A stretch of DNA of 64,000 nt from an uncultured Gemmatimonadales bacterium (GTDB taxonomy: Bacteria > Gemmatimonadota > Gemmatimonadetes > Gemmatimonadales > GWC2-71-9): contig CAWHFW010000005.1 in assembly GCA_963828735.1 (NCBI GenBank), forward strand, positions 2,208,001 to 2,272,000. The letters are read 5' to 3'. The notes under the pieces were generated by a model. That model searched no databases and was not told where the DNA came from. It was given only the letters and a program-made list of their open reading frames with translations. Shown in pieces: positions 1-64,000 of the stretch (positions are counted from its first letter, which is position 1; each line of letters begins with the position of its first letter). A program made the translations under genes and the position numbers.

Positions 1-171
1 ACCAGCGACACCATGGGCGTCTCCTGCGACCCGATGTTCGCCAGGCGGGGTGCAGGCTCTCGAGTCCGGGAGGTTCCCCTGACGCTGGGCCTCGGACACG
101 GGACCTTCTTCCAGCCCCGTTCCGCCTGGCTCACCCCCGCGATCGCCTGGGCGCAGGGACGGGAGCCCTGA
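1..171 (+). CDS. 3' end of a gene running in from the left edge (possibly alpha/beta-hydrolase-like)
   Basis: Frame 1 is open from base 1 to TGA 169-171 (...VPLTLGLGHGTFFQPRSAWLTPAIAWAQGREP*) with GC3-rich codons. Confidence 0.5.
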   Translation, partial: TSDTMGVSCDPMFARRGAGSRVREVPLTLGLGHGTFFQPRSAWLTPAIAWAQGREP

Positions 172-244
172 ACGTGGGGAGCCGTGACACGCATGAAGAG
201 CCACTCGTTCCCCCGCACTACACCGCCGATGAGCAGAGGAGACG

Positions 245-1756
245 ATGTCAGCACGTCGGATGGAATCCGTGAACATCGGCCCCGACGACCCGCGATATCG
301 CGCAGTAGTTGAGAAGCGCTTCAACAAGCGGTTCCGTGCGAGCCCCGACTACGTCCGCCTGGCGGGTACGACCGCCGAGGTCGTGTCGGCGGTCGAGGAC
401 GCGGTGCGGGAAGGCCGGCGGCTCGCCGTGACCAGCGGCGGGCACTGCCTCGAGGGGTTCGTGTCGGATCCCGATGTACGGGTGATCGTGGACGTGTCGC
501 CCATGAAGCGCGTGGACTACGACGCGGATCGGCACGCCGTAGTCGTCGAGGCTGGCGCCACGGTTGGCGAGACCTTCCGTGCACTGTTCGAGCGCTGGGG
601 CATCGTTCTCCCGCTGGGCGAGCATCCGGCGATCGGCATGGGCGGACACGTGGTCGGCGGCGCGTTCGGCTTCCTCTGCCGCCAACTGGGCCTCGCCGCG
701 GACTACCTGTACGCGGTCGAGGTGGTCACCGTGGACCAGCATGGCCGCGCGAGCAGCGTGGTCGCGACCCGGGAGCCGTCCGATCCGAATCTCGATCTCT
801 GGTGGGCCCACACCGGCGGTGGGGGCGGCAACTTCGGCGTGGTCACGCGGTACTGGTTCCGACCACCCCACGCATCCGGGGAGGACCCCGCCGCTCTGCT
901 GCCCTCGGCCCCCGAGTCCATCACCACGTTCAAGGCGGAATGGGACTGGAGCCACATCGGCCAGTCATCATTTCTCCAGCTGCTCCGGAAACACGGAATC
1001 TGGAGCGAGCGGAACAGCGGCGCTGACTCTCCGAACGCATCGCTCTGGACCCTCCTCGAGATCCATCGCAAGCAGTTCGGCAAGATCATCGTGCGTGGCG
1101 TGAGCACGGCCGGGGCCGGCGCCGAGCGGCAGGTGAACGACCACCTGGCAGCGCTGAGTGAAGGCATCGAGTCGCCAAAGGGCAGAGAGCTTGCACGGAT
1201 GTCCTGGCTCGGGTTCGCCCTGAACCCGTTGCCTGATCTGTTCGCCGCCCCGCCGGGCGGGGTAAGCGCGAAGGTGAAGGATGCGCTGCTCAAGCGGCGG
1301 TTCACCGATCGCCAGGCGGCCGTGGCGTATGAGTGGCTCACCAGCGCCGACCATGACGTCATGGGTGGGATGCTCGGTCTCGCGACCTACGGCGGCCGGA
1401 TCAACACGGTCGCGCCCGAGGCCACCGCCTCCGCGCAGCGCGGCGCGATCCTCGACATGGCCTGTACGACCGGCTGGCTGGATCCGGGCGACGAGGCGAG
1501 GAACCTGGCGTGGGTCCGGGGGTTCTATCGGGAGCTGTTCGCGGAGACCGGCGGCGTGCCGGTTCCGGGTGACGCGTACGAGGGCGCGTTCATCAATCAT
1601 CCCGACACCGACCTCGCGGACCCGGCGCTGAATACCTCGGGGGTGCCCTGGCACACCTTGTACTACGGGGAGAACTACCCGCGCCTGCAGCGGGTCAAGG
1701 CGCGCTGGGATCCGCGCGATGTGTTCCGGCACCCACTGTCGATTCGGCCGGGATGA
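245..1756 (+). CDS. FAD-linked oxidoreductase, berberine-bridge-enzyme (AknOx/TamL-like) family
   Basis: SGGHCLEGFV FAD-His motif; GGGGGNFGVVT; C-terminal BBE motif YYGENYPRLQRVKARWDPRDVF; AGGAG upstream. Confidence 0.9.
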   Translation: MSARRMESVNIGPDDPRYRAVVEKRFNKRFRASPDYVRLAGTTAEVVSAVEDAVREGRRLAVTSGGHCLEGFVSDPDVRVIVDVSPMKRVDYDADRHAVVVEAGATVGETFRALFERWGIVLPLGEHPAIGMGGHVVGGAFGFLCRQLGLAADYLYAVEVVTVDQHGRASSVVATREPSDPNLDLWWAHTGGGGGNFGVVTRYWFRPPHASGEDPAALLPSAPESITTFKAEWDWSHIGQSSFLQLLRKHGIWSERNSGADSPNASLWTLLEIHRKQFGKIIVRGVSTAGAGAERQVNDHLAALSEGIESPKGRELARMSWLGFALNPLPDLFAAPPGGVSAKVKDALLKRRFTDRQAAVAYEWLTSADHDVMGGMLGLATYGGRINTVAPEATASAQRGAILDMACTTGWLDPGDEARNLAWVRGFYRELFAETGGVPVPGDAYEGAFINHPDTDLADPALNTSGVPWHTLYYGENYPRLQRVKARWDPRDVFRHPLSIRPG

Positions 1757-2916
1757 AGCCGGACACGATCGTCGTCGGCGGAGGGCCGGCCGGTCTCGCC
1801 GTTGGAGCCAGCCTCGAGCGGCGTGGCGTCGGGTGTCTGATCCTCGAGGCGGGCCACGCGGTAGGCGAGTCCTGGCGCCGGCACTACGATCGGCTCCATC
1901 TGCACACCGACAAGGCGCATTCCGCGCTTCCCTTCGTCCCCTTCCCCCCGGATGTCCCGCGCTATCCGTCCCGCTTGCAGGTGATCGACTACCTGGAGGC
2001 GTATGCCCGCGCGTTTCGGTTGGAGATCCGGTTCGGCCAAGGCGTGACTCAGGCGCGTCGCACCAACGGCGGCTGGGAAGTGCGGACGCAAGACGCGCTG
2101 TACCGGGCATCGGAACTGGTGGTCGCCGCCGGGTACAACCGCGAGCCGTTCCTGCCGGCGTGGCCCGGGCAGAGCTCCTTCCGCGGCACCCTGCTGCACA
2201 GCTCCCAGTATCGAGACGGCGAGCCGTTCAGGGATCGAGACGTGCTCGTCGTCGGGTTCGGCAACTCGGGCGGAGAGATCGCGATCGACCTGTGGGAGCA
2301 TGGCGCTCGCGTGAGCCTCGCCGTGCGGGGGCCCGTGAACGTCATCCCGCGCGAGCTGTTCGGCATTCCGATCCTCACGTTCGGCAGACTGCAGCGCCGG
2401 CTCCCGCCGCGCCTGGCGGACGCGCTGAGCGCCCCGCTCCTGCGGGCCGTCATCGGCGACCTCGCGCCATACGGGCTCAGGATGTCGCCGCGCGGGGCCA
2501 TGACCCGGATCCGCCGCGATGCGCGCATTCCGCTGATCGACGTTGGCACGATCGCGCTCATCAAGCGCCGCGAGGTCGCTGTGCGTCCGGGGATCGACGC
2601 GTTCACCGAGGATAGCGTCGTCTTCACCGACGGCAGCCGCCGGCGATTGGACGCGGTCATCCTGGCCACCGGCTATCGCCCGAGGGTGAACGCGTTCCTC
2701 GAGGACGCCTCGGCGGCGCTCGACGCCGACGGCAGGCCTTTGACCAGCGGGGGTGAGGCCCCGATCGCGGGGCTCTATTTCTGCGGCTACCGGGTCTCGC
2801 CGAGGGGAATGCTGCGCGAGATCGGCGACGAGGCGGCGCGCATCGGCGCGGCGATCGCGCACAGCCACGCGGGGACGTTGCGCGCGAAGCACGGCCGCCG
2901 AGCCGAAGGGACGTGA
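1753..2916 (+). CDS. Flavin-containing monooxygenase (YUCCA-like class B FMO)
   Basis: GGGPAG FAD motif, FRGTLLHSSQY FMO motif, VVGFGNSG NADPH motif, DAVILATGY; ATGA overlap with the upstream gene. Confidence 0.9.
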   Translation: MKPDTIVVGGGPAGLAVGASLERRGVGCLILEAGHAVGESWRRHYDRLHLHTDKAHSALPFVPFPPDVPRYPSRLQVIDYLEAYARAFRLEIRFGQGVTQARRTNGGWEVRTQDALYRASELVVAAGYNREPFLPAWPGQSSFRGTLLHSSQYRDGEPFRDRDVLVVGFGNSGGEIAIDLWEHGARVSLAVRGPVNVIPRELFGIPILTFGRLQRRLPPRLADALSAPLLRAVIGDLAPYGLRMSPRGAMTRIRRDARIPLIDVGTIALIKRREVAVRPGIDAFTEDSVVFTDGSRRRLDAVILATGYRPRVNAFLEDASAALDADGRPLTSGGEAPIAGLYFCGYRVSPRGMLREIGDEAARIGAAIAHSHAGTLRAKHGRRAEGT

Positions 2917-3090
2917 GCGGACGGCTCCGGCACGGCTGTCGGATGGCGATGGCGCGAGCGAAGGTGCAAGTTTGTCGCGAGCGCTTGACAGGTCGATGCG
3001 GTCGGCGTGCTGCTCGCGGCGGTCCATGAGAGCACGGCCGTATTGCCGGTGGGAGCAGCCCCGGCAGCCTGAGCGCGCGAGGATCGTCGC

Positions 3091-3474
3091 ATGCTCGAGG
3101 AGTGGACTGAGCCGCCTCCGATGAGCGCCGTGGCCCCGGCGCCGGCCGTCCTGTCCTCGGATGGTACCCTGTGGCTGGCCTATCGGATCGCTCGCGATCC
3201 GCACCATTGTGCCGTGATCCGGTTTCACCACGTGCAGCAGTACGTGTGGGGGCCGCCGCCCGCTGTGTACGGCCTGGACAGCCTGGGCGATCTCTCGCAG
3301 GGCAGCTTCTATGAGGTTCCGGTCACGAGCGAGGAGAGCGGTGGGACCGGACGCCGCTGGCTCATCACCTTTCCCGATGCGATACTCGAGGTACGGGCCG
3401 CCGACGCTGGGGTGGTGCTCAGGGCAGCCGCGGCGCTCGGCCCGGCGCATGCCCTGGCGGCGTTGCTGGCCTAG
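3091..3474 (+). CDS. Hypothetical protein
   Basis: 127-aa ORF with coding-like codon use, filling the gap between genes. Confidence 0.65.
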   Translation: MLEEWTEPPPMSAVAPAPAVLSSDGTLWLAYRIARDPHHCAVIRFHHVQQYVWGPPPAVYGLDSLGDLSQGSFYEVPVTSEESGGTGRRWLITFPDAILEVRAADAGVVLRAAAALGPAHALAALLA

Positions 3475-3491
3475 GTTGCCGAGGAGGAGCT

Positions 3492-3914
3492 ATGGTGAAC
3501 GGCAAGACACCCCTCTATCTCACGGTTGTCGCGGCTCTGTTCTTGGCCGCGGCCGTTTTCTTCCTCCAACCGTATACGGCCGATTTTCCCGGCACCGCCT
3601 ACGCCAAGGCGGCCAGGAGCTACCTGCATGCCGCGATTCGTCGCGACTCCCTTGCCCTGGACCGTACTTCGGCATCGGCGGTCGCGGTGGCTTGGGCGCT
3701 GGCGGTCGGCCGGCGGCATCCGGATTCGCTGGCCGCGTGGTCGGGGCGTACCCAGACCTACATCACCGCGCAGCGGGGCGATACGGCGGACGTGCTGGTG
3801 TATCCCGAGCACGACCCGTGCAGCGAAGTCCCGATCGTGCTGAGCCTGGTCGGGACCGGACCACGGGCTCGGGTCGTGCGGGCAAGCTCTGCCTGCCTGA
3901 ATGCCGTTCGCTAG
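3492..3914 (+). CDS. Hypothetical membrane-anchored/exported protein
   Basis: Strong SD GAGGAGGAG; N-terminal hydrophobic helix. Confidence 0.7.
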   Translation: MVNGKTPLYLTVVAALFLAAAVFFLQPYTADFPGTAYAKAARSYLHAAIRRDSLALDRTSASAVAVAWALAVGRRHPDSLAAWSGRTQTYITAQRGDTADVLVYPEHDPCSEVPIVLSLVGTGPRARVVRASSACLNAVR

Positions 3915-3993
3915 GATCGCGAGCTCACGAACGCGTTGGTGGCCTTCGAGAATTCTCGGGTGACGAACGCCTATCGCGATCCAGGGAGAAAAC

Positions 3994-4227
3994 ATGCCTG
4001 ACGTGTCCCACCCGTTGCGGCGCTCCAGGACCAATCGCCAGATCGCCGGCGTCGTCGGTGGCCTGGCCGAATACTTCCACATGGATGCGACCTTGTTACG
4101 GGTCATCTATGTGGTCGGCTCCATCGTGTCCGCGGCGTTTCCAGGGGTGCTCGTGTACGTTCTGCTCTGGCTGGTGATTCCCGAGGGCGACGACGGGCCG
4201 AGTGCTTCGTCGCCCACCACGCAGTAG
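3994..4227 (+). CDS. pspC: PspC domain protein
   Basis: LRRSRTNRQIAGVVGGLAEYFHMDATLLRV...YVLLWLVIPE. Confidence 0.9.
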   Translation: MPDVSHPLRRSRTNRQIAGVVGGLAEYFHMDATLLRVIYVVGSIVSAAFPGVLVYVLLWLVIPEGDDGPSASSPTTQ

Positions 4228-4240
4228 CCGCAGGGCGTTC

Positions 4241-5107
4241 ATGCGACGCGATCTGCTGAGCTACGTTGGCCTCACCTACCTCATCACGTGGCTCTTCACG
4301 ATCCCGTTTGTCATCCTGTGGCGGACCTCGCTCCATCAGACCTTCTCCTGGTGGCTCGTGGTCTTCCTCCCTGGCGCCTACGGACCGAGCATCGCCGCGT
4401 TGATCCTCGCATGGCGCCGTGGCGGACGCCCCGCCGTGGCCGACCTCCTGCACTCTCTGTTGCGTTGGCGTTTGCCGATCTGGCTCTACGCCGCGGTTCT
4501 GCTCACGCCGCCTGCCATGACCACGCTGGCCACGCTCCTCTCGGGTTACCACCCGATCTGGGGACCGGTCGCGCTCGGCCCCGGTCTCAGCGCGATACCA
4601 GCGGCCTACGCGCTCGCGCTGCCGTTCGGCCCTCTTCCGGAAGAGCTCGGATGGCGCGGCTACGCCCTCCCTCGGCTGCTTCGGGAGCATGGTGTGTTCA
4701 CCGCGAGCGCCATGCTGGGTGTCGTCTGGACCTTCTGGCACACCCCCATGTTCTGGTTCCCGGGGGTCGCGATCCCGTCGGCCTTCGCCCTGAGCTTCGG
4801 CTCGGTGCTGCTCTACCTCGTGCAAATGATCGCCGAGGCCTGCCTCTTCACGGTTACCTACCTCGTGAGCGGGGGCAGCGTACTGCTCGCGGTCCTCCAG
4901 CACCTCGCCTTCAATACCTCGGAGAACATCCTGTTCGGGTTCATACCCGAGCCCGGCGCAGCGGACAAGCGGCAGATCTATGTGCTCAACACCGTCGTGA
5001 TGTGGCTGGTTGCGCTCATCGCGCTGCGCTGGTGGGCCTGGCGCTCACGACGCGCGGCGAGTCTGGGTGCGCTCCCCGACACTGGATTGCATGAGACCGA
5101 GGCATGA
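4241..5107 (+). CDS. CPBP (CAAX protease/Abi) family intramembrane metalloprotease
   Basis: EELGWRGY, WTFWH and later HxxxN motifs; multiple TM helices; ATG at 4241. Confidence 0.9.
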   Translation: MRRDLLSYVGLTYLITWLFTIPFVILWRTSLHQTFSWWLVVFLPGAYGPSIAALILAWRRGGRPAVADLLHSLLRWRLPIWLYAAVLLTPPAMTTLATLLSGYHPIWGPVALGPGLSAIPAAYALALPFGPLPEELGWRGYALPRLLREHGVFTASAMLGVVWTFWHTPMFWFPGVAIPSAFALSFGSVLLYLVQMIAEACLFTVTYLVSGGSVLLAVLQHLAFNTSENILFGFIPEPGAADKRQIYVLNTVVMWLVALIALRWWAWRSRRAASLGALPDTGLHETEA

Positions 5108-5574
5108 ACTCGACCGTCGCGGACCTCCTCATGGAGCTCCAGGACATTGTCGCCAGCACCAGCCCGCGCAAGGCAGCAGCCCAGCGCGCAGCCGCGGCGA
5201 TCGCACGTGTCGGCCGATACCGCTGGGTCGGCCTGTACGATGTCGGGGCCACGGAGATCGGCGTGATCGGCTGGGCCGGGCCGAGCGCCCCGACCTACCC
5301 GACCTTTCCACGAACCCAGGGGCAGAACGGAGCCGCCGTGGCCTCCGGCGAGCCTGTCATCGTCCAGGACGTGAGTCGGGACTCTCGCTACCTGAGCACG
5401 CTGGGCTCGACCCGCGCGGAGATGATCATGCCCGTCCTCGCCGGATCTGAGCGTGCCGTGGTGGGCACGATCGACGTGGAGAGTGATCGCCTGGCGCCGT
5501 TCAGCGATCACGATCGCGAGCTTCTGAGCGGGTGCGCGACAGTATTGGCCGGCCTCTGGCGCGACGCGGTCTAG
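5104..5574 (+). CDS. GAF domain protein (MsrC/YebR-like)
   Basis: WVGLY, VQDVSRDSRYL, TRAEMIMPV, GTIDVESD...FSDHD. Confidence 0.85.
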   Translation: MNSTVADLLMELQDIVASTSPRKAAAQRAAAAIARVGRYRWVGLYDVGATEIGVIGWAGPSAPTYPTFPRTQGQNGAAVASGEPVIVQDVSRDSRYLSTLGSTRAEMIMPVLAGSERAVVGTIDVESDRLAPFSDHDRELLSGCATVLAGLWRDAV

Positions 5575-5656
5575 CCGACGTCATGCGGCCGACACGCCGG
5601 CGGAGCCACGCTCGCCGCGGTGGTGCCGGAGAGGCCGTCTCTTTCGCGGAGCCTCG

Positions 5657-8611
5657 GTGCTCGGAACCCTCCTTCTCATCGGTCTGACGGCGACGCCGAC
5701 AGGCGCGCCGGCCGACACCGCCGGCGACGGCGCCCGCCGGCTCGTGCGCGAGGCGCGCATCGCCGTCGAGGGAGACAGCGCGCCGGCCGTCATGGCCCGA
5801 TGGTCGGCGCGACTCGCTCCCGACTCCACCGACCGCGCGGCCCTCCTCGTCCTCGCCACCGCGGCCCGCCTGTCCTACGACGATCCGACGGCGACGCGCC
5901 TGTACCGGCGCCTGCTCCCGCCCCCACGGAGCAGCGCCGACGCATACACGGACTATGCCCGCCTTGGCCTCGCCCGGCTCGCCTTTGACCGCACGGACAT
6001 GCCGGAGTCCGACTCCCTCGCGCGCGCGGCGCTCACCGGTGCGCGCGCGCGTCACGACCGCATCGCCGAAGGCGAGGCGCTCCTCGCCGTGGCCGACGCG
6101 AGGATGGACGAGGACGCGCCGGTGGGCATGGCCTATCTCGACAGCGCGCGCCGGGCGCCGCCAGGCACCGCGACGGAGCTGCTCGCGGAGGTGGGCTGCC
6201 GGCGTGTCCGCCTCGCCTTTCGGAGCGGGGCGACGCTTCGCCCAAGCGAGTTCGCGGCGGCGCTGGGGTACGCGCGGCGGGCCGGGGCACGCCGAGCGGA
6301 GTCGCAGTGCCTGCGTACCGCCGCGATCGACTTCTGGACCCGGGGCCTCGAGGATTCGGCGGTCGTGCTCTTGCGGCAGTCGGCCGAGCTCCAGCGCGCG
6401 GTCCGCGACCGGCGCTCGCTCGCGTTCACCCTGACGACGCTGGCGGACCTCTACCGCGACCGCGGCGCCTACGGCGAGTCGAGGGCCGCAGCGAACGAGT
6501 CGCTCGCGCAGGCCAGCGCGTCGCACTACGTGTCCGGCGAGGCCCTGGCGACCCAGATGCTGGGCACGCTCGCCTACTCCCTCCGCGACATCCCCACCGC
6601 CGCGCGCCAGCTCGATCGGGCGTACGCGCTGTACGGTACGCTCAACGATTCGGCCGATCAGATGAACGTACGGTCCTGGCAGGCGAACATCGCGCGCGAC
6701 GAGGGCGATCTGGCGGGCGCGCGCCGGCTGACGCGCGAGGTGATCGCCGAGGCCCGTCGCGAGGACGCCGTACCGTGGACGGTCGATCTGTTCCAGGCGC
6801 TCGCCGACATCGAGATCCTCGCCGGCGACTGGCCGGCCGCCGCCGCCGCGCTCGACACCGCCGAGCAGGTCCTCCGCGCCCATGGCACCGAGACGTGGTC
6901 CGGCAAGCTGGTCTACCAGCGCGGCCGTCTCGCCCTGCGGCGCGGCGACCTCGACAGCGCCGAGACCATCTTCCGGCGCTACCTCCGCCGCTTGGGACCG
7001 GAAGACCGGCTGCGGCAGCATGAGACCCGCGCCTACCTCGCCGAGATCCTGGCCCGTCGTGGCCACCTGGCAGCCGCCGAGCAGGAGCTGACCGCCGCGA
7101 GCGACGCCCTGGACGCATGGCGCGCGACGCTCGATGACCAGGAGCTCCGGCGCTTCGCCTTCCAGGCGACCGCGACCGACGAGAGTGACCGGAATGCGAG
7201 CGTCCCCCGCGTCCTCGCGGCACTCGCCGCGGGGGGGCGGACCGAGGCGGCGTTCGCGCTGGCCGAACGGCGCCGGGCGCGCGAGCTCGGCGACCGGCTG
7301 CTCGCGGCGTCGGCGCTCGACGCTCGTTCGCCGGAAGGCCCGAGCGACGCATCGAGCGCGGGTGCGGTGACCGGCTCTGTCACCCGCGCGACCACTGCCG
7401 CCGGCATCGCGGGACTCCTGCCCGACGACGGGACAGTGCTGGTCGAGTATGTCACCGGTGCCCTCGGCGCGCCCACGACCGCCTTCGTCATCACCCGTCG
7501 CGGCGGGCCGCCGCGCGCGTACATCCTCCCGCCGGCCGATTCGCTCGCCGGGCCGATCGGGCGCTTCGTCGCGCTGGTCGCGAAGGGCGAGGTCGCGACG
7601 CGGGACGCGCGAGCCCTCGGGGGCGTCCTCGTCGACCCGGTCCTCGCCGGGCTTGGGCCCGAGGTCGTCCGGCTGGTAATCGTCCCGGACGGGCCGCTGC
7701 ATCGCGTGCCGTGGGACGCGCTCCGGCTCGCGGACGGGCGCTGGCTCGTGGAGCGCTACGCGGTGGGCCTCGCCCCGTCGGCGGGCGCGCTCGCCGTGCT
7801 CTGGCAACGTTCGCGTACGGCAACGCCGGCCGACTCGCTCCGCCTGCTCGCCATGGGCGATCCCGACTTCGGCCGCCTCGCCAGCCGGGACACCGAGCTC
7901 TTCGCCGCCGCCGGTGGGCTGCCGCCGCTCCCGGCCTCGGGCGCCGAGGCGCGGCTCGTCGCCCGCTACGCGCCGCATGCCGAGCTGCGCCTCGGCGCCG
8001 ACGCCAGCGCCGCCTGGCTGCGCCATGCCTCGCTAGTCAAGTTCCGGGTGCTTCACCTCGCCACCCACGCCCTGGTGGACGACCGTGCGCTTGGCCGTAC
8101 AGCACTCGCCCTCGCGCCCGGCGACACGACCACCTCCGACACGGGCTCGGGCCTCGTGACCCCCGGCGACCTGGCGCGGCTGCAACTCGACGCCGACCTC
8201 GTCGTGCTCTCGGCGTGTCGCACCGCTGGGGGCGTCGTGGTGGATGGGGAGGGGATTCAGGGCCTCACCGGTCCGCTGCTCGAGGCAGGAGCCCGCAGCG
8301 TGGTCGCCACGAGCTGGCGCGTGGGGGACCGGAGCACGGCGCGCTTCGTGGAGGGGCTCTACACGGCGCTGGCGGACCGCCGGCCGGTCATCGACGCCCT
8401 GCGCGCGGCCAAGCTGGGGGCGGTGCGGGATGGCACGCCGCCAAGCGTCTGGGCGGCGTTCGAGATGGTAGGCGATCCGGCGACCCTCGTGCCGCTCACG
8501 CCGCCGCGTCCGAGGACGGCGTGGTGGGCGGGTGGCGGGGGCCTGCTCGTACTCGCGATCGCCGCCGCGCTCCGTCGGTGGCGCTCGCGCCCGATCAGCA
8601 GTCGGTCGTGA
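5657..8611 (+). CDS. CHAT domain / TPR-like repeat protein with signal peptide and C-terminal TM helix
   Basis: LVIVPDGPLHRVPW, LHLATHA, LVVLSACRT, AGARSVVATSWRVGD, WAAF motifs. Confidence 0.9.
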   Translation: MLGTLLLIGLTATPTGAPADTAGDGARRLVREARIAVEGDSAPAVMARWSARLAPDSTDRAALLVLATAARLSYDDPTATRLYRRLLPPPRSSADAYTDYARLGLARLAFDRTDMPESDSLARAALTGARARHDRIAEGEALLAVADARMDEDAPVGMAYLDSARRAPPGTATELLAEVGCRRVRLAFRSGATLRPSEFAAALGYARRAGARRAESQCLRTAAIDFWTRGLEDSAVVLLRQSAELQRAVRDRRSLAFTLTTLADLYRDRGAYGESRAAANESLAQASASHYVSGEALATQMLGTLAYSLRDIPTAARQLDRAYALYGTLNDSADQMNVRSWQANIARDEGDLAGARRLTREVIAEARREDAVPWTVDLFQALADIEILAGDWPAAAAALDTAEQVLRAHGTETWSGKLVYQRGRLALRRGDLDSAETIFRRYLRRLGPEDRLRQHETRAYLAEILARRGHLAAAEQELTAASDALDAWRATLDDQELRRFAFQATATDESDRNASVPRVLAALAAGGRTEAAFALAERRRARELGDRLLAASALDARSPEGPSDASSAGAVTGSVTRATTAAGIAGLLPDDGTVLVEYVTGALGAPTTAFVITRRGGPPRAYILPPADSLAGPIGRFVALVAKGEVATRDARALGGVLVDPVLAGLGPEVVRLVIVPDGPLHRVPWDALRLADGRWLVERYAVGLAPSAGALAVLWQRSRTATPADSLRLLAMGDPDFGRLASRDTELFAAAGGLPPLPASGAEARLVARYAPHAELRLGADASAAWLRHASLVKFRVLHLATHALVDDRALGRTALALAPGDTTTSDTGSGLVTPGDLARLQLDADLVVLSACRTAGGVVVDGEGIQGLTGPLLEAGARSVVATSWRVGDRSTARFVEGLYTALADRRPVIDALRAAKLGAVRDGTPPSVWAAFEMVGDPATLVPLTPPRPRTAWWAGGGGLLVLAIAAALRRWRSRPISSRS

Positions 8612-8698
8612 GCCTCGATATCTTGCTGAGCCCGGCGATCCTCGCCGAGCTGGCACCGCTCGTGCATTGAGGGGTTCGCCCTGTCCAGTCGAGGCTCT

Positions 8699-10405
8699 GT
8701 GCTGATTCCGAAGCTGTTCACCACGCTCCGGACATACGATCGCTCGCAGTTCCTGGCGGATTCGGTAGCCGGCGTCATCGTCGGGATCGTCGCCCTGCCG
8801 TTGGCCATCGCCTTCGCCATCGCCAGCGGGGTCACGCCGGAGCGTGGTCTCATTACGGCGATCGTCGCCGGATTTCTCATCTCCTTGTTGGGCGGGTCAC
8901 GGGTCCAGATCGGCGGGCCGACCGGGGCCTTCGTCGTCATCGTCTACGGCATCGTTCAACGGTACGGCCTCGATGGACTGCTGTTGGCGAATCTGATGGC
9001 TGGCGCCATGCTCATCGCCTTTGGCGTCGCGCGACTCGGAGCCGCGATCAAGTTCATCCCGTATCCCGTCGTGATCGGCTTCACCAGCGGCATCGCCGTG
9101 ATCATCTTCTCGGGCCAGGTCAAGGATTTCCTCGGGTTGTCGATGGGCGCGGTGCCGGCCGAGTTCGTCGCCAAGTGGCAGGCATACGGGGGTCATCTCA
9201 CCGGAGTCAATCCGTGGGCGGTCGGTATCAGTCTCCTGAGTCTCGCAATCATCAGTCAGTGGCCCCGGGTGGGGCGGCGCGTGCCGGGCCCATTCGTGGC
9301 ACTGATCGTCACAACCGTAGTCGCTTCGGCCTTTCACCTGCCAGTCGAAACGATTGGAAGTCGCTTTGGGGGCATTCCGGCCGGCCTTCCGCGTCCCGTT
9401 CTGCCCCATGTCTCGATGGCGGACGCGTCTGCGCTCGTCGGCCCGGCATTTACCATCGCCATCCTTGCGGCCGTGGAGTCGCTCCTCTCGGCAGTCGTGG
9501 CCGACGGGATGATCGGTGGGCGCCACCGTTCGAACATGGAACTCGTCGCCCAGGGCATCGCGAATATCGCGAGCCCCCTGTTCGGTGGCATCCCCGCTAC
9601 CGGAGCCATCGCGCGCACCGCGACGAACGTGAAAAATGGCGGCCGCACCCCGGTGGCCGGCATGATACACGCGTTGACCCTGCTGCTCATCACGCTGTTC
9701 TTCGGGCGCTGGGCGGCCCGTATCCCGCTGGCGACGCTCGCCGCCATTCTCGTCGTCGTGGCCTACCACATGAGCGAATGGCGGACGTTCAAGAGCCTGT
9801 TGCTCTCGCCGAGAAGCGATGTACTGGTGCTCCTGACCACGTTCCTGCTCACGGTGCTCGTCGACCTGACGGTGGCTATCGAGGTAGGGATGGTACTGGC
9901 GGCCTTTCTGTTCATGAAGCGCATGGCCGAGGTCACCAACGTCACCACGATCACGCGCGATCTAGCGGACCCGAGCACGCCCAGCACGGACGAGTCGGGC
10001 GCGCTTTATCGTCGCGAGGTACCGCCGGAGGTCGAGGTATACGAGATCAACGGTCCCTTCTTCTTCGGCGCGGCTGAGGCGTTCAAGAATGCGGTAGGGC
10101 AGGTGGCCAGGAAACCGGCCGTGCTCATTATCCGCATGCGGCATGTGCCCGCCATGGATGCCACGGGACTCCATGCCCTGAAAACGCTCATCCGACAGGC
10201 TGGCCACGATCGCACGCGGGTCATCCTCGCCGAGGTCCACGCACAGCCCATGGTGGCGCTGACCCGCTCGGACATTCTCGAGGAGGTGGGCGAGTCGAAT
10301 CTGGCGGGCTCTCTCGACGACGCGCTCGAGATCGCCAGGACGCATCTGGAGGCCCGTGCGGGTGCGGTTCCCGTGCCTCCGGCGGCTCCCACGTCTCCCG
10401 GGTGA
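8699..10405 (+). CDS. sulP: SulP family anion permease with STAS domain
   Basis: GGSRVQIGGPTGAF, ESLLSAVVADGM, GAIARTATN, C-terminal GPFFFGAA STAS domain. Confidence 0.95.
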   Translation: MLIPKLFTTLRTYDRSQFLADSVAGVIVGIVALPLAIAFAIASGVTPERGLITAIVAGFLISLLGGSRVQIGGPTGAFVVIVYGIVQRYGLDGLLLANLMAGAMLIAFGVARLGAAIKFIPYPVVIGFTSGIAVIIFSGQVKDFLGLSMGAVPAEFVAKWQAYGGHLTGVNPWAVGISLLSLAIISQWPRVGRRVPGPFVALIVTTVVASAFHLPVETIGSRFGGIPAGLPRPVLPHVSMADASALVGPAFTIAILAAVESLLSAVVADGMIGGRHRSNMELVAQGIANIASPLFGGIPATGAIARTATNVKNGGRTPVAGMIHALTLLLITLFFGRWAARIPLATLAAILVVVAYHMSEWRTFKSLLLSPRSDVLVLLTTFLLTVLVDLTVAIEVGMVLAAFLFMKRMAEVTNVTTITRDLADPSTPSTDESGALYRREVPPEVEVYEINGPFFFGAAEAFKNAVGQVARKPAVLIIRMRHVPAMDATGLHALKTLIRQAGHDRTRVILAEVHAQPMVALTRSDILEEVGESNLAGSLDDALEIARTHLEARAGAVPVPPAAPTSPG

Positions 10406-10589
10406 AAGGCCATCCCATCACGGACGAGACCGCTCACCAGCGCGCCGCTCACCTCCCCGCTCCCCCCACCGATCGCTTAGGACCTGCCCCCGAGCCCCAG
10501 ACCCCGGGCCCGAGTGAGAACGATCTCCCCCTCGCCACGTCCCACGGAAAAGCCCTGTTGAACACTCGGACCCTGGACCAGGAACGGCC

Positions 10590-11453
10590 ATGCGCACCAC
10601 GACTAGCACCTTTGCCACGCGTTCGGTTCTCCTCCTCGCCACCGCCGCCCTCACGGTGGGGGCCATCCACGTCGCGCGACCGACGCCCAGCGCCGGCGGC
10701 CACCACACCCGCTACAGCGCCCCCGTGGCGCTCGGGAACGGCCAGGCCCGCACCTACGTCGTGATGGACGAGCGCTCCAGCCGCCCGGTGGAGGTGGGCA
10801 TCGCCCTGAGCGCCGAAGCCCTCGAAGGCCTGCCGAAGGATTCGCCGGATCACGGCCCGGGCTCCCACGGTCCCCACAGCGAGTACCTGCTCGACCTGCC
10901 CGCCGGCAACCCGACCCCGTACCGGTTCGTCGAGCTCGACTGGAACCCGCACGGCCATGGCGGCCCGTACACCGCGCCGCACCTCGACTTCCACTTCTAC
11001 CGGGTGCCACTCGGGACCCGCAACGAGATCGACATCACCGCCGCCGACTTCGCCGCCAAGGCCGCCCGGATGCCGGCCGCCGACGAGATCCGCCCCGGCT
11101 ACGTGTCCACGCACGTCCTTCTCGGCACCACGCCGGCCGGCATGACCGTCCCGCGCATGGGGCTCCACTGGGTGGACCTCAAGTCGCCTGAGCTGCCACC
11201 GCAGAATCAGCCGTTCACGCGGACGTTCATCACGGGGTCGTGGGACGGGCAGGTGATCTTCGACGAGCCGATGGTGACGCGCGACTTCATCCTCGCCCGG
11301 CGCTCGGGCTCCGCCACCGCGGAGACGATCGCGCTGCCGCAGTCGAAGCGCTATGTACCGGCCGGGTTCTATCCGGAGAGCTATGGCATCCGATGGGACG
11401 AGGCCGCGGGGGAATACCGCATCGCTCTGCAGGACCTGACCTGGCGGGACTAG
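10590..11453 (+). CDS. Exported His-rich protein (DUF5602/TTHB210-like)
   Basis: Signal peptide; LDWNPHGH, PHLDFHFY, VPRMGLHW, FDEPMVT motifs. Confidence 0.7.
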   Translation: MRTTTSTFATRSVLLLATAALTVGAIHVARPTPSAGGHHTRYSAPVALGNGQARTYVVMDERSSRPVEVGIALSAEALEGLPKDSPDHGPGSHGPHSEYLLDLPAGNPTPYRFVELDWNPHGHGGPYTAPHLDFHFYRVPLGTRNEIDITAADFAAKAARMPAADEIRPGYVSTHVLLGTTPAGMTVPRMGLHWVDLKSPELPPQNQPFTRTFITGSWDGQVIFDEPMVTRDFILARRSGSATAETIALPQSKRYVPAGFYPESYGIRWDEAAGEYRIALQDLTWRD

Positions 11454-11475
11454 CCGCCGACCCACGCGCCGCGGG

Positions 11476-12366
11476 CTACCGTACCCGGGTCGCCCGCGCC
11501 GCCGTGCTGCCGCTCTGCGTCTCGACCTCGAAGCCCGTCGCCCGCCCGTTCTCCACCGTGAACGACACGATCATGCCCGCGTCCGCCCAGTACTGGCCGT
11601 CCGCGTACCGGCGCGCGCGGCTGAACTCGTCATCGCTGGCGGGGCTCAGTATGAAGTCGCGGCGGTCTGGCTCCATGCCGTCGGCATCGCGCCAGCGGAG
11701 CGTGTCGCCCGCCTGGACGATGTCCACCAGCAGCCGTTCCCGCTTGACGCCTTCGTCGTCCCGCATGAGCACGTGAAGGTCGTAGCGGCCGACGTAGGGC
11801 GCCGCGTCGCCGCGCGAGGCGAGCAGCGCGAGCGGCGGTGGGATCGCGGCGATCTCGAGCGGGACCACCACCGGGCCCCAGCGCAGGCGGAGCGTGGTCG
11901 CCGCCGGACGCACCGCGGGGAAATCGAAGGTGAGGACCTCGACCGGTGGGCCACTCGCGGGTGGCACCGTGAGCCGAAGCTGCTCGTCGGTCGAATCGGA
12001 TGGTGGGGGGACGTGGAACTTGTGCCAGGTCCGGTGGAACTCGACCGTCCAGCGGTCCGGCCGCACCACCGTCCAGAGCGCGTACTTCCCCTTCGGCAGG
12101 ATCGCGCCGTTCACCCGCACGTCATGGTCCACATCCACCGTCGTGGCCCAGTTGGCGCCCGGTGTCCAGTGCTCGCCCCAGGTGACGACCTTCCCGAACA
12201 GCGAGTCCCGCCCGCGAGCCACCGGTCGGTAGTACTCGACCGTGATCGTCGTGCCGGCGATGGTCTGCGCCGCGACGCCGTGTTCGCTCAGCATCCCCTG
12301 CGCCGCGCCCGGCCGCGCCCCGGCCACCGCGAGCGCGCCGAGCGCGACCGCCGTCGCGGCGCGCAT
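11476..12366 (-). CDS. DUF2911 domain exported protein
   Basis: Signal peptide; ITVEYYRPVARGRDSLFG...WTPGANWATT...LPKGKYALWT. Confidence 0.85.
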   Translation of the reverse strand: MRAATAVALGALAVAGARPGAAQGMLSEHGVAAQTIAGTTITVEYYRPVARGRDSLFGKVVTWGEHWTPGANWATTVDVDHDVRVNGAILPKGKYALWTVVRPDRWTVEFHRTWHKFHVPPPSDSTDEQLRLTVPPASGPPVEVLTFDFPAVRPAATTLRLRWGPVVVPLEIAAIPPPLALLASRGDAAPYVGRYDLHVLMRDDEGVKRERLLVDIVQAGDTLRWRDADGMEPDRRDFILSPASDDEFSRARRYADGQYWADAGMIVSFTVENGRATGFEVETQSGSTAARATRVR

Positions 12367-12837
12367 TCAGCTGCCGTAGCGCGCTTCGATCGCCGCGCGG
12401 ATCTCGTCGAGCGATCGGCCCTTGCCGTGTAGCCGGTACGCGAGCCGCGCCTGGCCCTCGCAGACCTCGCAGTCCATCGCCATCGCGTCGTCTCCTTCGT
12501 AGCAGGAGAGCAGCGAGCGCATGCCGGGGGCGTCGGAGCAGCCGCACTGGCACCGAATGCCGTCGAGAATTTCGGGGATGGTCCGCGCCTCGTCGAACGC
12601 GGCGACCGCCTTGGGATGCTCCCGCACGAGCTCGGGGCGTGCCATGTGCGACGCGTCGATTCCGGGACGCGGGTCCGGATGCGGCCCGCCGTTCCTCAGC
12701 GAACGCCGGCACGCGGCGCGGTGCCGGACGGCGTGCGGGGGCGGTGTGAAGCCGCCGGTCACGAGGCCGAGGGATACCGCGGCGCATGCACGGAGCCCGG
12801 TGCCGATCAGGCTCCGGCGGGTGACGAGACGGGGCAT
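12367..12837 (-). CDS. PCYCGC-motif family Cys-rich protein, probable Tat export
   Basis: TRRSLIG twin-arginine motif; RCQCGC...LLSCY...CEVC...EIRAAIEARY. Confidence 0.8.
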   Translation of the reverse strand: MPRLVTRRSLIGTGLRACAAVSLGLVTGGFTPPPHAVRHRAACRRSLRNGGPHPDPRPGIDASHMARPELVREHPKAVAAFDEARTIPEILDGIRCQCGCSDAPGMRSLLSCYEGDDAMAMDCEVCEGQARLAYRLHGKGRSLDEIRAAIEARYGS

Positions 12838-12927
12838 GTGGCCCTCATGCGGTCGAATCAGTCAACGTGGGGACTTGGTCCCCAATTCATCTACGACCGC
12901 GAGGCGCGCCAGGTTGCGACTCGCGCC

Positions 12928-13452
12928 CTAGGCCTTCGCCGTCTGCATCTTCTCCCGCATCGCCGCCATGTCTTCCCGGTTCGGTCCGTAGATGGCCGGC
13001 GGCGTGCCGCCCGCCAGGCGGCACATGAGGGACAGCTGGCCGCGGTGATGGACCAGGTGCATCAGGATCCCGCCCCACAGCATGTCGCGGATGCTCATCT
13101 GCCGGTCGGCGAACGGAAGCTCCTGGTCGAGCTGATCCTCCGTGAGGTTGGCCAGCCGCGCCACCGACTCCTCGTGCACCTTGCGGTATCCGGGCGCGAG
13201 CAGCCGGACCTCGCGCGGACGCTGGAGATTGGGCGGGACCTCCTGGAACGTGACGGCGCCCTTGCTGATGCCGTAGCTGATGTAGGCGTCCACCTCGCTC
13301 AGGTGCCACGCCAGCTCGCCGAGGGAGCGGCCCTTCGGGTCGGGCCGGAAATCGTACTGCGAGGGCGGGAGCGCGTCGAGCAGGCGGGCGGTGGATTCGG
13401 CTTCCATGTTCCACACCGTGCGGAACCGGTCGAGCTCGTTTATGGGTGCCAT
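12928..13452 (-). CDS. DinB family protein
   Basis: RSLGELAWHL, HLVHHRGQLS, PAIYGP; ATG 13452 after GGAGAGGA. Confidence 0.9.
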   Translation of the reverse strand: MAPINELDRFRTVWNMEAESTARLLDALPPSQYDFRPDPKGRSLGELAWHLSEVDAYISYGISKGAVTFQEVPPNLQRPREVRLLAPGYRKVHEESVARLANLTEDQLDQELPFADRQMSIRDMLWGGILMHLVHHRGQLSLMCRLAGGTPPAIYGPNREDMAAMREKMQTAKA

Positions 13453-13550
13453 GGTATCCTCTCCGAACGGGGTCGATCGTGGGCGTGATCCTATTGTGCA
13501 CGGCCGGACGCCTCGGCGCAAACGGTGTCGAGCGCTGGGACGCCACCGCG

Positions 13551-14297
13551 CTACGGCCCGAGCGATGAAGCCAGGGTCATCAGATTCACCGGCTTGACGT
13601 GAATCAATCCGCCGCGCGGCGAATCGATGTCGGCGATCAACAATAGGGCCATGGACACGATGGCCGGGAGCACGCCGATCAGCAGGCCCGTCGAGCGGCC
13701 GCCGTGCCACGAGAAGCCGACCATGGCGGTGGAGCAGATCGCGATGACTTCGAGGAGCACCCAGGCCGCGGTCGGGATCCGGTTCCACCAGGCGGCCTGC
13801 GTATAACCTTGCGAGTTGATCACGTCGTTCATCCCGGCCACGGCGAGCCAGGTGACGGGCGTCTGCTCGGAGGCGATCCCGCTCTGCACGGCGCCCCACA
13901 GCTGCGTCTGGAGTTGCGCCGTCTCGGCATTGATCCGCGTGAGCGCGTCCGGGCGACGGGTCTCGTAGTACAAAATCCGCTGCTCCACGTAGCTCCGAAG
14001 CAGTCTCCGGACGTTCTCGCCACCGGTCGGCAGCAGGTCCGCGCGGAGGTACTCCGTGCCGATCGCGTTTGCTTCCTCCTCTTCGTACAGTTTCCGCTGG
14101 TCGTAGCGGGCGACGGCCATCGAGAAGGTGAAGCCGACGATGAGGCCCAGGAGGGTGAGCGTGGCCGTCATGACGACCCCGAGGTCCTCGCGGAGGGGAT
14201 CCGCGCGGTCCGCGAACCGCGCGCCGACTTTCGCCGAGGTCCAGAGCACGACGAGCGACACCGCGAACAACACCAGCGGGAAGTTCACGAGACTCAT
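13551..14297 (-). CDS. DUF4239 / bestrophin-like membrane protein
   Basis: LLGLIVGFTFSMAVARYDQRK, EANAIGTEYLRADLL, IADIDSPRGGLI. Confidence 0.8.
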   Translation of the reverse strand: MSLVNFPLVLFAVSLVVLWTSAKVGARFADRADPLREDLGVVMTATLTLLGLIVGFTFSMAVARYDQRKLYEEEEANAIGTEYLRADLLPTGGENVRRLLRSYVEQRILYYETRRPDALTRINAETAQLQTQLWGAVQSGIASEQTPVTWLAVAGMNDVINSQGYTQAAWWNRIPTAAWVLLEVIAICSTAMVGFSWHGGRSTGLLIGVLPAIVSMALLLIADIDSPRGGLIHVKPVNLMTLASSLGP

Positions 14298-14664
14298 CCT
14301 GTCGCCCCCGGATAGGGTCTTGGCGGCACCATGGGCAGAGGATGGCGGGGGCCTGCCGAACCGACCACTGGACCTTGGTCTACCGGGCGTTCGCGCTCGT
14401 CCGGTGCCGAGGCCTTCGACGTCGCGGTGGAAGGACAGGGCGGGCGTGACGGTGCTCGGGGATACCAGATGGGGAGTGTCCTCGTGCCGCCATCGAAGAC
14501 ACCAGGGAGTGCTCGGCACTCTCGCATAGCGGCGCGCCGCGCCGCTGCGCGCGATGTCGCCAGGTACTTGCACCGCGTTTACGGTGAGGGTCGAGATGTA
14601 ACGGTAGGTCGCCGTGCGGAGCTCGATCGACGCGTCCAGGAACCGACGGTACAGCCCCAGCGGA

Positions 14665-15792
14665 TCACAGCAGCTTGACGATCCAGTCTCCGATCAGGTA
14701 GCCGATCCCCGCCACGCCGACGCCGACGAGGAACATGTCCATCCCGCTCCGTACTACCCCTCGACCTGTGAAAAAGCTCCGTGCCGCGCCGACGGCGAAG
14801 TGGGAGAGCATGGCCAGGATGAACGAGGTCCAGATCGCCTCGCGGCTGGTGCTGAAGACCAGCGGCGCGACGGGAATGAAGGCGCCGAACGCTGTCGCGA
14901 TGCCGGTGATCCAGGCCTCGCGCATCGGCGTGGTCGTCGCCTCTCCGATCTTGAGCTCTTCCCGCACCTGCTCCGTGAGTGCGCGCGCCGGATCCTGCAT
15001 GATCTGCGCGGCGAGCGCGTTGGCTTGGTCGGTCGGCACGCCCTTCGTCTGGTAGATGAGGCTCAGCTCCTCCTGCTCGAGGTCCGGCATAAGCCGGATC
15101 TCCTCCTTCTCCATCGCGATCTCGTGCTCGAACACCTCGCGCTCGCTCTTGGCCGCGAGGTACCCGGACGAGCCCATCGATAAGGCGTCCGCCGCCATCC
15201 CCGCGAGCCCCGCGACCACGACGGCGTGCTCCGCCATCGGCAGGTTGCTCTGCGCGCCGATCATGCCCGCCACCAGGCCGAAGTTCGCGGTCAGCCCGTC
15301 ATTGAACCCGTAGACTACGTTCCGGAGGAAGCCGCCCGCCCCCGTCTTGTGCCAGGGCTCCCCGTCCGCCCCGGTGATCGAGGCCAGCGTCTCGGCGTGC
15401 TCCTTCGATTCCTTGGCCAGGGTCAGTGCCGTCGGTCCCACCACTCCATCGGGCGACTCCTGATACAGGCTCAGGTAGCCCTTGACCTCCCGACCCTCTT
15501 CCTGGAGCAGCATCGGCAGCAGGATCCCAGCGCCGACCCGCCGGGCCACCCAGGCGCGAAGCCGCGCCCCACGCGACGGTGGTGGCGGCGCCACGTCGTG
15601 TCCGTTCTCGGCCAGCAGCTTCCGCCACATCTCCACGTGCCGATCCTCGACCTGCGCCAGCTTCCGGTACAGGTCGGCCTTCCGCGTGTCCCGCTCGGCC
15701 TGGGCCAGCTCGCGGTACAGAAACGCCGCATCCGCCTCGTCCTCGAGATGGTGCAACCAGATGTCAGGAGCGGCAGTTGGCGAGGAGTTCAT
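14665..15792 (-). CDS. Rubrerythrin/ferritin-like domain fused to VIT1/CCC1 transporter (MbfA-like iron exporter)
   Basis: N-terminal ExxH motifs (VEDRH, ESKEH); RNVVYGFNDGL, ALSMGSSGYLA VIT1 motifs. Confidence 0.9.
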   Translation of the reverse strand: MNSSPTAAPDIWLHHLEDEADAAFLYRELAQAERDTRKADLYRKLAQVEDRHVEMWRKLLAENGHDVAPPPPSRGARLRAWVARRVGAGILLPMLLQEEGREVKGYLSLYQESPDGVVGPTALTLAKESKEHAETLASITGADGEPWHKTGAGGFLRNVVYGFNDGLTANFGLVAGMIGAQSNLPMAEHAVVVAGLAGMAADALSMGSSGYLAAKSEREVFEHEIAMEKEEIRLMPDLEQEELSLIYQTKGVPTDQANALAAQIMQDPARALTEQVREELKIGEATTTPMREAWITGIATAFGAFIPVAPLVFSTSREAIWTSFILAMLSHFAVGAARSFFTGRGVVRSGMDMFLVGVGVAGIGYLIGDWIVKLL

Positions 15793-16106
15793 GGGCGATA
15801 TATAGCCCCGGAGGGAAGGGCCGGTAAGCACCGCTGGCGTTTCGTGCGCGCGCGCCGGCCACGCGATTATCAGCGATACTCCCGCCAAATATCAGGGTAC
15901 CAAGGAGGGCCGCAGGCACCCGCGATCCCGACTCCTCCCCAGCCCGCGCGTCCGAGATGCCCGGGCGCAGGCGGGAGCGACGCTCGCAGAGGGAGCGTCA
16001 GGGCGCACTCAAACCCCTGCGCGATTCCACCCCCGGAGCGCCCTGCAGCGACCGGCGCGAGCGTCGCTCCCGCCTGCGCCGCGCCCCCCCGGATTTCCGC
16101 GCGTTT

Positions 16107-16133
16107 GCGACCCTGCCGCCCACCCCGGCATCT
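16107..16133 (+). promoter_or_regulatory. Possible ECF-sigma autoregulatory promoter
   Basis: GCGACC-N16-CATCT just upstream of the ECF sigma start. Confidence 0.3.
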
Positions 16134-16144
16134 TTCAGAACGCC

Positions 16145-16699
16145 ATGACAGGAACCCACATAATGGACTCGTACCTCCTCGCCAACGCCGAGTCGGTCAT
16201 CGCCCGCGCCAGGGCCGGGGAGGAAGCCGCCCTTGAAGAGCTCTACCGAGCCTTCGAGGCCCCCGTCTACAACCTCGCCCGCCGCATCTGCCGAACCACC
16301 GAAGACGCAGAGGATGTCCTCCAGGAGACCTTCTTCGAGGTCTGCCGGAGCATTGGTCGGTACCGCGAGGAGGGCAGCCTCTGGGGCTGGGTCCGTACGA
16401 TCGCCGCCAGCAAGGCCCTCATGCGGCTCCGTCGGAACAAGTACCGCGACACGGACGAGCTGCAGGAGGATGTGGTCGGGCATCGCCGCGAGGACACGGC
16501 GCTCCGGATGGACCTCGAGGCCGCCCTCGAGCGGCTCTCGGAGACCTCCCGCGCCGTGGTGTGGTTGCACGACGTCGAGGGCTACACCCACGACGAGATC
16601 GCTGGCATGATGGGCAAGACCCCGAGCTTTTCGAAGTCGCAGCTCGCCCGGGCGCATCAGCGGCTCCGGCGCTGGCTCGGTGAGGAGGTGGAGGTATGA
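16145..16699 (+). CDS. ECF RNA polymerase sigma factor
   Basis: DAEDVLQETF, LHDVEGYTHDEIA, KSQLARA. Confidence 0.95.
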   Translation: MTGTHIMDSYLLANAESVIARARAGEEAALEELYRAFEAPVYNLARRICRTTEDAEDVLQETFFEVCRSIGRYREEGSLWGWVRTIAASKALMRLRRNKYRDTDELQEDVVGHRREDTALRMDLEAALERLSETSRAVVWLHDVEGYTHDEIAGMMGKTPSFSKSQLARAHQRLRRWLGEEVEV

Positions 16700-17292
16700 C
16701 GCACCTGACGATGGAGATGCTGTTGAGCCTGCGCGAGGCCGGCCAGGAGCCGGGCGATGCCTCCGCGCGGGAGCATCTCGAGGGCTGCCCGGCTTGCCGG
16801 GCCGAGCTCGAGCGGCTGCACCAGCGTGTGGCGCGGATCAAGGCGCTGCCGGCACTGCGTCCCAGCCGCGATCGCTGGCCCCAGGTGGCGGCGCGCCTTC
16901 GCGTCGACCGCCGGGCGCGCCGGCAGCGGACGGCCGGGCTGATAGGCCTCGCCGCCGCCGCATCCATCGCCATGGCGGTCCTCGTGCCGAGGACCGGGAC
17001 GCTCGGCGCGGGCGAGCAGGAGATCCAGGCGGTCATGGCCCGCTCCCAGGCGCTCGAGAGCGCGCTCAGCCAGTACCATCCCGAGGAGCGGATGCTCGAC
17101 GGACGGACCGCCGGCATCGCCCAGGAGCTGGAGGACCGGATCGCCCAGGTGGACCGGGAGCTGGAGATGGCCGACCTGCTCGAGCACCAGTCACACGACG
17201 AGCAGGTGCTCAAGCTCTGGCGCGAACGGGTGGGGCTGCTCGACGCCCTGGTGGATGTCCACGTCACCCGTGCCAGCAACGTGGGGCTTTGA
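16696..17292 (+). CDS. Zinc-finger (ZAS) anti-sigma factor
   Basis: HLEGCPAC (HxxxCxxC), one TM helix; ATGA overlap with the sigma gene. Confidence 0.85.
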   Translation: MTHLTMEMLLSLREAGQEPGDASAREHLEGCPACRAELERLHQRVARIKALPALRPSRDRWPQVAARLRVDRRARRQRTAGLIGLAAAASIAMAVLVPRTGTLGAGEQEIQAVMARSQALESALSQYHPEERMLDGRTAGIAQELEDRIAQVDRELEMADLLEHQSHDEQVLKLWRERVGLLDALVDVHVTRASNVGL

Positions 17293-17312
17293 GCCCCGAG
17301 GAGAAGCTCGAC

Positions 17313-18215
17313 ATGAACGCTTCGTTCGTCCTGGCCGTCACGCTGACCGTTGCTAGCCTCGCCGCGCAGGGCGGGGCCCTCGTCGCCCAGAACCGGGCCG
17401 ACTCCGACTCGCTCCGCGACGACACGTTCGAGCAGCGCGTGGACGGGCCCGACCACCTCATGCGGATCGTGATGAACCGCCGGGCCCGCCTCGGGATCAA
17501 GGTCAACCTGCAGGCGCGCGCCACGGACTCCCTCGGGGCCTACGTCGAGTCGGTGTCCCCCAATGGCCCTGCCCAGAAGGCCGGGCTCCGGTCGGGTGAC
17601 CTCATCACCAAGCTGGACGGCAAGTCCGTGCTGACCGGCGGACAGGCCGACGAAGGCCCGGACCAGCACCAGTCGCTGCCGGGACTCCGCCTGGTCGAGC
17701 TGGCCGCCCGGCTCGAGCCCAACGACACCGTGCCGATCGAGTACCTCCGTGGCAAGGATCGGCGGACCGTTAGGGTCGTGACCGAGGACGAGCCCGACAC
17801 GTTCGTGCAGGGCCCGGATGGGCACCGTCCCTTTGCCATGCGTTTCTCGCAGCCCGGCATGCGGGACCGGTTCCAGGTGGGCGACTTCCAGGGCGACATG
17901 GGCCCGGGCCAGCGGTTCGAGTTCCTGGCCGGCGGCCCGCTCGGCGACCTCGACCTGGCGCCGCTCAACCCCGATCTGGGTCAGTACTTCGGCACCACCG
18001 AGGGCGTGCTGGTGATCCGCGCGCCGCAGGATGGGAGCCTCGGACTCAAGGGCGGGGACGTAGTGCAGGCGGTGGACGGTCGCAAGCCTTCGAGCCCAGC
18101 CCATCTCCTGCGCATCTTGCGGAGCTATGATCGAGGCGAAACCTTCAAGTTGGACATTCTGCGCAACCGGAAGCGGGAAACGGTCACGGCCCGCCTCGGC
18201 CCGCACGACGGCTGA
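17313..18215 (+). CDS. Exported protein with two PDZ domains
   Basis: Signal peptide; GPAQKAGLRSGDLITKLDG and GLKGGDVVQAVDG. Confidence 0.85.
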   Translation: MNASFVLAVTLTVASLAAQGGALVAQNRADSDSLRDDTFEQRVDGPDHLMRIVMNRRARLGIKVNLQARATDSLGAYVESVSPNGPAQKAGLRSGDLITKLDGKSVLTGGQADEGPDQHQSLPGLRLVELAARLEPNDTVPIEYLRGKDRRTVRVVTEDEPDTFVQGPDGHRPFAMRFSQPGMRDRFQVGDFQGDMGPGQRFEFLAGGPLGDLDLAPLNPDLGQYFGTTEGVLVIRAPQDGSLGLKGGDVVQAVDGRKPSSPAHLLRILRSYDRGETFKLDILRNRKRETVTARLGPHDG

Positions 18216-18281
18216 TGTGCGCCGCCTCACAGATGTCCTTTGGGGACCGCGATATATGTTCGGCCCACCTTGGAGGGCACT

Positions 18282-18548
18282 ATGAGTTTCCTGTGGACCT
18301 TGATCATCGGCTTGGTCGTCGGGGCGATTGCCAAGCTGCTGATGCCCGGCAGGGATCCGGGCGGCGTGATCGTGACGATGCTGATCGGCGTGGCCGGTGC
18401 CCTGTTGGCTGGGTTTCTCGGCCGGGCCCTCGGCTGGTACTCTGACCCGGGGACAGGTCCGGGCATCATCGCTTCCATCATCGGCGCGATGATCCTGCTG
18501 TTCATCTACCGTTTGTTCGTCGGCCGCCGGGGGACGACGGTTCCGTAG
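18282..18548 (+). CDS. GlsB/YeaQ/YmgE (transglycosylase-associated) membrane protein
   Basis: IIGLVVGAIAKLLMPGRDPGG; SD GGAGGG. Confidence 0.9.
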   Translation: MSFLWTLIIGLVVGAIAKLLMPGRDPGGVIVTMLIGVAGALLAGFLGRALGWYSDPGTGPGIIASIIGAMILLFIYRLFVGRRGTTVP

Positions 18549-18564
18549 CGACGGACAGACCAGG

Positions 18565-18613
18565 AAACGAAAGGACGGAGGGTCGCACCACCGACCCTCC
18601 GTCCTTTTCGTTT
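18565..18613. terminator. Bidirectional rho-independent terminator
   Basis: AAACGAAAGGACGGAGGGTCG-loop-CGACCCTCCGTCCTTTTCGTTT between convergent genes. Confidence 0.85.
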
Positions 18614-18632
18614 GGTGGCCTTCGTTCGACCG

Positions 18633-20354
18633 CTACGCCATCGCGACCCGCACGCGCGCGGGCCGGTCGGGATGTACCTGCCGGGCGAGCGCCGCGAACA
18701 TGGGTATGTCGAGGCTCTGCGCTCCGTCGCTCATCGCCTTCGATGGGTCCGGGTGCACCTCCACGATGAGGCCGCAGGCGCCGGCCGCGAGCGAGCCCAG
18801 GCTGAGCGGTGTCACGAGCGAGCGCACGCCGGCGGCGTGGCTCGGGTCCACGATCACGGGCAGGTGCGTCCGCTCGAGCACCATCGCGACCGCGTTCAAA
18901 TCCAGCGTGTGTCGCGTAGCGCGCTCGAAGGTCCGGATGCCCCGCTCGCAGAGCACCACGTTCGGGTTCCCCTCCGCGAGGATGTACTCGGCCGCCATCA
19001 GCCACTCCTCGATGGTGGCGCCCGCGCCTCGCTTGAGCAGGATCGGCTTGCCGCTCCGGCTCGCGGCGCGGAGCAGGGTGAAGTTCTGCATGTTGCGCGC
19101 GCCGATCTGGAGCATGTCGGCGAAGTGTCCCACCACCGCGACCTCCTCCCAGCTCAAGACCTCCGTCACTACTGGGAGGCCGGTCCGCTCGCGCGCGTCC
19201 GCCAGGTACCGCAGGCCTTTGACGCCGAGCCCCTGGAAGTCGTACGGGGAGGTGCGCGGCTTGTAGGCGCCGCCTCTCAGCATGTCGCCGCCCGCCTGCG
19301 CCACGGCGTCGGCGGTCTCGAGGATCATCGCCTCGCTCTCGACCGAGCACGGGCCGGCGATGAGCACACGCTCACCCCCGCCGAACGTGAGCGGCCCGAC
19401 CGGCACCCGCGTCCCCTCCGGGATGCGCCGGCGGTCCACCAGCGGAATGTCCGGCTTCCTGGTGTGGTGGGCCGGGGTCGGCGGTGGGGCCGACAGGCGC
19501 GACCCTTCGATCCAGGCCTCGTAGCTGCCGAGCACCACGACCCTCGCCGCGAGCGCCTCGACCTCCTCCAGCGCCTCCGCGACGCGCGGATCCGCGGTCG
19601 AGCCGTCGATGTCCACGTAGAAGCGGTACGTCCATGGTGCCGACCGCTCCGGCCGTGACTGCAGCGCCATGAGGTTGACCCCTCGAACGCCGAAGGCCTG
19701 GAGTGTGAGAGCGAGCATGCCCGGCTTGTGGTCGATCAGCACGATGAGCGAGGTCTTGAAGCGGGTGGTGCCCGCGCTTCCGGCCGGCAACCCTGCCGCA
19801 TCGGCCCGGGTGAAGGTGAGAAAGCGCGTCTGGTTGGTCGGATCGTCCTCGATCCGTTCGGCGAGCGGAACCAGACCATGGGCGTCCGCCGCGTGGCGGG
19901 CGGCGATGGCCGCGAGCGCTGGATTCCCCTCGCCCGCCACCAGCTCCGCGCTGCCCGCCGTGTCCCAGGCGCTCACCAGCTCGACGTTCGGCAGGTGCTC
20001 CGACAGCCAGATGCGGCACTGGCCAAGGGCGACGGGGTGCGACAGCACCCGCTTGATCCCGTCGAGGCGCGCGCCCGGCAGCGCCATGATCGTGTGGTGC
20101 ACCGGATACAGGATCTCGTGCGTCAGCCGGAGCGTGCCGTCCCCGAAGGCCTCCTCGAGCAGGTCGTACGTGGTCGTCACCGAGCCGATCAGCGAGTTCT
20201 CGATCGGGAGGCAGCCGGCCTCCGCCTCGCCCGCCCGTACCGCGGCTACCACGTCCTTGGCCTCCCGACAGGGAAGGGTCGTCAGGTCGGGCCAGCGCCG
20301 CCGAGCCGCCGCTTCGCTGAACGAGCCGTGAGTACCCTGAATCGCCACGCGCAT
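18633..20354 (-). CDS. pheA-aroF: Prephenate dehydratase-ACT fused to type I-beta DAHP synthase
   Basis: PIENSLIG, SHPVALGQC, NQTRF, LQSRP (PDT/ACT); IAGPCSVES, KPRTSPYDFQG, QIGARNMQN, LCERGIR, DPSH (DAHPS). Confidence 0.93.
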   Translation of the reverse strand: MRVAIQGTHGSFSEAAARRRWPDLTTLPCREAKDVVAAVRAGEAEAGCLPIENSLIGSVTTTYDLLEEAFGDGTLRLTHEILYPVHHTIMALPGARLDGIKRVLSHPVALGQCRIWLSEHLPNVELVSAWDTAGSAELVAGEGNPALAAIAARHAADAHGLVPLAERIEDDPTNQTRFLTFTRADAAGLPAGSAGTTRFKTSLIVLIDHKPGMLALTLQAFGVRGVNLMALQSRPERSAPWTYRFYVDIDGSTADPRVAEALEEVEALAARVVVLGSYEAWIEGSRLSAPPPTPAHHTRKPDIPLVDRRRIPEGTRVPVGPLTFGGGERVLIAGPCSVESEAMILETADAVAQAGGDMLRGGAYKPRTSPYDFQGLGVKGLRYLADARERTGLPVVTEVLSWEEVAVVGHFADMLQIGARNMQNFTLLRAASRSGKPILLKRGAGATIEEWLMAAEYILAEGNPNVVLCERGIRTFERATRHTLDLNAVAMVLERTHLPVIVDPSHAAGVRSLVTPLSLGSLAAGACGLIVEVHPDPSKAMSDGAQSLDIPMFAALARQVHPDRPARVRVAMA

Positions 20355-20371
20355 GGTCTGCTCCGAGGATG

Positions 20372-20407
20372 AAAACGAAACGCCCCGCCGGATCGGTCCG
20401 GCGGGGC
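20372..20407 (-). terminator. Attenuator terminator upstream of pheA-aroF
   Basis: GCCCCGCCGGA-CCGA-TCCGGCGGGGC followed by GTTTCGTTTT on the minus strand. Confidence 0.85.
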
Positions 20408-20434
20408 AGCGATGGGGGGTCCGGTCGGCGAGCG

Positions 20435-20524
20435 CTACACGACGCTACCGACACCGGACGGGCATCGAGCCGCGCCGGCGTTGGTAAAATAGAAGTAGAA
20501 CCACGCGCTATTGGACCGAATCAT
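20435..20524 (-). CDS. Aromatic-amino-acid leader peptide MIRSNSAWFYFYFTNAGAARCPSGVGSVV
   Basis: Six consecutive W/F/Y codons in a 29-aa ORF immediately before a terminator and the pheA-aroF start. Confidence 0.85.
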   Translation of the reverse strand: MIRSNSAWFYFYFTNAGAARCPSGVGSVV

Positions 20525-20530
20525 GGAGTG

Positions 20531-20560
20531 AACGTACCGGCGCATCCTCGGATTTGTCAA
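20531..20560 (-). promoter_or_regulatory. Sigma70-type promoter of the leader peptide/pheA-aroF transcript
   Basis: TTGACA-N18-TACGTT, ending 6 nt before the leader ATG. Confidence 0.65.
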
Positions 20561-20581
20561 GCGAGGTATCTTTTCCGGCTC

Positions 20582-21550
20582 GTGACGCGCCCACTCCCCG
20601 TCCTCACCGGACTCCTGATCCTGTCGTGCCTCCTGTCGCGGCCCGCCGGGGCCCAGGGGTTGCCGTCGTACGCGCCCATCAATCCCGTGGCGGATTCACG
20701 GACGACGCTCGGCTTCGAGCCCTACCGCGGGCCTCAACTCGACCGGTGGAGCCTCGGGCTGTCCCTCGACTACGCCAGCTCGATCGAGTACTTCACGGCC
20801 TCGCACGCGGACTACGTGCTCGACGCCGAGCTGATGCGGCTACGCCTGCGCGTGGCTAGGGACCTGAGCCCATCAGCCTTCGTCATGGCGGACGTCGCGG
20901 TTCAGGGCAGCTATGCCGGGTTCCTCGACGGGTTTCTCGACTGGTATCACAATCTCCTCGGCATCACGCTCGAGGCCCGCGAGCTCCGTCCGCAGAACGA
21001 GTTCCTCTACGAGATGGCGCTGCCGGACCGCGTGGTGCGCACGCGGGACCCGAGCGACATGTTCCTGGGCGACGTGCGTCTCTCGGCCGGCCTCCGGCGC
21101 GGGCCGCACTTCCAGGCAATCGCGACCGTCACGCTTCCGACCTCCACCGGGCCCACCGGTTATGGGCGTGGCGTGGTCGCCGGTGGTGTGATCGCGACGG
21201 TGCGGGCCCCGCTGGCGAAGCCGCTGGTCTACGAGGGAAGTCTGGGTCTGGGGTACACGCCCACCCACGGCGATCTCACGGCCTACCAGCACACCACCTT
21301 TGTCTCGTTGAGCTCGGGAATGCGCTGGCGGTTCTGGGGACGACAGTCGCTGTACGCGAATCTCTTCTACCACAGTCCGTACTATCACGACACGACGCTT
21401 CCGTCGCTCGATCGCCGGGACCTCTCGCTCGATTTCGGCTGGATCCTGGCGACGCGGAGCGGCCGCGAGTGGCGGATCGGCATGACCGAGGACCTGGAGC
21501 CGAGCGGCCCTGCGATAGATCTCGTGTTTCGGCTGGGGGTGGCCCACTGA
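20582..21550 (+). CDS. Outer-membrane beta-barrel-like protein (DUF3187-like)
   Basis: GTG start giving a signal peptide (...PAGAQ); GFLDGFLDWYH; amphipathic strands; terminal DLVFRLG. Confidence 0.7.
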   Translation: MTRPLPVLTGLLILSCLLSRPAGAQGLPSYAPINPVADSRTTLGFEPYRGPQLDRWSLGLSLDYASSIEYFTASHADYVLDAELMRLRLRVARDLSPSAFVMADVAVQGSYAGFLDGFLDWYHNLLGITLEARELRPQNEFLYEMALPDRVVRTRDPSDMFLGDVRLSAGLRRGPHFQAIATVTLPTSTGPTGYGRGVVAGGVIATVRAPLAKPLVYEGSLGLGYTPTHGDLTAYQHTTFVSLSSGMRWRFWGRQSLYANLFYHSPYYHDTTLPSLDRRDLSLDFGWILATRSGREWRIGMTEDLEPSGPAIDLVFRLGVAH

Positions 21551-21553
21551 CGG

Positions 21554-21799
21554 TCAGGTGCCGACCTGACCCGCCTTGAAGAGGAACTGCTCCATGTTGC
21601 GGAACAGAAACTCCTTCGCCTTGGGATCGCGAAGGTTGAGCCCGTAATGGTTGATCAGCTGCTGCTGCATCTTGAGCCACTCGCCCCAGCACACCCCGCA
21701 GATCTCGTCGTAGGCTCGCTTGCCTAGCTCGTTCTGAAAGGGCTGAAAGGCCATCTTGTCGCGCTCGAGACCGCAGCGCGCGCAATGCACGGTCGACAT
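21554..21799 (-). CDS. yggX: Fe(II)-trafficking / oxidative damage protection protein (YggX family)
   Basis: ELGKRAYDEICGVCWGEWLKMQQQLINHYGLNL...MEQFLF. Confidence 0.85.
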   Translation of the reverse strand: MSTVHCARCGLERDKMAFQPFQNELGKRAYDEICGVCWGEWLKMQQQLINHYGLNLRDPKAKEFLFRNMEQFLFKAGQVGT

Positions 21800-21872
21800 G
21801 CGGGCAAGATAGACGTCTCCCAGAGTGTGATCCAGTCTACGGGCAGCGTAGGCAATCTGCATTACCTTGCAT

Positions 21873-22154
21873 TCAGGGCGTGATTTGGTAGCGCGCCCGG
21901 TCAGTCCGGCGAATGATGCGGGCCCCCGATGCGGTTCCGAACCCGGTCCCGATGCCGAACATCACCGCCGGTGCCACGCTTACGAGTGGCAGCAGTGCCA
22001 GCGGCCAGGCGAAGGTGAACGCGAGTGCACCGGCCACGAGGGGGGCCCAGCCGCTGTGAATAGCATCGACGAAGCGCAGGCGATTCCGCACGAAGCTTCT
22101 GGCCATGAGGTAGCCGGTGACCCCTGCGGCCACGGCCAAGAGTATTTGCAGCAT
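21873..22154 (-). CDS. Small hypothetical membrane protein
   Basis: Three hydrophobic segments; GAGG upstream. Confidence 0.7.
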   Translation of the reverse strand: MLQILLAVAAGVTGYLMARSFVRNRLRFVDAIHSGWAPLVAGALAFTFAWPLALLPLVSVAPAVMFGIGTGFGTASGARIIRRTDRARYQITP

Positions 22155-22334
22155 ACAGATACCTCGGTTGAGGACATGAAGGCCGCGTTACAGTACGAAA
22201 CGTGCGTAAAAAAGATTCGCCGACGGAACGCGGCCAGGCATCAGAATCGCTGCAGTGAGAGCACGTATCGCGGGTGGAAGTGCCCGTGTCCTTGCCCCAG
22301 TCCCTATTGTTCCCATAAGGGAAGGAGGCTACCG

Positions 22335-22763
22335 ATGCGACATCCGACGGTGCAAGTGCCCAACATCGGACCCATGGACCACGCGTGGGACCTCTTGGGC
22401 GAGTGGCAGACTGAGTTCGAGCTGCCCGAGACCGAGTCGCCGGTCCATGGCAAGGTGACCTTCCGGTCGTGGACCGATGCGGAGCTGAGCCTGGATCCCG
22501 TGGAGGCGGCCATCGCCGGCATTCCGGCGTCGGTGCCGCTCGAGCGGGCCAGCGAGATTCACCTGACCGACGCTGGCGGCGGTGCGCTTCAGTGGGTATT
22601 GCACGCGCCGTCCACCAACTGGTCGCTGCAAGCCACCATGTGGCCCGGGTCGCTCCACCTGTTCGTAAGCGACGCCGATGATGACGAGGAGCAATTGTAC
22701 CGCGCGCGAGCCGTTCGGGCTCAGGATTACTACCTGAGGAAATACCCGATCGATCCTGAATGA
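22335..22763 (+). CDS. Hypothetical protein (MRHPTVQVPNIGPMDHAW...)
   Basis: SD AAGGAGG before ATG 22335; coding-like codon use. Confidence 0.75.
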   Translation: MRHPTVQVPNIGPMDHAWDLLGEWQTEFELPETESPVHGKVTFRSWTDAELSLDPVEAAIAGIPASVPLERASEIHLTDAGGGALQWVLHAPSTNWSLQATMWPGSLHLFVSDADDDEEQLYRARAVRAQDYYLRKYPIDPE

Positions 22764-23131
22764 TCGTGCGCACCATCGAGCTCCGGCTCCACGGGTTCGG
22801 CGCTCCGCCCGCGTCCGCGCGGGCGGAGGTCGCCGAGCTCGCCCCCGCCGATCGCCTCAAGCGGGCCGCCGTCGTGTTCGGTGCCTTTCTCGCCGTGGCG
22901 ATCATCGCGCTTCCCATCCCGATCGTGCATTTCATGCTGGTGCCGGGTGGGCTGTTGCTGGCGGTGGTGCTGGGCGGCGTTCGCCTTCGCGAGGGCACCA
23001 TCTTCCGGGACGTGAGCGGCCGCTGCCCGTTCTGCGGCATGGAGCAGCACTTCCCGCTGTTCGGCCGGTTCAGGCTCCCGAAGGACGTGCATTGCACGAG
23101 CTGCGGTCGGAAGTTGACGCTGGAGGAGTGA
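22760..23131 (+). CDS. Membrane protein with C-terminal zinc ribbon
   Basis: Two TM helices then CPFC...CTSC; ATGA overlap. Confidence 0.75.
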   Translation: MIVRTIELRLHGFGAPPASARAEVAELAPADRLKRAAVVFGAFLAVAIIALPIPIVHFMLVPGGLLLAVVLGGVRLREGTIFRDVSGRCPFCGMEQHFPLFGRFRLPKDVHCTSCGRKLTLEE

Positions 23132-23160
23132 GACCGGTGTCCCGGTCGTCCTGAATGAGC

Positions 23161-23191
23161 GAAGGGGGCATGCGTGACCGCATGCCCCTTC
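23161..23191. terminator. Stem-loop between convergent genes
   Basis: GAAGGGGGCATGCG-TGAC-CGCATGCCCCTTC. Confidence 0.65.
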
Positions 23192-23227
23192 GGTGTTCCG
23201 GAATGCCGTGCGGCGCCGCGATGATCC

Positions 23228-24220
23228 CTACCAGCGCACCAACGCGCTCCCCCACAGAAACCCGCTTCCGAACGCTGTCATCGCGACGAGATCCCCGCTC
23301 CGAACCTTCCCACTCCGGACGCACTCGTCCAACGCGATCGGAATCGTCGCGGCGGTGGTGTTTCCGTACCACATGATGTTGTTGTAGACCTGGTCGTCGT
23401 GCAGGCCCAGGGCCTTCTGCATCATCTCGGCGATGCGGAGGTTGGCCTGGTGCGCCACGAGCAGGCTCAAATCCTTGGTGGTGTGCCCGGTGGCTGTGAG
23501 CACGGCCTGCACCGACTCCGGCATGCGCGCCACGGCGTGGCGGAAGACCTCCTTCCCGTCCATCTCCAGGAAGTGGCGCTCCTCCTCGATCTGACGCGCC
23601 GACATGCGTGGGTGATACATCGAGCCAGGCGCATCGACCCAGAGCTTCTCCGCATAGGTCCCGTCGCCGTGCAGGTCGAAGGCGAGGATGCCGCGATCGT
23701 CCTCGCTCGGACCCAACACCGCCGCGCCGGCGCCGTCGGCGAAGATCACCGCGGTGTTCCGTCCCCGGCTGCTGACGTCCATGGCGGTAGACTGGACCTC
23801 CGCCCCGACGACCAGCACGTGACGGAACGTCCCGCCGCGGATGAAGGCATCCGCGACCGCGAGCGCGTAGACGAATCCGCTGCACTGGTTCCGGATGTCG
23901 ATGGAGGGGATGGCCCCGACGCCGAGAAGCCGCTGGAGGTAGACGCCGTTGCCGGGTGCGAAGTGATCGGGGGTAGACGTGGCGTAGATGATCGCGTCGA
24001 TCTCAGCCGGGGCGAGTCCCGCCGCGCCAAGGGCCCGCGTCGTCGCGGCGTGCGCCAGAGCGGTTCCGGTCTCTCCCTCGCGCACCCACCGGCGTTCCTG
24101 GATCCCGGTTCGCGTCCGGATCCATTCGTCGCTCGTGTCCATCAGGTGGGAGAGGTCGTCGTTGGTCACGACGCGGTCGGGCACGGCCAGACCAGTGCCG
24201 AGGAAGCGCGCGCGGGGCAT
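23228..24220 (-). CDS. fabH: Beta-ketoacyl-ACP synthase III
   Basis: DTSDEWIRTRTGIQERR; Cys-His-Asn triad NQCSGF / AHQAN / YGNTTAA; AFGSGFLWG. Confidence 0.93.
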   Translation of the reverse strand: MPRARFLGTGLAVPDRVVTNDDLSHLMDTSDEWIRTRTGIQERRWVREGETGTALAHAATTRALGAAGLAPAEIDAIIYATSTPDHFAPGNGVYLQRLLGVGAIPSIDIRNQCSGFVYALAVADAFIRGGTFRHVLVVGAEVQSTAMDVSSRGRNTAVIFADGAGAAVLGPSEDDRGILAFDLHGDGTYAEKLWVDAPGSMYHPRMSARQIEEERHFLEMDGKEVFRHAVARMPESVQAVLTATGHTTKDLSLLVAHQANLRIAEMMQKALGLHDDQVYNNIMWYGNTTAATIPIALDECVRSGKVRSGDLVAMTAFGSGFLWGSALVRW

Positions 24221-24247
24221 TCGTGGACCCGGGATTATGTGAGGAGG

Positions 24248-25519
24248 TTAAGGATATCGCCGGCGCACGGCGGCCCACAGGAGCCAGGTCCACGTCACCC
24301 AGGCGATCGTCAGCGGCCAGCCCATCGCCCGCCAGGTCTCCCACAGGACACCCACGGGGGTGAGCCAGCGGGGCCACCCGCTGTCGGCGCGGAGCCGGTG
24401 GCGCTCCACGATGCGTGTGGTGCCGAAGCCTTGACGCAGGCCGTCGAGCACCGCCGCGCACGCGGCTGCGCCTTCGGGCCGAGGGCCGGTCAGGGGCAGC
24501 AGGTTCCACACCATGCTGGTGGCGCCCCAGCCGTGACTGTCGCTCGCGCCCAGCACGATCCGGTTCGTCCGTCGTGCGAGGGCCACGACCGAATCGCGTC
24601 GGGCCCGGGAGATCTCGTTCGCCTTGGGCGCGGCGTTCACGATCTCGAATCCGTCCGCGCCCGCCGCGACGAGCGTGTCGAGCCGCGCCTGGTGATTCCG
24701 CTCGTACTCGGGGAGCGAGAGCACGCTGAGGGCGCCGTACACCGACCGGCTCTCGCGGAGCAGCAGCTCCAACGCCTCGAGCGAGCCGTTGTAGCGCCTC
24801 GGGTCCACCGGGACGGAGTCGCCCAGCAGCACGACATGTGCGCGCCACGCACTCACCTCGATGCCCGGACAGCGCGCGGGTGCACCGGTGTGCGGACGGA
24901 GCCCCGAGACGGTATTGTGGTCCGTTATGAAGACGGCATCGAAGCCGGCGCGTCGGTGCCAGCGCAGGTTGGCCTCGGTGTCGAACCCGCCCATGAGCGT
25001 GCCTCGCACGTCGTGGGAGACGTTGGTGTGGCTGTGCACGTCGAACACGATTGCTCCCGGGCCGGCGCCCGCGAGCGCTGCCATGGGACGATGCCAGAGG
25101 AGCCCGACGACGAAGAAGGCCGCGAGGGCCGCGAGCGATGTGACCACGAGTTTCAGCTCGCGGCGCGCGGGGGCCCGCGGAGCCGGGTGGTCACTCCAGG
25201 CGACGCGCCACCAGAGGTGGCGGCCGGCGCGCCAGACGACGAACAGGATCAGGAGGCCGAGGAGAAACCCCTGCAGCCGGCTCATGCTCAGCATGGAGAC
25301 GCCGTCCCACAGCGTGAACAGCGGGGCGAGCAGGACGTACAGGATGGGGTAGGTGAGATGCAGCCCGGACGGCAGTGGTCCGCCCAGCGGATCCGCCAGG
25401 GGCGCGGCCGGGCAGGCGCGCGCCATGAGCAACCCGGCGGTCAGCGCGAGCGGGAAGAGAAGTCCGGGGCGGCGCGCCGGACGCTGGGACCACCGGGTCG
25501 GTGCTGGAATGGTGCACAA
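24248..25519 (-). CDS. Membrane-bound PHP-domain metallophosphoesterase
   Basis: DVHSHT, ITDHN, GIEVS, GASDSHG plus TM helices; start uncertain. Confidence 0.8.
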   Translation of the reverse strand: MCTIPAPTRWSQRPARRPGLLFPLALTAGLLMARACPAAPLADPLGGPLPSGLHLTYPILYVLLAPLFTLWDGVSMLSMSRLQGFLLGLLILFVVWRAGRHLWWRVAWSDHPAPRAPARRELKLVVTSLAALAAFFVVGLLWHRPMAALAGAGPGAIVFDVHSHTNVSHDVRGTLMGGFDTEANLRWHRRAGFDAVFITDHNTVSGLRPHTGAPARCPGIEVSAWRAHVVLLGDSVPVDPRRYNGSLEALELLLRESRSVYGALSVLSLPEYERNHQARLDTLVAAGADGFEIVNAAPKANEISRARRDSVVALARRTNRIVLGASDSHGWGATSMVWNLLPLTGPRPEGAAACAAVLDGLRQGFGTTRIVERHRLRADSGWPRWLTPVGVLWETWRAMGWPLTIAWVTWTWLLWAAVRRRYP

Positions 25520-25539
25520 TATAGGGGGGTGGCTGCGCG

Positions 25540-25767
25540 ATGAGCGAGCACGACGAGGAGAACGGCGAGGGCATGGTGGACACCGAGGCCACCGTCCGGT
25601 GTCCCTACTGCGGGGAGATCAACGAGATCGGGCTGGACCCGGGTGGCGGACGCCACCAGGTCTATGTCGAGGACTGCCAGGTCTGTTGCCGGCCCTGGCG
25701 GGTCCGGGTGACCTATGGGTCCGACGGCACCGCGGACGTGTCCGTCGAGGCCGAGCAGCTGGAGTAA
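25540..25767 (+). CDS. CPXCG-motif cysteine-rich protein
   Basis: CPYCGE...YVEDCQVCCRPW. Confidence 0.9.
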   Translation: MSEHDEENGEGMVDTEATVRCPYCGEINEIGLDPGGGRHQVYVEDCQVCCRPWRVRVTYGSDGTADVSVEAEQLE

Positions 25768-25778
25768 GGGGGCCGCGC

Positions 25779-26507
25779 TCAGATCCCGCCGAGCCACGGA
25801 TAGCCCTGGTCTTCCCAGTAGCCGCCCGGCCGCTCGCGCGTGAACGTCATCGCGGTGAGGTACTTGGTGAGCTTGTACCCGAGCTTGACCGGCGAATACA
25901 CCCGGAGCGGCGCGCCGTGCTCGATCGTAAGCGGGCGGTCGTTCCACGCATACGCGAGGATGGTCTGCGGGTGCATCGCGCTCGCGAGGTCCCAGCCGTT
26001 CATGTACTTGCTGTCGAACGAATCGAAACGCAGGTAACGCGCCTCCGCGGTCGGCTGCACCATCTGCGTCACCGCGGACACCGGCACACCGGTCCAGGTC
26101 GCGATCGCCGTCCACCCTTCGACGCAGTGGTGCTTCACGGTGTAGCTGACCCGCGGCAGGGCCTCGAGCATCGGCCGCGTGAGCCGCACCGGCGTGCGCA
26201 CCAGCCCACCGACCTCGAGGGCCCATTCGCCCGGAGGCTCCGGAAAGTGCCCGCTCTTATTGTGCGTGATGGAGTACTTCGGAAACGCCATGACCGGCGT
26301 TCGCTGCGCGATCGGGTACTCCGGCGCGAGCCGGCTCGGCGAGAACAGGATCTTCTCACCCACCCAGTCGTTGAGCCGGCTGAGGGCACGGAGGCGTGGC
26401 TCGAGCACCGGCCCGCCGTCCCAGCCGCAAGCCGCGGCCAGCGACGCCGGCGCCACGATGCCGAGTCGCATGAAGTCCCGCCGGGTGAGGCCGGGTCGGT
26501 CAGTCAT
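25779..26507 (-). CDS. Sulfite-oxidase-family molybdopterin oxidoreductase, Tat-exported
   Basis: TRRDF Tat motif and LAAAC lipobox; HHCVEGW, HGAPLR, LGYKLTKY, GGYWEDQGY. Confidence 0.9.
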   Translation of the reverse strand: MTDRPGLTRRDFMRLGIVAPASLAAACGWDGGPVLEPRLRALSRLNDWVGEKILFSPSRLAPEYPIAQRTPVMAFPKYSITHNKSGHFPEPPGEWALEVGGLVRTPVRLTRPMLEALPRVSYTVKHHCVEGWTAIATWTGVPVSAVTQMVQPTAEARYLRFDSFDSKYMNGWDLASAMHPQTILAYAWNDRPLTIEHGAPLRVYSPVKLGYKLTKYLTAMTFTRERPGGYWEDQGYPWLGGI

Positions 26508-27249
26508 GGCTCGGAAATCTCCCGCGGTACCAGCCGGTGATCATCGCCCTCAGGGATGCCGGATCCACGAGGAACACGAGTGCCACGTGGAGCAGGGTGA
26601 ACCCCACGAAGACCCACACCGCCCAGAAGTGCCAGTACCGCGCCAGCTCGTACCCGCCGAACAGCGACGTCAGCCACGCGAGCTGCACCGGCTTGTAGAT
26701 GGCGAAGCCGGTGAGCACCGCCAACGCCCCCAGCACCACGATGAACGTGTAGGCGCCCTTCTGAAGCGCGTTGTGCTTGCCCTGCGGGGGATGCGTCTTG
26801 CGGAGTCTCAGATAGTAAAGCTGCATCTGCACTGCCGGCCCGATGTCGCGAGGGCGGAACAGGAGCGAGCGCCACTCGCCCGTGGCGGCCAGAAAGCCGA
26901 GGTAGACGAGGCCCGTGATCACGAAGGGCCACGCGAGCGCGAAGTGCCAGTTGAGCCCACCGGCGAGCCACCCCCCCAGCCGCGCCCACACGGGGATCGG
27001 CCCGCCATCCAGTGGGTTCGGGTAGTAGGGTTGGCCCCGCGGGCCGAAGTGGGCAAAGGCGAGGTAGATCTGGAGCCCGCTCGCGATCATGCCGCAGAGC
27101 ACGACCGCGTTCACCCAGTGGGCCACGCGCACCAACCCGTGATGTCGCTTGACGTCCGGGTGTGCTGCGCCGGACCCGCCCGCATCGAGCTGCCGGGACC
27201 CAGGCGGGTTGGTATCGGGTGGCTGGGCGTCAGGCTGCTCGGCGTTCAT
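26500..27249 (-). CDS. Di-heme cytochrome b membrane subunit (partner of the molybdoenzyme)
   Basis: VRVAHWVNA, WHFALAW, KHNALQK, RYWHF...LHV, LRAMITGW. Confidence 0.88.
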   Translation of the reverse strand: MNAEQPDAQPPDTNPPGSRQLDAGGSGAAHPDVKRHHGLVRVAHWVNAVVLCGMIASGLQIYLAFAHFGPRGQPYYPNPLDGGPIPVWARLGGWLAGGLNWHFALAWPFVITGLVYLGFLAATGEWRSLLFRPRDIGPAVQMQLYYLRLRKTHPPQGKHNALQKGAYTFIVVLGALAVLTGFAIYKPVQLAWLTSLFGGYELARYWHFWAVWVFVGFTLLHVALVFLVDPASLRAMITGWYRGRFPSHD

Positions 27250-27330
27250 CCGGCGCTCCCAAAGACGGTGGAACAGGAATCCTGGTAGAAACGCCGCCTC
27301 GGGCTGGCCGGTTCCATCCGCGCCTGGGGC

Positions 27331-28629
27331 CTAGTTCCCGGCCTCGATGGCGGCGGCCGCCTGCCTTCCGCTGTGGAGGGCGCCGTGCACGGTGGCGTTC
27401 CGGCCCTGCTCGGCGATGGCCTCGCCGGCCAGGTAGAGCGTGTTCTGCACCGGCGCATGGAGGGCCGTCCGCGCCTCGATCGCTCCAATTCCACCATAGC
27501 TGTAGGCCCCGCCGGAAAAGGGGTCGGCGGACCAGTCGTGGACGTATGCCATCCGGAGGCGCGAGCGCAACTCGCCGACATCCCGCCCGAACACAGACCC
27601 GAGCGACTCGAGCGCGAGCCGCAGCATGGCCGCTTCGCCTCGTCCCGCAAGCGCCGCGGCGCGGGGACCGCCCACCCAGCCCGTGATGACCGGCTCGCGT
27701 CGCGGCAGGCCCGTCCACCACACCGGGAAGGGCTCCGGGCCGCCATGGACGAAGCTGGGCCCGGCGCCGCCTGCCGGCGCCCACCAGCGGCCATCGAAGC
27801 CGAGCACGATGCGGTGGGCGGCACCCATGTGGAGGCGCCCGAGCGGTTCCCGCCAGCCGGCCGGGAAGGGGTCCAAAGTCGGAGCGCCTCCATCTCCAAT
27901 CATCCGCCGGAGCAGAGGGAGCGGAAGAGTCAGGATGGCCTTGGCGGCGGTGAGGGTCGCGGCGTCTCCCGGACCCACCGTCACCCGCACCTCGCCTGGA
28001 CGCCAGGAGATCGCCGTGACCACGGAATCCAACCGGATCTCGGCTCGATCGGACGGGATGCGGTCGGCCAGCCGCTGGATCAGCGCGCCGTATCCTTCGC
28101 CGACACGCTGGATGTCGTCGCCGTCCTCGGCGCTCGCGGCCTCGTTCTCGGCTACCGCTCGGGTGCCCAGGAGCGATAGATCTGCCGCGTGGAACCCCTC
28201 CAGGTAGCCGGCCACCGCCTCGAGCTCGCCGGGGGCGGTCGCCAGGTCGCGCCGCTCCCGGAGCAGGTCGGCGACGGGCCGGTCCGGCCCCGCCTCCGCA
28301 CTCTCGAGCAGCAGTTCCAGGGTCGATCGGATATCGGTCCGCGTGGTCGGCGGCTCGGCGGGGCCGCGTTCGTGCCGCTCGCGGCCGGGGATCACGCGAA
28401 GGCCGACCGACTCGATCAGCTCGACCATCTCGGGCGGGCTGCCGTGCACGAACTCGGCGCCGAGCTCGATCGGGGTGGCGAGCTCAGGATCGTGGGCGGT
28501 GTGGATGCGTCCGCCAATGCGGTCGCGCGCCTCGAGGACGAGCACGCGCCGGCCGGATGCGGCCAGCCGCTCGGCTGCCGCTAGACCGGCGATTCCGGCG
28601 CCCACGACGAGCACGTCGGCGTCGGCCAT
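27331..28629 (-). CDS. Flavin monoamine oxidase family protein
   Basis: VGAGIAGL, LEARDRIGGR, ELGAEFVHG, DPFSGGAYS, AGEA...TVHGA. Confidence 0.9.
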   Translation of the reverse strand: MADADVLVVGAGIAGLAAAERLAASGRRVLVLEARDRIGGRIHTAHDPELATPIELGAEFVHGSPPEMVELIESVGLRVIPGRERHERGPAEPPTTRTDIRSTLELLLESAEAGPDRPVADLLRERRDLATAPGELEAVAGYLEGFHAADLSLLGTRAVAENEAASAEDGDDIQRVGEGYGALIQRLADRIPSDRAEIRLDSVVTAISWRPGEVRVTVGPGDAATLTAAKAILTLPLPLLRRMIGDGGAPTLDPFPAGWREPLGRLHMGAAHRIVLGFDGRWWAPAGGAGPSFVHGGPEPFPVWWTGLPRREPVITGWVGGPRAAALAGRGEAAMLRLALESLGSVFGRDVGELRSRLRMAYVHDWSADPFSGGAYSYGGIGAIEARTALHAPVQNTLYLAGEAIAEQGRNATVHGALHSGRQAAAAIEAGN

Positions 28630-28636
28630 CGGCGTG

Positions 28637-29851
28637 CTACTCGTACCGCAGGGCGTCGATCGGATCGAGCTGCGCGGCGCGGCGAGCGGGCCAGATGCCG
28701 AAGAAGAGGCCGACGAGCGCGCTGAACCCGAACGCCACCACCACGGCCGCCGGGGAGATGAGCGTGTTCCACTGCATGACGCGGGCGAGCACGATGGTCG
28801 CGCCGATGCCCAGGAGGATGCCGATGGCGCCCCCCAGAATGCACAGGGTGAGCGCCTCGATCAGGAACTGCAGCAGGATGTTGCCGCGGGTGGCGCCGAG
28901 GGCCTTGCGCACGCCGATCTCACGGGTGCGCTCGGTGACCGACACCAGCATGATGTTCATGATGCCGATGCCGCCGACGACGAGACTCACCGCCGCGATG
29001 CTCGCGAGCAGGGTGGTGAACACCTGGGTCGCCTGCTGCTGAGTCTGCAGGATGTCCTGCTGGTTGCGGATGGTGAAATCGTTGTCGCCGCCGGGGCGGA
29101 TGTGGTGCTCCCTGCGGAGAATCCGCTCCAGGTCCACCATGCCCTGCTCGATCGGCACGCTGTCCGCTACCTGGACGGACATCGAGCGGAGCCGCTTGCT
29201 GCCGAACACGCGGTACTGCGCGGTCTCGAGCGGGATCAGGATCTGCTCGTCCGGATTCTGGAAGCCGCCCGACGCGCCTTTGGCGCTCAGCACGCCGATG
29301 ATCTCGAAAGGGATCCCGCGGATGAGGAGCGTCTGGTGGATCATGGCGGCCGGGTTGGCGCCCAGCATCTCGGGCACCGAGGAGCCGAGCACGGCGTAGC
29401 GCTGGCGCGACGCGCCGTCCCCGGCGCTGAACATCCGGCCGAAGGGCACCGTATAGTTCCGGACGTCGGTGTAGTTCGCGGTGGTACCGATGATCTGGAG
29501 ATTGCGGTTCTGGTTGCCGAACACCACCTGCTGCGCGGATTGCGCTTCAGGCACCACCGCTTTGAGCAGGGTGGCGTCGCGCTGCAGGGCCTCGTAGTCG
29601 TCGGTGCTCAGGACGGTGCGGTCGGTGATCATGACCGCCCCCGAGCGGCCCTGGCCGGCGAAGACCGTGAACACGTTGGCGCCGAGCGCCGCGATCCGAT
29701 CCTCGACGGCCTTCTGCGCCCCGCTGCCCAGGGCCACCATCGTGATGACCGCGCCCACCCCGATGATGATGCCCAGCATCGTGAGCACCGCCCGGAGCGC
29801 GTTGCTCCGGATGGACGAGATCGCGACCGCGAACGTCTCGCCGAGCAGCAT
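28637..29851 (-). CDS. MacB/FtsX-like ABC transporter permease
   Basis: LTMLGIIIGV, VGGIGIMNIMLVSVTERTREIGVRKALGA, DPIDALRYE. Confidence 0.95.
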   Translation of the reverse strand: MLLGETFAVAISSIRSNALRAVLTMLGIIIGVGAVITMVALGSGAQKAVEDRIAALGANVFTVFAGQGRSGAVMITDRTVLSTDDYEALQRDATLLKAVVPEAQSAQQVVFGNQNRNLQIIGTTANYTDVRNYTVPFGRMFSAGDGASRQRYAVLGSSVPEMLGANPAAMIHQTLLIRGIPFEIIGVLSAKGASGGFQNPDEQILIPLETAQYRVFGSKRLRSMSVQVADSVPIEQGMVDLERILRREHHIRPGGDNDFTIRNQQDILQTQQQATQVFTTLLASIAAVSLVVGGIGIMNIMLVSVTERTREIGVRKALGATRGNILLQFLIEALTLCILGGAIGILLGIGATIVLARVMQWNTLISPAAVVVAFGFSALVGLFFGIWPARRAAQLDPIDALRYE

Positions 29852-29853
29852 GG

Positions 29854-31416
29854 CTACCGGCCGGGCGCGCCCGCGCCGCCCTGACCGCCGGGTCCGGACG
29901 TGCTCTGCCGCATGCCAGGGACCCCGCCGCCGCCGGTGACCTGGTTCATCCGCTGCTTGATGTCCTGCTGCGATTGGACCAGGCTGGCACTGGGCAGCAC
30001 GTACACCGAATCGTTCCCCTCGAGGCCGTGGATCACCTCGCTGTAGTCGAGGTCGGTGAGGCCGGTCCGGATCCATACCGGGATCGGCTGGCCGTTGCGC
30101 TTGACGAAGACGATGTAGCGGCCGCCGCCCGCATCGGTGCCCCGGGTCCGGCGCCCGGCGCCGCCGAAGCCGCGCTGCCGGCCTTCCGCGGCGCCTCCTT
30201 GGCCGTCCGCGAGGCCGCCGGCCCCGCCCCCCCGCACGCGCACCGAATCGCGCCACTCCCGGCGCGCGGCCGATTCGGGCAACGCCCGTCTCGTCGAATC
30301 GCGCGCGTTGCGCCGTGCCGAGTCGGTGCCAGGGGAGGGCTCGCCCGGGGTACGCAACGAGGCGCCGGCCGAGCTCGCCGCCTGGGCGGCGGAGGCCGCG
30401 AGCTCCTTCTGGACCTCGTCGGTCGAGAGGCCGAGCACCTGGGCGGCCGAGCCGACATCACGCTGCGTGCGGAGCGCCGCGTTCGGCACCGCCAGCACGC
30501 CCTCCCGCTGGCCCACGTGGATCTCCACCTCTGTGTTCATCCCCGGCCGGAGCAGCCCTCCCTCGTTGTGAATGCGGACCAGCACGGGGAAGACGGTCAC
30601 GTTCTGCTCCGTCGTCGCCTGCGGCTCGATCTTGAGCACCGTGCCCTCGAAGGTGCGGTTGGAGAACGCGTCCACCGTGATGGTGGCGAGCTGACCCGGC
30701 TCGACCTTGCCGACGTCGGTCTCGTCCACCAGCGTGCGCACCTGGACCAGGTCGAGATTGGCCATCTTGAGCAGCGTCGTGCCGCCGCTCACATTGGACG
30801 TCGCGGACGCGATGACGGTGCCCCGCTCGATGTCCTTCTCGATGACCGTGCCGGTGACGGGCGCGCGAACGTCGGTGTCCTCCAGCTGGATCCTGGCATT
30901 GTCCACCGACACCTGGGAGCGCACGACCTCCGACTTCGCGTCGGCATAATCGAGCTGTGCCGTCTCGTTCTCCTCCTCCGTGATCGCCTGGGTCTTGAAC
31001 AGCTCGTCCGACCGTCGCTTCTGGCTGGTGGCGTTAGCGAGCTTCGCGCGCGCCACGTCCAGGTCCGCCTGGGCCTGCGCGAGCGCGTTCCGCGCGTTCC
31101 GCGGGTCGATGTGTACCAGCAGGGCGCCTCGTTTGACCAGCTGGCCCGTTTCCGCATGGAGCTGCAGCACCTCGCCCGAGGCCTTGGATTTGACCTCCAC
31201 GGTGGTGTCGGGTTGGATCGCACCCGCGGCCTGCGCGTTGACGATGATGTCGCGGCGTTCGACCGGTACGGCCTGGTAGACGATCGGCGGCGCCTCTTTC
31301 TTGCAGCCCGTGAACAGGATCAGCGCGCCCAGCGACGCGAGGGTCCAGCCGGAGAACCCGCCGCCGCGCCGCCGGACCGCGCCCGGCACGACTCCCGATG
31401 TCCGGCGGGCGCTCAC
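29854..31416 (-). CDS. Efflux periplasmic adaptor (MacA-like membrane fusion protein)
   Basis: [33 protein letters not shown] start overlapping the upstream stop (start uncertain). Confidence 0.9.
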
Positions 31417-32168
31417 GCCTGCCTCCGCGTAGCGAAGTCGCGCTCGATGCGCCCATCCTTGAGATGCACCTGTCGCTGCGCGTGCGCCGCGATGTCGGTC
31501 TCGTGGGTCACGAGCACGATGGTTTGTCCGTCGCGATACAGGCCCTCGAACAGCGCCAGGATCTCCTCGCTCGTGGCGCTGTCGAGGTTCCCGGTCGGCT
31601 CGTCGGCCAGCAGGATGCTCGGCTGGTTGACCAGGGCTCGCGCGATCGCCACCCGTTGCCGCTGGCCGCCCGAGAGCTCGTTCGGCCGATGCTGCATCCG
31701 GTCCTGCAGCCCCACTCGCGCGAGCGCGTCCGACGCCGAGCGACGGCGCTCCTTCGCGCCGATTCCGGCGTAGACCAGGGGCAGCTCCACGTTGTGGAGC
31801 GCGGAGGCGCGAGGCAGCAAGTTGAAGGTCTGGAACACGAACCCGATCTCCTTGTTCCGGATCCGCGCCAGCTCGTCGTCTCCCAGCTCCGACACCCGGT
31901 GCCCGTTGAGCCAGTACTCGCCGCCCGTCGGGCTGTCGAGGCATCCGATCAGGTTCATCAGGGTGGACTTCCCCGACCCCGAGGGCCCCATGATCGCGAC
32001 GAACTCGTTCTGCCGGATGACCACGTCGACGCCGCGCAGGGCGTGAACGATCTCGCCCCCCATGTCGTAGTCTCGCTGGAGATTGCGGGTCACGATCACC
32101 GCGTCGCGCGGGATGTCGGTCGGCAGCATCGCCATCCGTTCGGCGGTGTCACCCAGCCTCGCGGTCAC
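31413..32168 (-). CDS. ABC transporter ATP-binding protein (LolD/MacB-like)
   Basis: [28 protein letters not shown]. Confidence 0.95.
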
Positions 32169-33463
32169 AGCGTCCGTCCCATCAGCGCCTCGAGCTGCGC
32201 CTTGGCGCGGAGATAGTCGAACCGGGCATTCACCACGTCCACCTCCGCCTGGTTGAGGGCTTCCTGCGAGGTCAGTACGTCCACGATGGTCGAGGCTCCG
32301 AGCTGGTAACGCTGCTGCTGGACCCGGAGGTCCTCGGTGGCGGCGGCGACGCTCGTGGCCGTGATGTCGATCTTCGAGCGCGCCGCGTCGAGCTCGGCGA
32401 CGCGCTGCGTGAGCTCCGCATCCACCCCGCGGCGCTCGTCGGCCGCGGACGCCTCGGCGACGTCGAGGCTCGCCTCGCGCTGGGCGATGGTGAGCTCGCG
32501 ATCGAACCCGTTGAAGATGCTCCAGCTGAGTCCGAGGCTCACCTGGCGCTGATTGAGGAAGGTGTAGCCGGTGCTGCCGGTGGCATTCCAGCCCGTGCTC
32601 GCCGCGAGCGTGAGGCTGGGCCAATAGGCCGCGCGGGAGGCGCGCAGGTTCGCCTGGGCCACCTGTGTGCCGGCTACCGCGGTCTGGATCCGAGGGGACC
32701 GAGCCTCGGTCTCCTGTCTGATGGCCTCCGTGTCCACCGTCGCCATCACCTGCCGAAAGCTCGAGTCGTCCAGGGCCCGCACCCGGCCGGTCTGGCCGAC
32801 CAGCCGGGCGAGGCCGGCTTCGGCAGTCGCGAGGTCGGTCCTTGCCTGAATGAGGTCGAGCTGGGCGCTGCCCAGGTTGACCAGCGAGCGAAGCGAATCC
32901 GAGCGCGTCGCCGATCCGGCGTGAAGCTTGGCCACCGAGACCTTCAGCTGCTCCTGGGCTCGACGGACGCTCGCCTCGCGCACGCCGACCAATTGGCTCG
33001 CGCTCAGCGCATCGAAGAACTGGTTGGTAGTCGCGAGCGCCTGCTGGAATCGGGCATCCACCAGTCCCGCGGCGGCCTGGTTCTCGCCGGCCTGGGCGGC
33101 GTTCATCTCCGCGCCCCGCCGAAAGCCGGTGAAGACGTCCACGCTCGCCCTGAGCGAAGCATTGAGGCTGCGGTTCGTCGAGTTGCCCGACAGCACCTGG
33201 CCGGTGATGGGATCGATCCGCGACGCGCCCTCGGAGAAGAAGTCGCTGGCCGAGGAGTTGGCGCTGACCGTCGGCAGGAAGGCTCCCCAGCTGCTCCGCC
33301 GCTGCGCGGCGGCCGTCTGGATGTCTGCCTCCGCCTGCACCACCCCCGGCTGGGTCCGCTCCGCCAGCTTGATCGCCTCCGCGAGTGTGACGGCGCGGTC
33401 CTGCGCCGCCAGGCGCAGGGGGGCAGCAAGCAGCACCAGCACGACCAGCGTCACGCGGTTCAT
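32165..33463 (-). CDS. TolC family outer membrane efflux protein
   Basis: Signal peptide; duplicated OEP pattern (GAFLPTVS / AAYWPSLT), [13 protein letters not shown]. Confidence 0.9.
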
Positions 33464-33816
33464 GCAGTTCCCGAAGGTCAGGGTCGACAGCGGAAGATAG
33501 TCCTGGAGAGACCCAACGACAGATTCGCCGACGGACGCAGGCGTCGAACCGGCCGGGCGCCGAGGTACGGCGCCTGGACCCCGGCCGATCGCTGGCGCGT
33601 CTGTCACTGCTTTGGGGTGCCGCCCCGGCTACCGTGGGCTCCCGCAACGACGGGTACACCCATGACGGCCCGGGCGTTGGTCGGCCGGCCCCAACGCGGA
33701 TTGGGGGTCGCCTGTATACTCGGGCGTCGTTCGGTGCCATCATCCGTCATGTCCAAGGACGCGATACGACCGATTCAGCACTCGCCCGGACCCCGTCCGA
33801 GCCCCGGCCCCTGGCC

Positions 33817-34419
33817 GTGAGCCAAGGGCCGGGCCCGGTCCGGACCGCGCAGCCTCCGCCCGAGCCTCCGGACCCGGAAGAGGCCGCCGCCGTAGTGCGC
33901 GCCCAGGCTGGTGACGGCGAGGCGTTCGACCTCCTCGTGCGACGGTACATGCGCACGGCCTACGCGGTCGCATACCGGCTGCTGGGGCATCGGGAGGACG
34001 CCGAGGACGTCGTGCAGGAGGCGTTTCTCGCCGCGCTCGCCAACATCCGGACGTTCGATACCACCCGGAAGTTCGGACCGTGGCTCTACCGGATCGTGGT
34101 GACCCGTGGACTCAACTTCAGGAAATCGCGCAGCCGGCGGGCCGCAGAACCGCTCGAGGACGCTGGGGTTGCGAGCGCGGATCCTGGTCCGGCGGCGGCC
34201 GCGGAATACGCGGGACTCAAGGCGACGGTGGCGGCGGCCCTCGAGCAGCTTCCAGAGCGCCAACGAACGGTGGTTCAGTTGTTCGAGCTGGATGGCTTCT
34301 CCGGCGCCGAGATCGCGGCGATGCTCGGCATCTCCCCCGGAACCGTGCGGTGGTACCTCCACGAGGCGCGGCAGTCGCTTCGCGACACGCTCGCCCACCT
34401 GCAGGAGACCCTAGGATGA
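33817..34419 (+). CDS. ECF RNA polymerase sigma factor
   Basis: DAEDVVQEAF, FGPWLYRI, LPERQR, EIAAMLGISPGTVR; start uncertain. Confidence 0.92.
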   Translation: MSQGPGPVRTAQPPPEPPDPEEAAAVVRAQAGDGEAFDLLVRRYMRTAYAVAYRLLGHREDAEDVVQEAFLAALANIRTFDTTRKFGPWLYRIVVTRGLNFRKSRSRRAAEPLEDAGVASADPGPAAAAEYAGLKATVAAALEQLPERQRTVVQLFELDGFSGAEIAAMLGISPGTVRWYLHEARQSLRDTLAHLQETLG

Positions 34420-34838
34420 ACGATCCCTCGCGGTGGTCTTTCGACCAGGATCCGCCTCGTGACGAGGCGCTCGCGCGGCTGCTCCGCGCCGCCGACGAGC
34501 CCGCGCCGGGCGCCGACGTCGATTGGGAACGCCTTCACGCTCGGATCCTCCGGGGCCGGGGGCCGGACACCGGGGTCGCACCGGGGCCTCGGGAATGGTG
34601 GGATGTCGTGGTGCAGTGGCGGCGGCTCGCCCTGGCGGCGAGCGCGGCGGCCATCCTCGCCGCAGCGGCTCTGTTGTGGCGCACCGACTCGACCGGCTCG
34701 GAGCTCTCGCTCACCGATGCGGCTCCCGAATCGGCGGCGCTCGCGCGCGTCGTCGCCGCGTACCCGGACGAGGCCGTGTTGACCTCCATGCTGGAGGACG
34801 GCCGCAACGACGAGTTCACTTCGTGGGACACCCAATGA
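34416..34838 (+). CDS. Putative membrane anti-sigma factor
   Basis: ATGA-coupled to the sigma gene; single TM helix. Confidence 0.7.
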   Translation: MNDPSRWSFDQDPPRDEALARLLRAADEPAPGADVDWERLHARILRGRGPDTGVAPGPREWWDVVVQWRRLALAASAAAILAAAALLWRTDSTGSELSLTDAAPESAALARVVAAYPDEAVLTSMLEDGRNDEFTSWDTQ

Positions 34839-35248
34839 GCGAGCTGCGCAGGTCCCGGGTGGTTGCCGGCGTTGTCATCGTGCTGGTCCTGCTCGCCGGT
34901 GTGGCGATCGGCTTCTTCCTGCATCATGAGGTGCCGTGGCGTCACGGCCCGCCCGGCTTCGGCGTGGGCGGCCCGCCGCCGGGCCGGCCGCCGGAGGTCA
35001 AGAAGCGAATGCTCGACCGGCTCGATCGCGACCTCAAGCTGACGCCCGACCAGCATGCGCGGATCGACACGGTCCTGACGCACCGCGAGGCCGATCTTCA
35101 TGCCTTGATGCTCGAGACCCGGCCCCGCTTCGACTCGATCGCCGCGCGCACCCGCTCCGAGATCCAGGCGGTGCTCACGCCGGAGCAGCGCGAGGAGTTC
35201 GGGAAGATCGTCAAACAGATGGAGAGCCGTCGGGGGAGGAGGCAGTAG
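34835..35248 (+). CDS. Periplasmic Spy/CpxP/heavy-metal-sensor-like protein
   Basis: N-terminal TM helix; LKLTPDQ and VLTPEQ (LTXXQ) motifs. Confidence 0.8.
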   Translation: MSELRRSRVVAGVVIVLVLLAGVAIGFFLHHEVPWRHGPPGFGVGGPPPGRPPEVKKRMLDRLDRDLKLTPDQHARIDTVLTHREADLHALMLETRPRFDSIAARTRSEIQAVLTPEQREEFGKIVKQMESRRGRRQ

Positions 35249-35336
35249 TAGTCGGGCGATGGGAGTGGGATGACGGTGCCGCTTCACGGCACCACGTTCA
35301 TCCCGCGCACTGGCTCGGCCGCCCGACGGGCCTCTT

Positions 35337-36731
35337 TCACCGATCCGCCCTCCTCCTGAACGCCTCCCGCCACGCGCTGATCGCGAGCCAGCCGCAGAGG
35401 ATGCCGAATGCATACGCCGTCGCCTTCGGCAGCGCAAAGAACAGGGCCCCCAGGGACACCAGGACCGCGCTCAGCGGCAGGAAGATGGAGCGGCGGGCGT
35501 TGGACATCAGGGCGCGTACGGCGAGCGCGGCCCGCTTGCGCCGTTCCCGGCCCGTCGGCTCGTGCGCCCTCGGGGCGACCTCGGGTGCCTCGTGGCGCAG
35601 CACGGTCGGCAGCGCCGCGCTCAACCGGTGCGGGCCTCGCGCTGGACGGCGGATCACCTCGCGACTTCGGGCCACGTCCAGCCGGAACTGGCGCTCCATG
35701 GCCTCGGCGAGCTGCGAGTCCTCGATGAGGACGTCGAGCTCCCAGTTGCCCAGCAGGCTCGAGGGATTGAGGTTGCTCGATCCCACGCGCGACCAGCGGC
35801 CGTCGGCCACGATGGTCTTCGCGTGCAGCATCGGCCCGTCCCACTCGAAGATCCGGACCCCGTTCCGCAGCAGGTCGCGGTAGCCGATGCGGGAGAGGTT
35901 GCGCACCAGCGGCAGGTCGCTCGAGCCCGGCACCAGCAGACGGACGTCCACGCCGTCGCGCGCGGCGTCGCGCAGCGCCTGGAACAGCCGGGGCGGTGCG
36001 ACGAGGTAGGCGTCGGTGATCCAGAGCCGGTTGATGCTCCCGGCCGCCAGCAGCTCGATCACCCGGTAGGTCCGCTCGCGCGCCGGCTCGCCGCCGATGA
36101 TGCGGACCTCCGCGTCACCCTGAGGGGTGACCCGTCCGGCGGCGTCGTCGTCCGGCAGGCGGCCACCGGCGATCTCCCAGGTCCGCGCGAACGCCTGGTC
36201 CAGCACCGCCGCCGCGGGGCCCGCGATCCGCACCGCGGTGTCGCGCCATGGACTTCCATCGTCCGCCTCCTCGCCGGTCCACTCGCAGCCGATGCACAGC
36301 CCGCCGATGACCGAGCGCGATCCGTCGGCCACGACCAGCTTCCGATGGTTGCGGGAGAAGTTCGACACGAGATCAATGGCGGACAGCGGCCGGAACGCAC
36401 GCACCTCGACTCCCGCCTCCCGCAGCGCGCGCCAGTAGGAGCGCGGCGTGCCGATACTGCCGAGCCCGTCGTAGAGCACGCGGACGTGCACGCCCTCGCG
36501 GGCGCGGCGCATGAGGAGGTCGGCGAATCGGCTGCCCGCCGCGTCGGCGCGGATGATGTAGTTCTCGAAATGGATCCAGCGGCTGGCCCCGGCGATGACC
36601 TCGAGCATCGCATCGTACGCGCACGGGCCGTCGATCAGGAGCTCGACCTCGTTCCCCGGAATGGGGCGTCCGCCGGCCGCGCGATTGATCGCGCTCGCAA
36701 CCGTCTGCTCGGCGCCGCCCGCAGCCGTCAT
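35337..36731 (-). CDS. cls: Cardiolipin synthase / phospholipase D family
   Basis: Two HKD motifs: NHRKLVVAD and LHAKTIVAD...GSSNL. Confidence 0.9.
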   Translation of the reverse strand: MTAAGGAEQTVASAINRAAGGRPIPGNEVELLIDGPCAYDAMLEVIAGASRWIHFENYIIRADAAGSRFADLLMRRAREGVHVRVLYDGLGSIGTPRSYWRALREAGVEVRAFRPLSAIDLVSNFSRNHRKLVVADGSRSVIGGLCIGCEWTGEEADDGSPWRDTAVRIAGPAAAVLDQAFARTWEIAGGRLPDDDAAGRVTPQGDAEVRIIGGEPARERTYRVIELLAAGSINRLWITDAYLVAPPRLFQALRDAARDGVDVRLLVPGSSDLPLVRNLSRIGYRDLLRNGVRIFEWDGPMLHAKTIVADGRWSRVGSSNLNPSSLLGNWELDVLIEDSQLAEAMERQFRLDVARSREVIRRPARGPHRLSAALPTVLRHEAPEVAPRAHEPTGRERRKRAALAVRALMSNARRSIFLPLSAVLVSLGALFFALPKATAYAFGILCGWLAISAWREAFRRRADR

Positions 36732-37303
36732 GCCCCGCCGAGGCCCAGCTGGCGCTCGTGAGGCCTGAGGGCCTCCAGCACGAACGCGATGTGCTCGTCG
36801 AGCGGCACGCCGAGCTCGGCGGCGCCCTGCATCACGTCGTCGCGGCTCACGCCGCGCGCGAAGGCCTTGTCCTTGAGCTTCTTCTTGACGCTCGACACCT
36901 CGAGGTCCTGGAGGCTCCGGGACGGCCGCACGAGCGCGCAAGCCACCAGGAAGCCGCACAGCTCGTCCACGGCGAATAGCGCGCGGGCCATGGGCGTGTC
37001 ACGCGGCACGCCGGTGTAGGTGGCGTGGCCGAGGATCGCGCGGCCGCTCGACTCCGGCAGCCCCGCCGCGGTGAGAATGCGCACGCCTTCCGCCGGATGC
37101 TCCTCGGTGGCCGAGTGCGCGGCGTTCGGGAACCGCTCGTAGTCGAAGTCGTGCACCAGCCCGACCACGCCCCAGGCTTCCACGTCCTCGCCGGCCCGCG
37201 CGGCCATGGCTCGCATCGCGATCTCCACGGCGTACATGTGCTTCCGGAGGGCGTCGGACGCGGTGTACTCCTGCATCAGGGCGAGCGCGCGATCGCGGTC
37301 CAT
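36728..37303 (-). CDS. HD-domain phosphohydrolase
   Basis: LRKH, GLVHDFDYE, AVDELCG, KKKLKDKAFA. Confidence 0.9.
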   Translation of the reverse strand: MDRDRALALMQEYTASDALRKHMYAVEIAMRAMAARAGEDVEAWGVVGLVHDFDYERFPNAAHSATEEHPAEGVRILTAAGLPESSGRAILGHATYTGVPRDTPMARALFAVDELCGFLVACALVRPSRSLQDLEVSSVKKKLKDKAFARGVSRDDVMQGAAELGVPLDEHIAFVLEALRPHERQLGLGGA

Positions 37304-37306
37304 GGC

Positions 37307-37411
37307 AGTGAGGGGTAGGCGGTGAGTGGTAAGCAGTGCGCGGCGAGTGGTGGTTGCCCGCTGGTGGACGGTGAATGGTAAACCATCCCGGTCACCGCTC
37401 ACCACTCACTG
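37307..37411. repeat. Degenerate heptamer tandem repeat (GGTGAGY-like) with three inverted copies
   Basis: agtgagg ggtaggc ggtgagt ggtaagc agtgcgc ggcgagt ggtggtt gcccgct ggtggac ggtgaat ggtaaac, then gtcaccg ctcacca ctcactg. Confidence 0.7.
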
Positions 37412-37804
37412 CTGTTGCGCGTACCCTGCGGTGAGCGGCACCCGCGTCGCCATCTCGCCGTCCAGCGAGATCTCAAACGCGTAGGTACCTGGGCGCGGAA
37501 GCGGGATGTCGAATACGAGCACGGCGCCGGCCTCGACATCCACCACGCCGGCCGGAGGCTCCCCGAACTGTACGGTCCCCTCGCCGCCGAGGAGCTCCGT
37601 CCCGGCCTCGTCCACGAAGCGGATGCGGATCGAGTGGATCCCGATCTCCGTCCGCCGGCCCCGCACGCGCAGCACGAGGTGCGTGCGCGGACAGATGGAC
37701 GGAAAGGTGGTGAGCCATACGTGCTGAAACATGCCGAGCACGCTCAACTTGCCCTGCTGGTCGATCAGGGCGTAGTCGGCGACGATCGCGAAATCGAGAT
37801 GCAG
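37406..37804 (-). CDS. Conserved hypothetical protein (DUF6941-like), probable CTG start
   Basis: (M)HLDFAIVADYALIDQQGKLSVLGMF...; no ATG/GTG/TTG between the upstream in-frame stop and TTG 37747. Confidence 0.7.
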   Translation of the reverse strand: MHLDFAIVADYALIDQQGKLSVLGMFQHVWLTTFPSICPRTHLVLRVRGRRTEIGIHSIRIRFVDEAGTELLGGEGTVQFGEPPAGVVDVEAGAVLVFDIPLPRPGTYAFEISLDGEMATRVPLTAGYAQQQ

Positions 37805-37805
37805 C

Positions 37806-38255
37806 TCACGCCACCCGGATCGAGGTGATGACGTCGTTCTGCCGGATGCTGTTCACGATGTCCATGCCCTCGCGGACTTGCCCGAAGACGGTATGGACCC
37901 GATCGAGATGCGGCTGCGGGGCATGACAGATGAAGAACTGGCTGCCGCCGGTGTCCTTGCCGGCGTGCGCCATCGAGAGCGTCCCGGCGACGTGCTTGTG
38001 GGTGTTGAGGTGGGTCTCGCACTTGATCTTGTAGCCCGGGCCGCCGGTCCCGACCCGCGGGTTGTTCGGATCCTTCGAGAGCGGGTCGCCGCCCTGGATC
38101 ATGAAGTTGTTGATCACGCGGTGGAACCGGGTGCCGTCGTAGAACTCGCTGTTGGCCAGCTTCTCGAAGTTGGCGACGGTATTGGGCGTTTCGCCGTCGA
38201 ACAGGTCGGCGAGGATGGTGCCCTTGCTGGTTTCGATCGTGGCGGTCTTGGTCAC
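37806..38255 (-). CDS. Cyclophilin-type peptidyl-prolyl isomerase
   Basis: [39 protein letters not shown]. Confidence 0.95.
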
Positions 38256-38285
38256 GGTACGCGTACTCCGAAGAGGGTCCGGGGG

Positions 38286-41210
38286 CTAATCTAACACCGT
38301 CGTGACGAGGCCAGCCTCGCGGAGAAACAGGTCGCCGCCGGTCGGGCGTCCGTCGCGCTGCGACGAGCGCGTGAGGACCAGCCGGTCCTTGGCGCGGGTC
38401 ATGCCCACGTAGAGCAGGCGGCGCGCCTCCTGGATCTCCTTCCACTCCTCGTTGTCGAGGGCGACCGCGCCGGGGATCTGATTGTCCTCGACGCCCACGA
38501 TGTAGACCCGCGAGAACTCGAGGCCCTTGGTCGCGTGGAGCGTGAGCAGGCTCACACGCCGGTCGTCGGTTCGACTTCCGTCGCTCCGTGACAGCGCGAC
38601 GCGGTTGAGCAGCAGGGCGATACTCTCGGCCAGGGACGGCGCGGTGCTCGAGTCAACCAGCGCTTCGAGCCGGGCCGCCGACGGCGGGTACCGCTCGGCC
38701 ACGGAGCGGTCGGTCCGCATCCGCTCCATCAGGCGCTGGCCGCCCAAGCGCTCGACCAGCTCCTCTGCGGATGGGGCATCCGTGCCGGCCGCCTGCTCGG
38801 CGTAGGCCTCGAGACACCCGCTGTAACGGCCCAGGGCCGCGGGCAGGGCGACGTCCCGGAGGACTCGTTCCTCCGGGGTCGGCTCCGCGGGCGCATCGAT
38901 CGCGAGCGCGAGGCCGAGCCACCCGAGCAGCTGCACCAGTGCGGTCTTCCTCGCGCGTACCAGGCGCAGCTCGCCCAGGTGCCGGGCCACGCCGACGAGC
39001 GTGGTCGCGTCGTCGATCGCGTGGTGGGACCGGCCGCGCGAGACGCCGAACCGGTGCGCGAGGTCCTCGAGGCGCGCGCTCTCGTCCATGAGCGAGCGCG
39101 CGAGCGGCAGCGTGTCGAAGAAGACCAGCTCCTCGACGCCCGGAAGGCCGGAGGCCAGGCGGCGGAGCACGGGGACGTCGAACGTGTGGCCGTTGTGCGC
39201 CACCAGCAGGTCTTCGCCCACGAACTCGCGGAACGCGGGCCACACGTCCGCGAACGGCGGCTGATCGCACACATCGGACTCGCGATAGCCGTGCACGGCC
39301 GTCGCTCGCGGCGTGATGGGCCGCGACGGTCGGACGAGGCGCTGAAACTGGTCCACGACGACCCGGCCTCGCACCCGCACCGCCGCCAGCTCCACGACAT
39401 CGCACTCGCCGGCGTCCATCTCGGTCGTCTCGAGGTCGAACGCGACGTAGTCTTGCAGCGGATCGGTGAGCCCGCGGCACTGCAGAAGCTGCAGTGCCTT
39501 GAAGATCAGGAAGGGGCGTGCGCTGCCGGCGCGAAGCACGAGATCGCCGGGGGCGGGCCGATTGCCGGGCGCGAGCCGGTGAACGCGGTCGCCGACGACG
39601 GCACGGAGCATCGGCAGCAGCGCGAGCTCGAGTCCGCGGTCCGGCTCGAGCCAGACGGTGGCGCCGGCGTCCCGGGTCTCCCGCAGCCGGTCGGCCAGGT
39701 GCGTCGCGCCCGGCACCTCGGCCGGATCCGTGAGCTCCGCCGCACGCTCGTCCAGGGGATTGCGATACCGGCCGAGGCGCTCCGACAGCAATGCGTCCAC
39801 GAGATCGCGGATGGACTCGTGGGTGCGGCTCAGGCCGGCCAGGTTCTCGACGTGAAAGACGAATCGCCACGCGTGCCTGGCGTCCGGATCGCCGCGCATC
39901 GTCCGGGCGAATACCCGAAGTCCGGTGAGCAGGTCGAGAGTGCGGTGGGTGGCGCGGATCCGGCTCACCAGCGCGGGCGGGAGGACCTGCTCGGCGAACG
40001 CCTCGACCCGCAACGGATCGTCGGGCGCCTGAATGATGCGCAGGCTCGCCACGATCGCCCCGATCAGCTCGTCGTCCAGCAGCGCCTGGCCGCGCGCCAT
40101 GAGGCAGGGGATGCCGGCCTCGATGAAGCGGGTCTCGAGCCGCTGCCCGATGCGGTGGGACCGGTAGAGCACGCCGTATTCCCCCCAGTCGAGCGCCGAG
40201 GCCGCCCGATCGCGCAGCAGGTCGGACACCACCCACTCGGCCTCGCAGGTTTCGTCGGGAAAGGCGGCCGCGGTGACGCAGTGGTCCGACTCGCGGGTGG
40301 CCTCGAGCCGCTTCTCGAACAGGCCCGGGTTCCGGGTGACCAGCTGGCGGGCGGTCTCGAAGATCTGGCGCGAGCACCGGCGGTTGAGATCGAGGATGAT
40401 GGGCTCGGCGATGCCGAAGTCGTCCCGGAAGCGGCCCAGGATAGCCGGATCGGCGCCGGTCCAGGAGAAGATGGACTGCTCGTCATCGCCCACGGCGAAG
40501 CAGTTGCGGTGCCGGGCGGCCAGCTCGGTCACGACCTCGTACTGAGCCAGGCTCAAGTCCTGGAACTCGTCCACCAGGACGTAGTCCCAGCGATTTCTCA
40601 CGTCCGCGCGAACGTCCTCGCGGCTCCGGAGGAGCTCGCCCGCGCGCGCGATCAAGTCGTCGTAGTCCAGCAGATTCCTGAGCCGGAGGGCGTCGGTGTA
40701 GGCGGCGAACAGGTCCTGGTCGCCGGGGGTCAGCGGCACGTGCTGGAGGCGATGCCGGCCGAACTGGAGCAGGAGCGCCCCGTGGCGCTCGGGCCGGACA
40801 CGGAGACGGCGCAGGACCCGCCGCTGGTAGTCGTCGTCGGCGATCCCGAAACCGCGTTTCAGGCCCGCGGCCGCCGCGTGATCCCGCAGGAGGCCGAAGC
40901 AGAGCGCGTGCAGCGTTCCGCGGGTGACGTCCTCGGCGAGCGGGCCGATCTCCCGCTGGAGCCGGGAGGCGATCTCGTCGGCGGCCTTGTTGGTGAAGGT
41001 GACCGCGCAGATGCGGCGTGGGTCGAAGCCGTGCCAGGCGATCAGCCGCGCGATGCGCGCGATGAGGCAGTAGGTCTTGCCGGCGCCCGGGCCGGCGACG
41101 ACGAGCACCGGGCCGAGCGGAGCCTCGATGGCCTGGCGCTGCGCGGAGGACGGGTCGAGGGCCAGGCTCAGTCCTCCGCCGGTCCGAGCGCCGCGAGGGT
41201 GGCGCGCCAC
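38286..41210 (-). CDS. UvrD/Rep/PcrA-type helicase with inserted DEDDh 3'-5' exonuclease domain
   Basis: AGPGAGKT, TFTNKAA, VDEFQD, VGDDEQSIF, TLHATKGLEF, EARRLLYVGMTRA; internal FDLETT, VAHNGHTFD, HHAIDDA. Start may be CTG 41165. Confidence 0.92.
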   Translation of the reverse strand: MARHPRGARTGGGLSLALDPSSAQRQAIEAPLGPVLVVAGPGAGKTYCLIARIARLIAWHGFDPRRICAVTFTNKAADEIASRLQREIGPLAEDVTRGTLHALCFGLLRDHAAAAGLKRGFGIADDDYQRRVLRRLRVRPERHGALLLQFGRHRLQHVPLTPGDQDLFAAYTDALRLRNLLDYDDLIARAGELLRSREDVRADVRNRWDYVLVDEFQDLSLAQYEVVTELAARHRNCFAVGDDEQSIFSWTGADPAILGRFRDDFGIAEPIILDLNRRCSRQIFETARQLVTRNPGLFEKRLEATRESDHCVTAAAFPDETCEAEWVVSDLLRDRAASALDWGEYGVLYRSHRIGQRLETRFIEAGIPCLMARGQALLDDELIGAIVASLRIIQAPDDPLRVEAFAEQVLPPALVSRIRATHRTLDLLTGLRVFARTMRGDPDARHAWRFVFHVENLAGLSRTHESIRDLVDALLSERLGRYRNPLDERAAELTDPAEVPGATHLADRLRETRDAGATVWLEPDRGLELALLPMLRAVVGDRVHRLAPGNRPAPGDLVLRAGSARPFLIFKALQLLQCRGLTDPLQDYVAFDLETTEMDAGECDVVELAAVRVRGRVVVDQFQRLVRPSRPITPRATAVHGYRESDVCDQPPFADVWPAFREFVGEDLLVAHNGHTFDVPVLRRLASGLPGVEELVFFDTLPLARSLMDESARLEDLAHRFGVSRGRSHHAIDDATTLVGVARHLGELRLVRARKTALVQLLGWLGLALAIDAPAEPTPEERVLRDVALPAALGRYSGCLEAYAEQAAGTDAPSAEELVERLGGQRLMERMRTDRSVAERYPPSAARLEALVDSSTAPSLAESIALLLNRVALSRSDGSRTDDRRVSLLTLHATKGLEFSRVYIVGVEDNQIPGAVALDNEEWKEIQEARRLLYVGMTRAKDRLVLTRSSQRDGRPTGGDLFLREAGLVTTVLD

Positions 41211-43243
41211 TGGTCCACCGTCTCCGCCGGCGCGCGACAGCTCGTGCCGGTGCAGGCGTATGCGCGCGGCGCCCGGCCCGCGGCCACCATGCCGGCCATG
41301 GCCTGGGGTAGGGCCACGCCGTTCGTGTCGCCGGGCGTGAGTCGCCGCACGAGGCGACGCGGCACGAAGGTGCCGAGCGCGTCGCGGTGCATCCGGTCCG
41401 CGACGGCATCGCCGGGCTCGCCGACGACGACCAGGTGAGTCGCGGGCGAGAGGTGCCAGTCCACGGCGAGCAGATACGCCGCCGCATACAATCCCAAGTC
41501 GGCGGCGCGGCCGGCAAAGGCGCGGATCAGGGCGTGCCCGCGCTCGCGCCAGCGCGCCTCGCCGGTGTGCTCATGGAGGCGCGCCGCCACCACCCCCGCG
41601 ACGCCGTTCGGTGACGGCGTCGGCGCGTCCTGCACCGGCTTGGCCCGCGCCGGCAACAGGCCCGGCTCGGAGCCCCGCGCGCGGGCCGTGTCGAACAGCC
41701 CGCCGGCCTCCGGGTCCCAGTAGTCCGTCCACACCCGATCCATGATGGCCGAGGCCCAGGCCAGCCAGACGCCGTCGCCCGTTGCCTCGTAGGCGTCGAG
41801 CGCGGCCGCGGCGACCTGGACCTGATCGTCGAGCAGTCCCGCGACGCCGCCAGGCGTGTGGGTCACGGCGTCCTCGGTCAGCCGCTCGTCACGGATCCTG
41901 GCGAGGCTCAGGATGGCGTGGGCGCGGGCCTCCTCGTCGCCCAGCACCGCGCCGGCGCGGAGCATCGCCGCTGCCATCATGGCGTTCCAGTTCGTGTACC
42001 GCGTGCGATCCACGAACGGCGCGGGCCGGGCGCGGCGCGCGTCCAGGAGCTTGCCCTGCGCCCGCTCGAGGTCGGCGCGCACGTCGGACTCGCCGCGGCC
42101 CAGGCGCGTCGCGATCGCGCCGACTGTCGCGGCGATGAACAGTACGTTCTTCGACGGGTTGTGGTGCATCTCCCCGGCGGTGCCGATGTCGTAATAGGCC
42201 GCCGCCACCTCGAGCTCCTCGGGCGTAAGCGCCGCGGCGGCTTCCTCACGGGTCCAGGTGAAGTAGTCGCCGTCGTCGTCGAGTCCCACGTCGGCGTCCT
42301 GGCTCGCGGCGTAGCCACCCGCGGCATCGGATGCCACCTCGCGGACCCAGCGGACGATCCCGCGCGCGGTCGCCGCGTACTCCTCGGTGCCGAGGAGTGC
42401 GTAGGCGTCAGCGTAGACCTTGAGCAGCTCGGAGTTGTCGTAGGCCATCTTCTCGAAGTGCGGCACGATCCACTCGGCGTCGACGCTGTAGCGGTGAAAC
42501 CCACCGCCGAGTTGGTCATAGACGCCGCCGCGCGCCATGCCGTGCAGCGTGCGATCGAGGATCGTGCGGACCGCATCGGACGGCTGGTCCCACCAGCGGT
42601 GCAGCAGCAGCGTCATCGCGCCGGGATGGGGGAACTTGGGTGCGCGCCCGAACCCGCCGTTCTCCGGATCGAACACGCGCGTCATGCCGGTCACGGCCTC
42701 GCCGAGCATGTCGAGCGACGGCTCGCCCGGCGCCGCCTCGTTGAGGTCGTCGCCCACGACACGGCGCACGGCCTCTGCCTGCGACTGCACCTGGCCGCGA
42801 CGGGAGCGGTACGCGTCGAGCACGCTCTCGAGCACGGTCCGGAAGCCGGGGCGTCCGTGCGCCCCGTCGGGCGGGAAGTACGTTCCGCCGTAGAAAACCT
42901 CACCCACCGGCGTCAGAAACGCGGTCAGGGGCCAGCCACCCTGCCGGGTGAGCGCCTGCACCGCGCGCTGGTAGCGCGCGTCGACGTCGGGTCGCTCGTC
43001 GCGGTCCACCTTGATGCAGACGAAGTGCTCGTTCAGGAACTCCGCCAGCGCCGGATTCTCGTACGACTCGCCGTCCATGACGTGGCACCAGTGACACCAG
43101 ACTGCCCCGATGTCGAGCAGCACCGGACGATCCTGCGCCTTGGCCACGGCGAAGGCCTCATCGCCCCAGGGGAACCAGTGAATGGGCTGGTGCGCGGCAG
43201 ATTGGAGGTAGGCGGAGCCGGCGGCGGCGAGGCGATTCGTCAT
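41168..43243 (-). CDS. Thioredoxin domain-containing protein (YyaL/SPATA20 family)
   Basis: WCHWCHVM, KVDRDERPDVD, GGWPLT, PHFEKM. Confidence 0.93.
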   Translation of the reverse strand: MTNRLAAAGSAYLQSAAHQPIHWFPWGDEAFAVAKAQDRPVLLDIGAVWCHWCHVMDGESYENPALAEFLNEHFVCIKVDRDERPDVDARYQRAVQALTRQGGWPLTAFLTPVGEVFYGGTYFPPDGAHGRPGFRTVLESVLDAYRSRRGQVQSQAEAVRRVVGDDLNEAAPGEPSLDMLGEAVTGMTRVFDPENGGFGRAPKFPHPGAMTLLLHRWWDQPSDAVRTILDRTLHGMARGGVYDQLGGGFHRYSVDAEWIVPHFEKMAYDNSELLKVYADAYALLGTEEYAATARGIVRWVREVASDAAGGYAASQDADVGLDDDGDYFTWTREEAAAALTPEELEVAAAYYDIGTAGEMHHNPSKNVLFIAATVGAIATRLGRGESDVRADLERAQGKLLDARRARPAPFVDRTRYTNWNAMMAAAMLRAGAVLGDEEARAHAILSLARIRDERLTEDAVTHTPGGVAGLLDDQVQVAAAALDAYEATGDGVWLAWASAIMDRVWTDYWDPEAGGLFDTARARGSEPGLLPARAKPVQDAPTPSPNGVAGVVAARLHEHTGEARWRERGHALIRAFAGRAADLGLYAAAYLLAVDWHLSPATHLVVVGEPGDAVADRMHRDALGTFVPRRLVRRLTPGDTNGVALPQAMAGMVAAGRAPRAYACTGTSCRAPAETVDQWRATLAALGPAED

Positions 43244-43256
43244 GGGATGAAGGTAG

Positions 43257-43288
43257 CGAAAAGGGCGCACCTTCGTGCGCCCTTTTCG
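43257..43288 (-). terminator. Rho-independent terminator of the cytochrome c gene
   Basis: CGAAAAGGGCGCAC-CTTC-GTGCGCCCTTTTCG. Confidence 0.8.
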
Positions 43289-43308
43289 TCACCTCGCGCC
43301 AGGGAGCG

Positions 43309-43692
43309 TCAGGAGGGCGCCTTGTGGCTCAGTGAGTAGACGTAGGCCGCGACCGCCTTGACCTCGTCGTCGGTGATGCTGGATCCGCCCTTGGGCGGCA
43401 TCATGATGCCGCTCTTGGACTCGGCCTGCGGCACGCCGGTCGTGATCTGCTTGACGATCGCGTCGTACGAGCCGTCGCTGTGGAGCCATTCGGCATCGGT
43501 GAGGTTCGGCCCGACCGCGCCCTGCGCGTTGGCGCCGTGGCACGCGTAGCAGTTGCCCTTGCTGTGGAAGATGCTGTCGCCTTGGGCGATCGCGGCAGGC
43601 GTGACGCCGGCCGGGGCCTGCGCCATGGCGGGGCGGGTCCCCATGACGGCGCCAAACGCGAGCAAGAGACCGAAGCGAGTCCGGATGTCCAT
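43309..43692 (-). CDS. Monoheme c-type cytochrome
   Basis: Signal peptide, CYACH, GPNLTDAEWLH, distal MPP. Confidence 0.92.
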   Translation of the reverse strand: MDIRTRFGLLLAFGAVMGTRPAMAQAPAGVTPAAIAQGDSIFHSKGNCYACHGANAQGAVGPNLTDAEWLHSDGSYDAIVKQITTGVPQAESKSGIMMPPKGGSSITDDEVKAVAAYVYSLSHKAPS

Positions 43693-43858
43693 CGTGGCTC
43701 CTGTGAGGTGACGTCGTCTGACAACGGGCTCTGGAGAATACAGCCCCGGAAGGGGCGGTCAAGGCGGCCCAAGGGCAAAGGCCGGACCGATCAGTCCGGT
43801 CCGGCCCAACGTTTCTCGGGACAAGGGTTTGGGGACAGAACGGCCCGCCGAGGAGCCG

Positions 43859-45079
43859 CTACTTCGTCCCGTCCGCTGGACGGGGAGTGTCTCCGAGGGC
43901 GGCGCTTACAGCGGGCACCCGGGGCCGGAAGATCGCGGGATCGTATGCGCTCCGCGGGTTCCAGAGCACCCAGGAAGTGATGCCGAGCTCCTCGGCCGCG
44001 CGGATCTGCTCGCGGACGTGCAAGGGCGTATAGCGTGGCTGACCCAGGGTGAAGGCCTGGAGGTACGGCCGGATTTCCGCCGTCTTCCCGAGCGGCTCCG
44101 ATCGGCGCAACGCATCCTGCATAGCCCGACGGATGACCTTGTACGGCTCTCCGTTCGGATGCTGCAGGCTGTAGTAGCCCCGGAAGTAGTGGCTCGGGTA
44201 GACCATGGGAAGGACGACGTCCGCCGTGGTCACGAGGTCCTCCCAGAGCTGTCCGATGCCCATGTCGGTCGGGGCGCTCGTGGTGAGGCCGAACACGTCG
44301 ATCGTGAACGGCACGCCCAGACGGCGCGTGCGCGCGCCCAGGAGCTTGAGGTTCCTGGCGACGCCCTGCCGCTTGGTCTCGCCCGGCCGGCGGGCGCTGA
44401 ACACCGCCGACGCGAGGCGGCTCTCGGGCTCGTCGGGAAACCGGACGTAGTCGTACTGCACTTCGGCGAACCCGACCCGGACCGCCTCGGCGGCGAGCTG
44501 TGACGCATACACCCAGACCGAGTCGTTGAAGGCGTCCACCCAGGCGAAGTCGAGTCGGTCGTGCCACAGGCCGCCATCGACGTGCCGCACCGACCATTCC
44601 GGCTTCCGCGATGCCAGGAGCGGGTCCTTGGCCACGACGATCCGGGCGATCGGATGAATGCCGTGCTCGCGCATCACCCGGAGCCGCTCGCGGACGTCTC
44701 GCGCGCGGAGCTGCGTGTTCGCGCCGATCTCCTTGGCGGTCGGCACGTCCGAGCGGTACGTCAGGTAGCCGGTGTCGTCCTTCACGTCCACGACGAACGC
44801 ATTGACCTCGGTCCGGTCGGCGAGCTGGACGAGATCGTAGAACCGCCGGCCGCCGAACGCCCAGGCGTTGACGTAGATCGCGTGCACGGGGCTGGGCGGC
44901 CGGAGGAGCGGTGGAGCGGGTGGTGTGAGATCGAGCTGGATCTGCGGGACGGCGAACAGGGAGTCCGGCACCGGCGGCGCAGGCGGCAGCTCGTCCCCCC
45001 AGCTCGGGGCCTGCTGCGCGGTCAACGATGCAATGTGCAGGACAGCTGCCAGAACACCGGCGAGGAGAGAGCGGCGCAT
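43859..45079 (-). CDS. Putative glycoside hydrolase (DUF4015-like), exported
   Basis: NAFVVDVKDDTG, EVQYDYVRFP, PMVYPSH, RPYLQAF, WVLWN. Confidence 0.85.
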   Translation of the reverse strand: MRRSLLAGVLAAVLHIASLTAQQAPSWGDELPPAPPVPDSLFAVPQIQLDLTPPAPPLLRPPSPVHAIYVNAWAFGGRRFYDLVQLADRTEVNAFVVDVKDDTGYLTYRSDVPTAKEIGANTQLRARDVRERLRVMREHGIHPIARIVVAKDPLLASRKPEWSVRHVDGGLWHDRLDFAWVDAFNDSVWVYASQLAAEAVRVGFAEVQYDYVRFPDEPESRLASAVFSARRPGETKRQGVARNLKLLGARTRRLGVPFTIDVFGLTTSAPTDMGIGQLWEDLVTTADVVLPMVYPSHYFRGYYSLQHPNGEPYKVIRRAMQDALRRSEPLGKTAEIRPYLQAFTLGQPRYTPLHVREQIRAAEELGITSWVLWNPRSAYDPAIFRPRVPAVSAALGDTPRPADGTK

Positions 45080-45149
45080 CGAGCCCAGATCATTGTGGGA
45101 GAAGATGATGGAGGAACCGATTCCCGGCTCCTCCATCGTCCCACGCAAA

Positions 45150-46788
45150 TCAGGGGCCGGGTGTCGCTGGCCGAATCTCCACGCGGCGGTTGGCGGCGCG
45201 TCCGCGCGGGGTGGTATCACCGGTGAGCGGCACCGACGAGCCATAGCCGCGCGCCACGATCTGCTGGTAGCTGACGCCTTTCACGACCAGGTAGTCGCGA
45301 ACCGCCTCTGCCTGAAGCTGGGTGAGGCGGTTGTCATCGCTCGTCGAGCCGCTGTTGTCGGTATGGGCGCCGATCTCGACCCGCGAGGCGGGATTCGCGA
45401 TGAGCAGATCCGCCAGCGAATCCAGGGCGACGTAGGAGGACGTCTGAAGCCGTGCCGTGCCCGAGGCGAAGGTGACGTTCGGTATCACGCCCGACGCGAT
45501 CACCAGGGCGCCGGCCTTCGGCACCGTGACGTTCGGATGTTGGATCGGTCGTCCGGTGGTGTCGATGGGCGGCCGGGCGGCAGCACCGCTGGGGGGAGGC
45601 TGCGCCGCGTTCGGCTGCGAGACGCCGGCGCGTGGCGCTGCCTGGGTCGGGGCTGCTGCGGCGGCCCCCGCCCGCGCGGGCGGAGGCGCACCCGACGGCG
45701 CGCCCTGGTTGGCCGCCTGGCCCTGGGCGCAGCCCGACGAGTTCACGGCGGCGCCGGGCTGTGTCCGCGGGCAGTGATCGAGCCCGTCGAGCACGCCGTC
45801 ACCATCCTCGTCGCCCGGGCAACCGAGGGCATCCACCGTGGCCCCGCGAGGCGTGTCCGAGCAGCGGTCGAGGCCGTCGGGGATCTGGTCGCCGTCGCTG
45901 TCCTTGGGGCAGCCGCGCGGGTCCACCAGCACGCCCGCGGGCGTGTCGGGGCACCGATCGAGGCCGTCGGGGATGTTGTCGCCGTCGGTGTCCTGCGAGC
46001 ATCCGCGGGCGTCCACGGCGGCGCCGGCCACGGTGGTCGGGCATCGGTCGATGCCGTCGGGCACCCCGTCGCCGTCGCCGTCGCTCGGGCAGCCGCGCGA
46101 GTCCACCGACGCGCCGCTCGGCGTATCGGAGCACCGGTCGTGGTTGTCGAGCACGCCGTCCCCGTCGGTATCGAGGATGGGCTTGCTGCCAAGCATGAAG
46201 CTCACCCCGGCATTCACGCCGAAGTTGGACAGCGTCACGCCCGCGGCGTTCTCCCTGGGCCTTGCTCTTGTTCCGGTTGTAGAGGCCCTCGACGCGCGCG
46301 AGGATCGTGGGCGTCAGCCCGACCCGGAAGCCCGCGCCCCCCAGGAACGCGCCGCTGCTGCCGCAGATCGGATTGTCGGGGCTCGCGACGCTGGGGCAGC
46401 TCCCGCCGTACTTGGTCGACCCACCGCCCGCCTTCAGATAGAAGGTGGTGCTGGACCCGATCAGGAAATTGTAGAGCGCCGAGATGCCGAACGTCTTGAC
46501 GCTGACGCTCTCGTCCCCGGTCTTGCTGTTGGGCGACGAGAACGCGCCCTCCACCTCGACCGAGAAGTTGAGCGGCAGCCACAGGCCGACCCGCGCGACG
46601 CCCCCGGGCGCGCCGTCCAGTTGGGTGTCCGAATCGAATGACTGGTAGGCGCCGGCGGCGCTCAGCTCGACGAGATACTTCCGCTGCTGGGCGGCGCCGA
46701 CGCGCGCACACGCCACGACGAGGGCGAGGCCGGCCAGGAGTCCGACTCCCCCGGCCCAGCCCCTGAAGGGCTGCTGGTAGGTTCGCAT
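45150..46788 (-). pseudogene. OmpA family protein (beta-barrel + TSP3-like repeats + OmpA C-terminal domain) split by a 1-nt frameshift near 46253
   Basis: N-terminal barrel frame reads ...NRNKSKAQ; removing one base from CAG-G-GAG joins it to ENAAGVTLSNFG...DxDGDG repeats...ANRRVEI. Confidence 0.8.
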
Positions 46789-46854
46789 GGATCAAATAGA
46801 TACGCCGTCCGGGATGACCTGACAAGGAGCCGCGTCACCAACCCGCGCTCGCCC

Positions 46855-46883
46855 TTGGCAGCGACTCACAGGACCGCTACGAT
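46855..46883 (+). promoter_or_regulatory. Sigma70-type promoter for the rdx-pfkA-POP operon
   Basis: TTGGCA-N17-TACGAT. Confidence 0.5.
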
Positions 46884-46920
46884 TCGCGCACTCCCCCTCG
46901 TGCCGGTTCAGGAGAAGCGC

Positions 46921-47148
46921 ATGCGCGTGGTCATCGAGTACTGCGTTGTTTGAAACTACCAGCCTCGAGCCACCAGTTTGGCGGCTGAGCTGAAAGAGCA
47001 GTTCCCGGAGGCGGAAGTCCGTCTGGTTCCCTCGTCGGGCGGGGTGTTCGAAGTGACCGTGGACGGCAACCTCATCTATTCCAAGCGCGCGCTCCGCCGG
47101 CATCCCGAGCCGGGGGAGGTCCTGAAACTGATTCCCCGCTCGAGCTGA
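46921..47148 (+). CDS. Rdx family (SelW/SelT/SelH-like) selenoprotein with in-frame UGA (CxxU)
   Basis: MRVVIEYCVVUNYQPRATSLAAELKEQFPEAEVRLVPSSGGVFEVTVDGNLIYSKRALRRHPEPGEVLKLIPRSS; SD AGGAG; TGA at 46951-46953. Confidence 0.9.
46960..46992 (+). promoter_or_regulatory. Bacterial SECIS-like hairpin
   Basis: CAG/CTG, CTC/GAG, AGCC/GGCT, CCA/TGG stems with an apical GTT loop, starting 6 nt after the UGA. Confidence 0.75.
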
Positions 47149-47149
47149 C

Positions 47150-48229
47150 ATGCGCATCGCCATCTCCACCGGCGGCGGCGACGCCCCCGGGTTGAACGCG
47201 GTAATCCGTGCCGTGGTCGTGTCGGCGCACCACCGCGGGTGGAAGTGTTACGGCATCCAACGCGGCTACGAAGGCCTGCTCTCGTTCAACGGTGTGGTCC
47301 CGCTGGGCCTCGGCGAGGTCCGCGGGATCACCCATCTGGGCGGCACCATCCTGGGGACCACGAACCGCGGCAATCCTTTCCACTACGTGACACGCAACGA
47401 GCAGGGCGAGGAGATCGAGCGCGACCGCTCCGACGACCTCGTGGCCGCCTTCCAGGCGAGCGGGTTCGAGGCGCTGGTGTCGATCGGCGGCGACGGCAGC
47501 CTCCAGATCTCGCACGATCTCTGGCGGAAGGGACTCCCCGTCGTCTGCGTGCCCAAGACGATCGACAACGATGTGAGCGGCACGCAGCGGACCTTCGGAT
47601 TCGATACGGCCGTGAGCACCGCGACCGAGGCCATCGACAAGCTGCATTCGACGGCGGAGAGTCACGACCGGGTCATCGTGGTCGAGCTCATGGGCCGGTA
47701 CGCGGGCTGGATCGCGCTCTACAGCGGCCTCTCCGGCAGCGCCGATGTGATCCTCCTGCCGGAAATCCCGTTCGACATCGCCAAGGTGTGCGAGAAGATC
47801 CGGAGCCGCGAGGCGGCCGGGCGCCGCTTCAGCATCGTGGTCGTGGCGGAGGGTGCCCGGCCGAAGGATGGCACCATCGAGCTGCTCGAGCGCCGGGGCC
47901 CCGGCACTGTCGACCGGCTCGGCGGGATCGCCAGCAAGGTGGCACGAGCCGTCTCGCACGACACCGGCAAGGAGACGCGAACGCTCGTGCTCGGACATCT
48001 GCAGCGTGGCGGCTCCCCGACCACGTACGACCGGCTGCTCGGGCTCCGGTTCGGGGCCGCCGCCGTACGGGCGATCGCCGACCAGGCCTTCGGGACGATG
48101 GTGGGGCTCAACGGGCAGGACATCACGCGGGTGCCCCTCGAGAACGTGGTCGGTCGCGCCAAGAATGTTCCGCTCGACTCCGATACGATCCGCACCGCAC
48201 GCGATCTGGGAATCAGTCTGGGTGACTGA
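47150..48229 (+). CDS. pfkA: 6-phosphofructokinase (PfkA family)
   Basis: TGGGDAPGLNA, GGTILGT, IGGDGS, PKTIDND, ELMGR, LGHLQRGG. Confidence 0.95.
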   Translation: MRIAISTGGGDAPGLNAVIRAVVVSAHHRGWKCYGIQRGYEGLLSFNGVVPLGLGEVRGITHLGGTILGTTNRGNPFHYVTRNEQGEEIERDRSDDLVAAFQASGFEALVSIGGDGSLQISHDLWRKGLPVVCVPKTIDNDVSGTQRTFGFDTAVSTATEAIDKLHSTAESHDRVIVVELMGRYAGWIALYSGLSGSADVILLPEIPFDIAKVCEKIRSREAAGRRFSIVVVAEGARPKDGTIELLERRGPGTVDRLGGIASKVARAVSHDTGKETRTLVLGHLQRGGSPTTYDRLLGLRFGAAAVRAIADQAFGTMVGLNGQDITRVPLENVVGRAKNVPLDSDTIRTARDLGISLGD

Positions 48230-50282
48230 CCCCGCCTACCCGCCGACCCGGACCGTGGACGTGACCGACGTCCTCCACGGCGAAACGATTTCCGATCCCT
48301 ATCGCTGGCTGGAGGACGGTGAGGACCCGGACACACGCGCGTGGACGGAGCGGCAGAACGCGCTCACCGAGGCATGGCTGGCCCGGTTCCCGGGCCGCGA
48401 CTCGATCCGGCGCCGGCTCGACGAGCTGCTCGCGATCGGCGCCATCAGCGTGCCCACGCCTGCCCGCGGCCGCTACTTCTACCAGCGGCGGGAGGGGCGG
48501 CAGAACCAGCCGGTCCTGTACGTCCGGGATGGTCTGGATGGCGAGGACCGCGCAGCGATAGACCCGAACGCGCTCGATCCCGCCGGTACGACCGCGCTCG
48601 ACTGGTACTTCCCGAGCGACGACGGCAAGCTCCTGGCCTACGGCCTGAGCCAGAACGGAAGCGAGCAAAGCGTGCTGCACGTCTTCGACGTGGACGCCGG
48701 GACCAGCCTGCCTGAGCGGATTCCCCGGACTCGCGCGGCCGACCTGGCGTGGCTGCCCGACTCCTCGGGCTTCTACTACACCCGCTATCCGGAGCCGGGC
48801 ACGGTGCCCGCCGGAGAGGAGCCCTACCACCGGGCGGTGTTCTTCCACCCGCTCGGCGGAGATCCCGCCGACGACGAGCTCGTCTACCAGCCCGGCGCGA
48901 AGGAATACTGGCCCGGCGTGGCGTTGTCGCCGGACGGGCGGTGGCTGCTCATCAGCGTGGCCCGGACGTTCGATCAGACCGATCTCTACCTCGGCGACCG
49001 GAACGCCGCGGGCTGGACCTCCGTCCCACCGCTCGTTGCCGTCGCCGAGGGCCTCCCGTTCTCCTTCGACGGGGAGATCGCGCACGGACGGCTCTTCCTC
49101 CGCACCAACCTCGACGCGCCGACGTACCGGATGTACGAGGTGAATCCCGAGCATCCCCAGCGGGGCCACTGGCGCGAGCTGGTGCCGCCGCGTGAGGAGG
49201 CCGTGCTGGAAGGGGCTCGGGTCGTGGGCGACCGGCTGGCGCTGAGCTATCTCGAGCGTGCGTCGTCCCGCCTCCGTATCGCCGACCTCGACGGCGGCCT
49301 GCGCCGCGAGGTGTCGATGCCGACGCTCGGCAGCCTATTCGGCCTCGGCGCCGAGTGGGATGGTCACGAGCTGTTCTTCGGATTCTCGTCGTACACCGTT
49401 CCACCCAGCGTTTACCGCCTCGATCTCGCGGCCGATCGGCAGACACTGTGGCGGCGAGTCGAGGCGGATGTGGATCCGGAGCGATACGAGGTCCGGCAGG
49501 TGAGCGTCCCATCCCGCGACGGCACCGAGGTCACGATGTTCCTCGTGCACCGCCGGGGCCTCGCCCGGAACGGCGATGCGCCGACCTACCTCACCGGGTA
49601 CGGCGGCTTCAACATCAGCATGACGCCGGCCTTCTCCCGGTCGCTGCTCCTGTGGCTCGAGCACGGCGGGCTGGTCGCCGTTCCCAACATCCGGGGCGGG
49701 GGGGAGTATGGCGAAGGGTGGCACCAGGGCGGGATGCTCGAACGTAAGCAGAACAGCTTCGACGACTTCATCGCCGCCGCGGAGTGGCTCATCCGCGAGC
49801 GGTACACCCGGCCGGAACGGCTGGCCGTGGCCGGCGGCTCGAACGGCGGCCTGCTCATGGGCGCCGTCCTGACCCAGCGCCCGGAGCTATTCCGGGCGGT
49901 CGTGATCCAAGTACCCCTGCTCGATATGTTGCGCTACCACCGGTTCCTCATCGCGCGCCTCTGGATTCCCGAGTACGGGTCGTCGGACGACCTCGAGGCG
50001 TTCCGCTGGCTCCGGGCGTACTCGCCGTATCATCACGTGCAGGAAGGCACGCCCTATCCCGCCGTGCTGCTGGCCACCGCGGAGAGCGACACGCGGGTGG
50101 ATCCGATGCACGCGCGCAAAATGACCGCGCGTTTGCAGGCCGCCTCGGCCTCGGGGCGTCCCGTACTGCTGCGCCTCGAGGCGCGGGCGGGACATGGCGC
50201 GGGAAAGCCGCTGGCCAAAGTGCTGGACGAGCTGACGGACACGTGGACGTTTGTGTTTTCGCAGGTGGGGGTCGAGGTTTAG
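48222..50282 (+). CDS. Prolyl oligopeptidase (S9A)
   Basis: DPYRWLED, GYGGFN, GGSNGG nucleophile, DTRVDP, AGHG. Confidence 0.95.
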   Translation: MTDPAYPPTRTVDVTDVLHGETISDPYRWLEDGEDPDTRAWTERQNALTEAWLARFPGRDSIRRRLDELLAIGAISVPTPARGRYFYQRREGRQNQPVLYVRDGLDGEDRAAIDPNALDPAGTTALDWYFPSDDGKLLAYGLSQNGSEQSVLHVFDVDAGTSLPERIPRTRAADLAWLPDSSGFYYTRYPEPGTVPAGEEPYHRAVFFHPLGGDPADDELVYQPGAKEYWPGVALSPDGRWLLISVARTFDQTDLYLGDRNAAGWTSVPPLVAVAEGLPFSFDGEIAHGRLFLRTNLDAPTYRMYEVNPEHPQRGHWRELVPPREEAVLEGARVVGDRLALSYLERASSRLRIADLDGGLRREVSMPTLGSLFGLGAEWDGHELFFGFSSYTVPPSVYRLDLAADRQTLWRRVEADVDPERYEVRQVSVPSRDGTEVTMFLVHRRGLARNGDAPTYLTGYGGFNISMTPAFSRSLLLWLEHGGLVAVPNIRGGGEYGEGWHQGGMLERKQNSFDDFIAAAEWLIRERYTRPERLAVAGGSNGGLLMGAVLTQRPELFRAVVIQVPLLDMLRYHRFLIARLWIPEYGSSDDLEAFRWLRAYSPYHHVQEGTPYPAVLLATAESDTRVDPMHARKMTARLQAASASGRPVLLRLEARAGHGAGKPLAKVLDELTDTWTFVFSQVGVEV

Positions 50283-50323
50283 CAAGAGACACCGGACGTA
50301 CCTGAACCGAGGAGTCCCCGCCG

Positions 50324-50869
50324 ATGGCCTATTCGCAACGCCCCGTCGCCGCGAGCATGTCGCACCCGGACCGATGGCTCGCGTTCCTGCGGATCGTGGT
50401 AGGTCTGTATTTCGCGAAGTCCTTCATCACCAAGCTGTCTCTCGTGATGGTGGGCGGCGTGCTCCCGCTGCCCGGCGCCTCCGAGCGGTGGATCGCCACG
50501 ATGCCCAAGATCGTGAGCAAGCAGGCGGCGGACAATCCGATCCTGTTTTACAAGCACTTCCTCGAGAACACCGTCCTCACGCACCCGGAAACGTTCGCGC
50601 ATCTCACCGCGCTGGGCGAAACGATCACGGGCATCGGGCTCACGCTCGGGCTCCTGACCGGCGCGGCGTCGCTCGTGGGGCTGGTGCTGGTGACGAACTA
50701 CGGCCTGGCGACCCAGTGGATGTCACCGGGGCAGCAGGGCTTTCACATCGTGCTGTTCGCGCTGATGATCGCGTTCTTCGCGGCGCGGTCGGGCCGCACG
50801 TTGGGGCTCGACGCGATGCTGTGGAGCGCGCGGCCCAAATCGATCTTCGCGAGGCGTCCATTTTCCTGA
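50324..50869 (+). CDS. DoxX/DoxD family membrane protein
   Basis: LRIVVGLYF, GETITGIGLTLG, GRTLGLD; TM helices. Confidence 0.8.
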   Translation: MAYSQRPVAASMSHPDRWLAFLRIVVGLYFAKSFITKLSLVMVGGVLPLPGASERWIATMPKIVSKQAADNPILFYKHFLENTVLTHPETFAHLTALGETITGIGLTLGLLTGAASLVGLVLVTNYGLATQWMSPGQQGFHIVLFALMIAFFAARSGRTLGLDAMLWSARPKSIFARRPFS

Positions 50870-50908
50870 CGGCGGAGTAGTCCGAGCAGCAGGGTGAGGG
50901 TGCGACTC

Positions 50909-51478
50909 CTACCTCACCATCACCGGCCGCGACCGCATCCCGCCCACCACGCCGTCCGCCTCGCAGTGCGCATCCCGCGCGCTGTACACCACGCAGAACA
51001 CGCCATCCGCATGCCACCGCTCGTACCACCGCCGCATGACGCCGCGGTCCTGCGCCGAAAAGCGGGTGGACGGCAGGTCCTCGGTGTAGAGGGCGACGTG
51101 AGTGTGCACCGTGCCGGACCAGTCGGGCGGCCCGCAGCGGTCGATCGAGGCTTCGGCGGCGATGCTCAGGGAATCCGCTCCGGTAGGAACGAGCGCGAGG
51201 ATCCGGGCGACGAACACCGTGTCGTTCCGGACGGTCGCGGCCAGGCAGGCGACCCGCTCCTGCTTGGCGGCGACGCTCTCCTCCCAGAGTGCGCGGAGGC
51301 CGAGGCCGGCCTCCTGTCTGAAGCGAAACGCGGGCTGGGGAGCGTTGGAGATGCTGTCGGGCGCGGCGCTGTCCGCGGCGGGCGGCGTGTCGGCGTTGGC
51401 CTGCGCCGCCGCGGGCCGGACGGCCACGACGCTCGCCGCCAGAACGGCGGCGAGCGCGATGCGGCGCCCAGCGCTCAA
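50909..51478 (-). CDS. Exported protein with JAB/MPN (JAMM)-like motif, paralogue B
   Basis: TTG start overlapping the upstream stop; signal peptide ...PAAAQ; ERVACL...GTVHTH...FSAQD. Confidence 0.75.
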   Translation of the reverse strand: MSAGRRIALAAVLAASVVAVRPAAAQANADTPPAADSAAPDSISNAPQPAFRFRQEAGLGLRALWEESVAAKQERVACLAATVRNDTVFVARILALVPTGADSLSIAAEASIDRCGPPDWSGTVHTHVALYTEDLPSTRFSAQDRGVMRRWYERWHADGVFCVVYSARDAHCEADGVVGGMRSRPVMVR

Positions 51479-51957
51479 TACTTCGCGCTGGGGAGAATCA
51501 CCACCTGGGAGCCGTCGATCTCGCAATGGGCCTGGTCCTCGGCGAAGAGCAGGCAGAAGGTGCCGTCGGCCTTCCAGCGCTGCCACCACATCAGCATGAT
51601 CCCACGATCCGCGCCGGAGAACTGGGCGTAGGGTCGCTGGCCGGCGGTGAGCGCGATGTGGGTGTGCACGGTGCCCTGCCACAGGGGCGGGCCGCAGGCC
51701 TCGAGGGAGGCCTGGGCCGACACCGCGAGCGAATCCGCCCCCGCGACGAGCGGTTGGACCCGAGTGATCCGCAGAGTGTCGCCGTCGATGACACTCGCGA
51801 GACAGGCGACCTGCTCCGTCCGTGCAGCGATGCTGGCGCTCCAGAGCGCGTGCAGGCCCGTGACGGCCTCGGAGGTCACACTGAACGCGAGCGGCGCGCT
51901 CCCATGGGGCAGGGCGAGTGGGAGGGCCAGGATCGCCAGGGCCAACCGAGCCGTCAT
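51475..51957 (-). CDS. Exported protein with JAB/MPN (JAMM)-like motif, paralogue A
   Basis: ATGA overlap with the YVTN gene; signal peptide; EQVACL...GTVHTH...FSGAD. Confidence 0.75.
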   Translation of the reverse strand: MTARLALAILALPLALPHGSAPLAFSVTSEAVTGLHALWSASIAARTEQVACLASVIDGDTLRITRVQPLVAGADSLAVSAQASLEACGPPLWQGTVHTHIALTAGQRPYAQFSGADRGIMLMWWQRWKADGTFCLLFAEDQAHCEIDGSQVVILPSAKY

Positions 51958-53063
51958 GGGGCCTCGCCCAGGGCGACGCCCCAGGGGATCTTGCCCACCG
52001 GAATCCTCTTCTCGACCGTCAGCTTGTCGGCATCCACCACGCTCACGTCGTTCGACGGGCCATTGGCCGTGTACAGCTTCCGGCCATCCGGGGTGATCGC
52101 GATGCCCCAGGGGCGCTGCCCCACCGGCACCGACGCGGTCAGCGAATCCGTGGCGACCTCGATCACGGACACGGTTCCTCCTCGTCCGTTGGTCACGTAG
52201 ATCCGCTTGCCGTCCGGCGAGGCGACCGAGCCCATCGTCCTCGAATCCTTGGGCATCGGAAGCACCGCGATCTTCTTCCGGGTCGCCGCGTCGAGCACCC
52301 AGACGGTACCGTCGACCTCGGACGTGACGTACGCTCTGGCGCCGTCTGGCGTGAACGCGAGCGACCGCGGCCGCTTCCCGACCTCCACCTCGCCGATCTT
52401 CTTGCCGGTCTGAGTGTCCAGGATGGTGACGTTGTGATCCGTCTCGCCCGTCACCCAGACAGCCTTCCCGTCGGGCTGGACCTTCACGCCCTCAGGCTCT
52501 TTCCCGACGGGGATGGTCGCGCGAATCTTCCCGCTCGCCACGTCCACGATCGACGCGGTGCCCGCATCCTCGTTGGAGACGAAGAGCGTGCTGCCGTCGA
52601 GGCTGATGTCGAACGCCTCCGGGTCCGACCCGCCCGGGAGCACGCGAGTCACCTTGCGCGCCACGGCGTCCACCACCGCGATGCCGTCCTTCGACTTGTC
52701 GGACTTGAGCTTTTCGCACTCCTCGTCGGGCATGGTCGGCGGACACTTCGGGCTCCCGCTCAGCGCGACGAAGATGGTCTTGCCGTCGGGACTCACGCGC
52801 ACGCCGCGTGGCCGGGTGCCGACGGGGATGGTGGTCACCACGCTGTCCGTACGCGTGTCGATCACGGTGAGGTCCTGCGAGTCCTCGTTCGTGACGTAGG
52901 CCAGCAGCGCCTTGCCGGCCGGCGCGGCGGCCTGGCTCGGCGCGGCCGAGTCGGTGGCCGACGGGCGAGCCTCACGCGGCCCGCACGCGGCACCGAGGGC
53001 GAGGGCGAGCGCCGGGGCGGCGCGAAGGCGAACGATAGGGCGGCGGTCGGTATTACTTGGCAT
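51954..53063 (-). CDS. YVTN beta-propeller lipoprotein (PQQ-catabolism associated type)
   Basis: Lipobox LGAAC; repeated YVTN/SPDG/VGxxP blades. Confidence 0.9.
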   Translation of the reverse strand: MPSNTDRRPIVRLRAAPALALALGAACGPREARPSATDSAAPSQAAAPAGKALLAYVTNEDSQDLTVIDTRTDSVVTTIPVGTRPRGVRVSPDGKTIFVALSGSPKCPPTMPDEECEKLKSDKSKDGIAVVDAVARKVTRVLPGGSDPEAFDISLDGSTLFVSNEDAGTASIVDVASGKIRATIPVGKEPEGVKVQPDGKAVWVTGETDHNVTILDTQTGKKIGEVEVGKRPRSLAFTPDGARAYVTSEVDGTVWVLDAATRKKIAVLPMPKDSRTMGSVASPDGKRIYVTNGRGGTVSVIEVATDSLTASVPVGQRPWGIAITPDGRKLYTANGPSNDVSVVDADKLTVEKRIPVGKIPWGVALGEAP

Positions 53064-53943
53064 CGAATGTGGCCTTGTCTCGGTTACGGGCTTCGGTCAT
53101 GCCCTGGACGCGGTCCAGCCCGATGGCGCCGGTGAAATCCGCGCCGTCCAGGTTCGCCTTGTCCAGCTTGGCCCCGGTGAGGTCGGCGTGTGTGAGGTCG
53201 GTCTGCACCAGCTCGGCGTTGCTCAGCGTGGTTCCGGTCAGCCGGGCTTTGGCCAAGGTCGCGTGGGACAGGTCGGCCTTGAAGAGGTTGGTGTTCGACA
53301 GGTCGGCCCCGGTGAGGTCGGCGCCGACGAACGTCGCGCGCATCACGCCCATCGACTGGTTGCCGGGGTCGGCGCCCATGTTGGCGTTGCGCATGATCGC
53401 TCCGGTGAGCTTGGCGCTCCGGAGGTACCCGATGACGCGCGTGCCCGACAGGTTGGCCTCGCTCAGGTCGGCCGCTTCGATGATCGTGGCGAAGAGGCTC
53501 GCCCCCTCGAGGTTGGCGTGCTGAAGCTTGGCGCGTCGAAGCACCGTGCCGTCGAGATTGGCTTTGGTGAAGTCGGCGCCGGTGAGGATCGCGTCGGTGA
53601 GGTCGCACGAGAACAGGTTGGCGCCTGCCAGCTTGCTGCCGGCCAGCGAGACGCCGGTCAGGTTGGCGCGCTTGAAATCCACGCCGGTCAGGTCGAGCCC
53701 GCTGAGGTTGGCCTTGGCGAAGTCGGGAGGCGAGCTCTGCGTCGCGGCGGCGAGGCGCGACTTGACCTCGGCCGCCGTGAGCCGAACAGTCGGAGAATCG
53801 GCCCGCTCTGCCCGGAGCGGTCCACTCGCGGAGCGGAACAGCCCGGTGGCGCTGGCCGGACCCGCGGTGCCGCCGAGCGGCACCGCGACGAGGATCGCGA
53901 TGCCCGCCTGGAGCCAGGGTGAGATCGGTACGACAGTCGGCAT
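53053..53943 (-). CDS. Exported pentapeptide repeat protein
   Basis: Long A[D/N]Lxx repeat tract; ADPGNQSMGVMRA insert; N-terminal hydrophobic leader. Confidence 0.9.
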   Translation of the reverse strand: MPTVVPISPWLQAGIAILVAVPLGGTAGPASATGLFRSASGPLRAERADSPTVRLTAAEVKSRLAAATQSSPPDFAKANLSGLDLTGVDFKRANLTGVSLAGSKLAGANLFSCDLTDAILTGADFTKANLDGTVLRRAKLQHANLEGASLFATIIEAADLSEANLSGTRVIGYLRSAKLTGAIMRNANMGADPGNQSMGVMRATFVGADLTGADLSNTNLFKADLSHATLAKARLTGTTLSNAELVQTDLTHADLTGAKLDKANLDGADFTGAIGLDRVQGMTEARNRDKATFDAK

Positions 53944-54024
53944 CGCTCGCCCCCCGTTGGGGTGGTCGTGGGACCGTGCCTCGTGAACATATCCGGACTC
54001 GGCCTGCTTGGCCAACGTACCGGA

Positions 54025-54062
54025 CAAAAGAAGACGGGACCGCGAAGCTCCGCGGTCCCGTC
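54025..54062 (-). terminator. Rho-independent terminator after the cytochrome c gene
   Basis: GACGGGACCGCG-loop-CGCGGTCCCGTC followed by TTCTTTT on the minus strand. Confidence 0.8.
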
Positions 54063-54083
54063 GGCCGTGCCACCCTCGAGCGG

Positions 54084-54524
54084 TCAGCCCTCGCGTTTGA
54101 CCGCTGGTCGGCCGGGCGCGAGCTTCGCGTCGCTTCTCGCCTTCACATAGCTGTAGATCTTGTCGATCGTTGGGATCTCCATCCCGAGCGAGCACCAGGA
54201 CGGCATGCCCTTCTCCGGACGTCCGGCGCAGACCGTCTGCATGAACAGCTCTTTCGTGTTGATCGGTCCGTCGGCCTTGAGCGAGAGGATCAAGTGCGGG
54301 GCGAAGGACGTCCCGAGCGCGTCCTCACCGTGGCACCGGGCACAGTTCAGGTTGAACTGCTTCCACCCGTCGTACACCTCCTGGGTCACAGTGTCCCGCG
54401 GCGCCTGGTGGTAGGCATCGCGGAGCTCCTGGGCGACGGCGCGCGTCGTGAGGGCCGAGGCTGCCAGGAGCACGCCGGCACCCAGCACGATCCGGCGAAG
54501 AACGGCGGTGAGGGGCGTACGCAT
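54084..54524 (-). CDS. xoxG: c-type cytochrome, probable XoxF electron acceptor (XoxG-equivalent)
   Basis: Signal peptide, CARCH, GMPSW; lies directly after xoxF-xoxJ. Confidence 0.8.
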   Translation of the reverse strand: MRTPLTAVLRRIVLGAGVLLAASALTTRAVAQELRDAYHQAPRDTVTQEVYDGWKQFNLNCARCHGEDALGTSFAPHLILSLKADGPINTKELFMQTVCAGRPEKGMPSWCSLGMEIPTIDKIYSYVKARSDAKLAPGRPAVKREG

Positions 54525-54643
54525 GCTCGCAGACGTTCCTTTCGTTTGCAGGGGAGGTTCCAGACTGCCGCCGGCCGCGCAACATCCGCGGCCGGCTATC
54601 TCGACACTTGTACCGTGCGGCCGTCAGACCGCGGCGCGGAGAC

Positions 54644-55534
54644 TCATCCCGGCCCGGCCTTCTTGGCCGTATCGGTCGCGGACTTTTCCTGGGCCTCGGT
54701 GACGATCGGCAGCATCGGGATGTTGTACTGCTTGAGAATGCCGTCGATCTCCGGCCGCCGCCGGTCGAGCACCGCCTGGACGCTGTCGCGGAAGTCCTTG
54801 TCACGCCGGCGGACGGCGATGCCCATGTTGTATTGGAACGGAATGTCGCTCAGGCTGTCCTTCGCCGGGAGAGGCGTGAGCACGAGCGGCACGGGGGACT
54901 GCTTCGCGAAGTAGCCGGCGAGCGGCCCCCAGACGATGGCGAGGTCCACGTCCTTGTTGGCCACACCCTTGATGATGTCCTCTGGGCGCTCTTTGTCACT
55001 GAAAAACGTGAAATAGCCGGTCAGGTTGCCCACCACGCCATAGCGGCTCAGGGCCATGGCCGGCGGCGAGTTCTCGGCGTCGGAGGTGTACATGTTGACG
55101 CCGATCTTGAGCTTCTTGAGCCGCGGGTCGGCCAGCGACTTGAGGTCCTCGAGCCCGCTGCCCTGACGAACCACGAACACATAGCCCGAGCGGAAGTAGG
55201 GCTTGGTTACGCCGGCTATGTCGAGGCCGGCCGGCGCCTCCATCGCCATGTCGCAGTACATGCCGTTCAGGATGCGGAAGTAGCCTCGCCGCGTGGGGTA
55301 CCACACGTAGGTCAGTTTGGCCTTCAGCTCCGTCGCGACCAGCTCCGCGATCTTGTTCTCGAAGCCCTCACTCTTTTCGTTGGACGAGGGCATGTTGTCC
55401 GGGTCGGCACAGACCCGGATGAGGCCCGGGTCCCTGGGCGCGGGGCGCTGGGCATGAGCCGGTACGGCCCGGACCAGGCCGAAGCCGGCCAGCACCAGGA
55501 AACACGCAGTCTGTGAAGCACGGTGCGACATCAC
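54644..55534 (-). CDS. xoxJ: MxaJ/XoxJ-type substrate-binding protein
   Basis: RVCADPDNMPSS, GFENKIA, TKPYFRSGYVFV, VWGPLAGYFA. Confidence 0.92.
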   Translation of the reverse strand: MMSHRASQTACFLVLAGFGLVRAVPAHAQRPAPRDPGLIRVCADPDNMPSSNEKSEGFENKIAELVATELKAKLTYVWYPTRRGYFRILNGMYCDMAMEAPAGLDIAGVTKPYFRSGYVFVVRQGSGLEDLKSLADPRLKKLKIGVNMYTSDAENSPPAMALSRYGVVGNLTGYFTFFSDKERPEDIIKGVANKDVDLAIVWGPLAGYFAKQSPVPLVLTPLPAKDSLSDIPFQYNMGIAVRRRDKDFRDSVQAVLDRRRPEIDGILKQYNIPMLPIVTEAQEKSATDTAKKAGPG

Positions 55535-55565
55535 GCCATCCTGTCTCGAGTCTCTCCTGAACGAC

Positions 55566-55656
55566 CACGGCGCCGGAGCTGACCGCGCCCCGGCGCCGTG
55601 CTCATTTCGTAATTTACCCCCCTGGCGACCGGAGGCTATACCCTCCGGACCGCCAG
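55566..55656 (-). other. Two intercistronic stem-loops between xoxF and xoxJ
   Basis: CACGGCGCCGG...CCGGCGCCGTG (55566-55600) and CTGGCG.CCGGAGG...CCTCCGG..CGCCAG (55622-55656). Confidence 0.65.
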
Positions 55657-55669
55657 AGCTTCTGCCGTA

Positions 55670-57553
55670 TTACTTCGGCGCCGCCATGTTCTTGAGACCG
55701 AACACGGTCATCACGCCGCCCTGGGTGCTGAACTGGCCCGCGTCGCCGAAGGCGCCGAGCGCGCCGAGACCGGCGGTCGGATCTTCTGCGCCGATGCCAG
55801 CGGCCACGCCGATACCGGCCCAGCCGCCGATGCCCGAGTAGACGGCCACGTACTGCTGGCCATCCGGCCCGAGGTAGGTCATCGGGTTGCCGATGATGCC
55901 CGACGGCGTCTTGAACTGCCAGAGGACCTTGCCGGTCTTGGCATCGACGCCCTTGAGCCAGCCTTCCATGGTGCCGTAGAAGACGAGCCCGCCGGCCGTG
56001 GTCATGGCCCCGCCGTACGCCGCGAGGTTCTCCTTGATCTCCCACACCACGGAGCCCTTCATCGGATCCCAGGCGATGAACCGGCCGCGATGGCCGCCGG
56101 GGCCCGGGAACATCCGCACGATCGCGCCGACGTACGGCTGACCGGCGGTGTACTTCACCTCGACGCCTTCATAGTCCATGCAGATGTGGTTCGCCGGGAC
56201 GTAGAAGAGGCCGGTGACCGGCGAGTACGCCGAGGGCTGCTGATCCTTGAAGCCGATGGCGGCCGGGCAGATGCCCTCGCCGTTCTTCTTCGAGGAGGTG
56301 CCGTACTTCGGATCCTTGACCGGCACGCCGGTGGTCGTGACGCCCTCGACCGGGGTGCCCGTGCCGCCGTTTTTGGCCCAGTTGATCGGGCCGTACGCGT
56401 TGCCGACGATAACCTTGCCGTTGGTGCGGTCGACCGTGTACGCGATGCCGTTACGATCGAAGTGGGCAAGCAGCTTCTTGCCACCGCTCTCGAACAGCAC
56501 GTTCTCGTTCACGCCGTCATAGTCCCACTCATCGTGCGGGGTCATCTGGTAGGCCCAGACCACCGTGCCGTCATCCGGCTTCCGCGCGAACATGGTCATC
56601 GACCACTTGTTGTCGCCCGGCCGCTGGTCAGGATTCCAGGTGCCCGGGTTGCCCACGCTGTAGTAGAAGTTGTCGAGCTCGGGGTCGTAGGAGTACCAGC
56701 CCCACGTGGTCCCGCCGCCCCGCTTCCACTCGTCGCCCTGCCAGGTCGAGACGCCGAGATCCTTGCCCTTGTGAGACGGATAGTTCGCGTTCGCGTCGCC
56801 CTTGAGGAGGACTTCGTCGTCCGGGCCGGTGCTGTAGCCGGTCCAGATGTGCTCGCCCGTGTTGGCGTCGAAGGCCGAGACGCGGCCGCGCACGCCGAAC
56901 TCGCCGCCGGAGATACCGGCGATGACGATTTCCTTGCCCGACTTGGTCTTGATGTAGATCGGGGCGTTGGTCATCGTGGCGCCCTGCTTGTAGCCGTTGG
57001 CCTCGACCCCGGCGTTCGAGTGATCCGGGTGCTTGGCCTTCCACAGCTCCTTGCCGGTCTTCGCGTCGAGGGCGATCAGCTCACCCTGCAGCGCCTGGAT
57101 GTAGATCTTCCCGCTCGGGCTGTACGCCGTTCCACGATTCACCAGGTCGCAGCACGCGATTGGAATCGCGTCGGGCGACTGGTTGGGCACGTACTTCCAG
57201 ATCTGCGGCGCGCCGGGCTTCGACAGATCGAGCGCGTACACGATGTTCGGGAAGGACGTGTTGACGTACATCACATTGCCGATGACGAGCGGATTGCCCT
57301 CGTGGCCGCGCAGCGTGCCGGTCGAGAACGACCAGACGGGCCGCAGCTCGCCGACGTTGGCCGTCGTGATCTGCTTGAGCGGGCTGAACCGCTGCAGGCT
57401 GTAATCACGGCCGGTCATCGTCCATTCGCCCTCTTTGCCGTTCAGGGTCCATGCCCCTGTACGAGCAGCCTGGGCGTTGGCGGACGCAACGAAGGCTACG
57501 CTCAGCCCCGCCGCGATCCCGCCGCACAGCACCTTCTGCGTAAAGCGGTTCAT
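55670..57553 (-). CDS. xoxF: Lanthanide-dependent PQQ methanol dehydrogenase (XoxF type)
   Basis: Signal peptide; CCDLVNRG vicinal Cys; GGEFGVRG; GNPGTWN; RPGDNKWS; DEWDYDGVNE with the extra Asp. Confidence 0.92.
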   Translation of the reverse strand: MNRFTQKVLCGGIAAGLSVAFVASANAQAARTGAWTLNGKEGEWTMTGRDYSLQRFSPLKQITTANVGELRPVWSFSTGTLRGHEGNPLVIGNVMYVNTSFPNIVYALDLSKPGAPQIWKYVPNQSPDAIPIACCDLVNRGTAYSPSGKIYIQALQGELIALDAKTGKELWKAKHPDHSNAGVEANGYKQGATMTNAPIYIKTKSGKEIVIAGISGGEFGVRGRVSAFDANTGEHIWTGYSTGPDDEVLLKGDANANYPSHKGKDLGVSTWQGDEWKRGGGTTWGWYSYDPELDNFYYSVGNPGTWNPDQRPGDNKWSMTMFARKPDDGTVVWAYQMTPHDEWDYDGVNENVLFESGGKKLLAHFDRNGIAYTVDRTNGKVIVGNAYGPINWAKNGGTGTPVEGVTTTGVPVKDPKYGTSSKKNGEGICPAAIGFKDQQPSAYSPVTGLFYVPANHICMDYEGVEVKYTAGQPYVGAIVRMFPGPGGHRGRFIAWDPMKGSVVWEIKENLAAYGGAMTTAGGLVFYGTMEGWLKGVDAKTGKVLWQFKTPSGIIGNPMTYLGPDGQQYVAVYSGIGGWAGIGVAAGIGAEDPTAGLGALGAFGDAGQFSTQGGVMTVFGLKNMAAPK

Positions 57554-58273
57554 AACTGACCTCAGGATGAAGGGTGGTTCTACTGCTCTACTGCATTTCG
57601 TTGCCGCGTGCTGGCTGACGTGTGCTGCGAGTGCCGGGGGCGGCTGAGGCGGCGACTGGGCTCGAGTCCCGCTCGTGGCTGCCGGCCGGCGCGACCTACG
57701 GACTGGCAGGACGGCCGGGCGGCGACGGCGGACCTCGTTCGGCCATCGCGGGGTCCCCGCGCTCGCTGCGGGATGGGGTTCTCCCTGAAGTACGCCTCGA
57801 GACAGCCCCGCGGATGGTCGCGGGATGCGCCACGGCGTCAGGGCACCGGGCTGGACTCGGGCACGAGGCAACGCTGTGAGGAGTGCGAAAACGACCAAGG
57901 GAAGGGAGCGACGAGGACCGGAAGGACAGGGGTGACGCGGTATGCCCGTTCGGATGCCACCGCCACCGCGTCGTTCCCGTGCGCCACGCGCCCTGCGAGG
58001 CGCAGGACCGCGCATCGACCGCGAGGGAATACGACATCGTGCCAACGGTGGAAGCGAACGGGAACAAGCCCATCTCACCCCTCAGCGTCGCCGCTGAACC
58101 ACGTTGTGCTCATTTAAAGAACTGCACTTGAGGAGGCGGCTCGGCACTGTGCCGCCCGAAACATTCTTCTGTTCCAAGCCCTGGAAACACTGGAGCAGTC
58201 CCGCGACAGTCGACTGTGGCACTGCGACGCGAACATCAGCCAAGTCGCCGCCTGCGGGAGGCTTAGAGGGGCC

Positions 58274-58302
58274 AGTATACATCGTGCAAAATGAACTGTC
58301 AA
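58274..58302 (-). promoter_or_regulatory. Near-consensus sigma70 promoter pointing towards xoxF
   Basis: TTGACA-N17-TATACT; the -35 box overlaps the mptG stop codon. Confidence 0.7.
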
Positions 58303-59276
58303 TCACGGTTTCCGGCATTTCGCGACCGCCAGACCCGGGCCCCGGACCCCGCGAATCCCCCCTCGAAAACCTGGCCGCCCGGTCCCGCCACCTCCGCTGC
58401 CCGCCCCGCCAGCGCCCGTCCCTCCTCCACGCTCCCGACCAGCCCATACACCGCGGGCCCCCAGGAGCTCTGCCCGACCCCCGCCGCCCCCCACTCCGCC
58501 AGGCGTCCGACCAGCGTTTCCGAGGGGCCGCGCGCGAAGGTCCCGCCTTGCTCGGGAGCGAACCACGCGCCGGTGATGCGCTGGATCTCCGTGAGCGCGG
58601 CGCCGAAGCTCGTGAGATCGGCCTCCGCCAGCGCCGGCAACAGCTGCATCAGCACCAGGTGCGCGACGCGCTCCACTTCACGCTCGGCGGGCGGCGCGAG
58701 CCGTTCGAACGCCGCGGCCTCGGCGTCGCCGCTCAAGCCAGGGGTGCCCCGAGGCACCACCACCACGCAGCGCCATGTTGCCGGAAGTGGAAAACGGGCC
58801 AGCAGCGGTGCGATGTCGCCCGCCCCCGGCCTGCGTCCACCTTCCACGATGAAGCCGCCCAGGGCGAATGTCCAGGTGCCGATCGCCGATCGGCGGCCAC
58901 GGTCCACCGCGCGCGCCAGGGCGGCGGGCTCGGTCGGGAGGCCGTAGAGCTCCGCGAGCGCGCGCGCCACGGCCAGGCCGAGCTGGGTGCCGGAGCCGAG
59001 TCCGCTGTGCGGCGGGATCGCCCGATGCACCGTCAGACGCACGCCGCCAGTGAGCTCGTGGTGGGCGAGGAATCGCTCCGCGAACGCCATGGCGCGCTCC
59101 GCCTCCGGTCCACGGGCGCTCAACCCTGTGGCCCGGACCGCCTCCAGCAACAGCGATGGCGCCGGCACTGCGGCGCCCAGTCCGCCAAAGCGCCGGCCCA
59201 GTGCCCCGCGGAGGTCGAGCACCCCGAAATGGAGCCGGGCATCCGCCTCCACGAAGACGCTACCGGTCTCGGACAT
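58299..59276 (-). CDS. mptG: Beta-ribofuranosylaminobenzene 5'-phosphate (beta-RFAP) synthase
   Basis: ARLHFG, HSGLGSGTQ, RSAIG...GGFIVEGG, GQSSWGP (GHMP-like RFAP synthase motifs). Confidence 0.92.
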   Translation of the reverse strand: MSETGSVFVEADARLHFGVLDLRGALGRRFGGLGAAVPAPSLLLEAVRATGLSARGPEAERAMAFAERFLAHHELTGGVRLTVHRAIPPHSGLGSGTQLGLAVARALAELYGLPTEPAALARAVDRGRRSAIGTWTFALGGFIVEGGRRPGAGDIAPLLARFPLPATWRCVVVVPRGTPGLSGDAEAAAFERLAPPAEREVERVAHLVLMQLLPALAEADLTSFGAALTEIQRITGAWFAPEQGGTFARGPSETLVGRLAEWGAAGVGQSSWGPAVYGLVGSVEEGRALAGRAAEVAGPGGQVFEGGFAGSGARVWRSRNAGNRD

Positions 59277-59805
59277 ACTCGGTGAGCATGGCCATCGCCT
59301 CATGCTCGCGCGGTCCGGCGGTCTTGTCCACGATGACCTGCAGGCGGGCGAACTCGGAGCGGATCTCCTCGCGCGGGATGAGGTGTGTCCGGGTCGCGAA
59401 GATGGCGGCCTCGAGCACCGCGTGGCGGGCGCGGTTGAAGCCGAGGAACTCCCGCCGGTTTCCGCGATGCACCACGCGGGTCTCGATGCGCGATCTGGGT
59501 GGCGTGTCGTCGATCGACACCACCTCGAGCTCGCGCCAGGAGCAAGCGGCCTCGAGCACCGCCCCGCGCACCACCGTCGCCGGCAGCCAGGGGAACTGGG
59601 GACTCGAAATGGCCCCCTGGGCGAACAGCATGACGTCGTCGGTGAGATTGACGACGGCCACCCGCGTCTCGCGCACGTTGCGGAACGTGGTCGTCTCGAG
59701 AAACGGCTTGATGACGATCGTCGGGTCGCCCCACTCGACGCCCATGGGGGCGAAGTTGATCGCCCCATCCGGCGCCATCGTCGTCAGGATGGACTCGATG
59801 ATCAC
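59260..59805 (-). CDS. DUF447 family protein (methanopterin-cluster associated)
   Basis: ESILTT...NFAPMG...KPF..TTTFRN, GFNRARHAVLEAAI, VDKTAG. Confidence 0.85.
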   Translation of the reverse strand: MIIESILTTMAPDGAINFAPMGVEWGDPTIVIKPFLETTTFRNVRETRVAVVNLTDDVMLFAQGAISSPQFPWLPATVVRGAVLEAACSWRELEVVSIDDTPPRSRIETRVVHRGNRREFLGFNRARHAVLEAAIFATRTHLIPREEIRSEFARLQVIVDKTAGPREHEAMAMLTEYVRDR

Positions 59806-60476
59806 CGCACGATATCCACCGGCGGTGGGGCGGAGGCGAGCGTGCTCTCTTCGGGGCCCGCGGGCACGAGCACGCAGTCGGCAGCGACGGGCACGGCGCG
59901 GGGAGTGGCCGGAACCCCGTGCAGGAAGTGATCGACCAGGCGGTAGCCGTGCTCCGTCAGCACCGATTCCGGGTGGAACTGCACCCCGTGCACCGGGTGC
60001 CGGGCGTGCTGGACGGCCATGATCTCGCCGTCCTCGGACGTCGCCAGGACCTCGAGATCGGACGGAACGGAGGCCGGCGCGATCACGAGCGAGTGGTATC
60101 GGGTCGCGCGAAACGGCGAGGGCAAGCCGTGAAAGATGCCGGCGCCGGTGTGGTGGATCATCGAGGTCTTGCCGTGCATGGGCTGACCGGCTCGAACGAT
60201 CTCGCCGCCGTAGGCGGCCCCGATGCATTGGTGTCCCAGACACACTCCCAGGATCGGTATCGTGGCGCCGAGACGGCGGACGACCTCGGTGGAAATCCCC
60301 GCCTCGGCGGGCGAGCAGGGACCCGGGGAAATGATGATGTGGGAGGGCGCCATCGCTTCCACGTCATCGACGCTCAGGGCGTCGTGCCGGAGGACCACCG
60401 GGGTTTCCCCGAGCTCACGGACGTAGCGCGCCAGGTTGTAGACGAACGAGTCGTAGTTGTCGAGCAGGAGGATCAT
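59802..60476 (-). CDS. pabA: Aminodeoxychorismate synthase glutamine amidotransferase component
   Basis: DNYDSFVYN, SPGP, GVCLGHQ, RYHSL, QFHPES. Confidence 0.92.
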   Translation of the reverse strand: MILLLDNYDSFVYNLARYVRELGETPVVLRHDALSVDDVEAMAPSHIIISPGPCSPAEAGISTEVVRRLGATIPILGVCLGHQCIGAAYGGEIVRAGQPMHGKTSMIHHTGAGIFHGLPSPFRATRYHSLVIAPASVPSDLEVLATSEDGEIMAVQHARHPVHGVQFHPESVLTEHGYRLVDHFLHGVPATPRAVPVAADCVLVPAGPEESTLASAPPPVDIVR

Positions 60477-61966
60477 GAGCCGGCCAGCGCGCCGATCAAC
60501 CCGCGCGCCTTGTCCAGAGTTTCCCGGTATTCGAGCTCGGGATCGGAATCGGCCACGATTCCGCCGCCCGCCTGGAAGTATACCCGGCCCCGAAGCGCCA
60601 GATAGGTACGGATCACGATGCTCGTATCCATCGCGCCCGTCGTCGACAGATACCCGATGGAGCCGCAGTACACGCCGCGGCGGGACGGCTCGAGCTCGGC
60701 GATGATCTCCATCGCCCGGACCTTGGGCGCGCCCGTGATTGAGCCGCCTGGAAACGCCGCGCGAAGGAGCTGAATCGCATCCGCCGACGGGTCGAGCTCG
60801 CCGACGACGGTCGACACGAGATGATGCACGGTCGGATGCGCCTCGAGCGCGAACAGCTCGGGCACGCGGACGGTCCCCGCCTTGCACACCCGCGAGAGGT
60901 CGTTCCGCAGCAGATCCACGATCATCACGTTCTCGGCCCGGTCCTTGTCGCTCTCGGCGAGGGCGCGACCGAGCGCGGCGTCGTGCATCGGGCCGAGCCC
61001 GCGGGGACGGGTGCCCTTGATGGGGCGGGTCTCGACGTGGCGCCCGTTCTCGTCCAGCCGAAGGAACCGCTCCGGCGAGGCGCTCATCACGTGGTGGCTG
61101 CCGCAGTCGAGATAGGCGGCAAACGGGGCCGGATTCCGGCGCCGGAGGCGGGTGTAGAGATCGAACGGCGCCTCGGTGAGCGGCGACTGGAAACGCTGGG
61201 AGAGGTTGGCCTGGAAGATGTCCCCGGCGACGATGTAGTCGCGGACGCGAGTGACCGCGTCGAGGTAGCCGCGGTGCGTGAACGTCGAGCGGAGTCCGAT
61301 CGGCTCCGCCCGCTCCACGCCGAGCACCGGGTAGGACGGCGCCTCCGCCTCTACGGGCGGGAGGTGCGGACGTCCGCCGGTCGCGGGCCGTCGGGCGGGA
61401 CCGCCCAACCGCTCCCGCACCATCGCCAACCGCTCGCGCGCACGGACCTCGCGCGCCACGCCGGACTCGGGCAGCCCGGTCGAGATGATCCAGGCCGTTC
61501 CGACCCGGTGGTCCCACGCGATGACCCAGTCGTACAGGCCGAGAATGACGTCGGGGATCGCGAGGTCGTCGAACCGGGGCGCCGGCAGGCGCTCGAGGGC
61601 CGCGCCGTAGTCGTATCCGATGTACCCGGCGGCGCCTCCCTGGAATGGTGGCAGGCCCGAGACGGGCGCGGCGGCGAACGGCGCCAGCAGCTCCCCCACG
61701 GTGAGCAGGGGATCCGCGTCGGTAGGTGTCCACGGGAGGCCAGGGCCACCGATCTCCGTCGTCCGCCCCTTGCTGCGCACGATCCGCGCGGGGTCGGCGG
61801 CGAGGAACGAGTAGCGGCCGAGGTGGTGAGCGTCGCCCCCGCGCGGGGCGCCCGTGGCGCTGTCGAGAAACACGAGCCACGGAAGGTCGAGGAACCGGGC
61901 GACGACCGCGATCGGGTCCCCCGTCTCGCCCAGGTTGTCTACCAGCGGGGCCGCACGATCGTCCAT
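60473..61966 (-). CDS. pabB: Aminodeoxychorismate synthase component I
   Basis: SASPERF, TRPIKGTRPR (PabB-type PIKGT), AENVMIVDLLRNDL, PGGSITGAPK. Confidence 0.92.
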   Translation of the reverse strand: MDDRAAPLVDNLGETGDPIAVVARFLDLPWLVFLDSATGAPRGGDAHHLGRYSFLAADPARIVRSKGRTTEIGGPGLPWTPTDADPLLTVGELLAPFAAAPVSGLPPFQGGAAGYIGYDYGAALERLPAPRFDDLAIPDVILGLYDWVIAWDHRVGTAWIISTGLPESGVAREVRARERLAMVRERLGGPARRPATGGRPHLPPVEAEAPSYPVLGVERAEPIGLRSTFTHRGYLDAVTRVRDYIVAGDIFQANLSQRFQSPLTEAPFDLYTRLRRRNPAPFAAYLDCGSHHVMSASPERFLRLDENGRHVETRPIKGTRPRGLGPMHDAALGRALAESDKDRAENVMIVDLLRNDLSRVCKAGTVRVPELFALEAHPTVHHLVSTVVGELDPSADAIQLLRAAFPGGSITGAPKVRAMEIIAELEPSRRGVYCGSIGYLSTTGAMDTSIVIRTYLALRGRVYFQAGGGIVADSDPELEYRETLDKARGLIGALAGS

Positions 61967-63417
61967 TAGCGCGGGCCCCGCCGAGAGGGCGCGCCCGGGC
62001 GCCGGCGACGCGGCGTGAGCTTCACGTGGTCCGAGCGCAGCTCGTCGGGCGGTGTGAGATATCCCCACTGCAGCGCGCCTTCCTGCCGGTAGGTCTTGCC
62101 CAGCGTGATGGCGAGCTTGGCGCGGGCCAGCTCCCGTCCCAGATAGAACGCGTGGGTCGCCTCGTCCACGCCGAGCTGCGCGAAGATCTCCTGGATGTCG
62201 GTGCCGCGCACGAAGATCTCGTCGTTGAAGACGGTGATCGTGGTGCGGTCGGTGAAGATGCGGAAGTTGGGATCCTTGACGGCGGCGTGGAGCTGGCGGA
62301 GCTCGGCTTCGTCGTACTCGAGGATGACCGGGTCCTTCACCGTGACCAGTCGGTCGTCCACGTTCTTGGGCAGCGTGCGCTGCCGGACGGCGTGGTACAT
62401 GAGGCGGCGGGCGACGTCGATCTCGCGCACCGCGCCCCGTGCCCACGGAATCACTTCCGTCGTGAGCACGGCGCGGACGCCGGTCTCCTGGCAGATGGCG
62501 AGCAGCAGGGCGTGGACGCCGGTCGTGTCGGCGCTGGTGAGCTCGGTGATGTTGCCGACGCCCATCAGCTGCGCCGCGTCCGGATGACGACGGTGGATTT
62601 CGGCGTACCGCTCGAGCGAGGCGGTGAAGCCGAAGCCGATCGGCTCGATGACCGGATCGATGAGGTATCCCACGCCCCACCGCTCGAGCGCCTCGAGCGT
62701 GGCGGACAGGGTATCGATCCCCTCGCCGAAGTCCGGAATCGCGACGACGCGCGCACCCGTGCCGGCAAGCGCGCGCGCGACGTCGCGGTTGGAGCCGTTG
62801 ACGCTCAACACCAGCTCGGCGCCCGCCTCGACGGCCGCGCGGATCTCTCCCGGATCGAAGCTGTCCACGCTCACCCGCATACCCGCACCGCGGAGCTCGC
62901 GCACGATGTCGGGCAGCGCGGGAAAGGGAACGCCCGGGGTGCAGCCGAGGTCGATGATGTCGGCGCCGCTCGCGGCGAAGTAGTCCGCCGCGGCCCGAAC
63001 CGCCTCGCGGGACAGCTTCGGGGCGTTGTTGATCTCGGCGAGGATTTCGATGTCGTACTCCCCGTAGCTCACCGCGGCCTGGGCGTGGCCGAAGTAGCGG
63101 GGAATCTCGCGGAGGTCCTTCGGGCCCCTTTCCACGGGGACGCCGTAGCGCTCGCGCAGAACTTCGGTGTCGCCTTCGACGAGACCCGGCAGGAGCACCA
63201 GGTCGGTGTCGGGCGGCACCTCGAGGAACCGCGCGATCCATGGCGTCGTCATGAGCGCGGCCACGGTGATCTTCATGACCGCCACCGCCGCCTCGAACGG
63301 CGGCGCCATCTCGTCCAGGACACGCCGAAGCGCCGGCTCGGCGAGCCGGCCGGTGACAAACAGGACTTTGCGGGGCGCCGCGGCTGGTGCTACCGTGGAT
63401 CCCCCGGCCGAACCCAT
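61966..63417 (-). CDS. Dihydropteroate-synthase-related methanopterin protein (Orf20-like; DUF6513/DUF4346)
   Basis: FVTGRLAE, VAALMT, GPKDLREIP, GADIIDLG, GNITELT, HAFYLGRELARA. Confidence 0.85.
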   Translation of the reverse strand: MGSAGGSTVAPAAAPRKVLFVTGRLAEPALRRVLDEMAPPFEAAVAVMKITVAALMTTPWIARFLEVPPDTDLVLLPGLVEGDTEVLRERYGVPVERGPKDLREIPRYFGHAQAAVSYGEYDIEILAEINNAPKLSREAVRAAADYFAASGADIIDLGCTPGVPFPALPDIVRELRGAGMRVSVDSFDPGEIRAAVEAGAELVLSVNGSNRDVARALAGTGARVVAIPDFGEGIDTLSATLEALERWGVGYLIDPVIEPIGFGFTASLERYAEIHRRHPDAAQLMGVGNITELTSADTTGVHALLLAICQETGVRAVLTTEVIPWARGAVREIDVARRLMYHAVRQRTLPKNVDDRLVTVKDPVILEYDEAELRQLHAAVKDPNFRIFTDRTTITVFNDEIFVRGTDIQEIFAQLGVDEATHAFYLGRELARAKLAITLGKTYRQEGALQWGYLTPPDELRSDHVKLTPRRRRPGAPSRRGPR

Positions 63418-63752
63418 TTGTTCGGCGTCCCCTCGAGCGCGCCACCCGTCGGTCGCCAGAGCGCGACCTCCTCGATCTTCCGCGCGAGCTCGAAGTCCTT
63501 GTCCGTGATCCCGCCGGCGGCGTGGTTCTGGAGCTTCACGGTCATCCGCCCCCACGTGACCGACAGGTCCGGGTGGTGGTAGGCCGCTTCCGCCAGGTAG
63601 CCGACGGCGTTCACCAGCATCAGGGTCGTGGGCCATCCGTCGGTCTTGAACACCCGTCGGATCCAGCCATCCTCGTAGTACCAGCCGGGCAGCGCCTTCA
63701 GCCGCTCGGTGATTTCTGCCTCGTCGTAGGTACGCTCTTTGGTCGCCGGCAT
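63390..63752 (-). CDS. Pterin-4a-carbinolamine dehydratase
   Basis: AEAAYHHPDL...NHAAGGITDKDFELA; SD AAGGAG. Confidence 0.92.
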   Translation of the reverse strand: MPATKERTYDEAEITERLKALPGWYYEDGWIRRVFKTDGWPTTLMLVNAVGYLAEAAYHHPDLSVTWGRMTVKLQNHAAGGITDKDFELARKIEEVALWRPTGGALEGTPNKWVRPGDPR

Positions 63753-63779
63753 CTTGCTCTCCTTGCAGTGCGATTCCGT

Positions 63780-64000
63780 TTACATCACCACGCCACCGTT
63801 CACCATGATCATCTGTCCCGTCATGAACCGGGAATCGTCCGAGGCCAGGAAGACGGCTGCGCCGACGAGATCCTCTGGCCGGCCCCAGCGTCGGAGCGGC
63901 GTTCGCTCCGCGACGTCCCGGTGCCAGTCCTGGTCCGCCTGTTCGCCGAAGGCGGTCTCGATGAAGCCCGGCGCGAGGATGTTCACCCGGATCGCCGGCG
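63780..64000 (-). CDS. SDR family oxidoreductase, 3' part (truncated by the window edge)
   Basis: IRVNILAPGFIET...PLRRWGRPED...FLAS...TGQMIMVNGG. Confidence 0.88.
   Translation of the reverse strand, partial: PAIRVNILAPGFIETAFGEQADQDWHRDVAERTPLRRWGRPEDLVGAAVFLASDDSRFMTGQMIMVNGGVVM

Follow-up and report, generated by a model that had tools for sequence, protein, structure and literature searches.

Putative exported JAMM/MPN+ zinc hydrolases beside the xoxF methanol dehydrogenase cluster of a Gemmatimonadales bacterium

At the end of a xoxF cluster in an uncultured Gemmatimonadales bacterium lie two adjacent genes, here called JAB1 and JAB2, whose products may be read as optional periplasmic zinc peptide or amide hydrolases with a PQQ-XoxF module protein as their target, a reading to which we give a probability of about one half. 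The predicted fold, the conserved catalytic residues, the hydrophobic leaders, the gene linkage and the genome-level co-occurrence point in this direction, and a hydrolase activity may be inferred from them. JAMM enzymes as a kind are known; what is new here is an exported, cysteine-stabilised branch tied to methylotrophy. Work on these enzymes has dealt with the cleavage of ubiquitin-like tails inside cells, and in print we found exported ones only among predicted toxins. A periplasmic branch of stand-alone, disulfide-bearing proteins whose site is intact would mean that the fold has a new class of substrates. The branch has been recruited repeatedly to xoxF, PQQ and H4MPT genes and provides a small, expressible candidate for the poorly understood helper steps of the lanthanide methanol dehydrogenase in soil Gemmatimonadetes.

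The tandem genes and their neighbourhood

The initial annotation of the window, the whole stretch of 64,000 nucleotides that was analysed, placed two adjacent paralogues at the end of the xox cluster, and both the pair and its position are confirmed: xoxF, xoxJ, xoxG, a pentapeptide-repeat gene and a YVTN propeller gene are followed by JAB1 and then JAB2 (Table 1). The two proteins share 51% identity over 127 amino acids (E 7e-49), and each contains the E, HxH, SxxD and four-cysteine motif that had been claimed, as E48, C52, D75, C88, H98-T-H100, thirteen intervening residues, S114-x2-D117, C135 and C145 in JAB1, and as E74, C78, C115, H125-T-H127, S141, D144, C162 and C172 in JAB2. Both genes are real; their GC3 is coding-like (0.88 for JAB1 and 0.92 for JAB2, compared with 0.90 for YVTN and 0.91 for xoxF), and a search of the source genome found them to be its only two copies. 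The proposed coupling by overlaps holds in the window, where an ATGA joins YVTN to JAB1 and a TTGA joins JAB1 to JAB2, but of 14 orthologous loci only 3 keep the TTGA at the JAB1 stop, several of the others having a GTG or ATG a few bases past the stop. The tight JAB1-JAB2 spacing is conserved, and TTG is the probable start codon of JAB2.

The tandem pair is best explained as a recent duplication with both sites intact, unlike the active/inactive heterodimer of Rpn11 and Rpn8, as both paralogues keep all JAMM residues. Tandem pairs were seen only in the genus of the window, other genera having single copies, and in a quick tree with many open forks JAB2 forms a clade (SH-aLRT 100) in which every located member belongs to a tandem locus. 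The suggestion of an obligate heterodimer is therefore unsupported, as single copies occur elsewhere and the second paralogue is confined to one genus.

All named relatives belong to Gemmatimonadales or Gemmatimonadota, some distant metagenome proteins having no taxonomy and a cluster look-up returning none for ten distant relatives. No relative was matched in viral contigs or in plasmids. Some relatives are labelled "endonuclease YncB" (JGI), a label that we reject because the fold is MPN, and that presumably stems from a short VIDGDT word resembling the thermonuclease motif. Contigs from RNA libraries are 97% alike over positions 50838-51284 (JAB2), in one of 4 runs compared of 24; such contigs give no indication of transcription, strand or co-transcription, and the runs shared at most 0.19 of the words.

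Within the cluster, XoxF contains an adjacent Cys-Cys and a D-Y-D motif, which we take to be the lanthanide motif. After xoxG comes a terminator-like hairpin, by which the distal pentapeptide, YVTN, JAB1 and JAB2 genes may be attenuated. Some 720 bases upstream of the xoxF start there is a strong sigma-70-like site (11/12), which leaves a long leader; a search of positions 50000-59000, leader included, gave no Rfam match. Genes of H4MPT type upstream of xoxF are conserved with it. The DoxX/DoxD-like gene that converges on JAB2 is found beside the xoxF cluster in both families, including 15 of 17 informative loci that lack a JAB gene, and is a candidate redox partner. Elsewhere in the window, a gene in two overlapping frames points to either a frameshift or an assembly error, as do pqqE matches in two frames at a second place (Table 1). 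Another locus contains two xoxF copies in one cluster, flanking xoxJ-xoxG.

Table 1. Features of the window and of other loci named in the text (positions preceded by a locus or genome handle lie outside the window)
Feature	Position	Strand	Remark
Outer-membrane barrel, TSP3 repeats and OmpA gene	45150-46788	-	two overlapping frames
DoxX/DoxD-like membrane protein	50324..50869	+	convergent on JAB2; beside cluster with or without JAB gene
JAB2, paralogue of JAB1	50909..51478	-	ORF, probable TTG start, 189 aa; leader ~1-25, then low-complexity linker
JAB1, putative exported JAMM/MPN+ protein	51475..51957	-	ORF, ATG start, 160 aa; leader ~1-22
YVTN beta-propeller resembling PQQ-catabolism-associated propeller (PedA2 type)	51954..53063	-	TIGR03866 255.9 bits, under 287.3 cut-off
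Pentapeptide-repeat protein (PedD-like)	53053..53943	-	start codon probable, read from ORF
Terminator-like hairpin after xoxG	54033..54062	-	pattern match only; 5 found vs 4.1 expected in shuffles
c-type cytochrome (XoxG-like)	54084..54524	-	annotation
XoxJ/MoxJ-type substrate-binding protein	54644..55534	-	TIGR03871 259.8 bits, over cut-off
XoxF-type PQQ methanol dehydrogenase	55670..57553	-	TIGR03075 631 bits; adjacent Cys-Cys, D-Y-D motif
Sigma-70-like site	58274-58302	-	11/12
RFAP-synthase-like, DUF447, pabA, pabB, DUF6513 and pterin dehydratase genes	58299-63752	-	H4MPT-type cofactor genes
pqqE matches in two frames	G000:C5:1224959-1225997
Two xoxF copies flanking xoxJ-xoxG	L063:12346-18076
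Tat-type SoxY-like (ends NGCG), SoxZ, SoxH-like hydrolase and rhodanese operon	L213:8157-10752 (G000:C5 ~246-249 kb)
Cytoplasmic, leaderless Mec-type JAB between cysteine-synthase-like gene and MoaD-MoeB-rhodanese fusion	L214:3926-6710 (G000:C5 ~150-153 kb)
Very divergent leader-bearing JAB-like protein	L216:18232-18891		upstream of soxY-like gene; profile match E 5e-6
Protein beside DUF3280 and DoxX	L114:5660-6061

Predicted fold, catalytic residues and export

The structural models agree with the MPN fold proposed for these proteins, the top matches of both JAB1 and JAB2 being MPN structures. The JAB1 model reached a pLDDT of 90.6 with an alignment of 66 relatives (picked from search matches, with most obvious frameshifted fragments left out), and Foldseek returned MPN proteins only among the matches listed. 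Its best VIA match is Rpn11 (Z 12.3, rmsd 3.2, 125 aligned), and MPN-fold entries make up most of the matches above Z 5 in a wide fold search. The JAB2 model is weak (pLDDT 56, 28 rows) and has BubCD as its best VIA match (Z 12.3, rmsd 3.0, 135 aligned). Identity to the VIA-aligned solved MPN chains is at most 16%, and a viral fold library gave weak generic MPN matches only.

In JAMM enzymes, two histidines and an aspartate hold the zinc, a glutamate activates water and a serine stabilises the intermediate, with usually seven residues between the second histidine and the serine. The JAMM signature had been recognised here in spite of a different spacing: E, HxH and SxxD are indeed intact and conserved, but the spacing departs from the consensus, with 13 residues in 32 of 66 rows, 12 in 24 and seven in one. 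To judge from the alignments, the longer spacing is an insertion and the site residues are not lost. The glutamate, both histidines, the serine, the aspartate and the four cysteines are kept in every covering row (alignments of 66, 60 and 28 rows), and E48, C52, H98, H100 and D117 are invariant across 42 distant sequences; D75, W93, W124 and E146 are further conserved residues of the JAB1 domain. The predicted topology of JAB1 is compatible with E/H/H/D converging on one zinc site.

Neither JAB1 nor JAB2 has a family match in Pfam or NCBIfam, nor does either reach the gathering cut-off of Prok-JAB (PF14464), which is matched by one of the 66 relatives (E 0.005); one distant exported relative lies above that cut-off (27.3 > 25 bits), and Prok-JAB accounts for 76% of a neighbouring Atlas cluster. 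Searched by sequence, solved structures gave no significant match to the family profile, and the genome's own Mec-type JAB (Table 1) aligns with the family at E and HxH, only at E 0.068. The JAB proteins share the MPN fold and the E/H-x-H/S-x2-D set with the JAMM/MPN+ (iso)peptidases (Rpn11, CSN5, archaeal JAMM1, bacterial BubCD, Cap3 and Prok-JAB). They differ from these in their N-terminal export leader, the four conserved cysteines, the 12-13 residues between His and Ser, the low identity and the lack of a Pfam or NCBIfam match, and no ubiquitin-like partner was found in the same compartment. The JAMM mechanism and Ins-1 have been described previously (PMC4822132).

The signal peptides noted at the outset are supported by hydropathy. 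In a heuristic test (score of at least 2.0; leader windows of 75 residues, control windows of 45), 74 of the 82 family members passed, and the exported partners scored alike (xoxF 28/30, xoxJ 29/30, xoxG 30/32, YVTN 26/31). Among the controls, five cytoplasmic proteins passed in 1 of 106 cases and random frames in 267 of 3000, with PFK (18/20) as a false positive. On this basis the JAB1 and JAB2 leaders look like signal peptides. The predicted topology places C135 and C145 face to face on a hairpin, and one distant subfamily has lost both, as would fit a disulfide; in JAB1, C52-C88 and C135-C145 are the probable pairs. Hydrophobic leaders and four conserved cysteines thus favour the periplasmic, disulfide-stabilised protein that had been put forward. 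As for the accompanying statement that known bacterial JABs are cytoplasmic, earlier prokaryotic JABs are intracellular, but secreted Tox-JAB domains, predicted nucleases, have been described as well (PMC3482391).

Linkage to methylotrophy genes

In a first genome scan, the JAB gene stood after YVTN or within the same cluster in 20 of 20 loci. The unrelated neighbours POP and PFK were also syntenic in this first family, and linkage was therefore examined more widely. A total of 138 loci, some of them duplicates or close kin, was fetched and split into subfamilies by the sequence motif after HxH, a locus being counted as linked when a gene of the xox/H4MPT cluster, YVTN included, lies no more than 6 kb away. 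The proposed tie to the xox/PQQ module is borne out: the JAB1/JAB2 subfamily is linked in 105 of 123 loci (41/45 from genomes, 64/78 from metagenomes) versus 0 of 15 in the sister subfamily. Eight of the unlinked loci have DoxX only and ten have neither, 6 of these being short contigs. In the quick tree, the linked copies form one clade (SH-aLRT 83) and the sister subfamily another (85).

The link to the xox/PQQ module is real and outlasts several rearrangements. In a second family the JAB gene lies between RFAP synthase and DoxX; in other arrangements it directly follows the pentapeptide gene or precedes xoxF. In three loci (L123, L124, L208) it lies outside the cluster, having moved with YVTN, and in three more (L114, L122, L161) it lies near DUF3280, with which it moved out in the first two. 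In one genome (G244) it is kept with H4MPT genes and DoxX, with no close xoxF.

Co-occurrence with xoxF across genomes, a check proposed at the outset, is evident. The JAB1/JAB2 subfamily is present in 26 of 56 genomes with a xoxF orthologue (in 23 both lie on one contig, in 3 on separate contigs), an orthologue requiring at least 65% identity (G027, at 60%, was left out). A wide profile for exported JAMMs matched 57 of 301 genomes at E 1e-14 or better. After removal of three genomes with the HNHP type, an exported JAMM is found in 49 of the 56 xoxF genomes, 7 showing none, versus 5 of 245 without an orthologue, both the removal and the identity cut-off having been set after the tables were seen and the genomes being related, so that kin are not independent. 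The same holds in the second family (6/6 versus 1/63) and within two genera when genomes with and without xoxF are compared (g3, 2/2 versus 0/6; g8, 1/1 versus 0/2). About 10-12 candidates were scored per genome, and misses are therefore possible; the tallies include four unpublished genomes (G057, G157, G182, G321), with no claim resting on these alone.

On the other hand, a required step in XoxF maturation is not supported, because, of 20 xoxF clusters taken from genomes that lack a linked copy, the 17 informative ones are all without the JAB gene (the other 3 end at contig edges), whereas an obligate factor would stand in every cluster of this xoxF type, like XoxG and XoxJ. The JAB proteins are thus probably optional rather than essential helpers of the lanthanide methanol-dehydrogenase system.

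Weak matches of the searches belong to additional JAB subfamilies with leaders, which have E, the first Cys, HxH and D in common. Distant subfamilies stand beside fae-mtdB (L071, L073), H4MPT genes (L217, L220), or pqqB and soxYZ-soxH-like genes (L216, L217, L226), and many distant copies lie among housekeeping genes. An exported subfamily of HNHP type occurs in genomes without a xoxF orthologue in 17 of 27 cases. Exported JAMMs therefore exist without methylotrophy, while other subfamilies track it.

Xox clusters of Gemmatimonadetes have been described (PMC5103831, PMC10875860), and their methanol dehydrogenase has been detected in soil proteomes (PMC5103831). JAB, Mov34, JAMM and YncB are absent from three supplements of PMC10875860. 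In the literature searched, which left most subscription journals outside, no paper treats a JAMM together with xoxF and none describes an exported stand-alone JAMM in Gemmatimonadota, though the contig figure of PMC5103831 could show the gene unnamed.

Possible substrates and alternative functions

JAB1 and JAB2 would be exported by Sec and act in the periplasm as disulfide-stabilised JAMM/MPN+ zinc hydrolases, whose site, on the model of JAMM chemistry, would cleave an amide or peptide bond. As to the class of substrate, the most likely would be a module protein that is exported and has an extended peptide arm, the arm being trimmed or an adduct on it removed once the protein is outside. Among named candidates a SoxY-like carrier exported by Tat, with an -NGCG end, ranks first; XoxF and the YVTN propeller are further ones. 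The genome, with four ThiS-family matches, yielded no exported ubiquitin-like protein; its MoaD-like proteins with a GG end show no hydrophobic leader, and no conserved Gly-Gly end was found on the cluster proteins. The SoxY-like protein ends in NGCG in 15 of 15 ends listed, and across the phylum its genes go with the xoxF orthologue (47/52). Exported JAMMs are present in 42 of 52 genomes with a SoxY-like gene, and 12 of 54 exported-JAMM genomes have no SoxY-like match. None of the JAB1/JAB2-subfamily loci examined adjoins soxYZ-like genes. The SoxY arm is a candidate and not a result, because SoxY and JAMM may both simply follow xoxF. A predicted complex of YVTN, JAB2, JAB1 and two zinc ions scored 0.00, which, with controls not folded, is no evidence either way.

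A related system is the ped cluster's quinoprotein relay, which has a SoxYZ-like carrier, a SoxH-like zinc hydrolase and a rhodanese (PP_2666, PP_2677, PP_2678; PMC12997753). Like the JAB proteins, it has an exported zinc hydrolase accompanying Cys-Cys PQQ dehydrogenases, to which a role in maturation or protection has been attributed; the relay hydrolase, though, has a metallo-beta-lactamase fold and JAB1 and JAB2 an MPN fold, and neither JAB protein matches the relay hydrolase families TIGR04558 and TIGR04559. We considered that the JAMMs replace the SoxH-like hydrolase and rejected this, the genome having its own SoxH-like gene; as its operon also includes soxY, soxZ and rhodanese genes, the JAMMs are an addition rather than a replacement. 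A bolder and rather doubtful proposal is a periplasmic carrier/JAMM cycle in Gemmatimonadota, in which repeatedly recruited JAMMs would act on the C-terminal -GCG arm of the SoxY-like carrier or on an adduct borne there, cleaving or resetting it, with the result that the Cys-Cys/PQQ site of lanthanide XoxF stays active. If true, the cycle would be a periplasmic counterpart of ubiquitin-like sulfur-carrier chemistry.

The JAB proteins might also be general envelope hydrolases of Gemmatimonadota whose gene merely hitchhikes with a methylotrophy island. The HNHP-type JAMMs in 17 genomes lacking xoxF, the unlinked sister subfamily, the many xox clusters without a JAB gene and the synteny of unrelated neighbours would all fit this, but the link persists through inversions and through moves with YVTN or DUF3280, C1/PQQ genes adjoin at least three other subfamilies and the contrasts within genera agree with a tie to xoxF, so that we regard hitchhiking as unlikely, if a serious contender. 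Somewhat less credit is due to a periplasmic small-molecule amidase that would, for example, open a metal chelator to release lanthanide or remove a PQQ adduct. No Gly-Gly protein substrate is evident, the JAB gene is coupled to a PedA2-like propeller, one distant locus (L131) has a PQQ-system binding protein upstream, and the domain has the extra conserved residues D75, W93, W124 and E146; moreover, P. putida requires the pedA1A2BC operon to grow in a lanthanide-dependent manner (PMC6839425). Against an amidase, characterised JAMMs act on protein tails (PMC4822132), and the annotated loci, screened mainly with the window's genes, showed no recognisable gene for a chelator or a TonB receptor.

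Two further alternatives depart from peptide or amide hydrolysis altogether. A His2-Asp site suits zinc and not lanthanides, and this, together with the water-activating Glu and the Ser kept in every near-family row, which a mere carrier need not keep, makes it improbable that the MPN fold serves here as a non-catalytic chaperone for lanthanide or zinc, despite the periplasmic location, the adjoining lanthanide-type XoxF and the invariant acidic residues E48, D75 and D117; the role in lanthanide handling proposed at the outset is likewise unsupported. A secreted nuclease or toxin resembling the RadC and Tox-JAB clades appears the least probable of all. Published secreted JAB domains belong to toxins and are predicted nucleases, and Tox-JAB-1 and Tox-JAB-2 (DUF4329) share with the JAB proteins the exit from the cytoplasm and the same E, HxH, S and D set (PMC3482391); RadC is among the JAB1 fold matches (Z 6.6), and one distant member touches DUF4329 (E 0.065). 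Peptidase-type MPNs nevertheless score far higher (Z 10-12) than RadC, and viral contigs and plasmids are without a match. Tox-JABs are toxin tips at the C-terminus of RHS carriers with adjacent immunity genes, or viral secreted proteins (PMC3482391), whereas JAB1 and JAB2 are small proteins of a metabolic operon, stand-alone in all loci read, with no RHS carrier or immunity gene there.

Two proteins at the margin of the family may be added. A very divergent leader-bearing JAB-like protein is encoded upstream of a soxY-like gene (L216, Table 1), and a protein beside DUF3280 and DoxX in L114 resembles it by eye only.
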